A DNA stretch of 64,000 nt from an uncultured Gemmataceae bacterium (lineage in GTDB: Bacteria; Planctomycetota; Planctomycetia; Gemmatales; Gemmataceae): positions 2,880,001-2,944,000 of the forward strand of contig CAVVPN010000003.1 in the NCBI GenBank assembly GCA_963750165.1, read 5' to 3'. Below the pieces are notes generated by a model that saw nothing but the letters and a program-made list of their open reading frames with translations, had not been told where the DNA came from and did no database searches. Both the position numbers and the translations under genes were made by a program. Each line of letters starts with the position of its first letter. Within the stretch, counting starts at the first letter, position 1. Of this stretch, positions 1 to 64,000 are shown in pieces.

Positions 1-1062
1 GGCGCTGGCGTAGCGCCGCGCCGGATCCTTTTCCAAACATTTCAGCGCGATGATCTCCAGGTCCGCCGGCACCCGCGGGTTGAGCGCGCGCGGCGGCGGT
101 GGCTCGGTGTCGAGCGCGGCACGCAGCGTCAGCAGCGGCGTCGCCTCTTTGAACGGCGGCCGGCCGGTGAGCAGCTCGTACAGGATGGCGCCGAGACTGT
201 AAACATCGGCGGCGACGGTCAAATCCTTGTGCGGCCCGGCGGCCTGCTCGGGGGCCATGTAGCTGGGGGTGCCGACGGCGATGCCGGTTTCGGTCGGGTT
301 CGGGCTGGCGCGGTTGACCCACTTGGCCAGGCCGAAGTCGGTGACGTGCGGCCGGCCGTGCTCGTCGAGCAGGATGTTGGCCGGCTTGAGATCGCGGTGC
401 AGCAGACCACGGCGGTGAGCATAATCGACGGCCCGGGCAACCGTGGCCAGCAGCCGCGCCGCCGCCTCGGGGTCGTCGCGCAGCCGCTGGATGTGCCGCG
501 TCAGGCTCGACCCGTCGATCAACTTCATCGCGAAGTAGTGGCGGTTCTGGTCCTCGCCGATGTCGTAAATGGGGACGATGTGCGGGTGATCGAGGCCGGC
601 GACGGTCTCGGCCTCGAAGCGGAAACGCTGCACCGCGTCGGGCGTGGCCAGGTCGCCGGCCAGGATCATCTTGAGCGCCACCTGCCGCTGCAACCGCCGC
701 TGCCGGGCCTTGAAGACGACGCCCATGCCGCCGCGGGCGATCTCTTCCAGAATCTCGTACTCGCCCAGGCTGGCCGGCGTGAGGGGGCCGTTCAGACGGG
801 TGCCGTCGCGCGGCGTGGCGGAGCCGTGCCCAACGGTGAGGCTTTTCGACGACAACACCGCCTCGCGCAGCGGTGCCATCAGGGAGCCGAACCGATCCTC
901 GTCGGCGAAGAACTCGCGGAGGTCGTCGGCCAGCTCGGGGTGGCGGTCCAGCCAGCGTTGCGCGTCCTGCCGCCCCTCGTTCTCAACCGCGTCGAGGTAG
1001 GCGGCGACGACATCATCAAGGAGTTGTTCGCGGTCTTGCAGGTGCTGTGGCTCGGCGGCCAT
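1..1062 (-). CDS. Hanks-type Ser/Thr protein kinase (3' end beyond window start)
   Basis: Manual translation from ATG 1062 gives EIARGGMGVVFKA, VALK, HRDLKPANIL, DFGLAK and GTPSYMAPEQ motifs. Confidence 0.95.
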   Translation of the reverse strand, partial: MAAEPQHLQDREQLLDDVVAAYLDAVENEGRQDAQRWLDRHPELADDLREFFADEDRFGSLMAPLREAVLSSKSLTVGHGSATPRDGTRLNGPLTPASLGEYEILEEIARGGMGVVFKARQRRLQRQVALKMILAGDLATPDAVQRFRFEAETVAGLDHPHIVPIYDIGEDQNRHYFAMKLIDGSSLTRHIQRLRDDPEAAARLLATVARAVDYAHRRGLLHRDLKPANILLDEHGRPHVTDFGLAKWVNRASPNPTETGIAVGTPSYMAPEQAAGPHKDLTVAADVYSLGAILYELLTGRPPFKEATPLLTLRAALDTEPPPPRALNPRVPADLEIIALKCLEKDPARRYASA

Positions 1063-1065
1063 GCG

Positions 1066-1631
1066 TCATTCCCCCGCGCGCAGGTGTTGCCGGAGTTGTT
1101 TGAGGCCGCGCCGCAGCAGCGACGCGACGGCGGCGCGGCTGCGGTCGAGGTGCTTGGCGATGTCGTTGAGCGACCAACCCTCGCAGTGCCGCAGCAGTAG
1201 CACCTCACGCTGGTCGTCGGGCAGGGCGCCCAGCTTTTCGGCCAGCTGCATGACCTGTTCGTTGCGCTGGGCCAGTTCGCTGGGCGACTCCTGCTCGGCA
1301 ACCAACCACGCCTCCAGCCGGGCGGACGACTCCTGCAACGACGCCTCCAGGGAGCGCTCGAGGTTGATGTCGCGTTTGCCGCGGCTGAGGTCGCGGACGG
1401 CGTTGGCCATCGTGTTGGCCAGAATCTGCCGCAGCCAGGCCGCCTGCTCGCCGGCGCTGTGGCCGCGGAACTGGCCGCTGGCCTGATGGTGCGCAAAAGC
1501 GTCTGCTGCACCAGGTCGGATGGGTCCAGCTTGCTCTGGAGCTTGACGCTGATCTGCAGCCGCGCCAGCAGACGCAGGTAATCGCGGTAACGCTCCAGCG
1601 GCGCTACCGGGCCATTATCCAGGGAGGCCAT
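1066..1631 (-). pseudogene. ECF sigma-70 factor, frameshifted near 1490
   Basis: Region 2 (LERYRDYLRLLARLQ..DPSDLVQQTLL) and region 4 (LPDDQREVLLLRH..IAKHLDRS..LLRRGL) are in different frames; adding one base restores RxHQASGQFRG. Confidence 0.85.
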
Positions 1632-1754
1632 GCGGTTGCTCCTGAGGGTAGAGACACCCCGGGCGGACAATTAAACCACGGCGCCACCCTGGCCGGCAGC
1701 AGGTGGGCGGTGTTCGTGGGTTTAGAGCGGTTCGCGTTTGGGTAGCGCACAAGT

Positions 1755-1815
1755 CGTGGGACGGCTCTCCAGAGCCGTCAGCGTTCTCCCGACGGCTCTG
1801 GAGAGCCGTCCCACG
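1755..1815. repeat. REP-like doublet GTGGGACGGCTCTCCAGAGCCGTC
   Basis: Inverted pair of palindromic units; related copies at 4409-4436 and 20575-20599. Confidence 0.8.
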
Positions 1816-1973
1816 ACTTGTAGTCCACGCGACTGGGAACCGCTCTAGTATACCCGACGACTTCGCAAAGGTAAAACGTGGAAGGTGGGGAAGTGTTGCG
1901 GCGGCGGGTGTCCTTTTCTTCTTCCGTGGGGCAGGCTTTCCAGCCTGCCCCACGAAAGAAGCGGCCGATACGG

Positions 1974-2714
1974 TTACGGCATCTCCTTGACCTGGATGTG
2001 GCGGAATTCGAACTTGCCCGTCTCGGCCTGCAAACCGATGCCGCCCTTGGTGCCGGCGTTCATCGCCTTGTCCATGATCTCGCCGTTGCACAGGCACTTC
2101 GCGACGGCGCCGACGCTGATCTTCAGGTCGGTGACCGCCACGTCCTTGCCGTTGAGCCTGGCCGCGGGTTTGCCGTCCTTGACGGTCAGTTCGAGCAGGT
2201 CACCGGCACCGACCATCTTGTTGTTGACGGTGGTCTTGACGACGCCGTTCTTGACGGTGATGTCCAGTTCGTTCCAGTCGTCGTTCTTGAACTTCTTGAG
2301 GTGTTTCATCTCGTTGCGGCGGATGAAGTCGCGCACCTGCAACTGCGGCCCGCGGAGGTAAACGCCGCTGTCCGCCTTCGGGGCGGCGCGGAACTCCAAC
2401 TTGAGATGGAATTCCTTGTTGTAGTCCTTGACGGTGTACAGATCCTTGATGCCGCCCTTGCCGTCCCTGTCCTTCGCGTTGGCGACGATGATGCCGTCCT
2501 TGACCTCGAAGCGTTTGTCATACGTTTCCAGCTTGCCGGTGAGATCCTTTTCCTTGTAGTACCGCCAGCCGGTGAGATCCTTGCCGTTGAACAGCGAGGT
2601 GTAGCCCGGTTCGGGCTTCCAGGTGTCCTGCGCCGTGGGCGTGGTGCCGGCCGTGGCGCCGCAGGCGACCACCAGCGCCGCCGCCAGGACGCCGTGCAAC
2701 CAACTCTGCTTCAT
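1974..2714 (-). CDS. Secreted DUF1080 (3-keto-disaccharide hydrolase-like) protein
   Basis: Signal peptide, SLFNGKDLTGW, DSGVYLRG, GGIGLQAE..FRHI. Confidence 0.9.
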   Translation of the reverse strand: MKQSWLHGVLAAALVVACGATAGTTPTAQDTWKPEPGYTSLFNGKDLTGWRYYKEKDLTGKLETYDKRFEVKDGIIVANAKDRDGKGGIKDLYTVKDYNKEFHLKLEFRAAPKADSGVYLRGPQLQVRDFIRRNEMKHLKKFKNDDWNELDITVKNGVVKTTVNNKMVGAGDLLELTVKDGKPAARLNGKDVAVTDLKISVGAVAKCLCNGEIMDKAMNAGTKGGIGLQAETGKFEFRHIQVKEMP

Positions 2715-2804
2715 GGAAGTGCTCCTGTGATTTAGAGGTCTCGGCCCCAGCTGACCCCGATTACATTTCGCGCGGACTGCGACGCGCGTGAAACGTAAAC
2801 GAGG

Positions 2805-3512
2805 TCAGCGAGGGGGAACAATCCTGGATTCCGGCAGTTCCTTGAGGTAAATGTTCTTGAACCACAACTCGTCGCCGTGATGCTGCAACTCAATCGGTCC
2901 GCTCGCCGGCAGCGGCTGGCCGCGCTCCCAGTAGTTCTCCAGCGGCGTGTCGTTGACCACCTTCTTGCCGTTGAGGAACACGGTCACCCTGTCGCCCTTC
3001 ATGATGATGTGGAAGGTGTTCCACTGACCGGGCGGTCGGTCGGCGACCAGCAGCGGCTTGCGCGGGTTCTTCTGGTTGTTGTACAGGCCGCCGGAGCCCT
3101 CCGGGTTGTCCCAGATTTGCACCTGCGGATGGCCGCGCAGGTAAATGCCGCTGTCGCCCTTCTTGCCGATCTTCCAGTCCACGTACAACTCGAAGTTGCC
3201 GTAATCCTTCGCCGTTTGCAGGTTGTTGTTCTTGCCGTCGTAGTGGATGACGCCATCCTTGACGGTCCAGTGTTGCAGCGCCTTGGGGGTGGCCTTGGCG
3301 ACTGCCGCTTTGTACTGCTCCGGCGTCATTTTCTTGCGCTGCTTCACGTCCACCAGGCCCTGCCAGCCGGTGAGGTCCTTGCCGTTGAACAGGGCGGTGA
3401 AGCCTGGCGGAGGCGTGTTGTCGCGGGGCGGTTGCTTGTCCTGGGCGGGCACGTCCACTGCCAGCAGCAGCCCAACCAGGGCCACGGCCGGCAGGGCCAG
3501 CGCGGTTCGCAT
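2805..3512 (-). CDS. Secreted DUF1080 protein
   Basis: Signal peptide, LFNGKDLTGW, GDSGIYLRG, GPIELQHHG..WFKNIY. Confidence 0.92.
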   Translation of the reverse strand: MRTALALPAVALVGLLLAVDVPAQDKQPPRDNTPPPGFTALFNGKDLTGWQGLVDVKQRKKMTPEQYKAAVAKATPKALQHWTVKDGVIHYDGKNNNLQTAKDYGNFELYVDWKIGKKGDSGIYLRGHPQVQIWDNPEGSGGLYNNQKNPRKPLLVADRPPGQWNTFHIIMKGDRVTVFLNGKKVVNDTPLENYWERGQPLPASGPIELQHHGDELWFKNIYLKELPESRIVPPR

Positions 3513-3651
3513 ACGGTTGCTCCTTCGCTCCAGAGGGGTCACGGTCAACGTCCCGCACGAGGACGTTTCATTGCGGTGGGAAACCGGCGGGCTGTCGGTA
3601 GGTTTTCCAGAAGTGTACCGCGGCGGCGCGGGCGATACAAAGGATTTCCGG

Positions 3652-4200
3652 TCAAGCTTTCTTCTCAATCAGCGACTGCGACTTGACGACCGTGTGCTCC
3701 TCGGGGAAAGTGTGGAAGGCGGACAGGAACAGGCAGCCAGCCCGGGACTCGACGGCCACCAGGCCGAGCGGCGCCAGGGCCAGACGGTGGTGCGGTTGAA
3801 AGTGGTGCAGCAGGCCGCGCTTGTCGCCGTCGGCCAGAATCTCTTCGTGGACGTGAGCGAAAATCTCCGGCGGTAGCACCTCGACCTGGAAAGTGGTCTG
3901 ATAGTGGACGCCATGAGCGCAGGCGAGGGTGCCGCTGTGCTCGCCGCGCAGCCGATAGCTGAGCAGGCGTCGGCCCTGGGGCAGTTCCTGCTCCACGGCG
4001 GCGGCGACCTCGGTCAGGCAAACGTCGCGGTTGTGCCAGTGGACGGCGTGGCCGGTGCGCGTGATACGCACGGTCAACTCCCAGTCGTCACGCCGGACGG
4101 TGCGGCTGGCCAGGATGTCAAACAACTCGGGGTGCAACGGTTTTCCGTAGAGCTGGAAAACCAGGTCCGCCACCCGCGGTCGTACCAGGTAAACGCCCAT
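3652..4200 (-). CDS. DUF2617-like hypothetical protein
   Basis: LHPELF and HTFPEE..VKSQS motifs recalled from this family; ATG at 4200. Confidence 0.65.
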   Translation of the reverse strand: MGVYLVRPRVADLVFQLYGKPLHPELFDILASRTVRRDDWELTVRITRTGHAVHWHNRDVCLTEVAAAVEQELPQGRRLLSYRLRGEHSGTLACAHGVHYQTTFQVEVLPPEIFAHVHEEILADGDKRGLLHHFQPHHRLALAPLGLVAVESRAGCLFLSAFHTFPEEHTVVKSQSLIEKKA

Positions 4201-4381
4201 GACACTTCCAGCTACGGTCCTCCCTCGGAATCGACTCGCCCTCACCGCGGGATTATAGCAAGCCCCGGTGCGGCCACAATGCGTCTTCTGCTGAGGAAAT
4301 TGCCTGATCTGCCAGGCCGCTGTCACAATCCGATCCCGCGGAACTGCAAACCGGCGCCACGCGGTCGTTTCCCGTCCGGTA

Positions 4382-4460
4382 AGGAGGCGCCGAACAACAA
4401 CTTCCAAGAGTAGGACGGCTCTGGAGAGCCGTCCTACGAAGTTGTTGTTCGGCGCCTCCT
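4382..4460. repeat. Long hairpin with a central GTAG REP unit
   Basis: AGGAGGCGCCGAACAACAACTTC...GAAGTTGTTGTTCGGCGCCTCCT surrounds GTAGGACGGCTCTGGAGAGCCGTCCTAC. Confidence 0.75.
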
Positions 4461-4521
4461 AAGAAGCAAAAACGACCTCGGCGCAGAGGGCTCACGCCCT
4501 CCGCGCCGAGGTCACTTTCGG

Positions 4522-5127
4522 TTAGACGCAGGCCAGCTCCCGCTCACGGGGCCGGTCCTGGGTCTTGCGGCCGCGCGGGCCGTCGCCGGGCTGGGCCGTC
4601 TCCAGCTGCTGCCGCAGCCGGTTCCGGGCCACGTGCAGCCGCCGCTTGATGGTGCCAACCGGCGTCTCGAACTGCTGGCTCATCTCCAGGAGCGACTGAC
4701 CCTGGATGTAGAAGGCCACCAGCGTTTCCCGGTCGATGGCCTTCAGCCGCTTCAGGCCGACCCACAGCTCGGCGTTCTGCTCGGCCCGAACCAGCTCATC
4801 CAGCGGCGTGGCGCCCTGGGCGGCCGTGTTCTGCAGGACCTCCGGCTCGGTGCCCTGCAACGGCAACCGCCGCGTCACCCGGTTGATGGCCATGCGCACC
4901 GTGATCTGGCACAGCCAGCCGATGAAGCACTTCAGGTCGCGCAGCTGGCCGAGCTTCGTCCAGGCGTGGATGAACACCTCCTGGGCCAGCTCCTGGGCCT
5001 CCAGCGGGTTGCGCAGCCGGGCCAGCGCCTTGGCGTAGACGATGGGCTGGCAGCGCTGCACCAGCTCGCCGTAGGCCGCCCGGTCACCCCGCTGGGCCGA
5101 CTCCACCAACGTGTAAATCTCGTCCAT
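4522..5127 (-). CDS. ECF RNA polymerase sigma-70 factor
   Basis: AQRGDRAAYGELV, EAQELAQEVF, TPVGTIKRRLHVARNRL. Confidence 0.92.
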   Translation of the reverse strand: MDEIYTLVESAQRGDRAAYGELVQRCQPIVYAKALARLRNPLEAQELAQEVFIHAWTKLGQLRDLKCFIGWLCQITVRMAINRVTRRLPLQGTEPEVLQNTAAQGATPLDELVRAEQNAELWVGLKRLKAIDRETLVAFYIQGQSLLEMSQQFETPVGTIKRRLHVARNRLRQQLETAQPGDGPRGRKTQDRPRERELACV

Positions 5128-5526
5128 AATGATGGCGCACCTGTCCCGATCCCTGTTTCGGTTGTGGCACCGCGGCAGAACGGCTGGCCCCCGCCCCGGA
5201 TCAACGGCGGGAACACGCCACACCCAGTCTGCACACGCAGGCCGGGGGGCAGCGACCGTTCGCGGTGGTTGTGACGGCACGACACGCGACCTTGCAGCAC
5301 CCTTTTCGTGGTGAAGGTGGGCCGCCTGCACTACGAAAGTGCGGCAGCGCACGACGGCACGGGGTCACGCAGGGGTCAATGGTCCGCGTTGAGTAACACC
5401 AGGAATTTCACTGGTTGAGCGTGTGCGGCGACAGAAACGTGTCACCAATTCACTGGCAGACTGGGCATCTGCCGGGCGTCGGAATGTGGGTACTAGTTTC
5501 TGCGCATCACATGCTCTTTCCTCGGG

Positions 5527-6039
5527 TCAATAGGTGGTAAAGTTCCCGTAATACGGCAGCCGCAACTGCGGTTGCCACACCGGCGGGATGCGATTTTTGA
5601 CCCCCGATGAGCGCGGCGAGCAGATGAGGCTGCCGCGTACCGAGGGCCGGCGCATCCCGGCCAGGGAACCCGAAGGCTGGTCTGTGGTTAGCGACGCTAA
5701 CGCACGGGACTGGCCCTGGACCAACTGCCGTCCGGAGAGGACGGCCCGCCTGGCGGTTCTCGCGAGGCGGCGACTGTCGAGGACACCAGTGGAGCTTCCG
5801 GGCCGACCGGCCCGATGCGCAGGGCGCTTCCCGCCTGGCGTGCAGGCGGTGGTGCCCCGCGTACCGGCATCGATGTCGGCTTGCGGGTCGCTCGGGAACA
5901 GGTGTCGTGCGAAGGACAGGGAGAGCACCTGAGGTTCCTGGACGGCCAGATTGGAACCGATGCACTCCACGACCATCCGCACGTCATGGTTGACGCGGAC
6001 GCCACGCAGCACCAGGGATTCCAGATTCTTCACGGCCAT
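5527..6039 (-). CDS. Hypothetical protein or leader ORF upstream of the sigma factor
   Basis: ATG with a GGAGGT RBS; no recognisable domain. Confidence 0.35.
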   Translation of the reverse strand: MAVKNLESLVLRGVRVNHDVRMVVECIGSNLAVQEPQVLSLSFARHLFPSDPQADIDAGTRGTTACTPGGKRPAHRAGRPGSSTGVLDSRRLARTARRAVLSGRQLVQGQSRALASLTTDQPSGSLAGMRRPSVRGSLICSPRSSGVKNRIPPVWQPQLRLPYYGNFTTY

Positions 6040-6488
6040 GGGAGACCTCCGGCGATCAAAGGGGTTGACCCGATGGGTCAACGAGGGTTGAAAAAAGGGC
6101 GTCGGATGTATGGGCGACTTTCGTTGTTTGGGGGCGAACCGATTCTGCAAAACCATCTAACAAGTACATCGTCCGCCCGCGCTCTTGCTTGCGCGAGTTT
6201 TGGGCTTTTTTTGGTTTTGGTGGCCTGAAAGATGATTTTGGGTTGACGATATACTTACAGATCGTTCGACCTGATGAAAGGTTCGCGCAAAATACCAAAA
6301 ATCTTTTTGAGAGTCAAGCAAGTCACATGCCGGAGCCGGACGGCGGCCGAATGCTGCGACACAAGTCGTATATTCGCAAGGAGAAGAGAAAAATCACCTG
6401 GCGGCAAGCGCGGCGGTTGGGGAGCGCCGGAAAAAGGTGTCGCGTTTTGCCACGCCGTGCCAGGGCGAGTGCAGCATTTTGCCCGGCG

Positions 6489-7163
6489 TTACTGCTTGTG
6501 AAACATTTGCAGCAGGTGCTCGACCTGTCTGCGGACCTCGGGCGTTTCCTTGTAGATGGGGGCCGGCGGCAGGCGGACCTTCTCATTGACCCGAGGCGTG
6601 TCGTAGCCGGGCGAGCGCGGCACCGGCGTCACGATGTAGACGGGGTTGGTCGCGCCGCGCCGCGCCGTCAGCGCCAGGACGTATCGGCCCGGCCCTTCCC
6701 AGCCGTATTCCTTATCGCACAACCGCAGGTTGCGCACGGTCAGGGTCTCGCCTTCCAGGTTGGCCCGGTCCTTCGGCCACAGCACTTCCTTGACGACGAC
6801 TTCTTCAAACGGCCCGTCGCCGACCACCTCCACGGGAACGCTGATGACCTTCCCGGGCACGGTTTCGAGGCGGGCATACTGCCCTGGCAGGGTCCACGCC
6901 TCGGAGCCGGGGATGCCGAGCAGCGGCACGGGCAGCAGGGCGGGCAGTTTCACCTGTCGCGGCGGCGGTTTGTGGCTGCCGTCCTGCAGTTCGGCGACGA
7001 CAACGAGGTTCGCGACCAGGAGTTGCGGACGTGAGACGACGATGGCTTTCTTGCCCGAGGTGAGCTGCTCGCGCAACACCGGGTACGCCAGCGCCATCAG
7101 GCAGCCCATCCAGGCCACGAACACGATGGCCGCCACCGTCAGCCGTGCCCTGCCCCTGCTCAT
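6489..7163 (-). CDS. Hypothetical membrane-anchored protein
   Basis: N-terminal hydrophobic helix; starts 1 nt after the upstream stop. Confidence 0.75.
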   Translation of the reverse strand: MSRGRARLTVAAIVFVAWMGCLMALAYPVLREQLTSGKKAIVVSRPQLLVANLVVVAELQDGSHKPPPRQVKLPALLPVPLLGIPGSEAWTLPGQYARLETVPGKVISVPVEVVGDGPFEEVVVKEVLWPKDRANLEGETLTVRNLRLCDKEYGWEGPGRYVLALTARRGATNPVYIVTPVPRSPGYDTPRVNEKVRLPPAPIYKETPEVRRQVEHLLQMFHKQ

Positions 7164-7164
7164 G

Positions 7165-7575
7165 TTATTTCACCTCGTCCAGCTCGATGCGGTAGCCGTG
7201 CAGGAGGGCCTCGTCGAGGTCGAAGAGATTGTGAAAGTCATCACGAGTGTCCTCATCGGTCTTGCTCATCAGCCCGACTTCCACGAGGTTGAAGACCAGT
7301 TCGCCCACGTCGTCGGTGCGCTGGATGCCCCAGAGGCGGAAGACCGTCCGCGCCATGCGGCCGAAGTCGCGCAGGGCCAGGTCGCGCATGCCAGCCAGCA
7401 GTTCCGGGCCGCTGACGTGTTGCTCCGCGGTCACCTGACGGCGACCTGCCGCCGGCTCGCGCCCCAGCAGTTTCTGCGTGTGCTGCAGCGCGTGGAACAG
7501 GAACTCATAGGCCTCATAGGCGTAGCGCCCGTCGCGACGAACGACCTCGGCCAGACCGGGGTGGTACATGCTCAT
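7165..7575 (-). CDS. Verrucomicrobia/Planctomycetes-restricted (Minf_1886-like) protein
   Basis: D.RY..EAYEF, HVSGPELL, WGI..T.DVGELVFNLV, D..DDF motifs. Confidence 0.85.
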   Translation of the reverse strand: MSMYHPGLAEVVRRDGRYAYEAYEFLFHALQHTQKLLGREPAAGRRQVTAEQHVSGPELLAGMRDLALRDFGRMARTVFRLWGIQRTDDVGELVFNLVEVGLMSKTDEDTRDDFHNLFDLDEALLHGYRIELDEVK

Positions 7576-7606
7576 GCCTTCGATAACCCTCAACTCTTTA
7601 TTCTTC

Positions 7607-7844
7607 GTTCGTAGTACCGCCTTCAGGCGGAAGCCGACCATCAGATTCCGCCTGAAGAGAGCGTCCAGCTTTCAAGTGTTGGTAATTAAGGAGTTACGGC
7701 GATCCAGGTGGCCCAAAATGGGGGTGGAGGGGGTCCGGGAATACCTGAACAAAAAAGCCTCTTCCGAGACGTAACCCTCTTGCCGTAAACCCTTTCCCTG
7801 CACCACTTATAAGCTGGACGCTCTCTGAAGGCGGTACTACGAAC
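7607..7844. repeat. GTAG-type REP doublet interrupted by a MITE
   Basis: GTTCGTAGTACCGCCTTCAGGCGGAA ... TTCCGCCTGAAG[insert]GCGGTACTACGAAC. Confidence 0.8.
7658..7824. mobile_element. 167-bp MITE with terminal inverted repeats and a 6-bp target duplication
   Basis: TIRs AGAGCGTCCAGCTT(TC/AT)AAGTG; CTGAAG at 7652-7657 and 7825-7830. Confidence 0.8.
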
Positions 7845-7851
7845 CAAGACA

Positions 7852-8661
7852 TCATCCCAGGCGCGTCAAGATCTCGTCGGCCGCCACCGGCAGCCGGCGA
7901 CCGTCTTCAAACTCCACCAGCAGCTTGCGGGCGAGGATCTCCTGCGCGATCACACGCCCCTGGCCCTTGGCCGTGACGACGCGCGACCCCGGCGGCGGCA
8001 GCGCCTGCTGAAACTCCTCGTACACGTCCTGCTCGAAGCGCAGACAGCACTTGAGCCGACCGCAGCGGCCGGAAATCTTCGACGGATCGAGCGTCGATTT
8101 TTGCAGCTTGGCCATGCGCATCGACACCGGCGGCATCACGGCCATGTGCGTGTTGCAGCACACCGGCTTGCCACAATCGCCGAAGTCCGCCAGCAACTTG
8201 GCCTCGTCGCGCACGCCGATCTGCCGCATTTCGATGCGCGTGCGGTACTCACGCGCCAGGTCCTTGACCAGTTCGCGGAAATCGACACGCTTCTCCGCCA
8301 AAAAATAGAACACGATCCGCTCGCCGCCGAACAGGTGCTCCACGTCCACCAATTCCATCTGCAACCGGCGCGTCTCGATGTAGCGGTTGCAGGTGTGGAA
8401 CTCCTCCAGTTCGGCCTGGCGCAGACGGGCGGCCTGTTCGTGATCGTCGGCGGTGAAGGGCCGCACCAGTTCGCCGTGGGTGGGCTCGCTGAGCAGTTGC
8501 ACGGCGCGCGCCGTGGCTTCGCAGAGTACCTCGGCCGCCTCCAGGCCGCGCTCGGTGCGCACGACGACGTGCTGGCCGCGGACGAACGGGAGGTCGGCCG
8601 GAGCCTGGAACTCGCCCAGGAAACGCATGGCGCCGTGTCGCGCGATGTAACTGCCCGGCAT
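7852..8661 (-). CDS. PSP1-domain (YaaT/RicT-like) protein
   Basis: RVDFRELVKDL, RQIGVRDEAK, CGKPVCC, KISGRCGRLKCCLRFE. Confidence 0.93.
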   Translation of the reverse strand: MPGSYIARHGAMRFLGEFQAPADLPFVRGQHVVVRTERGLEAAEVLCEATARAVQLLSEPTHGELVRPFTADDHEQAARLRQAELEEFHTCNRYIETRRLQMELVDVEHLFGGERIVFYFLAEKRVDFRELVKDLAREYRTRIEMRQIGVRDEAKLLADFGDCGKPVCCNTHMAVMPPVSMRMAKLQKSTLDPSKISGRCGRLKCCLRFEQDVYEEFQQALPPPGSRVVTAKGQGRVIAQEILARKLLVEFEDGRRLPVAADEILTRLG

Positions 8662-9028
8662 GGGGTTGGTCCTTGGTACGGAACCCCGGAGGTCGCTGGA
8701 CGGCCCCCATTGTAAAGCACTGGCTCACAAAGGAAAGAGCATTGTCGGGCTTGGCGGTCCTGGTGGCGGTGGGAGAGTCGAGCGATTGGCGGGGTTGGCA
8801 CCGGTGAAGGACATAGGCCGCAACTGCTTACCTCCAAAGCATAGCTCGATCACCTGCGCCTGTAAAGCCGGAAATCCTGGAAAAATCGGGAAGGTTCCCT
8901 ATGCCGTCGGCGATACCTGGCGCCGGGGACGTTTCTGCCGTCCGGCGAGAAATTCTTGACCTAGACTTGCAAGGGATTGTGTCGGCCGATCGTTGCCGGA
9001 GAATCCTCCCCAATTCAGCCAGGTGGAG

Positions 9029-10390
9029 ATGACCGTGCGCAAACTGCTTGTGGCAAGCCAGAAGGGCGGCGTTGGGAAAACGACCACGGCGATCAACCTC
9101 GCGACGGCGACGGCGCGATCGGGGGAACGGGTGTTGCTGGTGGACGCCGACCCGCTGGGCAACGTCGGCAGCGCCCTGAACCTGGCGGCCCACGGCCAGC
9201 GCCGGCCGCTGCGCGAGATCGGCTTCGACAACGGCGCCCTGTACGGCGACGTGGCGCCCGACCTCGACGTGCTGGCGCCCGCCCAGGAGGGCGGTTTCGC
9301 GCCGGAGGACGTGGAGCAGGTGCTGCGGTTGCTGGACACGGAGGAGTTCCGGGACCGTTACCGCTGCGTCATCGTCCACGCGCCGCCGATCATGGGGTTG
9401 CGGCCGCGGGCGCTGCTGCAGGGCTGTGACGAGTTCCTGTTCGTGATGCGGGCGGAGCCGATGGTGTTCCGCACACTGCCGCTGTTCCAGGAAACGATCA
9501 AGGCCATCCAGCGCGAGGGCGGCCCGGTGTTCCGCGGCGTGGTGGTGACGCAACCGGCCTCGGAGCGCTGGGAGACGGACCTGCGCCGCTTTCTCGGCGA
9601 CAAGGCGTTGCCGACGACCATTCCGGTCGATGGGGCGGTGGAGGAGGCGGCGATGATCTACCAGGTGGTGACGCTGGCCAACCCGGACGCGCCTGCGGCG
9701 CAGGCCTACTTCCACCTGGCCGGCAACCTGGGCCTGGCGACGGGCGCGGGCTATGCCGAACCGCACCCGCTCCCGAAGCGCGCGGTCGAAAAGATTGCGG
9801 CCGTCGCGCCTGCCCGCCCTGTGCTGGCGGCGGCTGCCGTGGCCGCCGCACCCGCTGCGCCGCCGGCAGCGCGCCGGAGCCGGCCGGAGCCGGCACCGCG
9901 CCCGACCGCGCCGCGCCGCCCGGCGCCACGTCCGGTCCGTCCCGAGGCCGCACCCCGCCCGACGCCGACGCCCGTCGAGACGCCGCGACCGAAGACCGTG
10001 GCGAAAGCCCCCGCCCCGCCCGAGGGCGGCCTGATCCGTCCCTGGCAGCTGGCCGTGGGCGCCGCGCTGCTGTTCGGGGCGGTGCTCGGCACGCTACGCG
10101 CCGCGACGACGCTGCTGCCGATGGTAGTGGGCATCGGCACTGCGGCCGTGGTGCTCGTGGCGGTGCTCCAGATGAAGCAGAACACCGTCGCGCAACCGAC
10201 GAGGAATTCACCACCGAGAACGCAGCGCGGCAGAGAGAAGACAAAGAATGATGAATTAAACACTCTTTGGCTTTTCTCTGCGCGCTGCGTTCTCGGTGGT
10301 GAATTCCTTTTGCAACTCATCCGCGGCGGAGTGCCCGGCCCGGCAGTGCCGCGGTGCGCCGGCCGTCCTCCAGCACTGGCACCCCGTTGA
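9029..10390 (+). CDS. ParA/MinD-family ATPase with Pro/Ala/Arg linker and two C-terminal TM helices (true 3' end uncertain)
   Basis: Deviant Walker A SQKGGVGKTTT, LLVDADP; the ORF reads through a palindrome and overlaps the convergent gene. Confidence 0.85.
   Translation: MTVRKLLVASQKGGVGKTTTAINLATATARSGERVLLVDADPLGNVGSALNLAAHGQRRPLREIGFDNGALYGDVAPDLDVLAPAQEGGFAPEDVEQVLRLLDTEEFRDRYRCVIVHAPPIMGLRPRALLQGCDEFLFVMRAEPMVFRTLPLFQETIKAIQREGGPVFRGVVVTQPASERWETDLRRFLGDKALPTTIPVDGAVEEAAMIYQVVTLANPDAPAAQAYFHLAGNLGLATGAGYAEPHPLPKRAVEKIAAVAPARPVLAAAAVAAAPAAPPAARRSRPEPAPRPTAPRRPAPRPVRPEAAPRPTPTPVETPRPKTVAKAPAPPEGGLIRPWQLAVGAALLFGAVLGTLRAATTLLPMVVGIGTAAVVLVAVLQMKQNTVAQPTRNSPPRTQRGREKTKNDELNTLWLFSARCVLGGEFLLQLIRGGVPGPAVPRCAGRPPALAPR
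10202..10308. repeat. Inverted-repeat element of the CCAC / 9-nt-periodic family
   Basis: AGGAATTCACCACCGAGAACGCAGCGCG...CGCGCTGCGTTCTCGGTGGTGAATTCCT with an AT-rich loop. Confidence 0.8.
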
Positions 10391-11870
10391 CGACCACGTG
10401 CGTCATGCCCACCGCCAGCGGCCGGCCGTCCTCATAGGTCGAGCGATCCGCGACGGCCGCCGGGTCGAAGACGATCACGTCCGCCGCCATACCCGGTCGC
10501 AGCAGACCGCGGTCGCGCAGTCTGAAGCGCTGCGCCGCGTGCGCCGCCAGATGCTGCACCGCTTCCTCCAGCGTCCACGTCGGCTCGTCACGGACGTAGT
10601 GGCCCAGGTAGCGCGCAAAACAACCGCAGCCGCGCGGGTGCGGCCGGCTGCCGGTGTAGATGCCGTCGCTGCCCGCCATCATCGCCGGGTGCCGCATCAG
10701 CTGCCGCACATCCTCGCCAGAGCGCTGCCGGTGCGCGGCGATGCAGCCGACCGCCAGCTGCGACGCCAGCAGCACGTCACAGACAAAATCGCCCACGCCG
10801 ACGCCCAGTTCCTGTGCCGCCTCCGCCAGCGACTGGCCCTCGTGACGGCGATACGCCTCCGCCGCGACGTAGGTGAGCCGCACGCCGTCGATGGGGCCGC
10901 GCGTCGGCTGGGCGAACCAGTCGGTGAGGCGCTGCCGCTGGCTCGGGTCCGCCAGGCGGCGCAGCGTCGGCTCGGGGCCGCCCTCCTGAATCCACGGCGG
11001 CAGCGCGATCATCGCCAAAATGGTGCTGCCGGCCAGGTAGCAATAGAGGTCGTAGGTCGTTTCGATGCCTTCCCGCCGCGCCGCATCAACGCGCGGCAGC
11101 ACCAGCTCAGCCCGGCTGTTGAAGTGCGACACGTGAACCGGCACCTGCGCCTCGCGGCCGATGTGGAACACCTCATCCAGCGCGGCGTGGACGCCGTCCG
11201 GGGCGTAGCTGCGCATGTGCGTCACGTAAACGCCGCCCACGTCCGCCATCTCACGGCACAGGGCCGTCAACTCGTCGGTGCCGGCGTAGCGGCTGGGGAT
11301 GTAATCCAGGCCGCTCGACAGGCCGACCGCCCCCTCGTCCAGGCCCTGCCGCAACAGCCGGCCCATCCGCTTCAGCTCGTCGGCGGTCGGCGGCCGCGTC
11401 TCCAGGCCCATCACCTCCATGCGCAGGTTGCCGTTGGGCACCAGCATGGCCACGTTGACCGCACATTGCCGATCAAAAATAGCCAGATACTCCGCAATGC
11501 TCGACCAGCGTTTCGTCACCGGCGGCTGACCGCTGAAGCCGGCCGTGTAGCGGCGCATGTAATCGAGTGTGGCCGGCGATGCCGGGGCCATCGCCACGCC
11601 ATCCTGGCCGAGCAGGTAGGTGGTGACGCCCTGGCGGATGGCCGGTTCATGCAGCGGATCGGCGAGCAGCGCAAGGTCACCGTGAACGTGGGCGTCAATG
11701 AAGCCGGGCGCGATCACCTGGCCGGCGGCGTCGAGGCGGTGTTTGGCCTCGACGCTGCCGAGCGGGCCGACGGCCGTGATGCGGTCGCCGCGGATGCCGA
11801 CATCGGCGCGCACCCAGGGGGTGCCGGTACCGTCGATGACGCGGCCGTTGTGGATCAGCAGATCAAACAT
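10317..11870 (-). CDS. N-acyl-D-amino-acid deacylase (amidohydrolase)
   Basis: IDGTG, PGFIDAHVH, HPRGCGCFARYLG, G..AD..FDP, VVVNG. Confidence 0.92.
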   Translation of the reverse strand: MFDLLIHNGRVIDGTGTPWVRADVGIRGDRITAVGPLGSVEAKHRLDAAGQVIAPGFIDAHVHGDLALLADPLHEPAIRQGVTTYLLGQDGVAMAPASPATLDYMRRYTAGFSGQPPVTKRWSSIAEYLAIFDRQCAVNVAMLVPNGNLRMEVMGLETRPPTADELKRMGRLLRQGLDEGAVGLSSGLDYIPSRYAGTDELTALCREMADVGGVYVTHMRSYAPDGVHAALDEVFHIGREAQVPVHVSHFNSRAELVLPRVDAARREGIETTYDLYCYLAGSTILAMIALPPWIQEGGPEPTLRRLADPSQRQRLTDWFAQPTRGPIDGVRLTYVAAEAYRRHEGQSLAEAAQELGVGVGDFVCDVLLASQLAVGCIAAHRQRSGEDVRQLMRHPAMMAGSDGIYTGSRPHPRGCGCFARYLGHYVRDEPTWTLEEAVQHLAAHAAQRFRLRDRGLLRPGMAADVIVFDPAAVADRSTYEDGRPLAVGMTHVVVNGVPVLEDGRRTAALPGRALRRG

Positions 11871-11905
11871 GGCCTGGCTCCTTGGGGGGCGTGCGGTCCT
11901 ATCAT

Positions 11906-11966
11906 ATCGTGGTGCAGGCGGCTCGCCTGCATTCCGGTTCCGCAGGCGCGCCGCCTGCACCACGAT
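11906..11966. repeat. REP doublet GTGGTGCAGGCGG
   Basis: ATCGTGGTGCAGGCGG...CCGCCTGCACCACGAT; related unit at about 5305-5338. Confidence 0.7.
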
Positions 11967-11976
11967 GAGGTCGGTC

Positions 11977-12423
11977 ATGGGCAAGGCCCGCAAGAAATAC
12001 TGTTACGAATATCCGCGGCCGGCGGTGACGGTGGACATGGTGCTGGCGACGCGCACGTTGCCGCGGCGGGTGCTGCTGATCCGCCGCAAGCACGACCCGT
12101 TCGCCGGCAAGTGGGCGCTGCCGGGCGGCTTCGTCGATGAGAATGAAGATCTCGACGCGGCGGCGCGGCGCGAGCTGCGCGAGGAGACGGGGTTGGAACA
12201 GGTGGCGCTGGAGCAGTTGCATACGTTCGGGACGCCGGGCCGCGACCCGCGCGGCCACACGGTCAGCGTCGTGTACCTGGCGGAGGTGGACGCGGACCAG
12301 GTGCAGCCGCAAGCGGCGGACGACGCGGCGGCGGTGGCGTGGCACGCGCTGGACCAGCTGCCGCCGCTGGCGTTCGACCACGCGGACATCCTGGCGCTGG
12401 CGCGGCGGCGGCTGGTGGAGTAG
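11977..12423 (+). CDS. NUDIX hydrolase
   Basis: Nudix box GGFVDENEDLDAAARRELREETGL; RDPRGH; LAFDH. Confidence 0.93.
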   Translation: MGKARKKYCYEYPRPAVTVDMVLATRTLPRRVLLIRRKHDPFAGKWALPGGFVDENEDLDAAARRELREETGLEQVALEQLHTFGTPGRDPRGHTVSVVYLAEVDADQVQPQAADDAAAVAWHALDQLPPLAFDHADILALARRRLVE

Positions 12424-12465
12424 AATGGGGCGGTTGATCGGCGGCCCTGTTCAGGAGACACGCTC

Positions 12466-12743
12466 ATGCCAATCCACGACTGGGCAAGGGTCGATGCCAA
12501 CCTGTGCCACGACTTCCATCAAGCCTGGACCATCGGCATCTGCAATGCCCTGAATGGCGGTCTGCTGCCCAGGAACTTTTCCGCACTCGTCGAACCGCAC
12601 GCAATCGAAGCCGTGTCGGACAGCCAACAAGCAATTTTGGCCGCTCGCGGCAACCGCATCACCCTCCGGCACGCGCTCAACCGATCACCCTGGCCGCCTA
12701 CGTCGCGCGCGGCGGCCCCTTGCCCGACGAACCGCCCGAGTAG
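12466..12743 (+). pseudogene. Degenerate DUF4058-like remnant
   Basis: MPIHDWARVDA..HDFHQAW..NALN..LLP start typical of this planctomycete family; the ORF is short and frame-broken. Confidence 0.6.
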
Positions 12744-12878
12744 AATGGCCAGCACCCGTTCCATCGAAAGCGGATACCGGCCGCCCCGAATAGCTCTGGG
12801 GTAGCCAACGTCTATCTCCTTGACTAATATATCCTCACGAAAACCGCCTCGGCCCACTACCCGCCAGGAGCACCACCC

Positions 12879-13544
12879 ATGACACGGCACGTTCTCCTTG
12901 GTAGCACCGCGCTGGTCGTGTTGTTCACAACCGTCACTCTGACGGAAGCGGTTCAACGAGTTCGCTTTGGACCGCGACCCAGGCTCACCATCGTGAGTGG
13001 GGGAGTGGTTCACGCGGAATATTATTGGCCAGAGCAAGGAGCCGCCAAGGTGCCGCCGGTCCTCAACTTCAAAATGACCAGCCTCGACGGCAAGACCACG
13101 GACCTGGCCCAGTACAAGGGCAAGGTCGTCCTGTTCGTCAATGTCGCCAGCGAGTGCGGCTACACACCGCAATACAAGTCGCTGCAGGCGCTGTACGCGA
13201 AGTACGGCAAGGACGGCCTGGTCATCGTCGGCGTGCCGAGCAACGACTTCGGCGCCCAGGAGCCCGGCACCAACGCCCAGATCGCCGCGTTCTGCAAGCA
13301 GGAATACGGCGTCACCTTCCCGATGCTGGCCAAGGTGGTCGTCAAGGGCAACGGCCAGACGCCGCTGTATAAATTCCTGACCGAGAAGGACAGCAACCCC
13401 AAATTCGCCGGCCCGGTGCGCTGGAACTTCGAGAAATTCCTGATCGGCCGCGATGGCGCCGTCATCGGCCGCTTCGCCTCCGACGTGGACCCGGATTCGG
13501 CGGATTTTCAGAAGGCCATCCGGGACGCCCTGCAACAGAAGTAA
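12879..13544 (+). CDS. Exported Cys-type glutathione peroxidase
   Basis: VNVASECGYTPQY, PSNDFGAQEPG, WNFEKFLI; signal peptide. Confidence 0.93.
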   Translation: MTRHVLLGSTALVVLFTTVTLTEAVQRVRFGPRPRLTIVSGGVVHAEYYWPEQGAAKVPPVLNFKMTSLDGKTTDLAQYKGKVVLFVNVASECGYTPQYKSLQALYAKYGKDGLVIVGVPSNDFGAQEPGTNAQIAAFCKQEYGVTFPMLAKVVVKGNGQTPLYKFLTEKDSNPKFAGPVRWNFEKFLIGRDGAVIGRFASDVDPDSADFQKAIRDALQQK

Positions 13545-13624
13545 CCGCCCGGCTTTCCCCGTGTTCGCAACAGAGGGTGAGGCGCGTGCCTCACGGTTTC
13601 GCGATTGTTTCCAAGGAGAAGTCC

Positions 13625-14227
13625 ATGGTTCGTTACGCGATGGCGACCCTGCTCGGTGGCGTGCTGCTCGCGGGCCTGGCCCCGGTCAGCGGCCAGACCG
13701 CCAAGCTCAAGATCGGTGCCGCCGCCCCCAACTTCAGCAACCTGCCCGGCGTGGACGGCAAGGCGCATTCGCTGGCCGATTTCAAGGGCAAGGACGTGGT
13801 GGTGATCGCCATCACCTGCAACCACTGCCCGGTGGCGGTGGCCTACGAGGACCGCATCATCGCCTTCGCCAAGAAGTACGCGGGGACGGGCAGCAAGGTC
13901 GGCTTCGTGGCCATCAACGTCAACAACCTGGAAGCGGACAAGCTCGACAAGATGCAGATCCGCGCCAAGGAGAAGGGCTTCAACTTCCCGTACCTGTATG
14001 ACGCCAGCCAGCAGGTCGGCAAGGCCCTGAACGCCTCGGTCACGCCTGAGTTCTACGTCTTCGACAAGAACCGCAAGCTGGTCTACTGGGGCTCGATGGA
14101 CAACAAAATGACCAACCCCACGACCAACTACCTCGAGCCCGCCGTCGCGGCCGCGCTGGCCGGCAAGACTCCGACCACGCAGACCACCAAGGCGTTCGGC
14201 TGCTCCGTCAAGTACGACTCGAAGTAA
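13625..14227 (+). CDS. Exported thioredoxin-family (AhpC/TSA redoxin) protein
   Basis: TCNHCP, FPYLYD, TPEFYVFD, AFGCSVK. Confidence 0.92.
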   Translation: MVRYAMATLLGGVLLAGLAPVSGQTAKLKIGAAAPNFSNLPGVDGKAHSLADFKGKDVVVIAITCNHCPVAVAYEDRIIAFAKKYAGTGSKVGFVAINVNNLEADKLDKMQIRAKEKGFNFPYLYDASQQVGKALNASVTPEFYVFDKNRKLVYWGSMDNKMTNPTTNYLEPAVAAALAGKTPTTQTTKAFGCSVKYDSK

Positions 14228-14262
14228 CCCTTCGCGAACCCATCTCCGCCCGGCCGCTTTTT

Positions 14263-14320
14263 CGTGGGGCAGACATTCCTCTCTGCCGGTGACCTGGCAG
14301 ACAGGAATGTCTGCCCCACG
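14263..14320. repeat. REP doublet GTGGGGCAGACATTCCTGTCTGCC
   Basis: Same family at 45888-45944, 47662-47690 and 1926-1954. Confidence 0.85.
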
Positions 14321-14350
14321 AGAGCAGCGGCCCTTCCTCGGAGGAATCCC

Positions 14351-14896
14351 GTGCGTGTCCTCTTTCACCCCGCCGTGTGCGCCCTGGCTCTGGTCGCCGG
14401 CCTGATGGCCCTGGTGTTTGGCTGCACCGCCGATCCGCAGGGTGACAGCAAACGCGAGATCAAACTGGACGCGGTCAAGGTCAAGGCGTTTGAAAAGGCG
14501 CTCCAGGCGCACAAGGGCAAGGTCGTCGTGCTCGATGTCTGGGCGGATTTCTGCATCCCCTGCAAGGAGGAGTTCCCCAATCTGGTCCGGCTGCACCAGC
14601 AATACGGCAAGGACGGCCTGGTGTGCATATCCATTTCGGTGGACGAACCCGAGGGCCACGCCGGGGCGCTCAAGTTCCTGAAGAAGGTGAAGGCGACGTT
14701 CCCCAATTACCGGTTTGACTTCCAGGAAAACGCGGAGTGGCAGGACCACTTCAACATCAAGGGGCCGCCGGCGGTGTTCGTGTACGGCCGCGACGGCAAG
14801 CTCGCGGCCCGCTTCGATCACAACGACGTGGACAAGACCTTCACCTACAAGGACGTGGAAAATACGGTGAAAAAACTGCTCCCTGCGGGGAAATGA
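14351..14896 (+). CDS. TlpA-like thiol:disulfide oxidoreductase, probable lipoprotein
   Basis: KVVVLDVWADFCIPCKEEFP; lipobox-like VFGC. Confidence 0.9.
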   Translation: MRVLFHPAVCALALVAGLMALVFGCTADPQGDSKREIKLDAVKVKAFEKALQAHKGKVVVLDVWADFCIPCKEEFPNLVRLHQQYGKDGLVCISISVDEPEGHAGALKFLKKVKATFPNYRFDFQENAEWQDHFNIKGPPAVFVYGRDGKLAARFDHNDVDKTFTYKDVENTVKKLLPAGK

Positions 14897-14935
14897 CAGG
14901 CGTTCCATTGGCTTCGATTGAAGGAGATCCGTTCG

Positions 14936-15493
14936 ATGAAATGTACGCACCTGTTCGCGGCGGCGGTTCTAGGGCTGGCGGTGGCGGTCGGCAGCACGCT
15001 GGCGGGCGGTCAGCTGAAGAGCGGCCCGCAGGTCGGCGAACTGCTGCCCGGCCCGTTCGAGCCGTTCAACGTGACCGGCGACAAGGCCGGCCAGAAGAAT
15101 TGCCTGTATTGCCAGCACGGCCCGGCGCCAGTGGCCATGATCTTCGCCCGCTCCACCAGTACGCCGCTGACCGCCCTCATCAAGAAGATCGACGCCGCCA
15201 CGGCCGCCAACGCCAAGGCCGAGATGGGCAGCTTCGTCGTTTTCCTGAGCGACAAGGCTGATCTCGCCGTGCAGCTCAAGAGCCTGGCCGCGAAGAACAG
15301 CATCAAGCACACCACCCTGGCGATTGACAACCCGCCCGGCCCCGACGGCTACAACGTCGCCAGGGAGGCCGACGTGACCGTGGTGCTGTATCGCAACGCC
15401 AAGGTTGTCTCGAACTACACCTTCCGCGCCGGCCAGCTCAACGAGCAGGCGATCGAGCGCATTCTCAAGGACATTCCGAAACTCGTGAAGTAA
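14936..15493 (+). CDS. Exported hypothetical protein, possibly thioredoxin-like
   Basis: Signal peptide, SGPQVG, CLYC motif. Confidence 0.75.
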   Translation: MKCTHLFAAAVLGLAVAVGSTLAGGQLKSGPQVGELLPGPFEPFNVTGDKAGQKNCLYCQHGPAPVAMIFARSTSTPLTALIKKIDAATAANAKAEMGSFVVFLSDKADLAVQLKSLAAKNSIKHTTLAIDNPPGPDGYNVAREADVTVVLYRNAKVVSNYTFRAGQLNEQAIERILKDIPKLVK

Positions 15494-15515
15494 GGGCGTC
15501 GGCCCCATCCGCCTT

Positions 15516-15555
15516 CATTTATGGTTTCGCGCTCATGAGCGCGAAACCATAAATG
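15516..15555. terminator. Perfect 40-bp palindrome, possible terminator
   Basis: CATTTATGGTTTCGCGCTCA|TGAGCGCGAAACCATAAATG. Confidence 0.5.
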
Positions 15556-15585
15556 GGGTTCTAACGGGTTGCGGCGAGGTGAGAC

Positions 15586-16359
15586 ATGGATGTCTTCTGC
15601 GTCGGCATGTACCGTGCCGGCTCCACGTGGCAGTACGACGTGGCCAGCCAGCTGCTCGAACGCCACCGCGCCGCCCAGCGCCTCGGCTTTGTGACCGGCG
15701 ACCATTACTCGCCCCCATCCGATCCCGCGCCGGCCTGGCGCATCCTCAAAGCCCACGATGCACACCCCGCCTTCTCCGACATGTTGCAACGCCGGCAGGC
15801 GCTGGCCCTGTACTGCTACCGTGACCTGCGCGACGTGTGTTTTTCGCTGATGCACAAGTTCGGCGCCAGCTTCGCGGAGGTGGTCGAACGGCGACGATTG
15901 TTGCACCTGTGCCTGGACAACGACGCCTTCTGGCGAGCGCAGCCGGGCGTCCTGTGCCAGCGCTACGAAGCGCTTACGACGGACCCGGCTGCGGCGGCGG
16001 CGGAGATCGCGGCGCAGCTGGGTGTCGCGCTGGCGGCCGGTGAGGCGACGGCAGTGGCGGAGGAGTATTCGTTGACGGCGAACCAGTGGCGGGCCATCGA
16101 GCTGGCGAATCGGCTGCGCGAGCAGGGCGTGGACCTGGCGGACCCGGCGAACGCGAACCGCTGGGACGCGCGTACGCTGCTGCACTGGAACCACATCCGC
16201 AGCGGCCGCGTCGGTGACTGGCGGCGGCAGGCGACGCGGCGGCAGCTGACCCGGTTGGCGGAGATTTGTGGGCCGTGGCTGATCGCGAACGGCTACGCGC
16301 GCGACGGGCAGTGGGCACAACCAGGCTGGCGGGACCGGCTCAAGCGCTTGCTGGGGTGA
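15586..16359 (+). CDS. Sulfotransferase-domain protein
   Basis: PAPS-binding-like GMYRAGSTW and YRDLRDV..S; HIRSG.VGDW. Confidence 0.8.
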   Translation: MDVFCVGMYRAGSTWQYDVASQLLERHRAAQRLGFVTGDHYSPPSDPAPAWRILKAHDAHPAFSDMLQRRQALALYCYRDLRDVCFSLMHKFGASFAEVVERRRLLHLCLDNDAFWRAQPGVLCQRYEALTTDPAAAAAEIAAQLGVALAAGEATAVAEEYSLTANQWRAIELANRLREQGVDLADPANANRWDARTLLHWNHIRSGRVGDWRRQATRRQLTRLAEICGPWLIANGYARDGQWAQPGWRDRLKRLLG

Positions 16360-16361
16360 GG

Positions 16362-16458
16362 ATCGGAGGGGATTCACCACAAAGACACAAAGGGCACAAA
16401 GAAAACAATTTTGTCTTCCTTTGTGCCCTTTGTGTCTTTGTGGTGAATCCCCTCCGAT
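16362..16458. repeat. Inverted-repeat element of the CCAC / 9-nt-periodic family
   Basis: GGGGATTCACCACAAAGACACAAAGGGCACAAAG...CTTTGTGCCCTTTGTGTCTTTGTGGTGAATCCCC. Confidence 0.85.
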
Positions 16459-17201
16459 TAGCGCGTGACGTAGTAGTACACCTGTGCCCCGGTCGGCAGC
16501 GCGTACTCCGGCTCCTGGATGGCCCGGGGGTCGTCGGCCGCGAGCAGGCGCAGCACCCCGCGGTCGTGCAGCAGTCGCAGTCCCGCATGGAAGTCCGGGA
16601 TGCTCAGCCCCGGCTGCTTTTCGGTGACGGCCCGGAACAATTCCGGCAGCGAGCAGTGGTTAATGACGCCGGTTTCGCGGCGGCGTTCGAGGTAGCCAAC
16701 AACCTCCTGGCCCCACGGCACCTGAGCGGCGGCGTCTTCCGGCAATGTCGGCTGCGTGGCGTCATGGCGGCGCAGCGACTCCAGCACGCGCTGGCTCAGC
16801 ACTTCCAGCCGATGGGTGACCGCCTGAACCTCGTCGGTGAGCCGCTGGCCGAGGGCGTTGAGTTCCTGGCGAATCCCCTGCATCCAGACGGGGATGCCCT
16901 CCTCGGTCATCTTGAGCACGGCCCGCAGCTCGTCCATGGCCCGCGCGGGCGACTCCTGTTCGTGAATGAAATCGACGCCCTTGTTGGTGACGCGCGCGAA
17001 CTCGATGAGGGTTTTGCCCCTCATATCTGAGCGGACCTCAATGAGGCCCTCCTTGAGCGCCCGGGCGACCGCCTCGGCGTTCAGGCCGAGCCGGCTGGCG
17101 AAGATGCCGGGGATTTTTCCGCTCCGGTACAGGCGCTGTTCGCCCGGCTGTGCCAGGGCGTCCTTGAGCGCGTCCAGCAACACCTGGGTCACCTTGTCCA
17201 T
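16458..17201 (-). CDS. Conserved hypothetical protein with a coiled-coil centre
   Basis: Clean ORF with host-like codon usage; no known motif recognised. Confidence 0.7.
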   Translation of the reverse strand: MDKVTQVLLDALKDALAQPGEQRLYRSGKIPGIFASRLGLNAEAVARALKEGLIEVRSDMRGKTLIEFARVTNKGVDFIHEQESPARAMDELRAVLKMTEEGIPVWMQGIRQELNALGQRLTDEVQAVTHRLEVLSQRVLESLRRHDATQPTLPEDAAAQVPWGQEVVGYLERRRETGVINHCSLPELFRAVTEKQPGLSIPDFHAGLRLLHDRGVLRLLAADDPRAIQEPEYALPTGAQVYYYVTR

Positions 17202-17295
17202 GAGGGTTCGCCCGTCCGCCGTGGCCAGCCGTTCCTGGTCAGTGTACAGTGAAGAATGAACCAGGGCAGCGGTTTTTATCGCGCAGGCGAGCACC

Positions 17296-18288
17296 ATGCA
17301 ACCCCAACAACCGAAACGCTATCTCAGTGGCGTGCAGCCCTCCGGCAAGCTGCACCTCGGCAACTACTTCGGAGCCGTCAAGCAGCACATCGCGCTGCAG
17401 GACGAGGGCAACTGCTTTTATTTCGTGGCCGACTACCACGCGCTGACGACGGTGCAGGACTCGAAACGGCTGGAGGAACTGGTCCACGACGCCGCGCTGG
17501 ACTACCTTGCCCTCGGCCTCGACCCGGACAGGGCGAGCTTCTTCCGCCAGTCGGACGTGCCGGAGGTGTGTGAGCTGACGTGGATCCTCTCGACCGTGAC
17601 CGGCATGGGCCTGATGGAGCGGGCCGTCTCGTACAAGGAGAAGGTCGAGAAGGGCATCGAGGCCAGCGTCGGGCTGTTCACGTATCCGATCCTGATGGCC
17701 GCGGACATCCTGATTTACCGTTCGCATGTGGTGCCGGTCGGTCAGGACCAGGTGCAGCACCTGGAGATGACGCGCGACATCGCGGCCCGCTTCAACCGCA
17801 CCTACAAGGAAATTTTCCCGCTGCCGAGCCCGCGTCTGGATAAGCACGCCAAGGTGCCGGGCACCGATGGCCAGAAGATGAGCAAATCGTACGGCAACAC
17901 CATCGACATCTTCGCGGAGGGCAAGTCGCTGGAGAAGACGGTGATGGCGATCCAGACCGATAGCACACCGCTGGGGCAGCCGCTGGACCCGACCACCTGC
18001 AACGTCTTCGCGCTGTACAGTCTGTTCGCCACGGAGGACGAGAAGGCGGCGTTGGCGGCGGACTACCGTGGCGGCAAGATCGGCTACGGCGGGGCCAAGA
18101 AATTGTTGCTGACGAAGATTAACGAGTATTTCGGCCCATTCCGCGAGCGCCGCAAGCAACTGGCCGCGGATCGAGAGTACGTCGAGGACGTGCTGCACCG
18201 CGGTGCGAAGCGGGCGCGCGACGAGGCCCGGCAGACGATGGAACTGGTGCGCTCGGCAGTGGGCATGAAGCCGCGGCCGGTCGCGTAA
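17296..18288 (+). CDS. trpS: Tryptophan--tRNA ligase
   Basis: SGVQPSGKLHLGNY, YPILMAADIL, VPVGQDQVQHLE, KMSKS. Confidence 0.98.
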   Translation: MQPQQPKRYLSGVQPSGKLHLGNYFGAVKQHIALQDEGNCFYFVADYHALTTVQDSKRLEELVHDAALDYLALGLDPDRASFFRQSDVPEVCELTWILSTVTGMGLMERAVSYKEKVEKGIEASVGLFTYPILMAADILIYRSHVVPVGQDQVQHLEMTRDIAARFNRTYKEIFPLPSPRLDKHAKVPGTDGQKMSKSYGNTIDIFAEGKSLEKTVMAIQTDSTPLGQPLDPTTCNVFALYSLFATEDEKAALAADYRGGKIGYGGAKKLLLTKINEYFGPFRERRKQLAADREYVEDVLHRGAKRARDEARQTMELVRSAVGMKPRPVA

Positions 18289-18296
18289 AAAAGATC

Positions 18297-18379
18297 GATC
18301 CACAGATGACACAGATAACCCAGATAAAAACAAGTAATTCTTTTGTTTTTATCTGGGTTATCTGTGTTATCTGTGGATC
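18297..18379. repeat. Inverted-repeat element of the CCAC / 9-nt-periodic family
   Basis: GATCCACAGATGACACAGATAACCCAGATAAAAAC...GTTTTTATCTGGGTTATCTGTGTTATCTGTGGATC. Confidence 0.85.
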
Positions 18380-18399
18380 TCTTTCTCTTGTGACTGCCC

Positions 18400-21336
18400 A
18401 TGCTCGATTTCACCGAACCCAAGCGCGCCGCCCTGGAAAAGCACCTCCGTCGCCACTTCGAGGGGGAGGTCCGCTTCGACGCCACCTCGCGTCGCCTCTA
18501 CAGCACCGATGCCAGCATTTACCAGATTGAACCGCTCGGCGTCGTGCTGCCGAGGACCGTCGCGGATTTGCAAACGGCGGTGCAGGTCGCCGCGGAACTG
18601 GGCGTGCCCGTCACGGCGCGCGGCGGCGGCACCAGCCTGTCCGGCCAGGCCATCGGCCCGGGGTTGGTGATCGATTGCAGCAAGTACCTCAACCGTGTGA
18701 TCGACATTGATGCCGTGGGCCGCACGGCGCGGGTGCAGCCCGGCCTGATCCTCGACCAGCTCAACCGCGCCCTGGCGCCGTTTCAGCTGCAGTTCGGTCC
18801 AGAGGTCGCGACCGCCAGCCGGGCCAACCTCGGCGGCATGATCGGCAACAACTCCGCCGGCAGTCGCTCCATCGTCTACGGCAAGACCAGCGATCACGTC
18901 CGCGGCCTGAACGTCTTTTTGGCGGACGGCAGCCGGGCGGAGTTCGCGGCGTTGAACGCTGTCGATTGGGCGAAGAAGGCGGCCGCGGTTGGGTCGGAGG
19001 GCGACATTTACCGCGGCGTGCAGCAGGCGGTGCTCGACAACGCTCCGGAGATCCGCCGCCGCTTCCCGCACATCCAGCGCCGCGTCAGCGGCTACAACCT
19101 CGACCTGATCGAGCACGGCCTGACACGCTGGCGCTGGGACGACCCGGCGGCGCGCGTCGGCCTGCACCAGCTCATCATTGGCAGCGAGGGCACGCTGGCG
19201 GTGGTCGCCGACGCGGAGGTTGAACTGGTGCCGCGACCGCTGCATCGCGGGCTGCTGGTGCCGCACTTTGCATCGCTGGCCGCCGCGATGGAGGCGCTGT
19301 CCGCGTGCCTGGAATTTGCGCCGTCCGCGGTCGAACTGCTGGACCAGTTGCTGCTCGACCTGGCTCGCGGCAACCTGTCGCTGAAGGACACGATGGCGGC
19401 GGTCCACGGCCGGCCGGCGGCGCTGTTCATGGTCGAATTCCAGGGCGACGACCAGGCCGAGGTTGCCGATCGCGTGGAAAAATTGCAGAAGCGCTTGCAG
19501 GGCGTGCGCGGCCTGACCGCGGTGGTGCCGGCGCTGGATGCGGAGCTGCGCAACCCCTTGTGGAGCCTGCGCAGCGCCGCGGTGCCGCTGCTGCTGGGCC
19601 TGCACGGCGACCGCAAGCCGGTCGCGTTCATCGAGGACACCGCGGTGGCGCCGGCCCGCCTGCCGGAGTTCGTCGCCCGCTTCCAGGAGGTGCTGAAAAA
19701 GCACGGCACCCACGGTTCGTTCTACGGCCACGCCAGCGTCGGCTGTCTGCACATCCGGCCGGTGCTGAACCTCAAGGACCCGAACGACGTCCACCGCATG
19801 CGCCGCATCACCGAGGATATTACCGATCTTGTACTGGAGTTCGGCGGCGCCCTGAGCGGCGAGCACGGCGACGGCCTGGCGCGGAGCGAGTGGAACCGCA
19901 AGATGTTCGGCGACGCGGTGTACCAGGCGTTTCGGCAGGTGAAGCAGGTGTTCGACCCGCGCAACCAGCTGAACCCGGGCCGGGTGGTGGACGCGCCGCC
20001 GATGACGGAGCAGTTGCGCTACGGCCCCGGCTACGCGCCCACGGAGCCGGCGACGCTGTTCGACTACGGCAAGCAAGAGGGGTTTGTCCGCGCGGTCGAG
20101 TTGTGCAACGGCTCGGGCGTGTGCCGCAAGCTCCAGGGCGGTACGATGTGCCCGTCGTTCCGGGCGACGCGCGACGAGAAGGACTCGACGCGCGGCCGGG
20201 CCAACGCGCTGCGGCTGGCGCTGGCCGGCGAGCGGCCGCTGCGGGCGCTGCGGAGCCAGTGGGTGTATGACGTACTCGACCTGTGCCTGATGTGCAAGGC
20301 GTGCAAGTCGGAGTGCCCGAGCAATGTGGACGTGGCCAAGCTCAAGTCAGAGTTCCTGCACTTCTACTACCGCGGCCGGCTGCGGCCGCCGGGCCAGTGG
20401 CTGATGGCGTACATTTACCGCGTCAACCAGCTGGGAGCGCTGGCGGCGCCAGTGGTGAACTGGCTGCAACAGAACGCGGTGGTACGGCTGCTGCTCGAAA
20501 AGTTTGGCGGCATCGACCGCCGCCGCAGCATGCCGGTGCTGCACGCCGACCACTTCCGCCGCTGGTTCGCCTACCGTGGGACGGCTCTCCAGAGCCGTCT
20601 CGCTACCAATCACGTGCTGCTGCTGGACGACTGCTTCACGACGTACAACGAACCGGACATCGGCCGGGCGGCGGTGCGCGTGCTGGAGGCGGGCGGTTGC
20701 AGTGTCGAGTTGGCGGGACTGGTCTGCTGCGGTCGGCCGATGATTAGCAAGGGATTCTTGACGCAGGCGCGCGAGCTGGTGCAGCAGCAGGCGCCGCGCC
20801 TGGCCGCGCACGTCGCCGACGGCACCCCCCTACTGGGCCTGGAGCCGAGTTGCCTCTTGACGCTCAAGGACGAGTGGCCGGAGCTGGTGCCTGGCGAGGA
20901 GACGCAGACCATCGCTGCCGCCGCTGATTTGGCCGACCACTGGCTGGCGCGGCAGGCGAAGGCGGGCAAGGTGACGCTGCCGCTGCGGGCGCAGCCGGAC
21001 AGGCAGAAAAAATGTTTACTGCACGGCCACTGTCATCAGAAGGCGCTGCTGGGCGTCGGCGGCAGCGCGGCGGCGCTACGATTGGTGCCGGGGCTGGACG
21101 TGCGCGTGCTGGACAGCGGCTGCTGCGGCATGGCGGGCTCGTTCGGCTTCGAGAAGGAGCATTACGACGTGAGCGTGGCGGTGGCGAACCTGGAACTGCT
21201 GCCGGCGCTGGCCGCGGCACCCGACACGCGCGTGGTGGCGCCGGGGACTTCGTGCCGGCACCAGATCAAGGACCTCGACGGCCGCCGGGCGTGGCACCCG
21301 TTGGAGGTGCTGGCGGAGGTGCTGCCGCCCACGTGA
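18400..21336 (+). CDS. FAD-binding and Fe-S-binding oxidoreductase (GlcD/GlcF fusion, YdiJ-like)
   Basis: RGGGTSLSGQ, GSEGTL, SGEHGDG, CNGSGVC, CLMCKACKSECP, CCGMAGSFG. Confidence 0.95.
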   Translation: MLDFTEPKRAALEKHLRRHFEGEVRFDATSRRLYSTDASIYQIEPLGVVLPRTVADLQTAVQVAAELGVPVTARGGGTSLSGQAIGPGLVIDCSKYLNRVIDIDAVGRTARVQPGLILDQLNRALAPFQLQFGPEVATASRANLGGMIGNNSAGSRSIVYGKTSDHVRGLNVFLADGSRAEFAALNAVDWAKKAAAVGSEGDIYRGVQQAVLDNAPEIRRRFPHIQRRVSGYNLDLIEHGLTRWRWDDPAARVGLHQLIIGSEGTLAVVADAEVELVPRPLHRGLLVPHFASLAAAMEALSACLEFAPSAVELLDQLLLDLARGNLSLKDTMAAVHGRPAALFMVEFQGDDQAEVADRVEKLQKRLQGVRGLTAVVPALDAELRNPLWSLRSAAVPLLLGLHGDRKPVAFIEDTAVAPARLPEFVARFQEVLKKHGTHGSFYGHASVGCLHIRPVLNLKDPNDVHRMRRITEDITDLVLEFGGALSGEHGDGLARSEWNRKMFGDAVYQAFRQVKQVFDPRNQLNPGRVVDAPPMTEQLRYGPGYAPTEPATLFDYGKQEGFVRAVELCNGSGVCRKLQGGTMCPSFRATRDEKDSTRGRANALRLALAGERPLRALRSQWVYDVLDLCLMCKACKSECPSNVDVAKLKSEFLHFYYRGRLRPPGQWLMAYIYRVNQLGALAAPVVNWLQQNAVVRLLLEKFGGIDRRRSMPVLHADHFRRWFAYRGTALQSRLATNHVLLLDDCFTTYNEPDIGRAAVRVLEAGGCSVELAGLVCCGRPMISKGFLTQARELVQQQAPRLAAHVADGTPLLGLEPSCLLTLKDEWPELVPGEETQTIAAAADLADHWLARQAKAGKVTLPLRAQPDRQKKCLLHGHCHQKALLGVGGSAAALRLVPGLDVRVLDSGCCGMAGSFGFEKEHYDVSVAVANLELLPALAAAPDTRVVAPGTSCRHQIKDLDGRRAWHPLEVLAEVLPPT

Positions 21337-21594
21337 AGCCTGAAGCTTGGTAGGAGGGAGGGACCATCCCGCCGCAAGACGACTCCCTGGTGAATGTCGT
21401 CGCACAAGTTACAATTACCTCATCGAACTCAAGCAGCGCTCGCGTGGACCGAACCGTGAGGTATCCTTTCCGCTCAGTTTTTTCGCAGACGGGCGCAGTC
21501 TTGAGCAAATGTATACCGCATATTTATTTTCCAATAAGTACATCGGAAAAGTGGTTGTCGGTGCTACTTCGCAGGGATAGGATCAACAACTAGC

Positions 21595-21710
21595 GCGGAT
21601 TGCAGGTGCGTGTAGCGGGTAGTAGGTCCGGCGAGCCGAGCCGGACCCGCAGCGGGTGCCGCTCGGCTCGCGGCACCTACCCCAGACCGCTACACCCAAC
21701 CGCAATCCGC
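21595..21710. repeat. Nested palindromes (GTAG REP doublet inside an outer inverted repeat)
   Basis: GCGGATTGC..GTGTAGCGG / CCGCTACAC..GCAATCCGC enclose GTAGGTCCGGCGAGCCGAGC...GCTCGGCTCGCGGCACCTAC. Confidence 0.65.
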
Positions 21711-21772
21711 TTTAGTTTTCTTGCAATCGTGCGAGATCCAGATTATTCGGAAAACACTTCAGCGAGCTACCC

Positions 21773-22591
21773 GTGACCGCACCACTGGCGAACTGCACCG
21801 CCGCCCTGGCCGAGGGCCGGCAACTGGAAGAACTCGCCGAGTTGCTGGCCCGCGAAGGCGCCACGGTCGTCCGCTGTCCGCTGCTGAGCATCCACGACAG
21901 CCCCGACACCGACACCGTGGTCGCCTGGCTGCGCGACCTGGCCGCCGACCGTTTCGCCTGGGCCGTATGGCTGACCGGCGAGGGCGTGCGACGGCTGCTG
22001 GGCTTCGCGGAGCGCGCCGCCCTGCGCGACGCGGTGCTGGCCGCGCTGGGCCGCGTCCGCTCCGTGACGCGCGGCCCCAAACCGGTGCGGGCGCTCAAGG
22101 AACTCGGCCTGACTCCGACCCTCGTCGCCGCGGCCCCGACCACCGAGGGCGTCATCGCCGCGCTGCGGAGCGAGCCGCTGCACGGCTTGCACGTCGGCGT
22201 ACAACTCTACAGCCCGGACAACCCGCCGCTGCTACAGTTCCTGCGCGACGCCGGCGCGACGCCGCATCCGGTGCTCCCCTACGTCTACGCCCCGGCTGCC
22301 GACGCCGACCGAGTCGGCGACCTGATCGTGCGCCTGGCCGACGGCGGCATCAACCTGCTCGTGTTCACCAGTTCGCCGCAGGTTGATCGACTGCTGGAGG
22401 TGGCGAAGGAACGCTGCCTGGAAGAGCACCTGCGGCAGGGGTTGGAGCGCGTCCGGGTGGCGTCCATTGGGCCGGTGCTGACGGAGCACTTGCGGCAGCT
22501 GGGCGTGCGCGTGGACGTGTGCCCCGAAACGGGCTTCGTGATGAAAAACCTGGTGCAACATATCAAACGACATTGGGAGGAGAGTCATTAG
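21773..22591 (+). CDS. hemD: Uroporphyrinogen-III synthase-like protein
   Basis: LTGEG, RGPKP, FTSSPQV, ASIGPV. Confidence 0.8.
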   Translation: MTAPLANCTAALAEGRQLEELAELLAREGATVVRCPLLSIHDSPDTDTVVAWLRDLAADRFAWAVWLTGEGVRRLLGFAERAALRDAVLAALGRVRSVTRGPKPVRALKELGLTPTLVAAAPTTEGVIAALRSEPLHGLHVGVQLYSPDNPPLLQFLRDAGATPHPVLPYVYAPAADADRVGDLIVRLADGGINLLVFTSSPQVDRLLEVAKERCLEEHLRQGLERVRVASIGPVLTEHLRQLGVRVDVCPETGFVMKNLVQHIKRHWEESH

Positions 22592-22695
22592 TCAATAGTC
22601 ATTAGTCATTAGTTATCCGGGTCGCAGTCTCAAACAAAACTTTCACCCGCGACAGGGATCCGGATAACTAATGACTAATGACTATTGACTGATGA
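22586..22695. repeat. Inverted pair of heptamer tandem arrays (TCATTAG)n/(CTAATGA)n
   Basis: Read directly from the sequence. Confidence 0.8.
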
Positions 22696-22704
22696 CCAAT
22701 CAAA

Positions 22705-24147
22705 GTGATTGGTTCGCAGAGCCGCTGTGACTTCGGCCTGGCCCGCTGCGACGTGACGCCGCCGGTTGGCATCTATCATCGCATGTGGGGCGCCGCCACG
22801 CACGACCGCTCCACCGGTGTCCACCGACCCTTGACCGCCACCGCGCTGGTCTTCCGGCCGCTGGCAGGCACGGATGAAATGGTTGTGGTGGCCCTCGATC
22901 ACTGCCTGCTGTCGGCGCGCGAGATGGATGCGCTGCTCACGGCAGTGTGCGGCCGAACGGGACTGGCGACGGAGCGGCTGGTGGTGGCGTTCTCGCACAC
23001 GCACGGCGCCGGCCTGATGGGCCTGGAGCGTGCCGGCCTGCCCGGCGGCGACCTGATCGCGCCGTACCTCGACGACCTCGGCGTCAAGATGGCGGAGGCG
23101 GTCACCGCGGCGCGGCGGGCGGTGCAGCCGGTGACCATCACCTACGGCACCGGCCGCTGCGCCCTGGCGGCCCACCGCGATTTCTGCGACCCCATCACCG
23201 GACAGTTCGTATGCGGCTACAACCCGAACGGCCCGGCCGACGACGCCGTGCTGGTGGCGCGCGTGACCGGGGCCGACAGCCGGCCAGTGGCGGTGGTGGT
23301 CAACTACGCCTGCCACCCGACGACGCTGGCGTGGCAGAACACACTCATCAGCCCGGACTATCCCGGGGCGTTGCGCGAACTGGTGGAACGGGAGACGGGC
23401 GCAACGTGCGTGTTCCTGCAGGGGGCATCCGGCGACCTGGGGCCGCGCGAGGGTTACGTCGGCGACCCGGCGGTGGCGGATCGCAACGGCCGGCAGCTGG
23501 GCCATGCGGTGCTGGCGACGCTGGAAGGCTTGCCGCCGCCGGGCACGCGCTTCGAGTATCTCGGCCCGGTGGTGTCCGGGGCGATGCTCGGCACCTGGGG
23601 CCATGTGCCGCTGGACGCGGCGACGCTGCAACAGCAGGCGGTGTGGCGGTGGCGGCGCTGGGACGTGGAATTGCCCTACCGGCCGGACCTGCCAACGGCG
23701 GCGGCGACGCGGGCGGAGCGGGCGTCGTGGGAGGAGCGGGAGCACGAGGCGCTGCGGCTGGGCGACGCGGCGCAGGCGCGGCAGTGCCGGGCGCTGGCGG
23801 AACGGATGACGCGGCAGCTGACGCGCCTGGAGGGGCTGCCGCCGGGCGAGCATTTTCCGCTGCCGGTGGTGCTGTGGCAACTGGGCGACGCGCTGTGGTG
23901 CGCGGTGGAGGGCGAGCACTATCAGACGCTGCAGCGCGAACTGCGGCGGCGCTTCCCACAGACGCCGATCCTTGTGATGACGGTTGCGAACGGCTGGCGG
24001 CCGGCGTACCTGGTGGACGCGACGGCGTACGGCAAGGGCATCTATCAGGAGACGGTCGCGGTGCTGGCGGCGGGCTGTCTGGAGCGATTGATCGAGGCGG
24101 TGGCGGCACAAGGGCAGGCGTGGTTGGCGGCCGGGGACAGAGGTTGA
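22705..24147 (+). CDS. Neutral/alkaline ceramidase-like hydrolase
   Basis: DVTPPVG, SHTH, NYACHPT, ISPDYPG, FLQGASGD. Confidence 0.8.
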   Translation: MIGSQSRCDFGLARCDVTPPVGIYHRMWGAATHDRSTGVHRPLTATALVFRPLAGTDEMVVVALDHCLLSAREMDALLTAVCGRTGLATERLVVAFSHTHGAGLMGLERAGLPGGDLIAPYLDDLGVKMAEAVTAARRAVQPVTITYGTGRCALAAHRDFCDPITGQFVCGYNPNGPADDAVLVARVTGADSRPVAVVVNYACHPTTLAWQNTLISPDYPGALRELVERETGATCVFLQGASGDLGPREGYVGDPAVADRNGRQLGHAVLATLEGLPPPGTRFEYLGPVVSGAMLGTWGHVPLDAATLQQQAVWRWRRWDVELPYRPDLPTAAATRAERASWEEREHEALRLGDAAQARQCRALAERMTRQLTRLEGLPPGEHFPLPVVLWQLGDALWCAVEGEHYQTLQRELRRRFPQTPILVMTVANGWRPAYLVDATAYGKGIYQETVAVLAAGCLERLIEAVAAQGQAWLAAGDRG

Positions 24148-24180
24148 CGCGGACTGCTGGTGGGGTAAAGTAATCCATGA

Positions 24181-24263
24181 GCCGAAGTGGCGGAATGGCA
24201 GACGCGCCGGACTCAAAATCCGGTTCACGCAAGTGAGTGTGGGTTCGAGTCCCACCTTCGGCA
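24181..24263 (+). tRNA. tRNA-Leu(CAA), CCA not encoded
   Basis: Acceptor GCCGAAG/CTTCGGC, anticodon arm CCGGA-CTCAAAA-TCCGG, long variable arm, GGTTCGAGTCC. Confidence 0.96.
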
Positions 24264-24307
24264 GTAACGAGTTACGGCAACTGAGCTGGCAAAGAGAAAA
24301 CCGCATT

Positions 24308-24376
24308 GGTAAGATTCTGGTAAGAATGCGGACGTCACACTGGGCTGACGCTTCGCTCTTACCAGGGGCTTACCAA
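24308..24376. promoter_or_regulatory. Putative integrase arm-type sites TGGTAAG-N4-TGGTAAG
   Basis: Pairs at 24308-24325, inverted at 24358-24375, and at 44038-44055 near attR. Confidence 0.65.
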
Positions 24377-24377
24377 C

Positions 24378-25724
24378 ATGGCATCCTTGCAACTTCGCGG
24401 CGACAGCTGGCGCGTTCTTTTCAATTACAACGGCAAGCAGCACTCTTTCCCCATCGGCCCCGTCGATTCCGTCGAGGCCGCTTCGTGGAAGGGCAAGGTT
24501 GAACACCTTCTGATGCGGCTCAAGCAGCACCTGCTCGACCTGCCGGTCGGGTGCGACATCGTGACTTTCCTTCAGCACGACGGCAAACCACCGACCGCCC
24601 CGGCGGTCCCGGCCAAGAAGCCGATCACCCTCGGCGAGCTGAGCGACGAATATTTGCAACTGCACGCCAAACTGCTCGACCCCCGCACCGTCGCCGACAT
24701 GCGCGGCCACTGGAAACACCTGGGGCGCCTGCTGCGGCTCACCACCGAGGCCGAGGCGCTGGCGCTGCCCAACCTCCAGAAATACGTCATGGACCGTGTG
24801 GCCGAGGGCGTCGAGCCGGCGACGGCCAAGAAGGAAATCATCACGCTTCGCACCTGCTGGAATTGGGGCGTGCGGATGGGCCTGCTCGCGGGCGCATTCC
24901 CCAACCGGGGCCTGCACTTCCCCAAGGGCACCGAGAAGCCACCGTTCATGACGTTCGCGGAAATCGAGCGCCGTGTTGCCGCCGGCGAACCGGAGTCGCT
25001 ATGGGAGGGCGTGTTCCTGACCCGCGAAGAAATCCAGGAGGTGCTTGACGTGGTGCGGGCCAGAGGCTGCTATCCCTGGATTCACCCGCTCTTCTGCATG
25101 GCCGCGCATACCGGGGCCAGGCGATCTGAGTTGACCGCTGCCCTGGTGACAGACGTGAACCTGCAGGACAAGACGGTGCTGATCCGCGAGAAGAAGCGCC
25201 GTCGCGATGTCCACGAATCCACCCGACGCGTGCCGCTCTCGCCTGCGCTTGCGCTGGTGCTGAAGGACTGGCTGGCAGCGCACCCTGGCGGTGCGCACCT
25301 GTTTTGTCATTCCGGTGAAATCGCCCGCAGCAAGAAGCGCAGCGCGACGACGGGGCACAAGGGCGAACAGGCGAGGGCATCAACACTGGTCGGCCGGACC
25401 AAGGGGGTAAAAAAGCGCGACACGCCGCCGCCCTCGCAGTTAAGCCGCACCGAGGCCAGCGACCATTTTCGACGGACGCTTGCCGGAACGAAGTGGCAGG
25501 TGCTGCCAGGCTACCACTGCTTGCGACACAGCTTCATCTCCAACTGTGCGGCAATGGGCATCGACCAGCGCCTCATCGACTCTTGGGTCGGCCACACCAC
25601 CGAGGAAATGAGGCGGCGGTATCGACACCTGATCCCGTCCGTCGAGCAGCAGGCTATCCGAGTGGTCTTTGGAGAGGCAGCAACCCCTCGCGGCGATAAC
25701 GCTGTAGCTCCTGATGGGAAATAA
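24378..25724 (+). CDS. Tyrosine recombinase (integrase)
   Basis: HTGARRSEL, HCLRHSF, VGHTT..RRYRH (R-HxxR-H-Y). Confidence 0.96.
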   Translation: MASLQLRGDSWRVLFNYNGKQHSFPIGPVDSVEAASWKGKVEHLLMRLKQHLLDLPVGCDIVTFLQHDGKPPTAPAVPAKKPITLGELSDEYLQLHAKLLDPRTVADMRGHWKHLGRLLRLTTEAEALALPNLQKYVMDRVAEGVEPATAKKEIITLRTCWNWGVRMGLLAGAFPNRGLHFPKGTEKPPFMTFAEIERRVAAGEPESLWEGVFLTREEIQEVLDVVRARGCYPWIHPLFCMAAHTGARRSELTAALVTDVNLQDKTVLIREKKRRRDVHESTRRVPLSPALALVLKDWLAAHPGGAHLFCHSGEIARSKKRSATTGHKGEQARASTLVGRTKGVKKRDTPPPSQLSRTEASDHFRRTLAGTKWQVLPGYHCLRHSFISNCAAMGIDQRLIDSWVGHTTEEMRRRYRHLIPSVEQQAIRVVFGEAATPRGDNAVAPDGK

Positions 25725-25962
25725 CCCAGGCAGGGAATGCGCCTCGGCCCGACATCCGCTTTTCGGCGCGGATGCGGCCGAGGCGGCAGTGTTCCCTGAT
25801 CGTAAATTCCGCCTTGCCGACGAGGCGGGCGAACTCATCGGTGGCATACCATTCCTTGGCCGTCTCCCGCTCTATCAGGCGTGCCAGCATCTCCTCAATG
25901 CGCCCCAGGCTTTCCTCCATCGCTTCAATGCGCCCCATGCTTTCCTCAACGCTAACGCTCAT
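25654..25962 (-). CDS. Excisionase-like HTH protein
   Basis: WYATDEFARLVGKAEFTIREHCRLGRI; convergent with and overlapping the integrase. Confidence 0.8.
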   Translation of the reverse strand: MSVSVEESMGRIEAMEESLGRIEEMLARLIERETAKEWYATDEFARLVGKAEFTIREHCRLGRIRAEKRMSGRGAFPAWVISHQELQRYRREGLLPLQRPLG

Positions 25963-26327
25963 GGCTAAACCCTCTCTGCTTGACTGGCGCTTTCCGTTCG
26001 TGCTTGTTGCTTGACACAAATAAGCTAAGCCTGGAAAACCCTGCCAGAAAAGCCGAGTCTGCGTTCACCGGGAAATTTCCCCCGCCCCGGCGCCGGCACG
26101 TCTCCACAACGTCAACGAATCTGCAACTCGGGGCAGAACAACAATCCGGGGCAGCTCGACAGGGCCGTGACCACCCGAGCGGTACGGTGAAAATTCCCGC
26201 GAATGGCAGGGCTTGCAATTCAAGCGGCCTGGCGACCCTTGGTAAACTCTGGCAGCGCCAGTGTCGGCCCAGGACTGGGCGGGGCCGCAACGTTCATCCC
26301 CACCGCCGAGCCAGCACATCCGAACGT

Positions 26328-26420
26328 TCCAGCGTAGGCAACGTCGTGCTGTTGTGTAGCAGTCAGCGGCCCGAACCAGCGCAGCAACATGCTCGACACC
26401 ACGACGTTGCCTACGCTGGA
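26328..26420. repeat. 21-bp perfect inverted repeat
   Basis: TCCAGCGTAGGCAACGTCGTG ... CACGACGTTGCCTACGCTGGA. Confidence 0.85.
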
Positions 26421-26496
26421 GTTGTCAACTGTGCGGCTTGTGCGGCGCCTGACGGCTTGGCGGCGCTCGGGCCGATGGCAACCAGCTGTCAGCGAC

Positions 26497-26733
26497 CCTG
26501 CATGACACGCATGACACGCATGACACGCATGACACAGATGACGCATGACGCATGACACTTCAGACACTCGATGCTTGTCCCTTTGTGTCCCTTTGTCCCT
26601 TTCGGCTTTAAGTCCTGGACATCAACCACTTGGACGCCAAAGGGACAAAGGGACATGGGCGAGTGTCTGAAGTGTCATGCGTCATGCGTCATCTGTGTCA
26701 TGCGTGTCATGCGTGTCATGCGTGTCATGCAGG
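26497..26733. repeat. 74-bp perfect inverted repeat built of CATGACACG units, enclosing inverted TGTCCCTT repeats
   Basis: Arms 26497-26570 and 26660-26733. Confidence 0.92.
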
Positions 26734-26736
26734 ATT

Positions 26737-26973
26737 AAGCTGAACCTCGCCTACGTCCTCAACACGCACCGCCGGCAGCTGACCGACCAGGACCGCGAGC
26801 GCATCGAGCAGGTCCGCCGCGACCTGGCCCGCGCCCAGGCGTCCGAGCCGCCGCCCCGGGAGCAAGACCCCGAGGGCTACCCGGAATTGCTGGCGGCCTG
26901 GAACGCCGCCAGCATCAACGCCCGTGAGAAGTTCATGGCCGACCGGCTCGCGACCCCACCGGCCGGCTGCTAG
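26737..26973 (+). pseudogene. 5'-truncated remnant, possibly a phage ParB-associated region
   Basis: AYVLNTHRRQLT motif; no credible start, abuts the inverted repeat. Confidence 0.4.
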
Positions 26974-27047
26974 CACGCCAGCGTGCGCAGGCGGCCCGCC
27001 AGGTCGTGCGGCGGGTTCAAGGCGGACTGCAGTGGGTGTAAGTCCGG

Positions 27048-30000
27048 AGCGTTCACCCCACGCACGTGGGGAGCAGGAAACCATGTCCGAAAATGTCACC
27101 CCTGGCGCCCGGTTCACCCCCACGCACGTGGGGAGCAGGGCACCGCCTTCGCCAGCGCCTGGTAGGCTTCCGGTTCACCCCCACGCACGTGGGGAGCAGA
27201 ACCAAGGTCACTCACTACTAACGACATAACGCGGTTCACCCCCACGCACGTGGGGAGCAGTCGGCAACAAAGCTGTCGAGCCGGTTGCGGTACGGTTCAC
27301 CCCCACGCACGTGGGAGCAGTCTGCAAGCTTGCGACGCGCTTCTCTGCTGCTCGGTTCACCCCCACGCACGTGGGGAGCAGCCGGCGCTGGAGTGAATTA
27401 TGAAACCGACCGACGGTTCACCCCCACGCACGTGGGGAGCAGCCTGCTGGTCCGCGACCCGGGCCGGCCGCTGTACGGTTCACCCCCACGCACGTGGGGA
27501 GCAGGCTCCCCAGCGAATGCCCCGGCCGCCGCATGACGGTTCACCCCCACGCACGTGGGGAGCAGGAACGACCCGCACGCCAGGGCGAACGCCTTATACG
27601 GTTCACCCCCACGCACGTGGGGAGCAGTGCCGCTGGTAGCCATTCAGGTACGACGTGCCCGGTTCACCCCCACGCACGTGGGGAGCAGGGCCTGGTCACT
27701 CCGGTCACTGCCGCCCTGCTCCGGTTCACCCCCACGCACGTGGGGAGCAGCGGCCACGGCCTGGCCAACGGCAGCGCCGTGTACGGTTCACCCCCACGCA
27801 CGTGGGGAGCAGGAGCAGTTCGAGCTTGCGGTTCATGCCGCACCCCCGGTTCACCCCCACGCACGTGGGGAGCAGTGGAGTTGTTTGAGATCAGGCATGG
27901 GCGTGGCCGGTTCACCCCCACGCACGTGGGGAGCAGGATTGGTGAGGGATTATGCTGGCCGGGCCGTTTCGGTTCACCCCCACGCACGTGGGGAGCAGAC
28001 GCGACGGGTGTGTACGACCGCCGCGTCTGTCGGTTCACCCCCACGCACGTGGGGAGCAGATCGCTCACCGCCAATGCTTATAACCCTTGCCCGGTTCACC
28101 CCCACGCACGTGGGGAGCAGGAGTTGGCTATCAAGCCAGTTGTCGGTTATGCCGGTTCACCCCCACGCACGTGGGGAGCAGGCCGTTTTGCTCGGCGCTA
28201 TTTGCGTGATTGACGGTTCACCCCCACGCACGTGGGGAGCAGCTGGCCGGCGCCATCAAGCTGAGCGTCAACGTCGGTTCACCCCCACGCTCGTGGGGAG
28301 CAGGAAATTGTCCACGTACTCGCGGCCCAGGAAGACGGTTCACCCCCACGCTCGTGGGGAGCAGTGTCGCGTTGCCGCCCGCCTCCGCTACGCGGTCGGT
28401 TCACCCCCACGCTCGTGGGGAGCAGCGGGGAGCCCCCGGGAGGTAGGGCCGTTACGCCGGTTCACCCCCACGCTCGTGGGGAGCAGCCCATGATGTGACT
28501 CCCTCTTGCGTCAATTGCCGGTTCACCCCCACGCTCGTGGGGAGCAGTCGCACCGGAATCCACCTCATAGCCCATTCTCCGGTTCACCCCCACGCTCGTG
28601 GGGAGCAGCTCTAGCTCCGGCTCGTTCAGCCGCACGCTCACGGTTCACCCCCACGCTCGTGGGGAGCAGGAATGAGGTCACTCCTCGGTAGTCGCCTGCA
28701 GTGGTTCACCCCCACGCTCGTGGGGAGCAGGTCGGCGACCGGCTCAGACATGGGCAATGGCTCCGGTTCACCCCCACGCTCGTGGGGAGCAGATCCCGGA
28801 GATGGACGCGTCGGGCGTCGGGGACGGTTCACCCCCACGCTCGTGGGGAGCAGTGCTTCACCTCGCCGACGGCAACGTTGCCCTGCGGTTCACCCCCACG
28901 CTCGTGGGGAGCAGGGCTATGCCAGCGCCGCCAGCGCCGGCTTTGGCGGTTCACCCCCACGCTCGTGGGGAGCAGCTCGTCGTCGTCGGTGTCTGGCCGC
29001 GACAGTTCCGGTTCACCCCCACGCTCGTGGGGAGCAGAAGCCGGCGCACACTCCAGGTTGCACAGGAAACGGTTCACCCCCACGCTCGTGGGGAGCAGGC
29101 CGCACGCCGCTCTGCGTGAATCCCGATCACCGGTTCACCCCCACGCTCGTGGGGAGCAGTGGAGCAGGCCGGCTGCCAGGTGCTGCGGGCACCGGTTCAC
29201 CCCCACGCTCGTGGGGAGCAGGGCAGCAACCCGCCCAACGCCAGCCCGCCCAATCGGTTCACCCCCACGCTCGTGGGGAGCAGGAGCGCGGCGTTGGTGC
29301 GGCCCTGCAGGTACGCGGTTCACCCCCACGCTCGTGGGGAGCAGAGCCAGTGATGACGCCGACGACAGCGCCGAGCACGGTTCACCCCCACGCTCGTGGG
29401 GAGCAGCCGAAGCCGTCCCCGCTCGACTTCGCCGCCGCCGGTTCACCCCCACGCTCGTGGGGAGCAGGCAGTACCGGATGAAGGGTCACGCCGAGGCGGA
29501 CGGTTCACCCCCACGCTCGTGGGGAGCAGGTACGAGCCGCGTTCACGGTCGCCGTGGTCAACCGGTTCACCCCCACGCTCGTGGGGAGCAGAGCGGCCCG
29601 GGATTGAAACCGGCCACGAACAGCGGTTCACCCCCACGCTCGTGGGGAGCAGGACCGCAGGCCCATCAACGTGTACTGAGCCGGCGGTTCACCCCCACGC
29701 TCGTGGGGAGCAGCAGGCACAAGGCAAGCAAATCGCCCAACGTCTCGGTTCACCCCCACGCTCGTGGGGAGCAGTCGGTCTCGGCCACCCAGTTGGGCCC
29801 GTACATCGGTTCACCCCCACGCTCGTGGGGAGCAGGCTCCCGTCCGGCACCAGGAAGCCGGGTGTCGGCGGTTCACCCCCACGCTCGTGGGGAGCAGGCT
29901 ATCGTATGCCAGCGTGCTGCCGCAGCTGACCGGTTCACCCCCACGCTCGTGGGGAGCAGGTAGGTGCTTCGCGGCACACTCACCCCGTTCTCGGTTCACC

Positions 30001-32964
30001 CCCACGCTCGTGGGGAGCAGGACCGGCGTGTGCTACGCCGGCATCTGGTGGACGGTTCACCCCCACGCTCGTGGGGAGCAGCACGGGTATGCCCGGGACT
30101 ACAACACACATTACGGTTCACCCCCACGCTCGTGGGGAGCAGGCGGCCTGGATGATGACGGAGCAGAATGCCGACGGTTCACCCCCACGCTCGTGGGGAG
30201 CAGGCAGAAGGTGGATTTTCCCACTCCCTTGTCACCGGTTCACCCCCACGCTCGTGGGGAGCAGGCCCCGTAGCCTCACAATCCGGCTGACCCGTTCGGT
30301 TCACCCCCACGCTCGTGGGGAGCAGGTCATGATCGGGGCCCCTGGGGTATCCTGATGCGGTTCACCCCCACGCTCGTGGGGAGCAGGCTCGCGGCGACCC
30401 TCAACGCATTTAAGGGAAAGGTTCACCCCCACGCTCGTGGGGAGCAGTTAAATTTCAGGTAGTGGCTTGGCCATACACTTCGGTTCACCCCCACGCTCGT
30501 GGGGAGCAGGGGCGTTACCGCTGCCGCTGCCCCAGCGCCTGCGGTTCACCCCCACGCTCGTGGGGAGCAGCGCCGGGCGGCGTAAGCGGCCGCGCCGGCG
30601 TCCGGTTCACCCCCACGCTCGTGGGGAGCAGATCATTGGCAGCCCACTTTCTTCGAGGTAGTCCGGTTCACCCCCACGCTCGTGGGGAGCAGTTGGTCAC
30701 CACGACGCGGGCGCCAGCCGGGAACGGTTCACCCCCACGCTCGTGGGGAGCAGCTGCTTGTTGCAGGTTCCGGCCCCGGCCACGACGGTTCACCCCCACG
30801 CTCGTGGGGAGCAGTGGGAGGTGTACTGCCGGCAGCGCTGGCAGTTCGGTTCACCCCCACGCTCGTGGGGAGCAGCGGCCTGAAGGGCGGGAATGGTATC
30901 TTCCACCCGGTTCACCCCCACGCTCGTGGGGAGCAGCCGAACGCTAGCGCACGCAAGCAAAGCTACGCCGGTTCACCCCCACGCTCGTGGGGAGCAGAAG
31001 TAGCTAACCCGCACCGACATGAGGCACCTCGGTTCACCCCCACGCTCGTGGGGAGCAGGACCAGGCTGCCGCAAATCATCAGGCGATGGCCGGTTCACCC
31101 CCACGCTCGTGGGGAGCAGGTCTGGAAGGTGGTGGTGGTGGACACCACCAACGGTTCACCCCCACGCTCGTGGGGAGCAGGAAAATCACAAGGTCGGCTC
31201 AGGGCTGTCTGGCGGTTCACCCCCACGCTCGTGGGGAGCAGTTCAGAACCGAGAGAAAATCGCTAGTACACTCCGGTTCACCCCCACGCTCGTGGGGAGC
31301 AGGAACGGAAACATCCTGAATGAAGACGTTCCCGCCGGTTCACCCCCACGCTCGTGGGGAGCAGTTCCTCCTCGCCGGCCATCCACACCACCGCGCCGGT
31401 TCACCCCCACGCTCGTGGGGAGCAGGACCAAAGCGCTGCAAATCATCAGGCGATGGCCGGTTCACCCCCACGCTCGTGGGGAGCAGGACCAAAGCGCTGC
31501 AAATCATCAGGCGATGGCCGGTTCACCCCCACGCTCGTGGGGAGCAGTCCCGTCGATGCCATGCACCCGGCTGATCCGCACGGTTCACCCCCACGCTCGT
31601 GGGGAGCAGCACTGGCCTACCGCATCGGCAGTCGGGCCGAGCGGTTCACCCCCACGCTCGTGGGGAGCAGCGATCCTGACGGTGCTCCAGGTTGACCGTG
31701 ATCGGTTCACCCCCACGCTCGTGGGGAGCAGGCCGGCCAACGTCCGTGTTCACGACAATTCCTCCGGTTCACCCCCACGCTCGTGGGGAGCAGGCAGCTG
31801 ACCTGCGCCACCGCGGGCGCCACCTCCGGTTCACCCCCACGCTCGTGGGGAGCAGTCGGCCCCGCGCCTGTTCCGCGCCGCCTCCTCCGGTTCACCCCCA
31901 CGCTCGTGGGGAGCAGGTCGCGGTCATCCTGAAAATGGAGGCGTCCACCGGTTCACCCCCACGCTCGTGGGGAGCAGGGCCGTGGGGGAACCCTTGATGC
32001 GGTTCTTGTCGGTTCACCCCCACGCTCGTGGGGAGCAGGTCGCCCTTGTGCGGAATGATGTGGTCCACCACGGTTCACCCCCACGCTCGTGGGGAGCAGT
32101 TATTTCACGGGCTCGCTGACGGCATTGCTGTACGGTTCACCCCCACGCTCGTGGGGAGCAGGTGGCGACGCTGTTTGGCCTTTGCTGCATCTTCGGTTCA
32201 CCCCCACGCTCGTGGGGAGCAGGCTTCCACCACGCCCGGATCGTGGCCGCTAGCGGTTCACCCCCACGCTCGTGGGGAGCAGATTCAATATCGTTGAGCA
32301 AACCACCCAATCGGCGGTTCACCCCCACGCTCGTGGGGAGCAGGTCCGTGGCGGCCTCCTGGGCCGGGCTCAGCTTCGGTTCACCCCCACGCTCGTGGGG
32401 AGCAGGTACGCGGACTGACCGCCCTCTGGTTCTCACTTCGGTTCACCCCCACGCTCGTGGGGAGCAGCAACCCTTCGACTTCGGCCGGTGCGGCGGAGAG
32501 GGTTCACCCCCACGCTCGTGGGGAGCAGGCTGGTGCTGCCCGCCGGGTCGGAGCCGGGGCCGGTTCACCCCCACGCTCGTGGGGAGCAGGTGCTGGACGG
32601 CACTCAAGCCGATGCCCCCACCGGTTCACCCCCACGCTCGTGGGGAGCAGGCAGACGCTCGGCACCGCCGGGGACATTGGCCTCGGTTCACCCCCACGCT
32701 CGTGGGGAGCAGTTACAATTAGAGTGTCCGGTGGGTGATGTGACGGTTCACCCCCACGCTCGTGGGGAGCAGGAAAATCTCAGCCGTGCCCACCGGCAGC
32801 CCGTCGGTTCACCCCCACGCTCGTGGGGAGCAGGGCCTTGTGCCAGTTGCGTTCGTCGTCCCAGGCGGTTCACCCCCACGCTCGTGGGGAGCAGGTAGGC
32901 GTCGTCCTCAAGGTCGGCGCGCACTCGCTGCGTGCCGGTTCACCCCCACGCTCGTGGGGAGCAG
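27048..32964 (-). CRISPR. Type I-E CRISPR array, 97 repeats / 96 spacers (manual count)
   Basis: 29-bp repeat, minus strand CTGCTCCCCACG(A/T)GCGTGGGGGTGAACCG, period about 61 bp; degenerate trailer repeat on the left. Confidence 0.99.
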
Positions 32965-33059
32965 GCTAACCGAATGTCCACTGCATTCGAGCGATCCTAA
33001 CTGAAAAAGCGATCAGATAGTGAACGGTTGAATGCTAACAGAACTTGTCGTCGCAGCGA
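32965..33059 (-). promoter_or_regulatory. CRISPR leader
   Basis: AT-richer gap between cas2 and the first repeat. Confidence 0.75.
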
Positions 33060-33386
33060 TCACCCATCCTTGGGACGTTGACGCGCTGCCGCCTTGCGGT
33101 TCTTCCTGGTCGATTTCTCAATGGTCACCAGGGCCAGCCCCTCGAAGTCTTGCAGCATCCGGTTACTTCGGCCAGCCTGACGGAATGTCCATCCTTGGGG
33201 GGTGCGGCTGCTCCATAGTTGCAGCACAAAGCCCGGTACCGGCCGCGCCGTGATTTGTTGCCACAGCTCATCCCGCACCCTCGGGCTGGGGTGGCCCAGA
33301 TAGGTCCCCGGGCGGATTTCGATCAGCCAACGACTCAGCGCGCCCTTCCATTTCGGCGGCATTTTCTCCAGAATCATGATTAACAC
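33060..33386 (-). CDS. cas2: Type I-E Cas2
   Basis: GALSRWLIEIRPGTYLG, RVRDELW, DFEGLALV. Confidence 0.92.
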   Translation of the reverse strand: MLIMILEKMPPKWKGALSRWLIEIRPGTYLGHPSPRVRDELWQQITARPVPGFVLQLWSSRTPQGWTFRQAGRSNRMLQDFEGLALVTIEKSTRKNRKAAARQRPKDG

Positions 33387-34197
33387 CGAGCACCTCCGCA
33401 ATGTCGGGAAGGAGACGTTCCATCAGCTTAGCCGCGTGAAACGCCTTGCGGCACTCCTGGCGGATGGCCCGCTCCAGGCCCTCCGTGGTCGTCGCCGCCA
33501 ACCGGAACGCCACGGGGATCGTCACCTCGACCTTGTAAAAGTCTGCCACGTCGTACACGAATGACAGCATCTTGCCTGTGTGAATGAATCCGAGAGCCGC
33601 CGAGTAGCCGGCCGCCACAATGGCGGCGTGGCAGACGCCGTACAGGCAGGCATTGGCGGCGGACAACGCCCGGTTGGCGGGCGTGGCCCGATACCAGTCC
33701 TCTTGGCTGTAATCGCGGCCCGTCCAGGTGATGCCGAACTGCGCCGCGGCCTGCTGGTACGCCTGGCGGACCCGGGCGCCCTCCAGACCGCGGATCTGTT
33801 CGATGGACATGCTTCCCAGTTCGGTGCCGGGGAAGCGCCGCCGGTACATGCGGTGGACGACCTCCATGCGGAGTTTGTCATCGACCACCAACCGGGCCTG
33901 GTGCAGCAGGCGCCGCGAACTGAACGTGCCGCCGGTCGAGTGGGCGTATAGGCGGACGCCATCCTCGCCGACCCAGGCGGCCAGGCAGTTGTTGGCGGCC
34001 AGCGCCTTGACGGCGGCGTGCGTGACGCTGATGCCGGGGCCGAGCATGACCAGGCTGATCTGGTCGATGGGCACCAGGGTGTCGTTCTGTTGCTGGTGCA
34101 AGACCAGGCCGCTGTCTTCCTGATCGAGGACACCGCGTTCGAGGTAGAGGTAGCTCCAACGGTCCTCGAACCGGGGCAGGGAGTGTAGCGTTTTCAT
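33268..34197 (-). CDS. cas1: Type I-E Cas1
   Basis: DRWSYLYLERG, LGPGISVTHAA, RGLEGARVR, LGFIHTG..SFVYDVAD. Confidence 0.97.
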   Translation of the reverse strand: MKTLHSLPRFEDRWSYLYLERGVLDQEDSGLVLHQQQNDTLVPIDQISLVMLGPGISVTHAAVKALAANNCLAAWVGEDGVRLYAHSTGGTFSSRRLLHQARLVVDDKLRMEVVHRMYRRRFPGTELGSMSIEQIRGLEGARVRQAYQQAAAQFGITWTGRDYSQEDWYRATPANRALSAANACLYGVCHAAIVAAGYSAALGFIHTGKMLSFVYDVADFYKVEVTIPVAFRLAATTTEGLERAIRQECRKAFHAAKLMERLLPDIAEVLGVNHDSGENAAEMEGRAESLADRNPPGDLSGPPQPEGAG

Positions 34198-34892
34198 GAG
34201 GTAGTCCTCGCCGGCGCGATGGACAGGAGCCCGAAGCCGAACCCTTTGGCGCTGCCGATGCCGTTTTGCAGGGTGAGGAGAAATCGGCCGGGGTCGGTGA
34301 CTTCCAGCATGCCCTCAAAGCGGACGGCGTGGAAGCGGCCGGCGGTGTGCCCGTCCTTGCCGCACCGGACCCAGCCCTCGGGCATCACATCGCAGCGAAA
34401 GTTCGGCGCTTTCCCGCCGTCCCCATCTTGCAGCCATTCGCCGGGGATGCGGAATCCGCCCTGTTCGGCTTTTTCCAGCAGCCAGGCCACCTGCTCGTCT
34501 TCGCGAAGCAATGCCAGCCGTTGGCCGTTGCCCTTTTTGCCGGCCAGGCGATCTTCCTTGGAAACGCTGCCGACTTTCTTGGTCGGGTTGGCCCGCAGCC
34601 GGAAGCACAGGCGCTGGCCCGGCGCGAAGGCCAGATCGCACCGCTTGGACTCGGCCGGCCCAAGGAGGTAGCACCTGGGCAGGCCGGACCAGTCGGGATT
34701 GTCGCGGGTTTGCACGAGAACGACGGGCTGCCCTGACCGCGACGGCTCGACGCGGAACAGCAAGTCGCAGCGATCATCGACGCGCGGGTAGGGGTAGGCG
34801 TTCATTAGGGTGCGGTGCATTTCGTAGGACTGGGCCAGGTCGCAGCGCGCCTGGCGGTCACGAGGGTTGAGAACCAGTTTGCTGAGGAACAC
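34194..34892 (-). CDS. cas6e: Cas6e (Cse3/CasE)
   Basis: YEMHRTL, FRLRANPT, GIGSAKGFGFGLL. Confidence 0.95.
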   Translation of the reverse strand: MFLSKLVLNPRDRQARCDLAQSYEMHRTLMNAYPYPRVDDRCDLLFRVEPSRSGQPVVLVQTRDNPDWSGLPRCYLLGPAESKRCDLAFAPGQRLCFRLRANPTKKVGSVSKEDRLAGKKGNGQRLALLREDEQVAWLLEKAEQGGFRIPGEWLQDGDGGKAPNFRCDVMPEGWVRCGKDGHTAGRFHAVRFEGMLEVTDPGRFLLTLQNGIGSAKGFGFGLLSIAPARTTS

Positions 34893-35580
34893 GAGGGGAC
34901 TCCGGAATTGGTTCGAGGATCGGGATTGGGAGAATCGAAAATGTACAGTTCTGCACGTGCCGGATGCCGAAGCGGCGGTCGCGGCTGACGAATGACATCG
35001 GCACATCCGGCCGCGGCTCGCCGGTGCCGTAAGACACTTCCCGCACCCCGCGAAGAGTCTCGCCGGAAGGCTTGTCTCCGGGGTGCCGCTTCCGCCAGCC
35101 GTGGTTTGCCAGCACCGCCATCAACTCGCTTTCGCTCACCCCTTCGGGTGCGGCAACAGGGAGGGACGGTACGAACGCCTTGCGGCCAAGGAACAGCGGC
35201 CAGACCGGATGGCGGAGGGCGTCGTCCAGCCGCTTCAGGAAAGCGTGTTCACCCTCAAGGCCGACCAGGAAATCGGCGTCGGCGAGGTAAAACCGCTCGC
35301 TCAGCACGGTGTCCTGCGTAGCCTTGGTCGGGTCGGCGCGGCGGACATTCTGGGCGGTGTGGTAGTCGCGCATCAGCCGACCCTCACGGTCCACGCGGAC
35401 GGCCATCGTGAGCGGCACAAAGTCGTCCAGCGACTGTTCGCGCGGCCGGCCCAGCGCGGCGCACAACAGGCCGATGACGCCGGAGCGGGACGGCTCCAGC
35501 CCGGTGTCGCGGTTGCTGAACCGGCTGCGGGTGCCCCAGCTCTGCATCGGGCCAGCCAGGCGCATCAGCAGCACGCTCAT
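34858..35580 (-). CDS. cas5e: Cas5e (CasD)
   Basis: LAGPMQSWG, PSRSGVIGLLCAALG, DYHT, YLADADF, LGRK. Confidence 0.96.
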   Translation of the reverse strand: MSVLLMRLAGPMQSWGTRSRFSNRDTGLEPSRSGVIGLLCAALGRPREQSLDDFVPLTMAVRVDREGRLMRDYHTAQNVRRADPTKATQDTVLSERFYLADADFLVGLEGEHAFLKRLDDALRHPVWPLFLGRKAFVPSLPVAAPEGVSESELMAVLANHGWRKRHPGDKPSGETLRGVREVSYGTGEPRPDVPMSFVSRDRRFGIRHVQNCTFSILPIPILEPIPESPRVPQQTGSQPS

Positions 35581-36809
35581 GTCGCCCCCTTTCCGTCGAA
35601 GGCGGCCTTGGTGACCGCCGCGATCAGCGCCTCCACCGAGCCGACAGGGTCTTTCAAGTGTTGGAGGGTGAGGCGCTCCATTTGGCAAACGGCCGACGCC
35701 TTCCGGCCGCCGTCGCCGTACATGCCGACGAGCCGGCCGTAATAGTCGTCCAGCGCCTCAATTGACTTTCCGACCAGGCTTTCTTCGCCGCGTGGAGTGA
35801 TCGGTTTGACGAACGCATTGGCCAGCGACACCGGTGACCCATCGCGGACGATGGCGAAAACGAGCGACGGGCTGTTGTGGGCGGCAAAGCTGTTCTGTTT
35901 GCCGGTGGGGATGGCGTGGATGAACGCCTTGAGGAATGCGGAAGTAGTGGTCCTGGCAAGTTCGGAGTCTCCTTGCAGGCCGAACGACCGCGACTTTTTC
36001 TCATCCCTGTAGCCGCCGACCAACTCGGCGACATCCAGGGTGGCGTAGCGGTAGAAGCAAGCGGAGTTGAACTCGACCGTGCCAATCATGTCGGCTCCGG
36101 CCGTATCCTCCGGCTTGAGGTCATCCACGGCGGTGTAGTAGTCCATCTCCATCGTGTGGATCTTGTTGGTAGAGATTGCGTGGGCGACCTGGCAGGTGGC
36201 ATCGACGTTTCGCTCAGGCAGATCGGCAAGCATCCGGCCGAAGAGGGCCAGGTCGGCTGCCTTGCCGCCATCGAGAAGTTTCTCCACGGCTTTCGTGAAA
36301 CCTTCCGGAGCTTTTGGGCCATCATCGGTCGCCTTCGATTTGCCCCGTCCACGGGCGGCCGGTTTTTCGGCGGTTGCCGGCTTGGGATCAATTTTTGGTT
36401 CGGCAGAGAAGGCGTCCCAGTGTTGATTCACGACATCCGCGAACCGGGTGATTTCGCTATCCCCGAGGAAAAGAAGGTACGGCGTTTTGTGTTCGTCCTT
36501 GTCCTCCGACTTTGGCAGAAACGCCGACACGGCATTCTTGGCCGCCCGCAAAGCGGAGCCTTCATCACGGCCTTGTTTCTGCAAGAGTTTCGACACGGCC
36601 TCGGCCAGCCGTTTGGTGCGTTCGGCGCGGTTCGCGGCCGGGATCAGGTCGTGGTCCTTGAAATAGTTCCGGACAGCCCGCTTTTGACACTGGCTGGAGA
36701 TGCGGGCGCGACGGTGGCCGCCGAAGTCGGCATCCTTTGGGCTACCGGTGTCGTCGCGGTTCAGGTTCGAAGGGGCGAAGTTTTGCAAAACATGGATCTC
36801 GATGCGCAT
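35577..36809 (-). CDS. cas7e: Cas7e (Cse4/CasC)
   Basis: SNLNRDDTGSPK, RISSQCQKRA, ALFGRMLA, DYYTAVDD, PTGKQNSFA. Confidence 0.97.
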   Translation of the reverse strand: MRIEIHVLQNFAPSNLNRDDTGSPKDADFGGHRRARISSQCQKRAVRNYFKDHDLIPAANRAERTKRLAEAVSKLLQKQGRDEGSALRAAKNAVSAFLPKSEDKDEHKTPYLLFLGDSEITRFADVVNQHWDAFSAEPKIDPKPATAEKPAARGRGKSKATDDGPKAPEGFTKAVEKLLDGGKAADLALFGRMLADLPERNVDATCQVAHAISTNKIHTMEMDYYTAVDDLKPEDTAGADMIGTVEFNSACFYRYATLDVAELVGGYRDEKKSRSFGLQGDSELARTTTSAFLKAFIHAIPTGKQNSFAAHNSPSLVFAIVRDGSPVSLANAFVKPITPRGEESLVGKSIEALDDYYGRLVGMYGDGGRKASAVCQMERLTLQHLKDPVGSVEALIAAVTKAAFDGKGAT

Positions 36810-36832
36810 GGGGACTCCAGTGGGGTAAGGGA

Positions 36833-37366
36833 TTATTCGGAAACGGGTTGCTCCTGGTTTGCTTTTGCCTCTGCTTCAGGGGCGTTCCAGAAGCCGCGAG
36901 CCCATTCCTTCTGGACCCAACGGTCGGCGTGATTCCAGTTGCCAAGGTGTTGAATGAGCAACCGCCAGTCGAGGCCGATGCTATCTCGGGCAATCAAGGT
37001 GGTGGCTTGGCGGAGCTTGTAAGACAGTTCCTCGCCGTCCGTGTCGAGCAGGTCGATAAAGCGCTTCTCCCGTTGCTGCCTTTCCTCCAGGGTCAGTCCA
37101 GCCCCGAATGCCGCGCCAAAGTTCACCTGTTCGGTTTGGCGACAGTCGCCCTTCACCCAGGCGAATAGCCCAGCGGCGAGGACGGAATCGTCGAGCGCGA
37201 AATCTGGCACTCGGCGAAACAGCCAACCGACACGGCCGAGGGTGTAGTCCAGGGGCCGTTCGAGTCCACGGCGGAGGTGGGCCAACGCGGCCCGGTTCGG
37301 GTTGTCTGGGTTGGCAAGTTCGGTCAAATCATTGACCAACTCGATGTCCCACTTTGGAGCGCTCAT
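36833..37366 (-). CDS. casB: Cse2 (Cas11/CasB)
   Basis: ALAHLRRG, EKRFIDLL, LDW..L, WARGF; position in the operon. Confidence 0.9.
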   Translation of the reverse strand: MSAPKWDIELVNDLTELANPDNPNRAALAHLRRGLERPLDYTLGRVGWLFRRVPDFALDDSVLAAGLFAWVKGDCRQTEQVNFGAAFGAGLTLEERQQREKRFIDLLDTDGEELSYKLRQATTLIARDSIGLDWRLLIQHLGNWNHADRWVQKEWARGFWNAPEAEAKANQEQPVSE

Positions 37367-38925
37367 GCGACACCTTCTTTCTCTCGATTCGGGATGCGGT
37401 TGTCGTTGCGAATCTTCTTCAGACGGGAAAACAGCAGTCCCCGGCCGGCGTTGACGGCTTTGAGGTCGCGGCCGCCGTCGATTCGACCGATGGAATCGTT
37501 GAAGGCGTCCTTGGCGGTAGGGTGAAGAGTGTCCCAGTACCAGCTGTTGACGCACGCCCCAAGGTCCGCCCCGTCGGCGGCGAGGGTGACCAACAGTTCG
37601 CGGAACGGCCGCTCCAACCGAGACCAGTAGAGACGGTCTGGGGCAAAGGAATCGACCACGGCGCTGACGCGGTCTTTGTCCGGATTCATCTCAGCGCTGC
37701 CGGTTAACCAATTCGCCGCCGCCGCCCAGGCCGCTTTTCGTAGCGCGTCTTTGACGGCCTCCGCAAGTTCAAGCGAATGTTTAAGTGACTCCACCAGTTC
37801 TGGACGGTCGAGGTACGCGAGCGGCAACGGCAGGGTTTCGTGCCGCCAGAAATTGACCTTGGCCTTGTCCGTGCAAAGACCGAAGACGGACACGCGGTAG
37901 CGGGCCGCGCGAGGCAACACTTCTTTCAACTCGAAATGCGCCAGTGTGTGCAGCGTGGTCGGCCCCTTGAACTGGTCGGCCTCCGCAAATTGAAAGAGGG
38001 TCGCACTATCGCGCCACAGGTCGCGGTTCTCGCTCAGCCGGACAGGCCGGTCACCCTCTTCCTTGCTGCGTGAGTACGCGATCATCGGGTCGTAGAACCC
38101 AGCCGGGACTTCGAGCTTCCGCCCCTGGGCGTACGACACCCGGCGGACCATCACTTTCCCGTTAACTTCTTCGGGGTGCAACCGGAGTGTCCGACTCTGC
38201 CACGTCAGGTAGTCAAGGTAGCCACGCGGGCGGCCCGGTTGTTTGTGTGGTTCGGTTGGAGGCCGCTCCCACACTGGGACATCATCGGGCAAACTGGCAA
38301 CGGGGTCTTTGTTAGAGAAGACTGTGAGGTTCAACCACAAGGTCTCGAACAGGGTGTCACCCCGCGCGAGAACCACCGCTCCGGAGACGAGTGGGGCGTG
38401 CGTAGTGTTGCCGGTGTCGCTCTTGCCGCCTCCCACCGCGAACGCTTGCTCGGCAACCACAACTCGGGCGGCGCGGGCCGGGGTCAAGGCCGGTGGAGGG
38501 TCATCGGTCGTGTGGTCGAACAGGGCAGCGTTGTTGCCACGGGACAATTCTTGAGCCAGCCGGTTGATTCCACTCGGCTCTTTGGTGGTGAACCCCGCTC
38601 GTTGGAAGAACGGGTATTTCTCATGGAACAAATCGAACCGATCAGCCCACTCAGCGAAGTAGGTGTTCACGCGGTTGGCATCGAACATTCCAGCCTGCCG
38701 GGTGGCAACCCGGTCTGCCGACTTCCTCGGTCCCTGGTAACAACGGTGCAAGATTGCAAGGAGGAGTCGGTGCAGCGCGACAGTAACCAGAGGTGACTCG
38801 TCGCGGATTTCGGTAATCGTGTGCGCCTGAACCAGCACATCGTGGAGGCTGTACTCGACCGCCCTACCGTCGCGGAAGAGACATAGAATGACAGGTTCCC
38901 TTGCGAGATTAAATGACACTGCCAC
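37363..38925 (-). CDS. casA: Cas8e (Cse1/CasA)
   Basis: SFNLAREP, RLLLAILH, FDLF..YPFFQ, LFDH, GDTLFETL.LNL, DYLTWQSR; GTG start with a purine-rich RBS. Confidence 0.93.
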   Translation of the reverse strand: MAVSFNLAREPVILCLFRDGRAVEYSLHDVLVQAHTITEIRDESPLVTVALHRLLLAILHRCYQGPRKSADRVATRQAGMFDANRVNTYFAEWADRFDLFHEKYPFFQRAGFTTKEPSGINRLAQELSRGNNAALFDHTTDDPPPALTPARAARVVVAEQAFAVGGGKSDTGNTTHAPLVSGAVVLARGDTLFETLWLNLTVFSNKDPVASLPDDVPVWERPPTEPHKQPGRPRGYLDYLTWQSRTLRLHPEEVNGKVMVRRVSYAQGRKLEVPAGFYDPMIAYSRSKEEGDRPVRLSENRDLWRDSATLFQFAEADQFKGPTTLHTLAHFELKEVLPRAARYRVSVFGLCTDKAKVNFWRHETLPLPLAYLDRPELVESLKHSLELAEAVKDALRKAAWAAAANWLTGSAEMNPDKDRVSAVVDSFAPDRLYWSRLERPFRELLVTLAADGADLGACVNSWYWDTLHPTAKDAFNDSIGRIDGGRDLKAVNAGRGLLFSRLKKIRNDNRIPNREKEGVA

Positions 38926-39008
38926 GCTGGCACCCCTTCCTGTCGGTGGTGTTGTCCAGATTGCGTTGAAATAGCAAGAATCCAGCAAGGCGATCCACTT
39001 GCCGGGTC

Positions 39009-39100
39009 GAGGACGCCCCCACACACGTGGGGAAGTTGAAAGGTCGGGGGTCAGAACCGCCCGTTACTCACGGTTCACCCCCACAACACGTGGGGAAACA
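39009..39100 (-). ncRNA. Degenerate one-spacer mini-CRISPR (CreA/CreR-like regulatory guide)
   Basis: Pseudo-repeats 39071-39100 (intact GTGAACCG handle and stem) and 39009-39037 (stem kept); 33-nt spacer 39038-39070. Confidence 0.85.
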
Positions 39101-39128
39101 AAAAACGTGGGGGAGTCAGAAGGGTCAA

Positions 39129-39335
39129 TCAGCGGCCCAGTCGCGGTAGCGCTCCGCGTTTGCGGGCATTCGCCAGCAACCGCCAGAACTCAGCCTGCGT
39201 CAGGACAGCACCGGTGCTGCGCTGCACCTCCTCCCAAAGCCACTCGAACTCCTCCGTGTAAGGCAGCTGGTCTGCCGCCATTCCCTGACGCTGGTAGCAT
39301 TCGGCCAACACCGATAGCAGAGCCGTTCGGTCCAT
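39129..39335 (-). CDS. 68-aa helical protein of unknown function (candidate CRISPR-repressed toxin or regulator)
   Basis: AGGAGGTG RBS 5 nt before the ATG; dedicated promoter upstream. Confidence 0.85.
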   Translation of the reverse strand: MDRTALLSVLAECYQRQGMAADQLPYTEEFEWLWEEVQRSTGAVLTQAEFWRLLANARKRGALPRLGR

Positions 39336-39365
39336 AAATTCACCTCCTTCCGGCTGCTAAACCGA

Positions 39366-39394
39366 ATCTTAGGCAGCAGGCTCTGCCATGTCAA
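39366..39394 (-). promoter_or_regulatory. Sigma70 promoter TTGACA-N17-TAAGAT
   Basis: -35 at 39394-39389, -10 at 39371-39366. Confidence 0.85.
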
Positions 39395-39418
39395 ACGTCT
39401 CTACCACCCGTCACTCAT

Positions 39419-39420
<2 letters not shown>
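39385..39420 (-). promoter_or_regulatory. Predicted Cascade binding site of the mini-array guide (PAM AAA)
   Basis: AAA-TGAGTGACGGGTGGT versus guide TGAGTAACGGGCGGT. Confidence 0.8.
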
Positions 39421-42176
<2,756 letters not shown>

Positions 42177-43157
42177 TTATTCGTAAACTTCCCAACCACG
42201 CCGAAATTCGTCGCGCACCTGTTCGCGCAGCTCCGCCGGTTCCAGCACCTCACATTCCGGTCCGTACCCCATCACCCAGCGCCGCACTTCCAGCAAATGG
42301 CTCACCGTCAGCGTCAATTCCAGGCTGCCGTCGCGCCGCTCCTTGATGACCTGGCTCGGGTGCCACTCGCGCAACTTCACGTACCGCGCCGCTTCTCCGG
42401 TGAAGCGCAACCGTACGCGCTGCGGCCCGGCGTCGCCACGCATCGACCGAAAGCTCGCGTCCAGGTAGTCGCCAATGCGGAAGTCCGCCGGCCGCTCAAA
42501 GCGCTCACCCGTCTCGCGCAGGGAGCGAATCCGCGCCGGCACGAACATGCGCACCTCCTCCCGCAGGTGGCAAAACGCGACCAGATACCACTCGCCTTGC
42601 ACGGACGTCAGGTGGTACGGATCGACGGTGCGGCGGCACTCCTCGTCGCGCAACGCGCTCCAGTACAGCAGCTCCAACCGCCGGCCCTCGCGCACCGCCC
42701 GCATCAGCTGCCGGAAGCAGCGCACGGCGCCGGCGTCCGCCTGGGGGCTGCGGAACGAGACGGTCTCGCCCAGGTGCGACAGATCGACCGTCACCTCGTC
42801 CGGCAGCTGAGCCGTCAGTTTGCGGAAGGTGGTCGCCAGGTCCGCGGCGTAGGGGGTGCCGTGGTAGGTCTGCATCAGGCGTTCGGCCAGAAAGAGCGCC
42901 ACCAGTTCGCCCTCGCTGAGGCGCAACAGCGGCAAGGCGTAATCCGGCAGGCTGTAGTAATAGCCATGCCGGCGGGCGTCGTATTCCAGCGGCGCACCCA
43001 GCGAGTCGCGGAGGAACTCCAGGTCGCGCAGGACAGTCCGACGGTTGACTTCCAGTTCGCCGGCAAGCGTGCGGGTATTGGGGTAGCCGCCAGCGCGGAT
43101 GCACCGATCCACGGCCACCAGGCGGCGCAGCGGGGGACGAGAAGTTCGTTCCATCAT
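42177..43157 (-). CDS. HTH-WYL-WCX transcriptional regulator
   Basis: LAGELEVNRRTVLRDL, VDPYHL, WYLVAFC, WVMGYG..EVLEP.ELR. Confidence 0.95.
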   Translation of the reverse strand: MMERTSRPPLRRLVAVDRCIRAGGYPNTRTLAGELEVNRRTVLRDLEFLRDSLGAPLEYDARRHGYYYSLPDYALPLLRLSEGELVALFLAERLMQTYHGTPYAADLATTFRKLTAQLPDEVTVDLSHLGETVSFRSPQADAGAVRCFRQLMRAVREGRRLELLYWSALRDEECRRTVDPYHLTSVQGEWYLVAFCHLREEVRMFVPARIRSLRETGERFERPADFRIGDYLDASFRSMRGDAGPQRVRLRFTGEAARYVKLREWHPSQVIKERRDGSLELTLTVSHLLEVRRWVMGYGPECEVLEPAELREQVRDEFRRGWEVYE

Positions 43158-43199
43158 GGTGGGCTACCAGCGAAGGACGGCCATTCAACAACTTTAGAG

Positions 43200-43234
43200 A
43201 GTATATTCAAGGGGGTGCGACATTGCCTGTCATA
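43200..43234 (-). promoter_or_regulatory. Putative WYL operator palindrome and -10 box
   Basis: TGCGACA-N5-TGTCATA at 43216-43234; TATACT on the minus strand at 43205-43200. Confidence 0.5.
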
Positions 43235-43287
43235 TGCGAAAAGCAATTCTTGAGGTTTACTTCTTGCCTGGCCTCTGCGCGGCTTAC

Positions 43288-43617
43288 TCACGTCTTCTTG
43301 CGTGGACGCTCCATCTCCAGCACGAACGTCCCGGCTTTGAGCGTGTCGCCGCCCTGGTTCCAGGCGGCCGCGTTCGGCCAGACGATCAGCGTCAGCCGCC
43401 CGGCCTTCAGCGTGCATGTGCAGGGCAGCGTGTTTCCCTTGCCCTGCACGTCGAGGCGCCCGCGTTTGGCGTCGAGTACCGCCCTGCCCGTGGTCTCGGT
43501 CTCGCTCAGTGGCGTCTGAAGTGTGAAGTTACCGACCTCCAACTTCAGATGCCAGTGCGAGTCCTCGGCGGGATGTCCACCGTGCCCTTGGCCGTCAGGA
43601 GCTTTACGGCGACCCAC
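43288..43617 (-). pseudogene. Probable fragment of a small beta-rich protein
   Basis: Protein-like C-terminal half, no good start. Confidence 0.3.
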
Positions 43618-44182
43618 GAGCCAGCCAGTTTTGCCCGCTCGTCCTAGCGGGCCTCCAGGACGCAGGGAAAGGCCGTTGCCATAACGACAGCCAGGTGGGT
43701 GAAATGCCTGGGTTCGGTTCCTGGGGTAAAAAGAGAATGGGCCGGCGTGTCCGTCCGCGGCATCGCCCAGTCAGCGCAGCCGTTCGGCCGGCCCAGGGCA
43801 CAGGAGACCGCGTCGCCAGCCCGGCGTCAAGGTGCATGCCAGGCTGGGGGCCGCGGGCCACAGCGAGATTTTCTTGGCGCCGGCGGGGCTGACACGATAC
43901 ACTCTTGGGAGTGTCGGCCCCGAGCCAACTCAGGAGCCAGAAAAAAGTACCATGCGGACATTTGCTGTACCAGTGCGGCCACGCCCTCCGAAGGGTGACA
44001 GAAACACGTCGATTTCCAGGGATCCGGCGCGTCTTCCTGGTAAGATTTTGGTAAGCCAGCTGGCCGTGTCAGCCCTGTTCTGCCCCAACGTGATCGGGAC
44101 GCAGATTAGCCTAAACTGAATAACGGAAAAGGGTTTCCAACGCGGAAGCCATGCGGCCTGAGTGTGGCTGAAATGTGCTTTT

Positions 44183-44242
44183 GCCGGACTCAAAATCCGG
44201 TCTCCGCAAGGGGGTGTGGGTTCGAGTCCCACCTTCGGCAGT
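44183..44242 (+). repeat. attR, displaced 3' part of tRNA-Leu
   Basis: 55/60 identical to 24206-24265; lacks the 5' acceptor strand and D arm. Confidence 0.93.
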
Positions 44243-44396
44243 CAGGTGCTGCGGTGCTGCTCAGGACACGTCAGCAACCTTCCAGTTTCCTTCCAAAATC
44301 CTGGCAGAAAGAGGCGAGCGGCGCGGCGTCAGCCCGCCGGTTCTTCCCAGTACCGGCGCTGACGCCGCGCCGCTCGCCTTTTCAGGAGTTTCGTGC

Positions 44397-44954
44397 ATGG
44401 CCGTGCCCCCCGTCCGCAAACCCACCCGCCAGGAGATCGCCGCGGCGCACGGCCGGACGCTGCCGGACCTGATCGGCCCAGGGCTGAAAGTGCTGTTCTG
44501 CGGCATCAACCCGAGCCTGTATTCCGCCTGTGTGCGGCATCATTTCGCGCGACCGGGCAACCGCTTCTGGCCGGCGCTGGCCGCCGCCGGCTTCACCGAT
44601 CGACTGCTACACCCGTCCCAGCAGGGGGAGTTGCTGCAGCGCGGCTACGGCCTGACGAACCTGGCGGGCCGGGCGACGGCGCAGGCGGCGGAGCTGACAG
44701 CCGCGGAGTTGGTCGCCGGCGCGGCACGGCTGGCGAAGAAGGTCCGGCGCTATCGGCCGGCGTTCGTGGCGTTCCTGGGCGTGAGCGCCTACCGCACGGC
44801 CTTCGACCGCCAGCGGGCGCGGCTGGGGTTGCAGGCCGAGCCGCTGGTCGGCGCGGGCGTGTGGGTGCTGCCGAGCCCGAGCGGGCTGAACGCGCACTAT
44901 CAGCTGGCGGACCTGGCCCGGCTGTACCGCGAACTGCGCGAGGCGGCGGCCTGA
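44397..44954 (+). CDS. mug: G/U mismatch-specific DNA glycosylase
   Basis: FCGINPS, HFARPGNRFW, LPSPSGLNA. Confidence 0.93.
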   Translation: MAVPPVRKPTRQEIAAAHGRTLPDLIGPGLKVLFCGINPSLYSACVRHHFARPGNRFWPALAAAGFTDRLLHPSQQGELLQRGYGLTNLAGRATAQAAELTAAELVAGAARLAKKVRRYRPAFVAFLGVSAYRTAFDRQRARLGLQAEPLVGAGVWVLPSPSGLNAHYQLADLARLYRELREAAA

Positions 44955-44966
44955 GGGAGGCGATTC

Positions 44967-45878
44967 ATGAAAGTCGGCTTACTGGTGGGTCGAGAATGGT
45001 CCTTCCCGCCCGCGTTCCTGGAGGAGGTCAACCGCCGCGGTGCTGGCGTCACCGCCGAGCACGCCCGCCTCGGCGGCACGCGCATGGACGAACCAGTGCC
45101 CTACACCGTCCTTCTCGACCGCATTTCGCATGAGGTGCCCTACTACCGCAGTTATCTCAAGTATGCCGTCCTCCAGGGCGTCATGGTCGTCAACAACCCG
45201 TTCATGTGGACGGCGGACGACAAGTTCTTCGAGGCGGCCCTGGCGACGAAGCTCGGCGTCGCGCACCCGAAGACTGTCGTGCTGCCGAACAAGGATTACG
45301 TGCCCGGCATCGTGCCGACCGAGAAGCTGCGCAACCTCGTCTATCCGCTCGACTGGCAGGACATCGTCGATCACGTCGGCCTGCCGTGCGTGCTCAAGGA
45401 CGCGCACGGCGGCGGCTGGCGCAACGTCTCGGTCTGCCAGTCGCTGGACGAGTTGATCCACCATTACAACCAGTCGGGCCTGTTGACGATGGTGGTGCAG
45501 GAGTTCATCCGCTGGGAGCACTACGTGCGCTGTCTGGTGCTGGGCCGGCAGGATGTGCTGCCGATGAAGTACGACCCGCATCGCCGTCGCTACCTGCCGC
45601 CGGACGACGTGCCGGCCGCGGTGCTGCAGCGCATCGTCCGCGACTCGCTGACGCTGGTGCGCGCCCTCGGCTACGACATGGATTCGGTGGAGTGGGCGGT
45701 GCGCGGTGGTGTGCCCTACATCATCGACTTCATGAACCCGGCGCCGGACATGGATGTCAATGCGCTGACGAAGCCGTACTTCGACTGGGCGGTGACGCAC
45801 ATGGCAGATTTGGCCATTCGACTGGCGCAGGAGCCGCGGCCGCCGGTGCGCGAGCTGCGCTGGGCGACGTTGTTCTAA
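44967..45878 (+). CDS. RimK-like ATP-grasp protein
   Basis: DDKF, PKTVVLP, K..HGGGWRNV, QEFI, IDFMNPAPD. Confidence 0.88.
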   Translation: MKVGLLVGREWSFPPAFLEEVNRRGAGVTAEHARLGGTRMDEPVPYTVLLDRISHEVPYYRSYLKYAVLQGVMVVNNPFMWTADDKFFEAALATKLGVAHPKTVVLPNKDYVPGIVPTEKLRNLVYPLDWQDIVDHVGLPCVLKDAHGGGWRNVSVCQSLDELIHHYNQSGLLTMVVQEFIRWEHYVRCLVLGRQDVLPMKYDPHRRRYLPPDDVPAAVLQRIVRDSLTLVRALGYDMDSVEWAVRGGVPYIIDFMNPAPDMDVNALTKPYFDWAVTHMADLAIRLAQEPRPPVRELRWATLF

Positions 45879-45983
45879 CACTCTGAACGTGGGGCAGACA
45901 TTCCTGTCGGCCGGTCCCTTGGCAGACAGGAATGTCTGCCCCACGTTCAGACCGCCAAGCTGCCAGCGGCAGAAAGACCGGGA

Positions 45984-47624
<1,641 letters not shown>

Positions 47625-47693
47625 TTAACTGGTCCTTGTGGGGTAATTTCGGTTTTGCTTCGTGGGACAGACAGGAATGTCTGCCCCACGGAA

Positions 47694-47996
47694 TTACTCG
47701 TCAATGACCGCGAGCACATCTTCCTCGCGCATCAGCACGACGCCCTCGTCGGTGCTGGTCGCGCGGGAGCGGAACTCGTCGCCGGCCCAGATGGTGAACA
47801 GCACCTTGTCGCCGGCCTTGACCTGCAGCGGCCGTCGCGTGCCGTCCTTGAGCAGCCGGCCAGGGCCGACCGCCACGATGGTGCCGCGCTGCGGCTTGTT
47901 CTTCGCGGTGTCCGGCAACACAATGCCGCCCGCCGTCTTGTCTTCCGCGGCCTGGCGGCGCACCACAATCCGATCACCCAGGGGTTTTACCGTCAC
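47694..47996 (-). CDS. groS: Co-chaperonin GroES
   Basis: KPLGDRIVV, TAGGIVLPDTAK, REEDVLAV. Confidence 0.98.
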   Translation of the reverse strand: MTVKPLGDRIVVRRQAAEDKTAGGIVLPDTAKNKPQRGTIVAVGPGRLLKDGTRRPLQVKAGDKVLFTIWAGDEFRSRATSTDEGVVLMREEDVLAVIDE

Positions 47997-48131
47997 GATT
48001 CATCCTCCGTGTGCTCAGCGCTCGGGAAAATAGTTTCAACTACCCCAAAGCAAGTCTCATGCCCGAAGGAATGAAGCGCTGCAAGTGCTTGATTGGTTGA
48101 CGGTTGCGAGAAATCGCTGGAAGGGATCGCG

Positions 48132-48147
48132 GCAGGGCTCCTGCCAA
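48132..48147 (-). promoter_or_regulatory. Possible sigma54 (-24/-12) promoter of groESL
   Basis: TTGGCAGGAGCCCTGC, GG-N10-GC. Confidence 0.4.
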
Positions 48148-48355
48148 GTTGTCCGGAGGAACGGCCGGCATCTGTCGGAATGGCAGTCCGAAGAGTCCAA
48201 GCCCGAGCGCCAGCGCGGGGCCTCGCGCTGGCGCTCGGACGGCAGACGTGATTCGCAAAAAAGGTCAGGCCGTGGCCAGTGTGGCAGGGCGTCCTCTCTA
48301 ACGCCCTGCCGCGCTGGCCACAGCCTGACTGCGGTCTATCATCAGCCGATCGCGG

Positions 48356-48556
48356 TCACTGGTTCACGATCGTCGGCGCATCCGCCTTGGGGGGCTGATT
48401 GCCCTGAAGCGGCAACAGCTCCTGGCGGAAGATGGGCACATTCCGCGGGGCCTCGATCCCCAACCGAATCTTGCCGCGATCGATGTCCACGACCGTGATG
48501 CAGATGTTCTCGCTGATGTAGATCTTCTCTCCGAGTTTGCGACTCAATACCAGCAT
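48356..48556 (-). CDS. csrA: Carbon storage regulator
   Basis: MLVLSRK.GE.I.I, RLGIEAP..V.IFRQEL. Confidence 0.95.
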   Translation of the reverse strand: MLVLSRKLGEKIYISENICITVVDIDRGKIRLGIEAPRNVPIFRQELLPLQGNQPPKADAPTIVNQ

Positions 48557-48880
48557 AGCGCTACCCTCCGTTGAGCGTGGCTTGGTTGGCGTGCATCGAA
48601 TTCTACGCCATGAAAGTCTTCGACAAGGGCAAGGTCAGCCCAATTTCCTTCAGGTTCCCCACCCCCGACCTGCGCACATCCGGCACGCGCCGCGCAGGCG
48701 CCACGCCTTGCGCCTGCGGCAGGCTTTCAACTCCCGGAGGGTCATCGAGTTATGTACGGAAACTCAGATGATCTGACCGGCGGGGTGGGGCACTTATCCT
48801 ATTAGACTACGGCCGGGCGGCAATGGTTCCGTATTGCGCGATTTTTTGACCAAGACACTCGGGTTTTGGACAGCGGGCTG

Positions 48881-49891
48881 TCACTGCGGAGCGGTGGGGC
48901 GGAGCGCCAGGCCGGCCAGGAAGTTCCAGACCACCGCCGCCGCCCAGCGGACACTTTGGTGGTCGCGGTCGTACCGCGGGTTGATTTCCACCAACTCGAA
49001 ACTCCGCACGCACCGCTCACGCCCCGCGAGGTATGCGCACCACGTCACCCTCGTCCCGTCCAACCCCAGGGCGTTCGGAGCGCTCACCCCGGGCACATCG
49101 CGCGCGTGTACCACGTCGGCGTCCAGGGTGACACACACCTGGCAGCCCGCTGCCTGTAGCCGCTGCACTGCCAACGTGAACCGTTCCATCAGGAAGAATT
49201 CGCGAGCCAGTTCCGCCCAGCACACCACACCGCCGCGCTGTTCCAACCATTGCAGGTGTTGCCGGCTGACACTGTGAGGCTGGGCTCCCAGGCAAACGTA
49301 ATGCTCCCCGGGCAGGGGATGGGTGGGATGCTCCAGGGCTTGCCGAAACGGCGTCCCGCTATGCCCCTGGCCTTCCATCAGGGGCCGCACGTCCAGGTGG
49401 GCATCCAGATTGATGATGCCGGCCTGGAGGCCAGCCGTGACGTAGCCGAGGTAATGCCCGTAGGCCGTTTCGTGCCCGCCTCCCAGCACGACCGGGACCG
49501 CCCCGGCACTCAAAACCTGACCGACGACCTCCCCGAGCCGCGATTGTGTCGCCTCCAGGTCGGCATCACAGTGAACGTTGCCCGCGTCCAGCAGCGACGG
49601 CAATTCAACTCCCCAGCGGCCGTCCCACGGCGTCAACCGCCGTAACTGCTGCCGGATCGCGTCCGGCGCCGCCGCCGCCCCGACGCGGCCGCCGTTACGG
49701 CGCACGCCCTCGTCCTGCGGGAAGCCGACCAGCACCGGCCGTCCCGGATGCAACGCCGCCGGGTCGCCGTCCCACGTCTCAATGACCTCGCCCAGCCGCG
49801 GATCATCCGGGCGGCGCGGCAGCGCTTCCGGTGGAGGTGGCGGCTCAAGCAGCCCAAACCACGCGGCCTTTTTTGACGACGCGCCCGACAT
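48881..49891 (-). CDS. hutG: Formimidoylglutamase (arginase family)
   Basis: DEGVRRNGGR.GAA, LGGGHE, DAHLD, PGVSAP, ELVEINP; adjacent to hutI. Confidence 0.92.
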   Translation of the reverse strand: MSGASSKKAAWFGLLEPPPPPEALPRRPDDPRLGEVIETWDGDPAALHPGRPVLVGFPQDEGVRRNGGRVGAAAAPDAIRQQLRRLTPWDGRWGVELPSLLDAGNVHCDADLEATQSRLGEVVGQVLSAGAVPVVLGGGHETAYGHYLGYVTAGLQAGIINLDAHLDVRPLMEGQGHSGTPFRQALEHPTHPLPGEHYVCLGAQPHSVSRQHLQWLEQRGGVVCWAELAREFFLMERFTLAVQRLQAAGCQVCVTLDADVVHARDVPGVSAPNALGLDGTRVTWCAYLAGRERCVRSFELVEINPRYDRDHQSVRWAAAVVWNFLAGLALRPTAPQ

Positions 49892-51086
49892 GATTGACCC
49901 CGTAGTGGTAGAACAGCCGCCGGTAATCCGGCACGTCCGCGATGAGCAAATCCGCCTGCTTGCCCGGCGCCAGCGAGCCGACGCGCTGCGACCGCCGCAG
50001 CGCCGCCGCCGCGTTCAGCGTCAGCGCCGCCAGCGCCTCGGCCGGTAGCATCTTCATCTGTGCGCAGGCCATCGTGCCGATCAGCGGCAGGTTTTCGGTC
50101 GGGTCCGTGCCCGGGTTGCAGTCGCTGGCCAGCGCCACCGCGGCGCCGCCGTCGATCAGCCGCCGCGCTGGCGCGTACGGCAGTCCCAGGAAAAACGCCG
50201 TCCCCGGCAACAGCGTCGCCACCGTTTCCGACTGCGCCAGTGCCTCGACACCCGCGTCCGTCACGCACAGCAGATGATCCGCCGACGCCGCTCCCAATCG
50301 CACCGCCAGTTCCGCTCCGCCCAGCGGCGTCAGCTCGTCGGCGTGGACTTTCAGGCCCAGCCCCAGCGCCGCCGCCCGCCGCAGCAGTGCGTCGGACTCC
50401 GCGACACTGAAAACGCCCGTCTCGCAAAACACGTCGCAGAACTCGGCCAGCCCGCAGCGCACCACCTCCGGCAGCATGACATCGGTCACCAGACGCAGGT
50501 AGTCGGCGCGGTCGTGTGCAAATTCTGGCGGCACCGCATGCGCACCCAGGAACGTCGGCACCAGCTCCCACGGCCCCTCGGCGTTCAGGTCCGCAATCGC
50601 TTCCAGACACTTCACCTCGTCGGCCGGGCTGAGGCCGTAACCGCTCTTGACCTCAACGGTGGTGACGCCGAAGTGCAGCAACCGTTGCAACCGCGGCCGG
50701 GCCAGGTCGCGCAGCTGTTCGCGCGACGCCTGCCGCACGCGCCGCACCGTGGCGTTGATGCCGCCGCCCGCCGCCGCGATCTGTTGATACGTCGCCCCCT
50801 GCAAGCGGCGCTCGAACTCGTCCTCCCGGCTGCCGGCGAACAGCAGATGCGTGTGACTGTCCACGAAGCCCGGCAGCACCGTCTTGCCAGTCGCGTCGAT
50901 CGCGTTCGCGTCCGGCGGCAGCGGCGGCAGGTCGCGTGTCGGCCCCACCCATTCAATGGTGTCGCCGCGCACCACGACGGCGCCATCCGCAATGACGACG
51001 GGTTCGTGCAGGGCAGCGCCGCGCTTGACGTGCTCGCCTGGCTGGCCGACACAGGCCACCTGGGCAGCGTTGCGGATGACGAGCAT
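49845..51086 (-). CDS. hutI: Imidazolonepropionase
   Basis: PGFVDSHTH, EVKSGYGL, FLGAHA, DVFCE, KVHADEL, ASDCNPG. Confidence 0.96.
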   Translation of the reverse strand: MLVIRNAAQVACVGQPGEHVKRGAALHEPVVIADGAVVVRGDTIEWVGPTRDLPPLPPDANAIDATGKTVLPGFVDSHTHLLFAGSREDEFERRLQGATYQQIAAAGGGINATVRRVRQASREQLRDLARPRLQRLLHFGVTTVEVKSGYGLSPADEVKCLEAIADLNAEGPWELVPTFLGAHAVPPEFAHDRADYLRLVTDVMLPEVVRCGLAEFCDVFCETGVFSVAESDALLRRAAALGLGLKVHADELTPLGGAELAVRLGAASADHLLCVTDAGVEALAQSETVATLLPGTAFFLGLPYAPARRLIDGGAAVALASDCNPGTDPTENLPLIGTMACAQMKMLPAEALAALTLNAAAALRRSQRVGSLAPGKQADLLIADVPDYRRLFYHYGVNHVGRVVKKGRVVWAA

Positions 51087-51240
51087 GATGACTCCGAGTT
51101 TGCCGGTTGTAGGGCGCAAACGGTGCGCTAATTCAATCCGACCCGTGTGTGCGTGCTCCCCAGAACCGTTACAATGAGAGCGCAAGTTTGTCCAGCGGCC
51201 GCGTTCCCAGGCGGAAGCCCCACCTACTGCAGGAGAAGCC

Positions 51241-51807
51241 ATGCACCGTTCCCTGACTGCCGCCGTCGCCGTGGCCGTGCTGGCCGCCGGCGCATCCCGG
51301 GCCCACGCCCAGCAATTTTACCAGCCCGCCCCGATGTATCAGCCGGCGCCGGTGGTCGTGCAGTCGCCGCAGTTGCAGCTGGTGGGCGCCTGGTACATTC
51401 GCTACCTCGGCCGCGGCATGGACCCGGGGGCCATTGCTTGGGTGCGGCAGCTGGAGTGCGGCAAGCCGGCGCCGCTGGTGCTGTCGCATATCCTCGGCAG
51501 TCCGGAGTATTTCCAGAAGACCGGCTGCAACCCGGTTGGCTTCGTCGCCAGCCTGTACGCCGACGTGCTCAGCCGGCCCGCGGCGCCGCAGGAAATCCAG
51601 AGCTGGCTCGTCCGCCTCGGGGTGTGCCGGCAGAATCGACAGCGCCTCGCCCTGGAATTCTTGCAGGCCGCCAGCATCGAGTTGACCAGCACCCTGCCGC
51701 AGGCGCCCGCCCTGTTGCCGCCGCCGATGCCGCAGCAGCCGTTGCAGCAACCGCCACCGCCGCAACCGTTCAACCCCACCGGTGGCGTGCGCCTCATCAA
51801 GGCGTAA
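51241..51807 (+). CDS. Secreted DUF4214-like protein with a Pro-rich tail
   Basis: Signal peptide; Y.RYLGR..DP, ILGSPEY, LY.DVLSR. Confidence 0.6.
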   Translation: MHRSLTAAVAVAVLAAGASRAHAQQFYQPAPMYQPAPVVVQSPQLQLVGAWYIRYLGRGMDPGAIAWVRQLECGKPAPLVLSHILGSPEYFQKTGCNPVGFVASLYADVLSRPAAPQEIQSWLVRLGVCRQNRQRLALEFLQAASIELTSTLPQAPALLPPPMPQQPLQQPPPPQPFNPTGGVRLIKA

Positions 51808-51815
51808 CTTGCCCG

Positions 51816-51887
51816 GCGAGCGGGGTCGCGTCAGCGCCCCGTGTCTGCATCCGCTCGGACACGGGGCGCTGACGCGACCCCGCTCGC
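51816..51887. repeat. Long GC-rich REP-like hairpin
   Basis: GCGAGCGGGGTCGCGTCAGCGCCCCGTGTC...GACACGGGGCGCTGACGCGACCCCGCTCGC. Confidence 0.8.
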
Positions 51888-51956
51888 TTGCACTTCCGTA
51901 TAATGCTCCCCCGGACAATGACGCTCAATGTCTTCCGGTGAAAGGAGCTTACCGAT

Positions 51957-52823
51957 ATGTCGTGGCCCCGTCTTTTCCCCGTCCTGTGCCTGGCGCTGCT
52001 GCTGCTGGCCCCCGTGGAGCGGCCCAACGCTCAGGAAAAAACCACCGCGTCCGGCGACAAGAAGCCAGACGGCCCCGCCAGCGCCACGATCCGCGTGAAG
52101 TTGCCGGCCAAGGCCCGCCTGCTGTTCGACGACCACGAGACGCAGCAGACCGGCGGCGAACGCCTGTTCGAGACGCCGCCATTGGAGCCCGGCAAGACCT
52201 TTCAGTACACCCTCAAGGCGACCTGGAAGAGCGACCCCAAGCGCGAAGCCGACAACATCACGCGCATGGCGGTCGCCCGGGTGCGGGCGGGCAAGGAAAC
52301 CGTCGTGGACATGACGCAGGAGAGCCCGGATGCCACCTCCAGTCAGGTCATCTACTTGCCGACGCCGCAGAACGTCGTGGACAAGATGCTGGACATGGCT
52401 AAGGTCACGAAGGACGACATCGTGTACGACCTCGGATGCGGCGACGGTCGCATCGTCGTTACCGCCGCCAAAAAGTTCGGCGCGAAGGGCGTTGGCATCG
52501 ACATCGACCCGGAGCGCATCAAGGAATCGCTGGCGAACGTCAAGAAGGCCCAGGTCGAGAAGCTGGTGGAGATCCGCCAGGGCGACGCGCTCAAGGTGCC
52601 GGACCTCTCGAAGGCCACGGTGGTCACGCTGTACATGCTGCCGCAGTTCATGGAGAAGCTGAAGCCGATCCTGCTGAAAGAGCTGAAGCCGGGCACGCGC
52701 ATTGTGGCGCACGACTACCCGGTGCCGGGCTGGGAGCCGCGGGAGCGGGTCACGGTCGAGCGCAAGATCGGCTTTTATCCGCACACGCTGTACCTGTGGC
52801 ACGTCCCGGGCAAAAAAGAATAA
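51957..52823 (+). CDS. TIGR03000-like domain fused to a class I SAM methyltransferase
   Basis: RLFETPPLEPGK..Y; YDLGCGDGRI, GIDID. Confidence 0.85.
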   Translation: MSWPRLFPVLCLALLLLAPVERPNAQEKTTASGDKKPDGPASATIRVKLPAKARLLFDDHETQQTGGERLFETPPLEPGKTFQYTLKATWKSDPKREADNITRMAVARVRAGKETVVDMTQESPDATSSQVIYLPTPQNVVDKMLDMAKVTKDDIVYDLGCGDGRIVVTAAKKFGAKGVGIDIDPERIKESLANVKKAQVEKLVEIRQGDALKVPDLSKATVVTLYMLPQFMEKLKPILLKELKPGTRIVAHDYPVPGWEPRERVTVERKIGFYPHTLYLWHVPGKKE

Positions 52824-52913
52824 ATCCACAGATGACCCCGCGGAACGCAGATAAAGACAAATCAAACCAATTGGTTTTGTCTTTACCTGCGTTCCGCGGG
52901 ATCTTCTGTGGAT
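52824..52913. repeat. Inverted-repeat element of the CCAC family
   Basis: ATCCACAGATGACCCCGCGGAACGCAGATAAAGAC...GTCTTTACCTGCGTTCCGCGGGATCTTCTGTGGAT. Confidence 0.8.
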
Positions 52914-52925
52914 CGAGCTTCTTGT

Positions 52926-53378
52926 TCACGCTCCCGCGATCCACTGCGCGTCTGCCGGGGTGTAGTTGACCAGTTCGTTCGGCTGGAACCACAGGCCGAT
53001 CTCCAGCGCCGCGTTCTCGGGGCTATCGCTGCCGTGGACGAGGTTGTTCTGCACGCTCAGCGCGTAGTCGCCGCGGATGGTCGCCGGCGGCGCCTTGGTG
53101 CCGTCGGTCGCGCCCATCAGCGTCCGCGCGACCGTGATCGCCTCGCGCCCTTCCCAGACCAGCGCCACCGTTGGGCCGCCCGTCAGGAACGTCAGCAGCG
53201 ACTCGTAAAACGGCTTGCCCTTGTGGACGGCGTAGTGTTTCTCGGCGAGTTCACGGCTGGCCTGCACCAGCTTGAGCGCCACCAGGCGCAGCCCCTTCTG
53301 CTCGAAGCGCTGCATGATGGCGCCGACCAGCCGCCGCTGCACCCCGTCTGGTTTAATCAGAATCAACGTCCGTTGCAT
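52926..53378 (-). CDS. ndk: Nucleoside-diphosphate kinase
   Basis: RTLILIKPDGVQR, TIRGDY, NLVHGSDS. Confidence 0.98.
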   Translation of the reverse strand: MQRTLILIKPDGVQRRLVGAIMQRFEQKGLRLVALKLVQASRELAEKHYAVHKGKPFYESLLTFLTGGPTVALVWEGREAITVARTLMGATDGTKAPPATIRGDYALSVQNNLVHGSDSPENAALEIGLWFQPNELVNYTPADAQWIAGA

Positions 53379-53440
53379 GACGCGCCCCTCGTGATTGAAT
53401 GTCGCGGTTGCGGTGCATTGTACGAACTCCGCCCGCCCGG

Positions 53441-54139
53441 TCACACGCCGCGCGCCTGCGGATCCCAGATGTACTTGTGCAGCTGCAACTGCAATCGCGC
53501 ATGCAGCCCCGCCGCCAGCAGCCACGCCGCCAGCAGCGCCAGCGGCACTGCCCCGAACGCCGCGCTGAGCAGCACCGTGAAGCGCCGGTCCAGCTGGTGT
53601 TCGCGGATCGTCGCCACCGCCCAGTCGAAGTCGCGCCGAGAGGCGATGACGAACTTGACCTCGTCCGCCGGCTTCAGTGCCGCCAGGTTTTCGAAGCGGT
53701 TGCCGGCACACTCGCCGCTGTCGGGGCACTTCAAATCCATGATGATGTGGACGCGCCGATCAACCGGCGCCACGTCCAGGGCTCCGCTGGTCTCCAGCAG
53801 CACGGTCCGCCCCGCGTCAGCGAGGCGCGTCATGAGCGGCAATGCCTCCGGCTGCAACAGCGGTTCGCCGCCGGTGACCTCGACCAGGGGGCAGCGCTCG
53901 TTGAGCACGCGCGCCACCACAGCGTCGAGGGGCCACAGTTCGCCCTGCTTGAAGGCGTGCGGCGAGTCGCACCAGACGCAGCGCGAGTTGCAGACGGTCA
54001 GGCGCACGAAGACGCAGGGCAGGCCGGCGAAGGTGGATTCGCCCTGCACGCTCTGGTAAATCTCGTGGATCAGGAGCTGGCCCGGCGGTTTGCCCTGGAG
54101 CGGGGCGAGCCGGTGGGCCAGGGAAGGTACGGGTGTCAT
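53441..54139 (-). CDS. queE: 7-carboxy-7-deazaguanine synthase (radical SAM)
   Basis: EIYQSVQGE, CNSRCVWCD, TGGEPLLQ, QLHKYIW. Confidence 0.9.
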   Translation of the reverse strand: MTPVPSLAHRLAPLQGKPPGQLLIHEIYQSVQGESTFAGLPCVFVRLTVCNSRCVWCDSPHAFKQGELWPLDAVVARVLNERCPLVEVTGGEPLLQPEALPLMTRLADAGRTVLLETSGALDVAPVDRRVHIIMDLKCPDSGECAGNRFENLAALKPADEVKFVIASRRDFDWAVATIREHQLDRRFTVLLSAAFGAVPLALLAAWLLAAGLHARLQLQLHKYIWDPQARGV

Positions 54140-54151
54140 GCCATCATCATA

Positions 54152-54259
54152 TCAGAAGTCAGAAGTCAGAGGTCAGAAGTCAGAAGTCAGAAAACAGCGC
54201 CAAGCCGCAAGCAGCAGAAAAGATAACCTGACCTCTGACTTCTGACTTCTGACCTCTGA
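54152..54259. repeat. Inverted pair of heptamer tandem arrays (TCAGARG)n/(CYTCTGA)n
   Basis: Read directly from the sequence. Confidence 0.85.
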
Positions 54260-54352
54260 GAAAATTGCCCTTCCCCTCCGACGGCCCGAGTGGGTATAAG
54301 CGCGCCCACGAGGGGGTGCCTTCGGGTACGGTTTTTGAGCAAGGAGGTAAGC

Positions 54353-55300
54353 ATGAGTGTGCGCAGAAGTGTGCTGCGAGGGCTGGCGAGCCTGGCGGCA
54401 CTGGGGGTGTTGAGCGGGGCCGTGGCGGCGCAGGCGCCGGGCGTCAAGCCGGCGGCGATGGTCAACGGCGAACCCATTCCGCTGTCCGACGTGCAGACGA
54501 TCCTCAAACAGCAGCCGCCGTCGCCCACACCGCTGCCCGCGGCGCAGAAACGCGAGTTGGAACTGTCGGCCCTCAACGGGCTGATCGACGACCTGCTCAT
54601 GAAGCAGTATCTACGCAAGAACGCCAAGCCGGCCGATCCGAAGGAGGTGGACACGGAGGTCAAGGAACTGGAAATGGCGCTGAAGACGGGCAAGAACAAG
54701 ATGACCTTGAAGGAGTTCCTGGACAGCAGCGGCCAGACAGAGGCCCAGCTGCGGGCGGACCTGGCGACGCGCGTGCAGTGGAAGGCGTTCATCCTGCCGC
54801 GGCTGCCGGATAACGTCGTCAAGGCGTACTACGACGCCAACAAGCTGTTTTTCGACAAGGTGTTCGTGCGGGCCAGCCACATCCTGATCAAGTTGCCGCC
54901 GACGGCGAGTGCGGCGGAGCGGCAGGCGGCGCACGCGAAGCTGGCGGCGCTGCGGGTGGAGATCGTGGCGGGCAAGCTGGACTTCGCCAAGGCGGCCAAG
55001 GAAAACTCGGACTGCCCGAGCAAGGAGAACGGCGGCGACATCGGGCCGTTCCCGTTCAAGTTCGCGGTGGTCGAGCCGTTCGCGCGGGCGGCCTTCGCGA
55101 CCAAGGTGGGCGACGTGACCGATGTGGTCACGACCGAGTTCGGCCTGCACCTCATCAAGGTGACCGACCGCAACGAGGGGCAGAAGTCCAACTACGAACA
55201 GATCAAGGACCAGGTTCGTGAGGTCTACGCGCAGGAGATTTATCAGAACATCATCTCGGACATGCGCAAGAACTCGAGGATTGAGACGAACCTGCCGTGA
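54353..55300 (+). CDS. Parvulin (PpiC)-type peptidylprolyl isomerase, SurA/PrsA-like
   Basis: VRASHILI, SDCPSKENGGDIG, TEFGLHLIKV. Confidence 0.93.
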   Translation: MSVRRSVLRGLASLAALGVLSGAVAAQAPGVKPAAMVNGEPIPLSDVQTILKQQPPSPTPLPAAQKRELELSALNGLIDDLLMKQYLRKNAKPADPKEVDTEVKELEMALKTGKNKMTLKEFLDSSGQTEAQLRADLATRVQWKAFILPRLPDNVVKAYYDANKLFFDKVFVRASHILIKLPPTASAAERQAAHAKLAALRVEIVAGKLDFAKAAKENSDCPSKENGGDIGPFPFKFAVVEPFARAAFATKVGDVTDVVTTEFGLHLIKVTDRNEGQKSNYEQIKDQVREVYAQEIYQNIISDMRKNSRIETNLP

Positions 55301-55357
55301 ACCTCGACGTAACGGCTCCCCTCTCCCCCTGCCAGGGAGAGAGGGGAGAAAAACCCG

Positions 55358-57025
55358 TCAGCGCAGCGCCCGCCCGGGCCGCGCCCCCGTGTGCTGGCCG
55401 CGCTCCAGCACCACCTGCCCGTTCACGATCACGTACTCAATACCCTCGCTGTAGCGGAACGGCTCCGCATAGGTGGCCCGGTCGATAACGCGCTCCGGGT
55501 CGAACAGGGTAATGTCCGCGTAGTTGCCGGGCCGCAGCAGACCACGGTCGTAAACGCCGATCTTGACCGCGTTCTGCGAGGTCATCTTGCGCATCGCGTC
55601 TTCCAGGCGCAGCAGCTTTTTCTGACGGACGTAGACGCCAAGCACGCGCGGGAAGGTGCCGAAACTGCGCGGGTGTGGATGGCCGCGCCGCAGCGGCCCT
55701 GCCGTGGCGTGGGCCGTGCCGTCCGAGCCAATCGAGCACCACGGCTGCACCATTGCCAGGTTCATGTCCTTCTCGGTGTGATGGTCGTAAACCGTGGACA
55801 CCGAGCCGTTCTGTTCAATCAGGATGTCAAACAATTCGTCAAGGTAGTCAGGCGGCGGCTGCTTGTTTTTGGTGCGCGCCGCCAGGACGCGGTCCATCGT
55901 CAGGCCCTTGTAACTGTTGTTGGCGCTGATGAGCATGCGCGACCAGTCGCCGCCGACCGCGGTGTAATGGTTGTACCAGCCGGGAATGCCTTCGCGAATA
56001 TCCTTCTTCAATTTCACGCGCTCCTTGGAGTCTTTCAGACGCGCGAGCAGTTTCGCGGTGCCGCCCTCGTGCGCCCAGGGCGGAATGATGCTCGACAGGT
56101 TGTTATTGCCGCGCGTGTAGGGGTACACGTCGGCACCGACGTTGACGCCCTGCTTGCGGGCGTCGTCGATCAGCTTGACGACCTCGTTCATGCGGCCCCA
56201 GTTGACCTGATCGGCGATCTTGATGTGCAGGATTTCCACCGCGACGCCCGCCCGCCGGCCAACCGCGATGGCCTCGCGGATGGCGGCGAACACGTCGCTG
56301 CCCTCGTTGCGGATGTGGACGACGAAGATGCCGCGATAGCGAGCCACCACCTTGCACAGTTCCACCAGGTCATCCGTCGTCGCCAGCATGTCCGGCGTCT
56401 GCGCCAGGCAACACGACAGGCCCTTCGCACCGTTCTTCATCGCCTCCTCAACGAGGGCCTTCATCTGCTCGAACTCATCCTTCGTGGGCCGGCGGTGCGA
56501 GGTGCCCATGACGGAGCGCCAGACGTTGCCCAGGCCGACGAACGACGCGACGTTGGTGCTGACGCCGGCCTTTTCCACCGCGTCGAAGTAGCCGCCCAGC
56601 GTTTGCCAGCGCGTCTCCTTGCCGCGCACCATGAACTTCGGCGGCGTGTACTTGCCCTGGTAGGGGCCGGCGGAACCGCTCTCGCCGAGCACTTCCGTGG
56701 TGACACCCTGGCGAATCTTGCTCTGGGCGTTGCCATCCTCCAGGATCGTGAAGTCCGAGTGCGAATGGATGTCGATGAAGCCCGGGGCGACGACCAGGCC
56801 TTTGGCGTCGATCTCGCGCTTGCCCTTGCCCGCCACCCTGCCAAGAGCGGCGATGCGGTCGCCCTTGATCGCGAGGTCGCCGTGATACCAGGGGTTGCCG
56901 GTGCCATCGACGAGCTTGCCGTTGCGGATGACGAGATCGTAGGCGGCGTCCGGTTGCGGCGTTGTCGGGAGTGCCAGGGTGGCGAGCAGGAAGGGGGCCA
57001 GGAGGACGCAGAGGGAGCGGCGCAT
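55358..57025 (-). CDS. Secreted N-acyl-D-amino-acid deacylase
   Basis: Signal peptide, DGTGNPW, PGFIDIHSHSD, HPRSFGTFPRVLG. Confidence 0.92.
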   Translation of the reverse strand: MRRSLCVLLAPFLLATLALPTTPQPDAAYDLVIRNGKLVDGTGNPWYHGDLAIKGDRIAALGRVAGKGKREIDAKGLVVAPGFIDIHSHSDFTILEDGNAQSKIRQGVTTEVLGESGSAGPYQGKYTPPKFMVRGKETRWQTLGGYFDAVEKAGVSTNVASFVGLGNVWRSVMGTSHRRPTKDEFEQMKALVEEAMKNGAKGLSCCLAQTPDMLATTDDLVELCKVVARYRGIFVVHIRNEGSDVFAAIREAIAVGRRAGVAVEILHIKIADQVNWGRMNEVVKLIDDARKQGVNVGADVYPYTRGNNNLSSIIPPWAHEGGTAKLLARLKDSKERVKLKKDIREGIPGWYNHYTAVGGDWSRMLISANNSYKGLTMDRVLAARTKNKQPPPDYLDELFDILIEQNGSVSTVYDHHTEKDMNLAMVQPWCSIGSDGTAHATAGPLRRGHPHPRSFGTFPRVLGVYVRQKKLLRLEDAMRKMTSQNAVKIGVYDRGLLRPGNYADITLFDPERVIDRATYAEPFRYSEGIEYVIVNGQVVLERGQHTGARPGRALR

Positions 57026-57164
57026 GGGCTGCCCTTTCAGAAGCGGCGGAAGGATGGTTTCAACTGAAGTGGTATGATATACAACAAAGTCGGTGCGTGC
57101 CGTCGCTGGTGGTGTCGTGGCCGGCAACTTGTCGAGGGCAACCCGACGCGAAAGGAAAAGCCTC

Positions 57165-57500
57165 ATGAGCCTTGATGAAGCCATCGTCGCAGGGACGCTC
57201 AAGCCGGATGGCACGTTGGAGCTGGATCGCAGGCCCAACCTGGCGCCGGGGCGGGTCTCGGTGATTTTGCGACCGCTGCCGCAGTTGCCCTCGGGGGATC
57301 CCTTCTTCGACATGCTCAAGAACATCTGGGAGGCACGCGCCCGGGCCGGATTAACCCCCCGTTCGGTAGAAGAAGTGGAGGCCCACCGCCAACGGTTGCG
57401 GGACGATTCGGCGGAGGAATTGGCGGAAGCGGCGGGACTTCAGCGGGAGTGTGGGCCGGCCCAGAACCCCGCTTCCCCGACGAAGGGCGGCAGCGAATGA
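57165..57500 (+). CDS. Putative antitoxin
   Basis: GTLKPDGTLELD; ATGA overlap with the PIN-domain gene. Confidence 0.7.
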   Translation: MSLDEAIVAGTLKPDGTLELDRRPNLAPGRVSVILRPLPQLPSGDPFFDMLKNIWEARARAGLTPRSVEEVEAHRQRLRDDSAEELAEAAGLQRECGPAQNPASPTKGGSE

Positions 57501-57898
57501 TCGTCTGCCTGGACGCGAATCTGGTGATTTATCTGGTCGAAGCGAACCCGGTTTGGACGCCGAAGGCGACGGCACGGTTGGCGCTGCTCCGGGCGGCGGG
57601 GGATGCAATTGCCGTCAGCGATGCGGCCCGGCTGGAATGCCTGGTCAAGCCCTTCACCATCGGGAACGCCGCCGACATCGCCAGCTATCAAAGCTTCTTT
57701 GTCAGTCCGCAGGTGACGATGTTACCTGTCACTGCCGCTGTGTGGGAGCGGGCGGCCCGAATCGGGGCAACGGTTAATCTCAAGCCGCTGGACACCGTGC
57801 ATCTCGCCACGGCCATCGAACACGGCTGCGGGCTGTTCCTGACCAACGACGCCAAGTTGGCCCGTTGCGCCGACATCCCCGTGGAAGTGCTGACCTGA
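57497..57898 (+). CDS. VapC-family PIN-domain toxin
   Basis: LDAN..IYLVE, ECLV.P, D.VHLATA, FLTND. Confidence 0.92.
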   Translation: MIVCLDANLVIYLVEANPVWTPKATARLALLRAAGDAIAVSDAARLECLVKPFTIGNAADIASYQSFFVSPQVTMLPVTAAVWERAARIGATVNLKPLDTVHLATAIEHGCGLFLTNDAKLARCADIPVEVLT

Positions 57899-57929
57899 TG
57901 ACTGCCCCATCCTGGCAACTATCCTTCAC

Positions 57930-59330
57930 TCAGGCAAGAATTTCCCGAATCACATGCCCATGCACATCCGTCAGCCGCCGGTCCGCGCCGTTGACGCGGA
58001 ACGTCAGTTGCTCATGATCGACACCCAGCAGGTGCAGTAACGTCGCGTGCTGGTCGTAGCACATCGTCCGCCGTGTCGCGGCGTGGAACGAGAACTCATC
58101 GCTCTCCCCATAACTGACGCCGCCGCGCACACCGCCGCCGGCCATCCAGCTCACGAAGGTGTTGCCGTTGTGGTCGCGGCCGTTGCCGTTCTGGCTGTAC
58201 GGCGTGCGGCCGAACTCCGTCGTCCAGTACACCACCGTCTCATCCAGAAGCCCGCGCGCTTTCAGGTCGCGGAGCAGGCCGGCGATGGGTTTGTCACTGC
58301 GGATGCACATCCGCTCGAAGTCCGAGTTGCGGCGCACGTCGTTGTGGCTGTCCCAGTTGCCGCTGGCACCGTTCAGGCCGGAGCCGCACCACAACTGCAC
58401 GAAGCGCACGCCGCGCTCCACCAACCGGCGCGCGATCAAACAGTTGCGGCCGAAGTCGCGTGTACGCGCATCGTCCAGGCCGTACAGGCGCGTCGTCGCC
58501 GCCGTCTCGGTGCGCAGATCCAGCACCTCCGGCACCGCCAGTTGCATGCGCGCGGCCAGTTCGTAGGAGCGGATGCGCGCCTCCAGCCGGGAATCGCCGG
58601 GCGTCCGTTGCTGTTGCTGGCGGTTCAGTTCGGCCAGCAGGTCGAGTCCTTCGCGCTCGCTGTCGCGCGTGACGAAGCGCGTGGTGCGCGGCGCGAACAG
58701 GTCCGGCACCGGGTTGTCGGCGGCAGGCTGGAGCATGGTCGCCTGGTGCTGAGCGGGCAGAAAGCCGCTGCCCCACGCGGCCTGACCGGTCCAGGGCAGG
58801 CCGACCGGATCGGGCAGCGCCACGAACGTCGGCAGGTTGCGGTTGAGGCTGCCGAGGGCGTAGCTGACCCAGGCGCCGACGCTGGGAAAGCCGGGCACGA
58901 CGAAGCCACTGACCTGCATGGTCTGGCCGGCGCTGTGCTCGCTGGTCGGGGCGTGCATCGCCAGCAGGAACGCCAGGTCATCGACACAGCCGGCCAGGTG
59001 CGGCAGCGCGTCGGTCACCCAGCGGCCACAGCGGCCGTGCCGCCGCCACGTCCACGGGCTTTTCAGCACAGGGCCGGGCCGCGTCACGGTGCCGCCGGTC
59101 ACACGGAAGGGCACTGTCTGGCCGTGGCGGCGGATCAGCTCCGGCTTGTAGTCGAAGGTGTCGCACTGGCTGGCGCCACCGAGCATGAACAGCTGAATCA
59201 CCGCTTTCGCGCGAGCCGGTGCCGCCTGGCCCGCTGCGGCGTCCTGTTCGTGCAGCAGCCAGGCCAGGGCCAGCGAGCCGAGACCACCGCCGCATTGCTG
59301 AAGCCAATCCCGCCGGCTGATGGGAAGCAT
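57930..59330 (-). CDS. DUF1501 domain protein (Tat signal)
   Basis: SRRDWL, GGASQCDTFDYKP, RRLVERGVRFVQL, WDSH, EFGRTP, GRDH. Confidence 0.95.
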   Translation of the reverse strand: MLPISRRDWLQQCGGGLGSLALAWLLHEQDAAAGQAAPARAKAVIQLFMLGGASQCDTFDYKPELIRRHGQTVPFRVTGGTVTRPGPVLKSPWTWRRHGRCGRWVTDALPHLAGCVDDLAFLLAMHAPTSEHSAGQTMQVSGFVVPGFPSVGAWVSYALGSLNRNLPTFVALPDPVGLPWTGQAAWGSGFLPAQHQATMLQPAADNPVPDLFAPRTTRFVTRDSEREGLDLLAELNRQQQQRTPGDSRLEARIRSYELAARMQLAVPEVLDLRTETAATTRLYGLDDARTRDFGRNCLIARRLVERGVRFVQLWCGSGLNGASGNWDSHNDVRRNSDFERMCIRSDKPIAGLLRDLKARGLLDETVVYWTTEFGRTPYSQNGNGRDHNGNTFVSWMAGGGVRGGVSYGESDEFSFHAATRRTMCYDQHATLLHLLGVDHEQLTFRVNGADRRLTDVHGHVIREILA

Positions 59331-59359
59331 GGGGTCAAAACCTCTCGTTGGTTACGAAC

Positions 59360-59809
59360 AATTAGCCACAGAGGACACAGAGATCACAGAGAGAAGCGCT
59401 TGACGCCGTCCAGCAACCTTGGCAAACCAAAGTTAATGAGAAGGCCGCGTTTGAGTCGGGTGGCTTTCAAGTAGGAAAGGATCTGGGCGGTGGCGACTTC
59501 CGGTAATTTGGAAAGCGATTTCAATTCGATGATAACTTCCTTGGCGACCAGCAGGTCCAGTTTTTGGCCCTTGATGGTATGGCCCTTGTAGTACATATCG
59601 ACCTCGACCTGTCGGTCATACGGGATTCCGCGCAAATCCATTTCCACGCACAGGGCTTCCTCGTACACAGCTTCCAACAAGCCCGGACCGAGGATTCGGT
59701 GAACCTCGATCGCGGCCCCAATGATTTGTTCCGTCAACGGATCGTTATTCATTTCTTCCTCTTCTTTCTCTCTTTCTCTCTGTGCTCTCTGTGTCCTCTG
59801 TGGCTAATT
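59360..59809. mobile_element. 450-bp cassette: GxxExxY gene between 36-bp inverted repeats
   Basis: AATTAGCCACAGAGGACACAGAGA(T/G)CACAGAGAGAA at 59360-59395 and 59774-59809. Confidence 0.65.
59384..59752 (-). CDS. GxxExxY protein (PD-(D/E)XK-like)
   Basis: VH..LGPGLLEAVYE, DLLV..IIELKS, AQILSYLK, GLLINF. Confidence 0.95.
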   Translation of the reverse strand: MNNDPLTEQIIGAAIEVHRILGPGLLEAVYEEALCVEMDLRGIPYDRQVEVDMYYKGHTIKGQKLDLLVAKEVIIELKSLSKLPEVATAQILSYLKATRLKRGLLINFGLPRLLDGVKRFSL

Positions 59810-59814
59810 CTTTT

Positions 59815-62800
59815 TCAGTGGATGAACAGAAAATCGTTGGTGTTCAACAGCACGCGGCAGACGTTGGCCAGCCCGTGGCGTTTCGCATACGCGCTCAGCA
59901 ACTGCGTCTCGCGCGGCTGCGGCGGCCGGCCCAGCACCAGCAGGCAGGCGCGGTCGATGCGCCCCGCCAGGTCGGGCGCCTCGCGCTCCAGGCGCGCGGC
60001 CAGATGCTCACACTGCCGCAGCACAAAGCGGTTGTTGTACAGCGTCAGCGCCTGCAATGGCGTGATCGTCTCGTTGCGCCGGGCCGCGGACAGCGACGGG
60101 TCCACCGCGTCGAACGTCTCCAGCAGCGGGTCGTTGACGTTGCGGAAGACGAAGCGGTAGACGCTGCGGCGGTAGCTGGCGGGGCTGTCCGGGTCAAAGG
60201 TGTCGTAGCGGATCTGCGGCGACACTTCCTTGTTCGGATCCTTGAAGTCGAACTGCATCACCGACGGCCCGCCCATCTTCAGATCAAGCTTGCCGCTCAC
60301 GGCCAGCAGTGTGTCGCGCAGCATCTCCGCGTCGAGGCGGCCGCGGTTCATCCGCCAGAGATACCGGTTGTCCGTGTCGATCTTCGCCTTGCCCGGGTCG
60401 CGGTCGGAAACCTGGCGGTACGCGGCGCTGGTGACGATGAGCCTGTGCAACTTCTTCAGCGATCCGCCGCCGTCGCGGAACTCGACCGCCAGCCAGTCAA
60501 GCAGTTCCGGATGCGATGGCAGCCCACCCAGGCGGCCCAGGTCGTTGGGCGAATCGACGATGCCGCGGCCGAAATGGTAGTGCCAGACGCGGTTGACGAT
60601 GCTGCGCCACGTCAACACGTTCGCCGGGTCCGTCAGCCAGCGCGCCAGCGCCGCCCGCCGTGCCCCCTCGTCCCTTGGCGGTACGTCGAATTCCGCCTTC
60701 AGGCCGGGCACACACGCCAGCGCCCCGGGGCCGACCGCCTCCAGCGGGTTCTTCACGTCGCCGCGGCGCAGCACGTGAACCGGCTGCGGCACCTTCGGCG
60801 CCCGATAATTGCGGAAGGTCGGGAAATCGCTGGCAATCGCCCACACCTTCGGCTGCGGCGGCAGTTTGGCCAGCTGCTCCTGGACGTGCCGGCGCAGGTA
60901 CTGTTTGGCGATCAGGGCCGCCTGCGCCGCGGTGCGTTTCGCGGTCGGCACCGCCAGCGCGGCGGCCAGGTCGGCCGGCAGCGGTTGGACGAGGCCCGGC
61001 GTCGGACTGGTCGTGACGGAGAGCCGCAGCCGGCCGATGAGATGGCCGCCACCGTGCAGCTGGTCGAGCCGCACGGTGAGCACGCCGGGACCGTCGAACT
61101 TCAGCGGCTGCTTCAACTCGAAGACCGCCTGGTGCGGCCGGCCGACCTGCGGGAAGATGCCCCAGGCGGTTTCCTTCTTGCCGTCGATGGCCCGCGCAAT
61201 GTCCCAGCCGGCCTGGTTGAAGTCCGCGGTCGCCTTGCGGATGGCCACGTCCGCAGTGCCGGTCCGCAGGCGGAACTCCGACAGGTGCAGGTTGCCATTG
61301 TCCTGGCGACCGGGGCCCTGCTTCGGCAGCGATTCGTGCGGCAGTACCTCCAGTCGTACCGCCGTGACGCCCTGCAGCGCTGTCCTGGCCGTGAGGGTGT
61401 ACGTGTCCCGCTCCGGCCGTGGGCCGCCGCACAGCAGCGAACCGTCCGCCAGCGCCGTGAATGTCGTGCCCTTTTCCGAGCGGGCGTCGAGCTTTGTCAG
61501 CACGCGCCACAGCGCCGCCGATTCGCCCACCGCTTTTTCCCATGCGGCCTGTGCGCCGGCCAGCGCCTGGCGTTCGGCGGGCGAGAACGCTGTCACCCAG
61601 TTGTCACCATCGAGCAGCGCCTGGCGGCGCCGCCAGCCCTTGCGCCTCGCGTCGACGACCAGGTCCGTCTCGTAGGGCCGCTCCGCCCGGCCAATGCCGG
61701 CGAACACGGCCTGCAAGCGGTAGTAGTCGCGCTGCGAAATCGGGTCAAACTTGTGCTCGTGGCAGCGGGCGCAGTGGACGGTGACGCTCAGGAACGTCGC
61801 GGCCAGGCTGCTCACCATGTCGTCGCGGTCGAGGTTCAGGGCGATCTTGCGACAGTCGGTGCCGTCGGTCTGCTCGACCAGGGCGCTCTGGTTGAACGGC
61901 CCCGCGGCGGCGAAGCCCAGCGCCGGCAGCAGCGTCGGATCGTCCGGGAACAGCACGTCCGCGGCGACCTGCTCCTGCACGAAGCGGGCGTAGGGTTTGT
62001 CCTCGTTGAAGGCGCGAATGAGATAATCGCGATAGGGCCAGGCGTTGAAGCGCGGCCGATCCATGCCGAAGCCGTTCGACTCGCCGTAATGCACCACGTC
62101 CAGCCAGTGCCGGGCCCAGCGCTCGCCGTAGTGCGGTGACGCCAGCAGGCGGTCCACCAATCGCTCATACGCCCGCGGTTCCTGATCCTTGACGAACGCT
62201 GCCACTTCCTCCGGCGTCGGCGGCAGGCCGTGCAGGTCGAACGTCAGCCGGCGGATCAGCGTGCGACGGTCGGCCTCCCGCGACGGGCCGAGGGTTTTTT
62301 CGCGCAACTTCGCCAGCACGAAATAGTCAATGGGAGTCCGCGCCCAGGCGGCGTTGTCCAGCTTCGGCAGCGGCGGCCGCTTCAACGGTTGTAGCGACCA
62401 CCACTCCAGACGACGGGCCTCGGCGGTGTTGACGGTGGTCGGGTAGGCGGCACCGCGGTTGACCCAGTGGACGAAATCCGCGATCACCGCGTCGGCCAGC
62501 TTCGGCTTCTGCAAGGGCATTTTCAGGTCGGGCAGCTGGTGGCGCAGGCTGCGGATCAACAAACTCTGGTTCGCCTTGCCCGGCACCACCGCCGGGCCGG
62601 AGTCGCCGCCCTGCAGCAGCCCCGCCCGCGTGTCCAGCGCCAGACCGCCGCGCGCCTTCCTGGAGGAATGACAGCCGTAGCACGACTCCGCCAGCACGGG
62701 CCGGATGCGGCTCTCGAAGAACTCCACGTCCGCCCGCGCCGGCGGCCCGACCTGCGCGGGGCCGGGCAGCGCCAGGGCGGCGAGCAACGGTACACAAAGC

Positions 62801-62817
62801 AGACTGCAACGGATCAT
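59815..62817 (-). CDS. Planctomycete cytochrome c / DUF1549 / DUF1553 protein
   Basis: CYGCH, YGERWARHWLD, CARCHEHKFDP, PSHPELLDWLA, PLQAL.L.N. Confidence 0.95.
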   Translation of the reverse strand: MIRCSLLCVPLLAALALPGPAQVGPPARADVEFFESRIRPVLAESCYGCHSSRKARGGLALDTRAGLLQGGDSGPAVVPGKANQSLLIRSLRHQLPDLKMPLQKPKLADAVIADFVHWVNRGAAYPTTVNTAEARRLEWWSLQPLKRPPLPKLDNAAWARTPIDYFVLAKLREKTLGPSREADRRTLIRRLTFDLHGLPPTPEEVAAFVKDQEPRAYERLVDRLLASPHYGERWARHWLDVVHYGESNGFGMDRPRFNAWPYRDYLIRAFNEDKPYARFVQEQVAADVLFPDDPTLLPALGFAAAGPFNQSALVEQTDGTDCRKIALNLDRDDMVSSLAATFLSVTVHCARCHEHKFDPISQRDYYRLQAVFAGIGRAERPYETDLVVDARRKGWRRRQALLDGDNWVTAFSPAERQALAGAQAAWEKAVGESAALWRVLTKLDARSEKGTTFTALADGSLLCGGPRPERDTYTLTARTALQGVTAVRLEVLPHESLPKQGPGRQDNGNLHLSEFRLRTGTADVAIRKATADFNQAGWDIARAIDGKKETAWGIFPQVGRPHQAVFELKQPLKFDGPGVLTVRLDQLHGGGHLIGRLRLSVTTSPTPGLVQPLPADLAAALAVPTAKRTAAQAALIAKQYLRRHVQEQLAKLPPQPKVWAIASDFPTFRNYRAPKVPQPVHVLRRGDVKNPLEAVGPGALACVPGLKAEFDVPPRDEGARRAALARWLTDPANVLTWRSIVNRVWHYHFGRGIVDSPNDLGRLGGLPSHPELLDWLAVEFRDGGGSLKKLHRLIVTSAAYRQVSDRDPGKAKIDTDNRYLWRMNRGRLDAEMLRDTLLAVSGKLDLKMGGPSVMQFDFKDPNKEVSPQIRYDTFDPDSPASYRRSVYRFVFRNVNDPLLETFDAVDPSLSAARRNETITPLQALTLYNNRFVLRQCEHLAARLEREAPDLAGRIDRACLLVLGRPPQPRETQLLSAYAKRHGLANVCRVLLNTNDFLFIH

Positions 62818-63167
62818 GAGTGGCAGTGGCCTCGGCGGGAAATTTTCCTTGATTGTCGCACCGCGCCCTGGCCGGCGGCAACTGTTTTCGCCGCCTCTTC
62901 CGAAGTGCAGGCGGGCCGCCCGCACTACGGCCTCAGCTGGACATGCGCGGCCTCCTGGACGCGGCCGCATTTGACGACTTCGCTTATGAGGCTACGAAGG
63001 CCGCCCGCACCGTCGCCAGGCGCACCCCGCGGTGCGCGGCGGTGCGCCGTGAAAAGCCCTTGCGAACCGACCGCCCCTCCGCATAATCACTTTATACCCC
63101 CAGGTACAAGCCGCCCGGGACGTACCCCCGGCACCGGCAACTGTCGCAACCTCCGAGGCAGACCATC

Positions 63168-64000
63168 ATGGCCACCCCCCGCTTGTCGCCGCACCGTCTC
63201 GCCGCGCTGTCCCTGCCCCTCACGCTGTTCGCCGCCCTCGCCCTGCTGTGGACCGCCGCCGGCCCGGCGCCGCAGTCCGTCGCCCAGGAAAAGGGCCCGA
63301 CCAAGCTCGACCTGAAGCCCGGCGACCACATCTCCATCATCGGCAACACCACCGCCGACCGCCTCCAGCACGACGGCTGGCTTGAAACCTACGTCTACAG
63401 CCGCTTCCCGAAACACGATCTCGTGTTCCGCAACCTCGGCTTCTCCGGCGACGAGGTGGCCCTGCGGTTGCGCTCCGCGAACTTCGGCAGTCCCGATTCG
63501 TGGATGACGAAGAACAAGACCGACGTGGTTTTCGCCTTCTTCGGCTACAACGAGTCCTACGCCGGCACGCCCGGCCTCGACAGGTTCAAGCAGGATCTCG
63601 ACGCCTTCGTCAAGAGCACGCTGAGCAAGAACTACAGCGGCAAGGGCGCGCCGCGGATGGTGCTGTTCTCGCCCATCGCCCATGAGAATCTGAAGAACCC
63701 CAACCTGCCCGACGGCACCGAGAACAACAAACGCCTGGAGCTGTACACCGCGGCGATGGCCGACGTGGCGAAGACCAACGGCGTCGTCTTCGTCGATCTG
63801 TACCGGCCCACGCTGGAGGCGTACGGCAAAACGGATAAGGCCCTGACCATCAACGGCGTCCACCTGTCGCCGGCGGGCAACAAGGTGCTGGCACAGATCA
63901 TCGATCAGGCGCTGTTCGCCGGCGCGGCGCCGCCGCGCAACGAGCGGCAGCTGGAAAAACTGCGGCAGGCCGTCCTCGACCGCAATTTTTACTGGTTCAA
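63168..64000 (+). CDS. Large secreted protein with an N-terminal SGNH/GDSL-like domain (runs off window end)
   Basis: Manual translation: signal peptide, IIGNT, RNLGFSGD, FGYNES, LTINGVHL. Confidence 0.8.
   Translation, partial: MATPRLSPHRLAALSLPLTLFAALALLWTAAGPAPQSVAQEKGPTKLDLKPGDHISIIGNTTADRLQHDGWLETYVYSRFPKHDLVFRNLGFSGDEVALRLRSANFGSPDSWMTKNKTDVVFAFFGYNESYAGTPGLDRFKQDLDAFVKSTLSKNYSGKGAPRMVLFSPIAHENLKNPNLPDGTENNKRLELYTAAMADVAKTNGVVFVDLYRPTLEAYGKTDKALTINGVHLSPAGNKVLAQIIDQALFAGAAPPRNERQLEKLRQAVLDRNFYWF

Follow-up and report, generated by a model that had tools for sequence, protein, structure and literature searches.

Can a type I-E CRISPR-Cas system carry, within its own operon, a guide that is aimed at the promoter of that operon? 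This question is raised by a stretch of 64,000 nucleotides from an uncultured Gemmataceae bacterium (the window, with positions counted from its first letter), in which a lone spacer between two degenerate repeats lies in the gap between cas3 and cas8e. The window contains a complete type I-E system, and according to NCBIfam assignments all of the relevant genes lie on the minus strand. Their order on that strand is cas3, cas8e/cse1, cse2, cas7, cas5, cas6e, cas1e and cas2e. Ahead of cas3 stand a WYL-domain regulator (42177-43157) and an 87-aa ORF. The genes and the array that frame the question are as follows.

39419-42149, minus strand: cas3, present in the assembly in three frames (40566-42149, 40129-40569 and 39419-40132), with frame changes near 40590 and 40150
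37363-38925, minus strand: cas8e (cse1), assigned by NCBIfam; the likely start, GTG at 38925, was picked through alignment with the homologous loci L004 and L005
down to 33060, minus strand: cse2, cas7, cas5, cas6e, cas1 and cas2, following cas8e, assigned by NCBIfam
27135-32961, minus strand: canonical CRISPR array of about 96 repeats, found by repeat pattern scans and used as the source of the repeat consensus

The two frame changes in cas3 each fall within a G+C-rich run. The possibility that the split cas3 represents translationally coupled genes was rejected because homology to the intact cas3 of L005 spans both junctions in shifted frames. In the same assembly, the essential gene rpoC is likewise split into shifted pieces, and rpoB is intact. 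Indel errors of the assembly are therefore the likely cause of the frameshifts, and decay of cas3 should not be inferred from them. Such errors also make single-base details uncertain, for example, the 5-nt loop of the first repeat described below.

The canonical array provides the reference for all repeat comparisons. With a strict pattern, its repeat, CTGCTCCCCACGAGCGTGGGGGTGAACCG, was counted in 74 copies together with 18 variants with a GTGC loop (92 in all), and a looser pattern gave 96 repeats. The array spacers are 32 nt long in 62 cases and 33 nt long in 21. No full-length self-targets were found among the array spacers, and no viral protospacers were found for the 3 spacers that were tried of about 95.

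The mini-CRISPR in the gap between cas3 and cas8e

Downstream of the cas3 stop, on the minus strand, the elements follow one another in the order given here.

39418-39420, minus strand: PAM position, AAA, read from the sequence and overlapping the cas3 stop TAA (39421-39419); AAG in L004 and AAT in L005
39385-39417, minus strand: target (protospacer-like site), with its seed-matching part at 39417-39403; 13/13 in the seed and 21/33 overall
39366-39394, minus strand: predicted sigma-70-type promoter, TTGACA (39394-39389), 17 nt and TAAGAT (39371-39366), with 10 of 12 positions in a consensus scan
39129-39335, minus strand: 68-aa ORF (P0001), with its ribosome-binding site AAGGAGGTG at 39349-39341; a conserved predicted three-helix protein, as judged from homologs, codon differences and an AF2 model
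39106-39118, minus strand: half-repeat remnant (CTGACTCCCCCACG-like) with a T6 run after it, shortly before R1; similar in sequence to the canonical repeat's 5' half
39071-39099, minus strand: R1 (psi-R1), GTTTCCCCACGTGTTGTGGGGGTGAACCG, its stem intact and its 8-nt 5' handle GTGAACCG (39078-39071) exact, as compared with the array repeat
39038-39070, minus strand: 33-nt spacer-like guide segment (psi-S), of a length within the range of the array
39009-39037, minus strand: R2 (psi-R2), AACTTCCCCACGTGTGTGGGGGCGTCCTC, with its hairpin kept and its last eight 3' bases degenerate, as judged from sequence and fold; predicted 3' handle at 39037-39017
38982-39005, minus strand: terminator-like hairpin between the mini-array and cas8e, found by a scan of the window and not found in L004 or L005

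The initial annotation had described two degenerate repeats around one 33-nt spacer in this gap, the upstream repeat retaining its stem and the exact 8-nt handle. The anatomy was recovered base for base, and the comparison with the array repeat bears out the handle and the CCCCAC/GTGGGG stem, both kept in R1. A degenerate mini-CRISPR with two units and one spacer is present inside the cas locus. R1 and R2 each fold as a hairpin when they are folded singly, and R1 is the only solitary copy of stem plus handle in the genome outside the array. The fold of the whole 131-nt element was not better than that of shuffled sequences (z = -0.93), as is expected for repeated hairpins. The region 38700-39700 gave no Rfam match at E <= 1. 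Among indexed sequencing runs, none of RNA was found to contain the region 38850-39550, and a single DNA run shared 4% of its words.

Type I-E Cas6e cuts at the 3' base of each repeat hairpin. The handle of R1 and the hairpin of R2 are thus exactly the parts that a crRNA needs, and by this cleavage rule the mature RNA is predicted to extend from 39078 to 39017, with a length of 62 nt (GUGAACCG, the 33-nt guide and a 21-nt hairpin). The element has the decay pattern of CreR in the window, L004 and L005, in that the 5' handle of psi-R1 and the hairpin of psi-R2 are kept and the rest has decayed. It does not look like an ordinary immune array, since its repeats are degenerate and its lone spacer matches only its own locus, and only in the seed.

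The degenerate state of R2 and the further half-repeat remnant upstream of R1, which has no counterpart in L004 or L005, might be taken as signs of an inert relic. The element would then be a decayed fragment of an array, and its spacer would resemble the upstream DNA by accident or through a past self-acquisition. The conservation is selective, with the handle and both hairpins kept and everything else free to change, which does not fit such a relic.

The guide, its target and the predicted promoter

When the spacer is compared with 39417-39385, 21 of the 33 positions agree, and positions 1-15 agree except at 6 and 12. This alignment, with AAA in front of it, is the one that had been proposed at the outset, and the scattered distal matches noted then (19-21 and 26-28) are joined by two more, at positions 30 and 33. 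If positions 6 and 12 are ignored, the first 15 positions of the spacer give a 13/13 match at 39417-39403. The target and the guide lie on the same strand, and the PAM side adjoins guide position 1.

The spacer's agreement with the target is far beyond chance. In the 9.62-Mb genome, a score of 13/13 is reached by the target and the spacer itself and nowhere else, with 0.29 sites of this score expected under a uniform model; 12/13 is reached at 10 sites. When positions 6 and 12 are set to N, the seed pattern has two occurrences in the window (the spacer and the target), and 100 shuffles of the window contained none. Likewise, when the spacer was shuffled 2000 times and compared with both strands of the 480 nt upstream, a score of 13/13 was never obtained.

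The 33-nt footprint of the target was also said to cover the -35 box of a TTGACA-17-TAAGAT promoter. This is the case; moreover, the predicted promoter is the only promoter-like site in the scanned region 38800-39600, with a mean of 0.1 in shuffles. The paired seed sits 9-23 nt upstream of the -35 box, and only the unpaired distal part of the footprint overlaps the box; we therefore infer occlusion of the promoter from the extent of the footprint. The 68-aa ORF starts 82 nt downstream from the first base of the target and approximately 30 nt after the -10 box, and its ribosome-binding site is strong. A consensus scan of 38800-39600, which is weak evidence in this respect, found no second promoter for the mini-array. 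Consequently, the guide would come from the very promoter that it represses.

Covariation across three loci and the proposed autorepression

There are three comparable loci with readable context, namely, the window and two metagenome contigs, L004 and L005. The search of metagenome contigs gave L003 to L006. L006 is a weak partial match and was left out, and in L003 the ORF is directly followed by a DDE transposase element (an IS insertion), and the ends of the contig cut the locus short of any target or mini-array. Only two weak partial matches (L001 and L002, both Roseomonas) were obtained from genome contigs, and no homologous locus was found among viral contigs. The order of elements in L004 and L005 is that of the window (cas3 end, target, 68-aa ORF, mini-array, cas8e), and R1 begins approximately 10 nt after the ORF stop in both. 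In all three loci, the target immediately follows the cas3 stop, and 300-333 nt separate it from the R1 stem, which lies downstream. The spacers of the three loci differ. In the three-way alignment, the segment GTGGGGGTGAACCG of R1 is invariant and the R2 hairpin is conserved, and the spacer and the target region are not. The agreement of each spacer with the upstream regions is as follows.

Window spacer: 13/13 at its own upstream site, PAM AAA; 7-9/13 at the upstream regions of the other loci
L004 spacer: 13/13 at its own upstream site, PAM AAG; 7-9/13 at the upstream regions of the other loci
L005 spacer: 12/13 at its own upstream site, PAM AAT; 7-9/13 at the upstream regions of the other loci

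Only 1-2 of 2000 shuffled spacers reached 12/13. In pairwise comparison of the loci, 8-9 of the first 15 spacer positions are different, and 7 of these are compensated, in that both loci match their own target there. A lack of complementarity between spacer and promoter region in homologous loci had been named beforehand as grounds for giving up the autorepression reading; the complementarity was found in all three loci, with the spacers fitting their own sites far better than those of the others.

The mismatches that do occur are not evenly placed. Within positions 1-15, they are found at 6 and 12 in the window, at 6 in L004, and at 12 and 15 in L005. This corresponds to 4 of 6 cells at positions 6 and 12 and to 1 of 39 cells elsewhere (Fisher p = 4.8e-4, with a 15-position boundary that was chosen after the data were seen). 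Beyond position 15, the spacer and the target agree at 8, 4 and 6 of 18 positions in the window, L004 and L005, respectively, and approximately 4.5 agreements are expected. Covarying seeds, mismatches at 6 and 12, and distal agreement at the level of chance are together read as the signature of selection for seed-limited pairing of the Cascade type, which would avoid a full R-loop. Across the three loci, drift has been accepted at hardly any guide positions except 6, 12 and those beyond 15, and this can be regarded as an evolutionary read-out of how Cascade reads its guide. A relic would not hold a seed-only match while the spacers diverge. Together with the spacer-target covariation in three loci and the concentration of seed mismatches at two positions, this makes an inert fragment highly improbable, and that reading is already disfavoured.

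The following course of events is proposed. The promoter at 39394-39366 would drive a transcript with the 68-aa ORF and then the mini-CRISPR, and this transcript probably reads on into cas8e-cse2-cas7-cas5-cas6e-cas1-cas2. Cas6e would cleave at both hairpins, and the released RNA of about 62 nt would be taken up by Cascade. The loaded complex would recognise the AA-type PAM where cas3 ends and would pair over guide positions 1-15, with positions 6 and 12 flipped out and unread. Because the complementarity past position 15 is at chance level, the R-loop would stay partial and Cas3 would not be licensed. The bound complex, lying across the -35 box, would block RNA polymerase and probably also read-through from cas3. 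When there is less free Cascade, owing to competing crRNAs or to anti-CRISPR attack, more transcription would follow, and in this way a negative feedback would be formed.

It is very probable, as judged from the sequences, that the mini-CRISPR guide parks Cascade at the cas3 end across the -35 box and exerts negative feedback on the ORF, on the guide and probably on the Cascade genes. With the same good confidence, the element can be placed among the crRNA-like regulators of the CreR/CreA type, here serving a type I-E system. The autorepression reading of the initial annotation is, at the level of sequence, well supported by the unique seed match, the three-locus covariation and the mismatches at positions 6 and 12. 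The decay pattern also fits a single crRNA, as in the published type I-E CreR of Salmonella.

There are points on the other side. The triplets at the PAM position (AAA in the window, AAG in L004 and AAT in L005) have AA in common at the first two positions, and those of the window and L005 are not AAG, the canonical type I-E PAM (bioRxiv 10.1101/2023.03.10.532045; bioRxiv 10.1101/2023.03.03.530964). The scan that found the consensus promoter of the window found none in L004 or L005. Additionally, the terminator-like hairpin at 39005-38982, which among the three loci was found only in the window, could uncouple the cas genes from the promoter.

The missing consensus promoters are of interest for another reason. 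Cascade at the 3' end of cas3 might mainly stop read-through from orf87-WYL-cas3 into the Cascade genes and not local initiation. The target begins right behind the cas3 stop in 3/3 loci, the cas3 and Cascade genes are co-directional, and the paired seed is upstream of the -35 box, not on it. All of this would suit a roadblock, as would the promoter scan of L004 and L005. The strong consensus promoter within the footprint in the window argues against such a role, and the published type I-E and I-F cases, as far as they are described, act at promoters. We consider it unlikely that the halting of read-through is the main function, and a roadblock and promoter occlusion are not mutually exclusive.

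The novelty that was implied for autorepression by this kind of guide did not survive comparison with the literature, in which both type I-E CreR autorepression and mini-arrays between cas3 and cas8 have already been published. In Salmonella enterica, the type I-E CreR, a degenerate mini-CRISPR, represses PcasA with Cascade (Liu et al., bioRxiv 10.1101/2023.03.10.532045). A stretch of 15 identical nt beside AAG underlies its action, and both more crRNA and AcrIE8 relieve the repression (bioRxiv 10.1101/2023.03.10.532045). The likeness to the present locus is considerable, according to the published description. Both are degenerate two-repeat mini-CRISPRs in a type I-E locus with the 8-nt handle of psi-R1 and the hairpin of psi-R2 kept, both agree over approximately 15 PAM-proximal nt with a site close to the casA (cas8e) promoter, and for both a Cascade autorepression has been proposed that senses the crRNA load and anti-CRISPR proteins. 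However, the Salmonella identity comprises 15 consecutive nt by AAG, approximately 140 bp upstream of casA, whereas here it is 13/15 by AAA. Here, the 68-aa gene stands between the targeted promoter and the guide, and the guide lies downstream of its own target on the same predicted transcript. Neither the repeats nor the spacers are related in sequence, and the hosts belong to different lineages. With this locus, the CreR class would reach a lineage that is distant from its enterobacterial model.

The gap between cas3 and cas8 was reported to contain mini-arrays in about 19% of bacterial type I-E loci, with targets at cas8 promoters (Shmakov et al., bioRxiv 10.1101/2023.03.03.530964). For I-F1, a mismatch at position 6 was described there as tolerated, and the cargo genes controlled by mini-arrays, mainly in I-D, were toxin-antitoxin pairs and regulators (bioRxiv 10.1101/2023.03.03.530964). 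The element of the window resembles these mini-arrays in its locus position, in its two-repeat anatomy with the better repeat beside the seed, and in its partial match, with a PAM, to the cas8 promoter region. In their E. coli example, the target lies downstream of the mini-array, in contrast to the upstream target found here. The 68-aa family was not seen in the consulted passages of that preprint, whose supplementary tables could list a locus of this type. In view of these published accounts, the mechanism is not new and the locus is a further case of it; its distinctive part is the conserved 68-aa gene between the promoter and the guide. The locus would, on present sequence evidence, be a clear case from nature of self-repression guided by Cascade. 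Phage mimics of Cas-regulating mini-CRISPR RNAs have been described in later work. A match to the handle plus seed of the present guide, such as a phage mimic (Cracr) would give, was not found among viral sequences.

The 68-aa gene beside the guide

A conserved small protein accompanies the guide in all three readable loci. The codon comparison indicates that the 68-aa ORF is a real gene because many of the codon differences between loci are synonymous. Synonymous-only differences affect 17-30 of 62-63 codons per locus pair, and L004 and L005 differ by 30 synonymous and 9 amino-acid-changing codons. There are 25 homologs at 56-85% identity, nearly all of them metagenomic. In NCBIfam, Pfam, PADLOC and PHROGs, no family was matched at threshold. 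A weak match to DUF7874, below threshold, was obtained for 12 of 26 members (best E = 0.0086), and a literature search gave no paper mentioning DUF7874. A profile search was more informative about the domain itself. It gave 602 representative proteins at E <= 0.001, many with two tandem copies, and the domain was seen fused to acetyl-xylan esterases (AXE1), AAA_14-DUF4143 ATPases, DinB-like proteins, argininosuccinate lyase (ArgH), glyoxalase and Mrr_N. These tandem and fused occurrences mark the domain as a small, widespread and promiscuous module, and the 68-aa protein consists of one copy of it. The gene neighbours of distant stand-alone homologs were uninformative.

What might such a protein do under a promoter that Cascade silences? 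If the locus were a safeguard similar to CrePA or CreTA, the 68-aa protein would be a toxin or an abortive-infection effector that Cascade with the guide keeps silent, and it would be released when Cascade is lost or is inhibited by anti-CRISPR proteins. This protein would then be the main regulated product and the cas genes would be secondary, an arrangement that is compatible with cas autorepression. No other gene stands between the ORF and the targeted promoter, the ORF adjoins the guide, and its ribosome-binding site is strong, all of which would be expected of a safeguarded gene. What one would also expect, a toxin as the product, did not come to light, as neither KilA-type nor other toxin families were matched in Pfam, PADLOC or PHROGs, and the best structural hit had E = 1.9. 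In addition, a domain that is often in tandem and fused to ordinary enzymes suggests a benign binding module. A safeguard with the 68-aa protein as its main product is possible, yet we hold it to be doubtful.

The closest parallel is CrePA of the type I-F system of Acinetobacter baylyi ADP1, in which CreP, a KilA-C-type protein of 103 aa with demonstrated toxicity, is encoded in the gap between cas3 and csy1 (bioRxiv 10.1101/2024.01.05.574328; PMC12737573). In both cases, as far as CrePA has been described, the gene of a small single-domain protein and a crRNA-like guide share the gap before the first effector gene, and the guide is aimed at the -35 box of the promoter of the protein gene; the CreA target abuts this box, and the footprint in the window covers it, the promoter here being a predicted one. 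Like CreP, the 68-aa ORF is a single copy of a domain that is found elsewhere in larger proteins. On the other hand, the protein is 68 aa long with no KilA match, the subtype is I-E and not I-F, and creA is preceded by a predicted promoter of its own and is located upstream of its target, whereas the consensus scan, weak evidence as it is, found no separate promoter here for the guide, which would tell against a safeguard of the same kind. Homology of the 68-aa protein to CreP is excluded on sequence comparison. CreTA of type I-B haloarchaea is similar in that a degenerate mini-CRISPR RNA directs Cascade to a neighbouring promoter by seed-limited pairing and without cleavage. There, the toxin CreT is an RNA and acts by sequestering a rare tRNA, in contrast to the present gene, which is protein-coding and shows synonymous drift; no tandem rare-codon motif was seen by eye in the 68-aa gene.

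A bolder form of this idea can be put forward only tentatively, and we think it rather improbable. The cassette would be the type I-E equivalent of CrePA but with another protein, an effector (a toxin or a dominant-negative binder) that is freed when Cascade is inhibited or lost, and the guide would also throttle the Cascade operon. If true, one mini-CRISPR would be both CreR and CreA within a single self-contained transcript. If the protein is a CRISPR-repressed effector, the CrePA concept would gain a second protein family, which would be the first one in type I-E. If it is not, the locus is an ordinary further case of the published mechanism of Cascade autorepression.

The distribution of the gene speaks for the safeguard idea. 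The ORF and the mini-array occur together in 3/3 loci with readable context, like one travelling cassette, and the cassette is missing from the other sampled type I-E loci of the phylum. The ORF is absent from 60/60 relatives, and no relative of it was present in any of 10 other cas8e-bearing genomes among 400 genomes of the phylum that were sampled. The cassette was not seen in those 10 other type I-E loci by a gapless repeat scan, a weak scan that would miss the R1 and R2 of the window itself. In 8 of these 10 genomes, a long open frame (counted by its position upstream of cas8e and not by cas3 identity) ends at most 17 nt from cas8e, which leaves no room for the cassette. Since the ORF and mini-array are found together in every readable locus and are absent from the relatives and the phylum sample, they look, at the level of sequence, like an inserted cassette.

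In a protein atlas, the 68-aa protein fell among unnamed clusters only, and the nearest of these are mostly from Planctomycetota, which serves as a lead only. The AlphaFold2 model has three helices with a pLDDT of 78.7. Foldseek gave nothing with E <= 1 against the PDB, and its best rows (E >= 1.9), which are likewise a lead only, are helix-turn-helix, winged-helix or homeodomain-like structures.

Sequences flanking the mini-CRISPR

39100-39118, minus strand: half-repeat remnant similar to the canonical repeat's 5' half, then six T
L003 255-1820: DDE_5 transposase element (terminal inverted repeats: GGGTTTTACAG / CTGTAAAACCC)

In the window, the half-repeat remnant and the six T lie directly upstream of R1, the upstream repeat-like unit of the mini-CRISPR. 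The remnant is absent in both L004 and L005, metagenome contigs that share the layout of the window and in which R1 begins approximately 10 nt past the stop of the ORF. On another metagenome contig, L003, the DDE_5 element is inserted directly after the homolog of the 68-aa ORF, which is the expected place of the mini-array; this contig ends just past the element.

The domain of the 68-aa protein, a module of about 60 aa, is widespread and uncharacterised; a profile search for it gave 602 representatives at E <= 0.001. It frequently occurs in tandem and is also fused to other proteins and domains (AXE1 esterases, AAA_14-DUF4143 ATPases, DinB-like proteins, ArgH, glyoxalase, and Mrr_N).

The cas3 gene, the neighbouring WYL-domain regulator and the assembly

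42177-43417, minus strand: WYL-domain regulator and 87-aa ORF

The regulator encoded directly upstream of cas3 carries HTH_11, WYL, and WCX domains and also matches the PADLOC models of cas-associated WYL proteins. It probably adds to cas regulation a second layer that acts through a protein. The 87-aa ORF, which lies upstream of the regulator and overlaps it, matched no known family.

The window cas3 itself (39419-42149, minus strand) occupies three different reading frames, and both sites of frame change, near 40590 and 40150, lie in G+C-rich runs. Translational coupling of the cas3 ORFs was considered and rejected: across both junctions the sequence remains homologous, in shifted frames, to the cas3 of L005, which is intact. 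The 4-nt overlaps of the ORFs are coincidental.

In the same genome assembly (G000), the essential rpoC (contig C12, 312568-321531) is broken into pieces in shifted frames. Two copies of the 3' part of rpoC, covering profile positions 908-1146, lie about 4.7 kb apart on C12; rpoB, unlike rpoC, is intact. This combination suggests that the assembly contains erroneous indels and duplications. For this reason, frameshifts elsewhere in this genome, including those in cas3, may be artefacts.

The canonical array and other repeats

27135-32961, minus strand: CRISPR array of about 96 repeats, from repeat patterns

Two repeat variants are found in the array: 74 repeats with a GAGC loop, which are leader-proximal, and 18 with a GTGC loop, located at the distal end. 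At 41 nt, the leader-proximal spacer departs from the usual length of 32-33. No spacer had a full-length match in the rest of the genome.

According to the tandem-repeat table alone, paired, facing blocks of short tandem repeats occur at four places in the window (18301-18375, 22583-22700, 26500-26730, and 54152-54259). Two pairs are not exact reverse complements; the other two are, namely CACAGATAA x3 with TTATCTGTG x3 and GCATGACAC x7 with GTGTCATGC x7.
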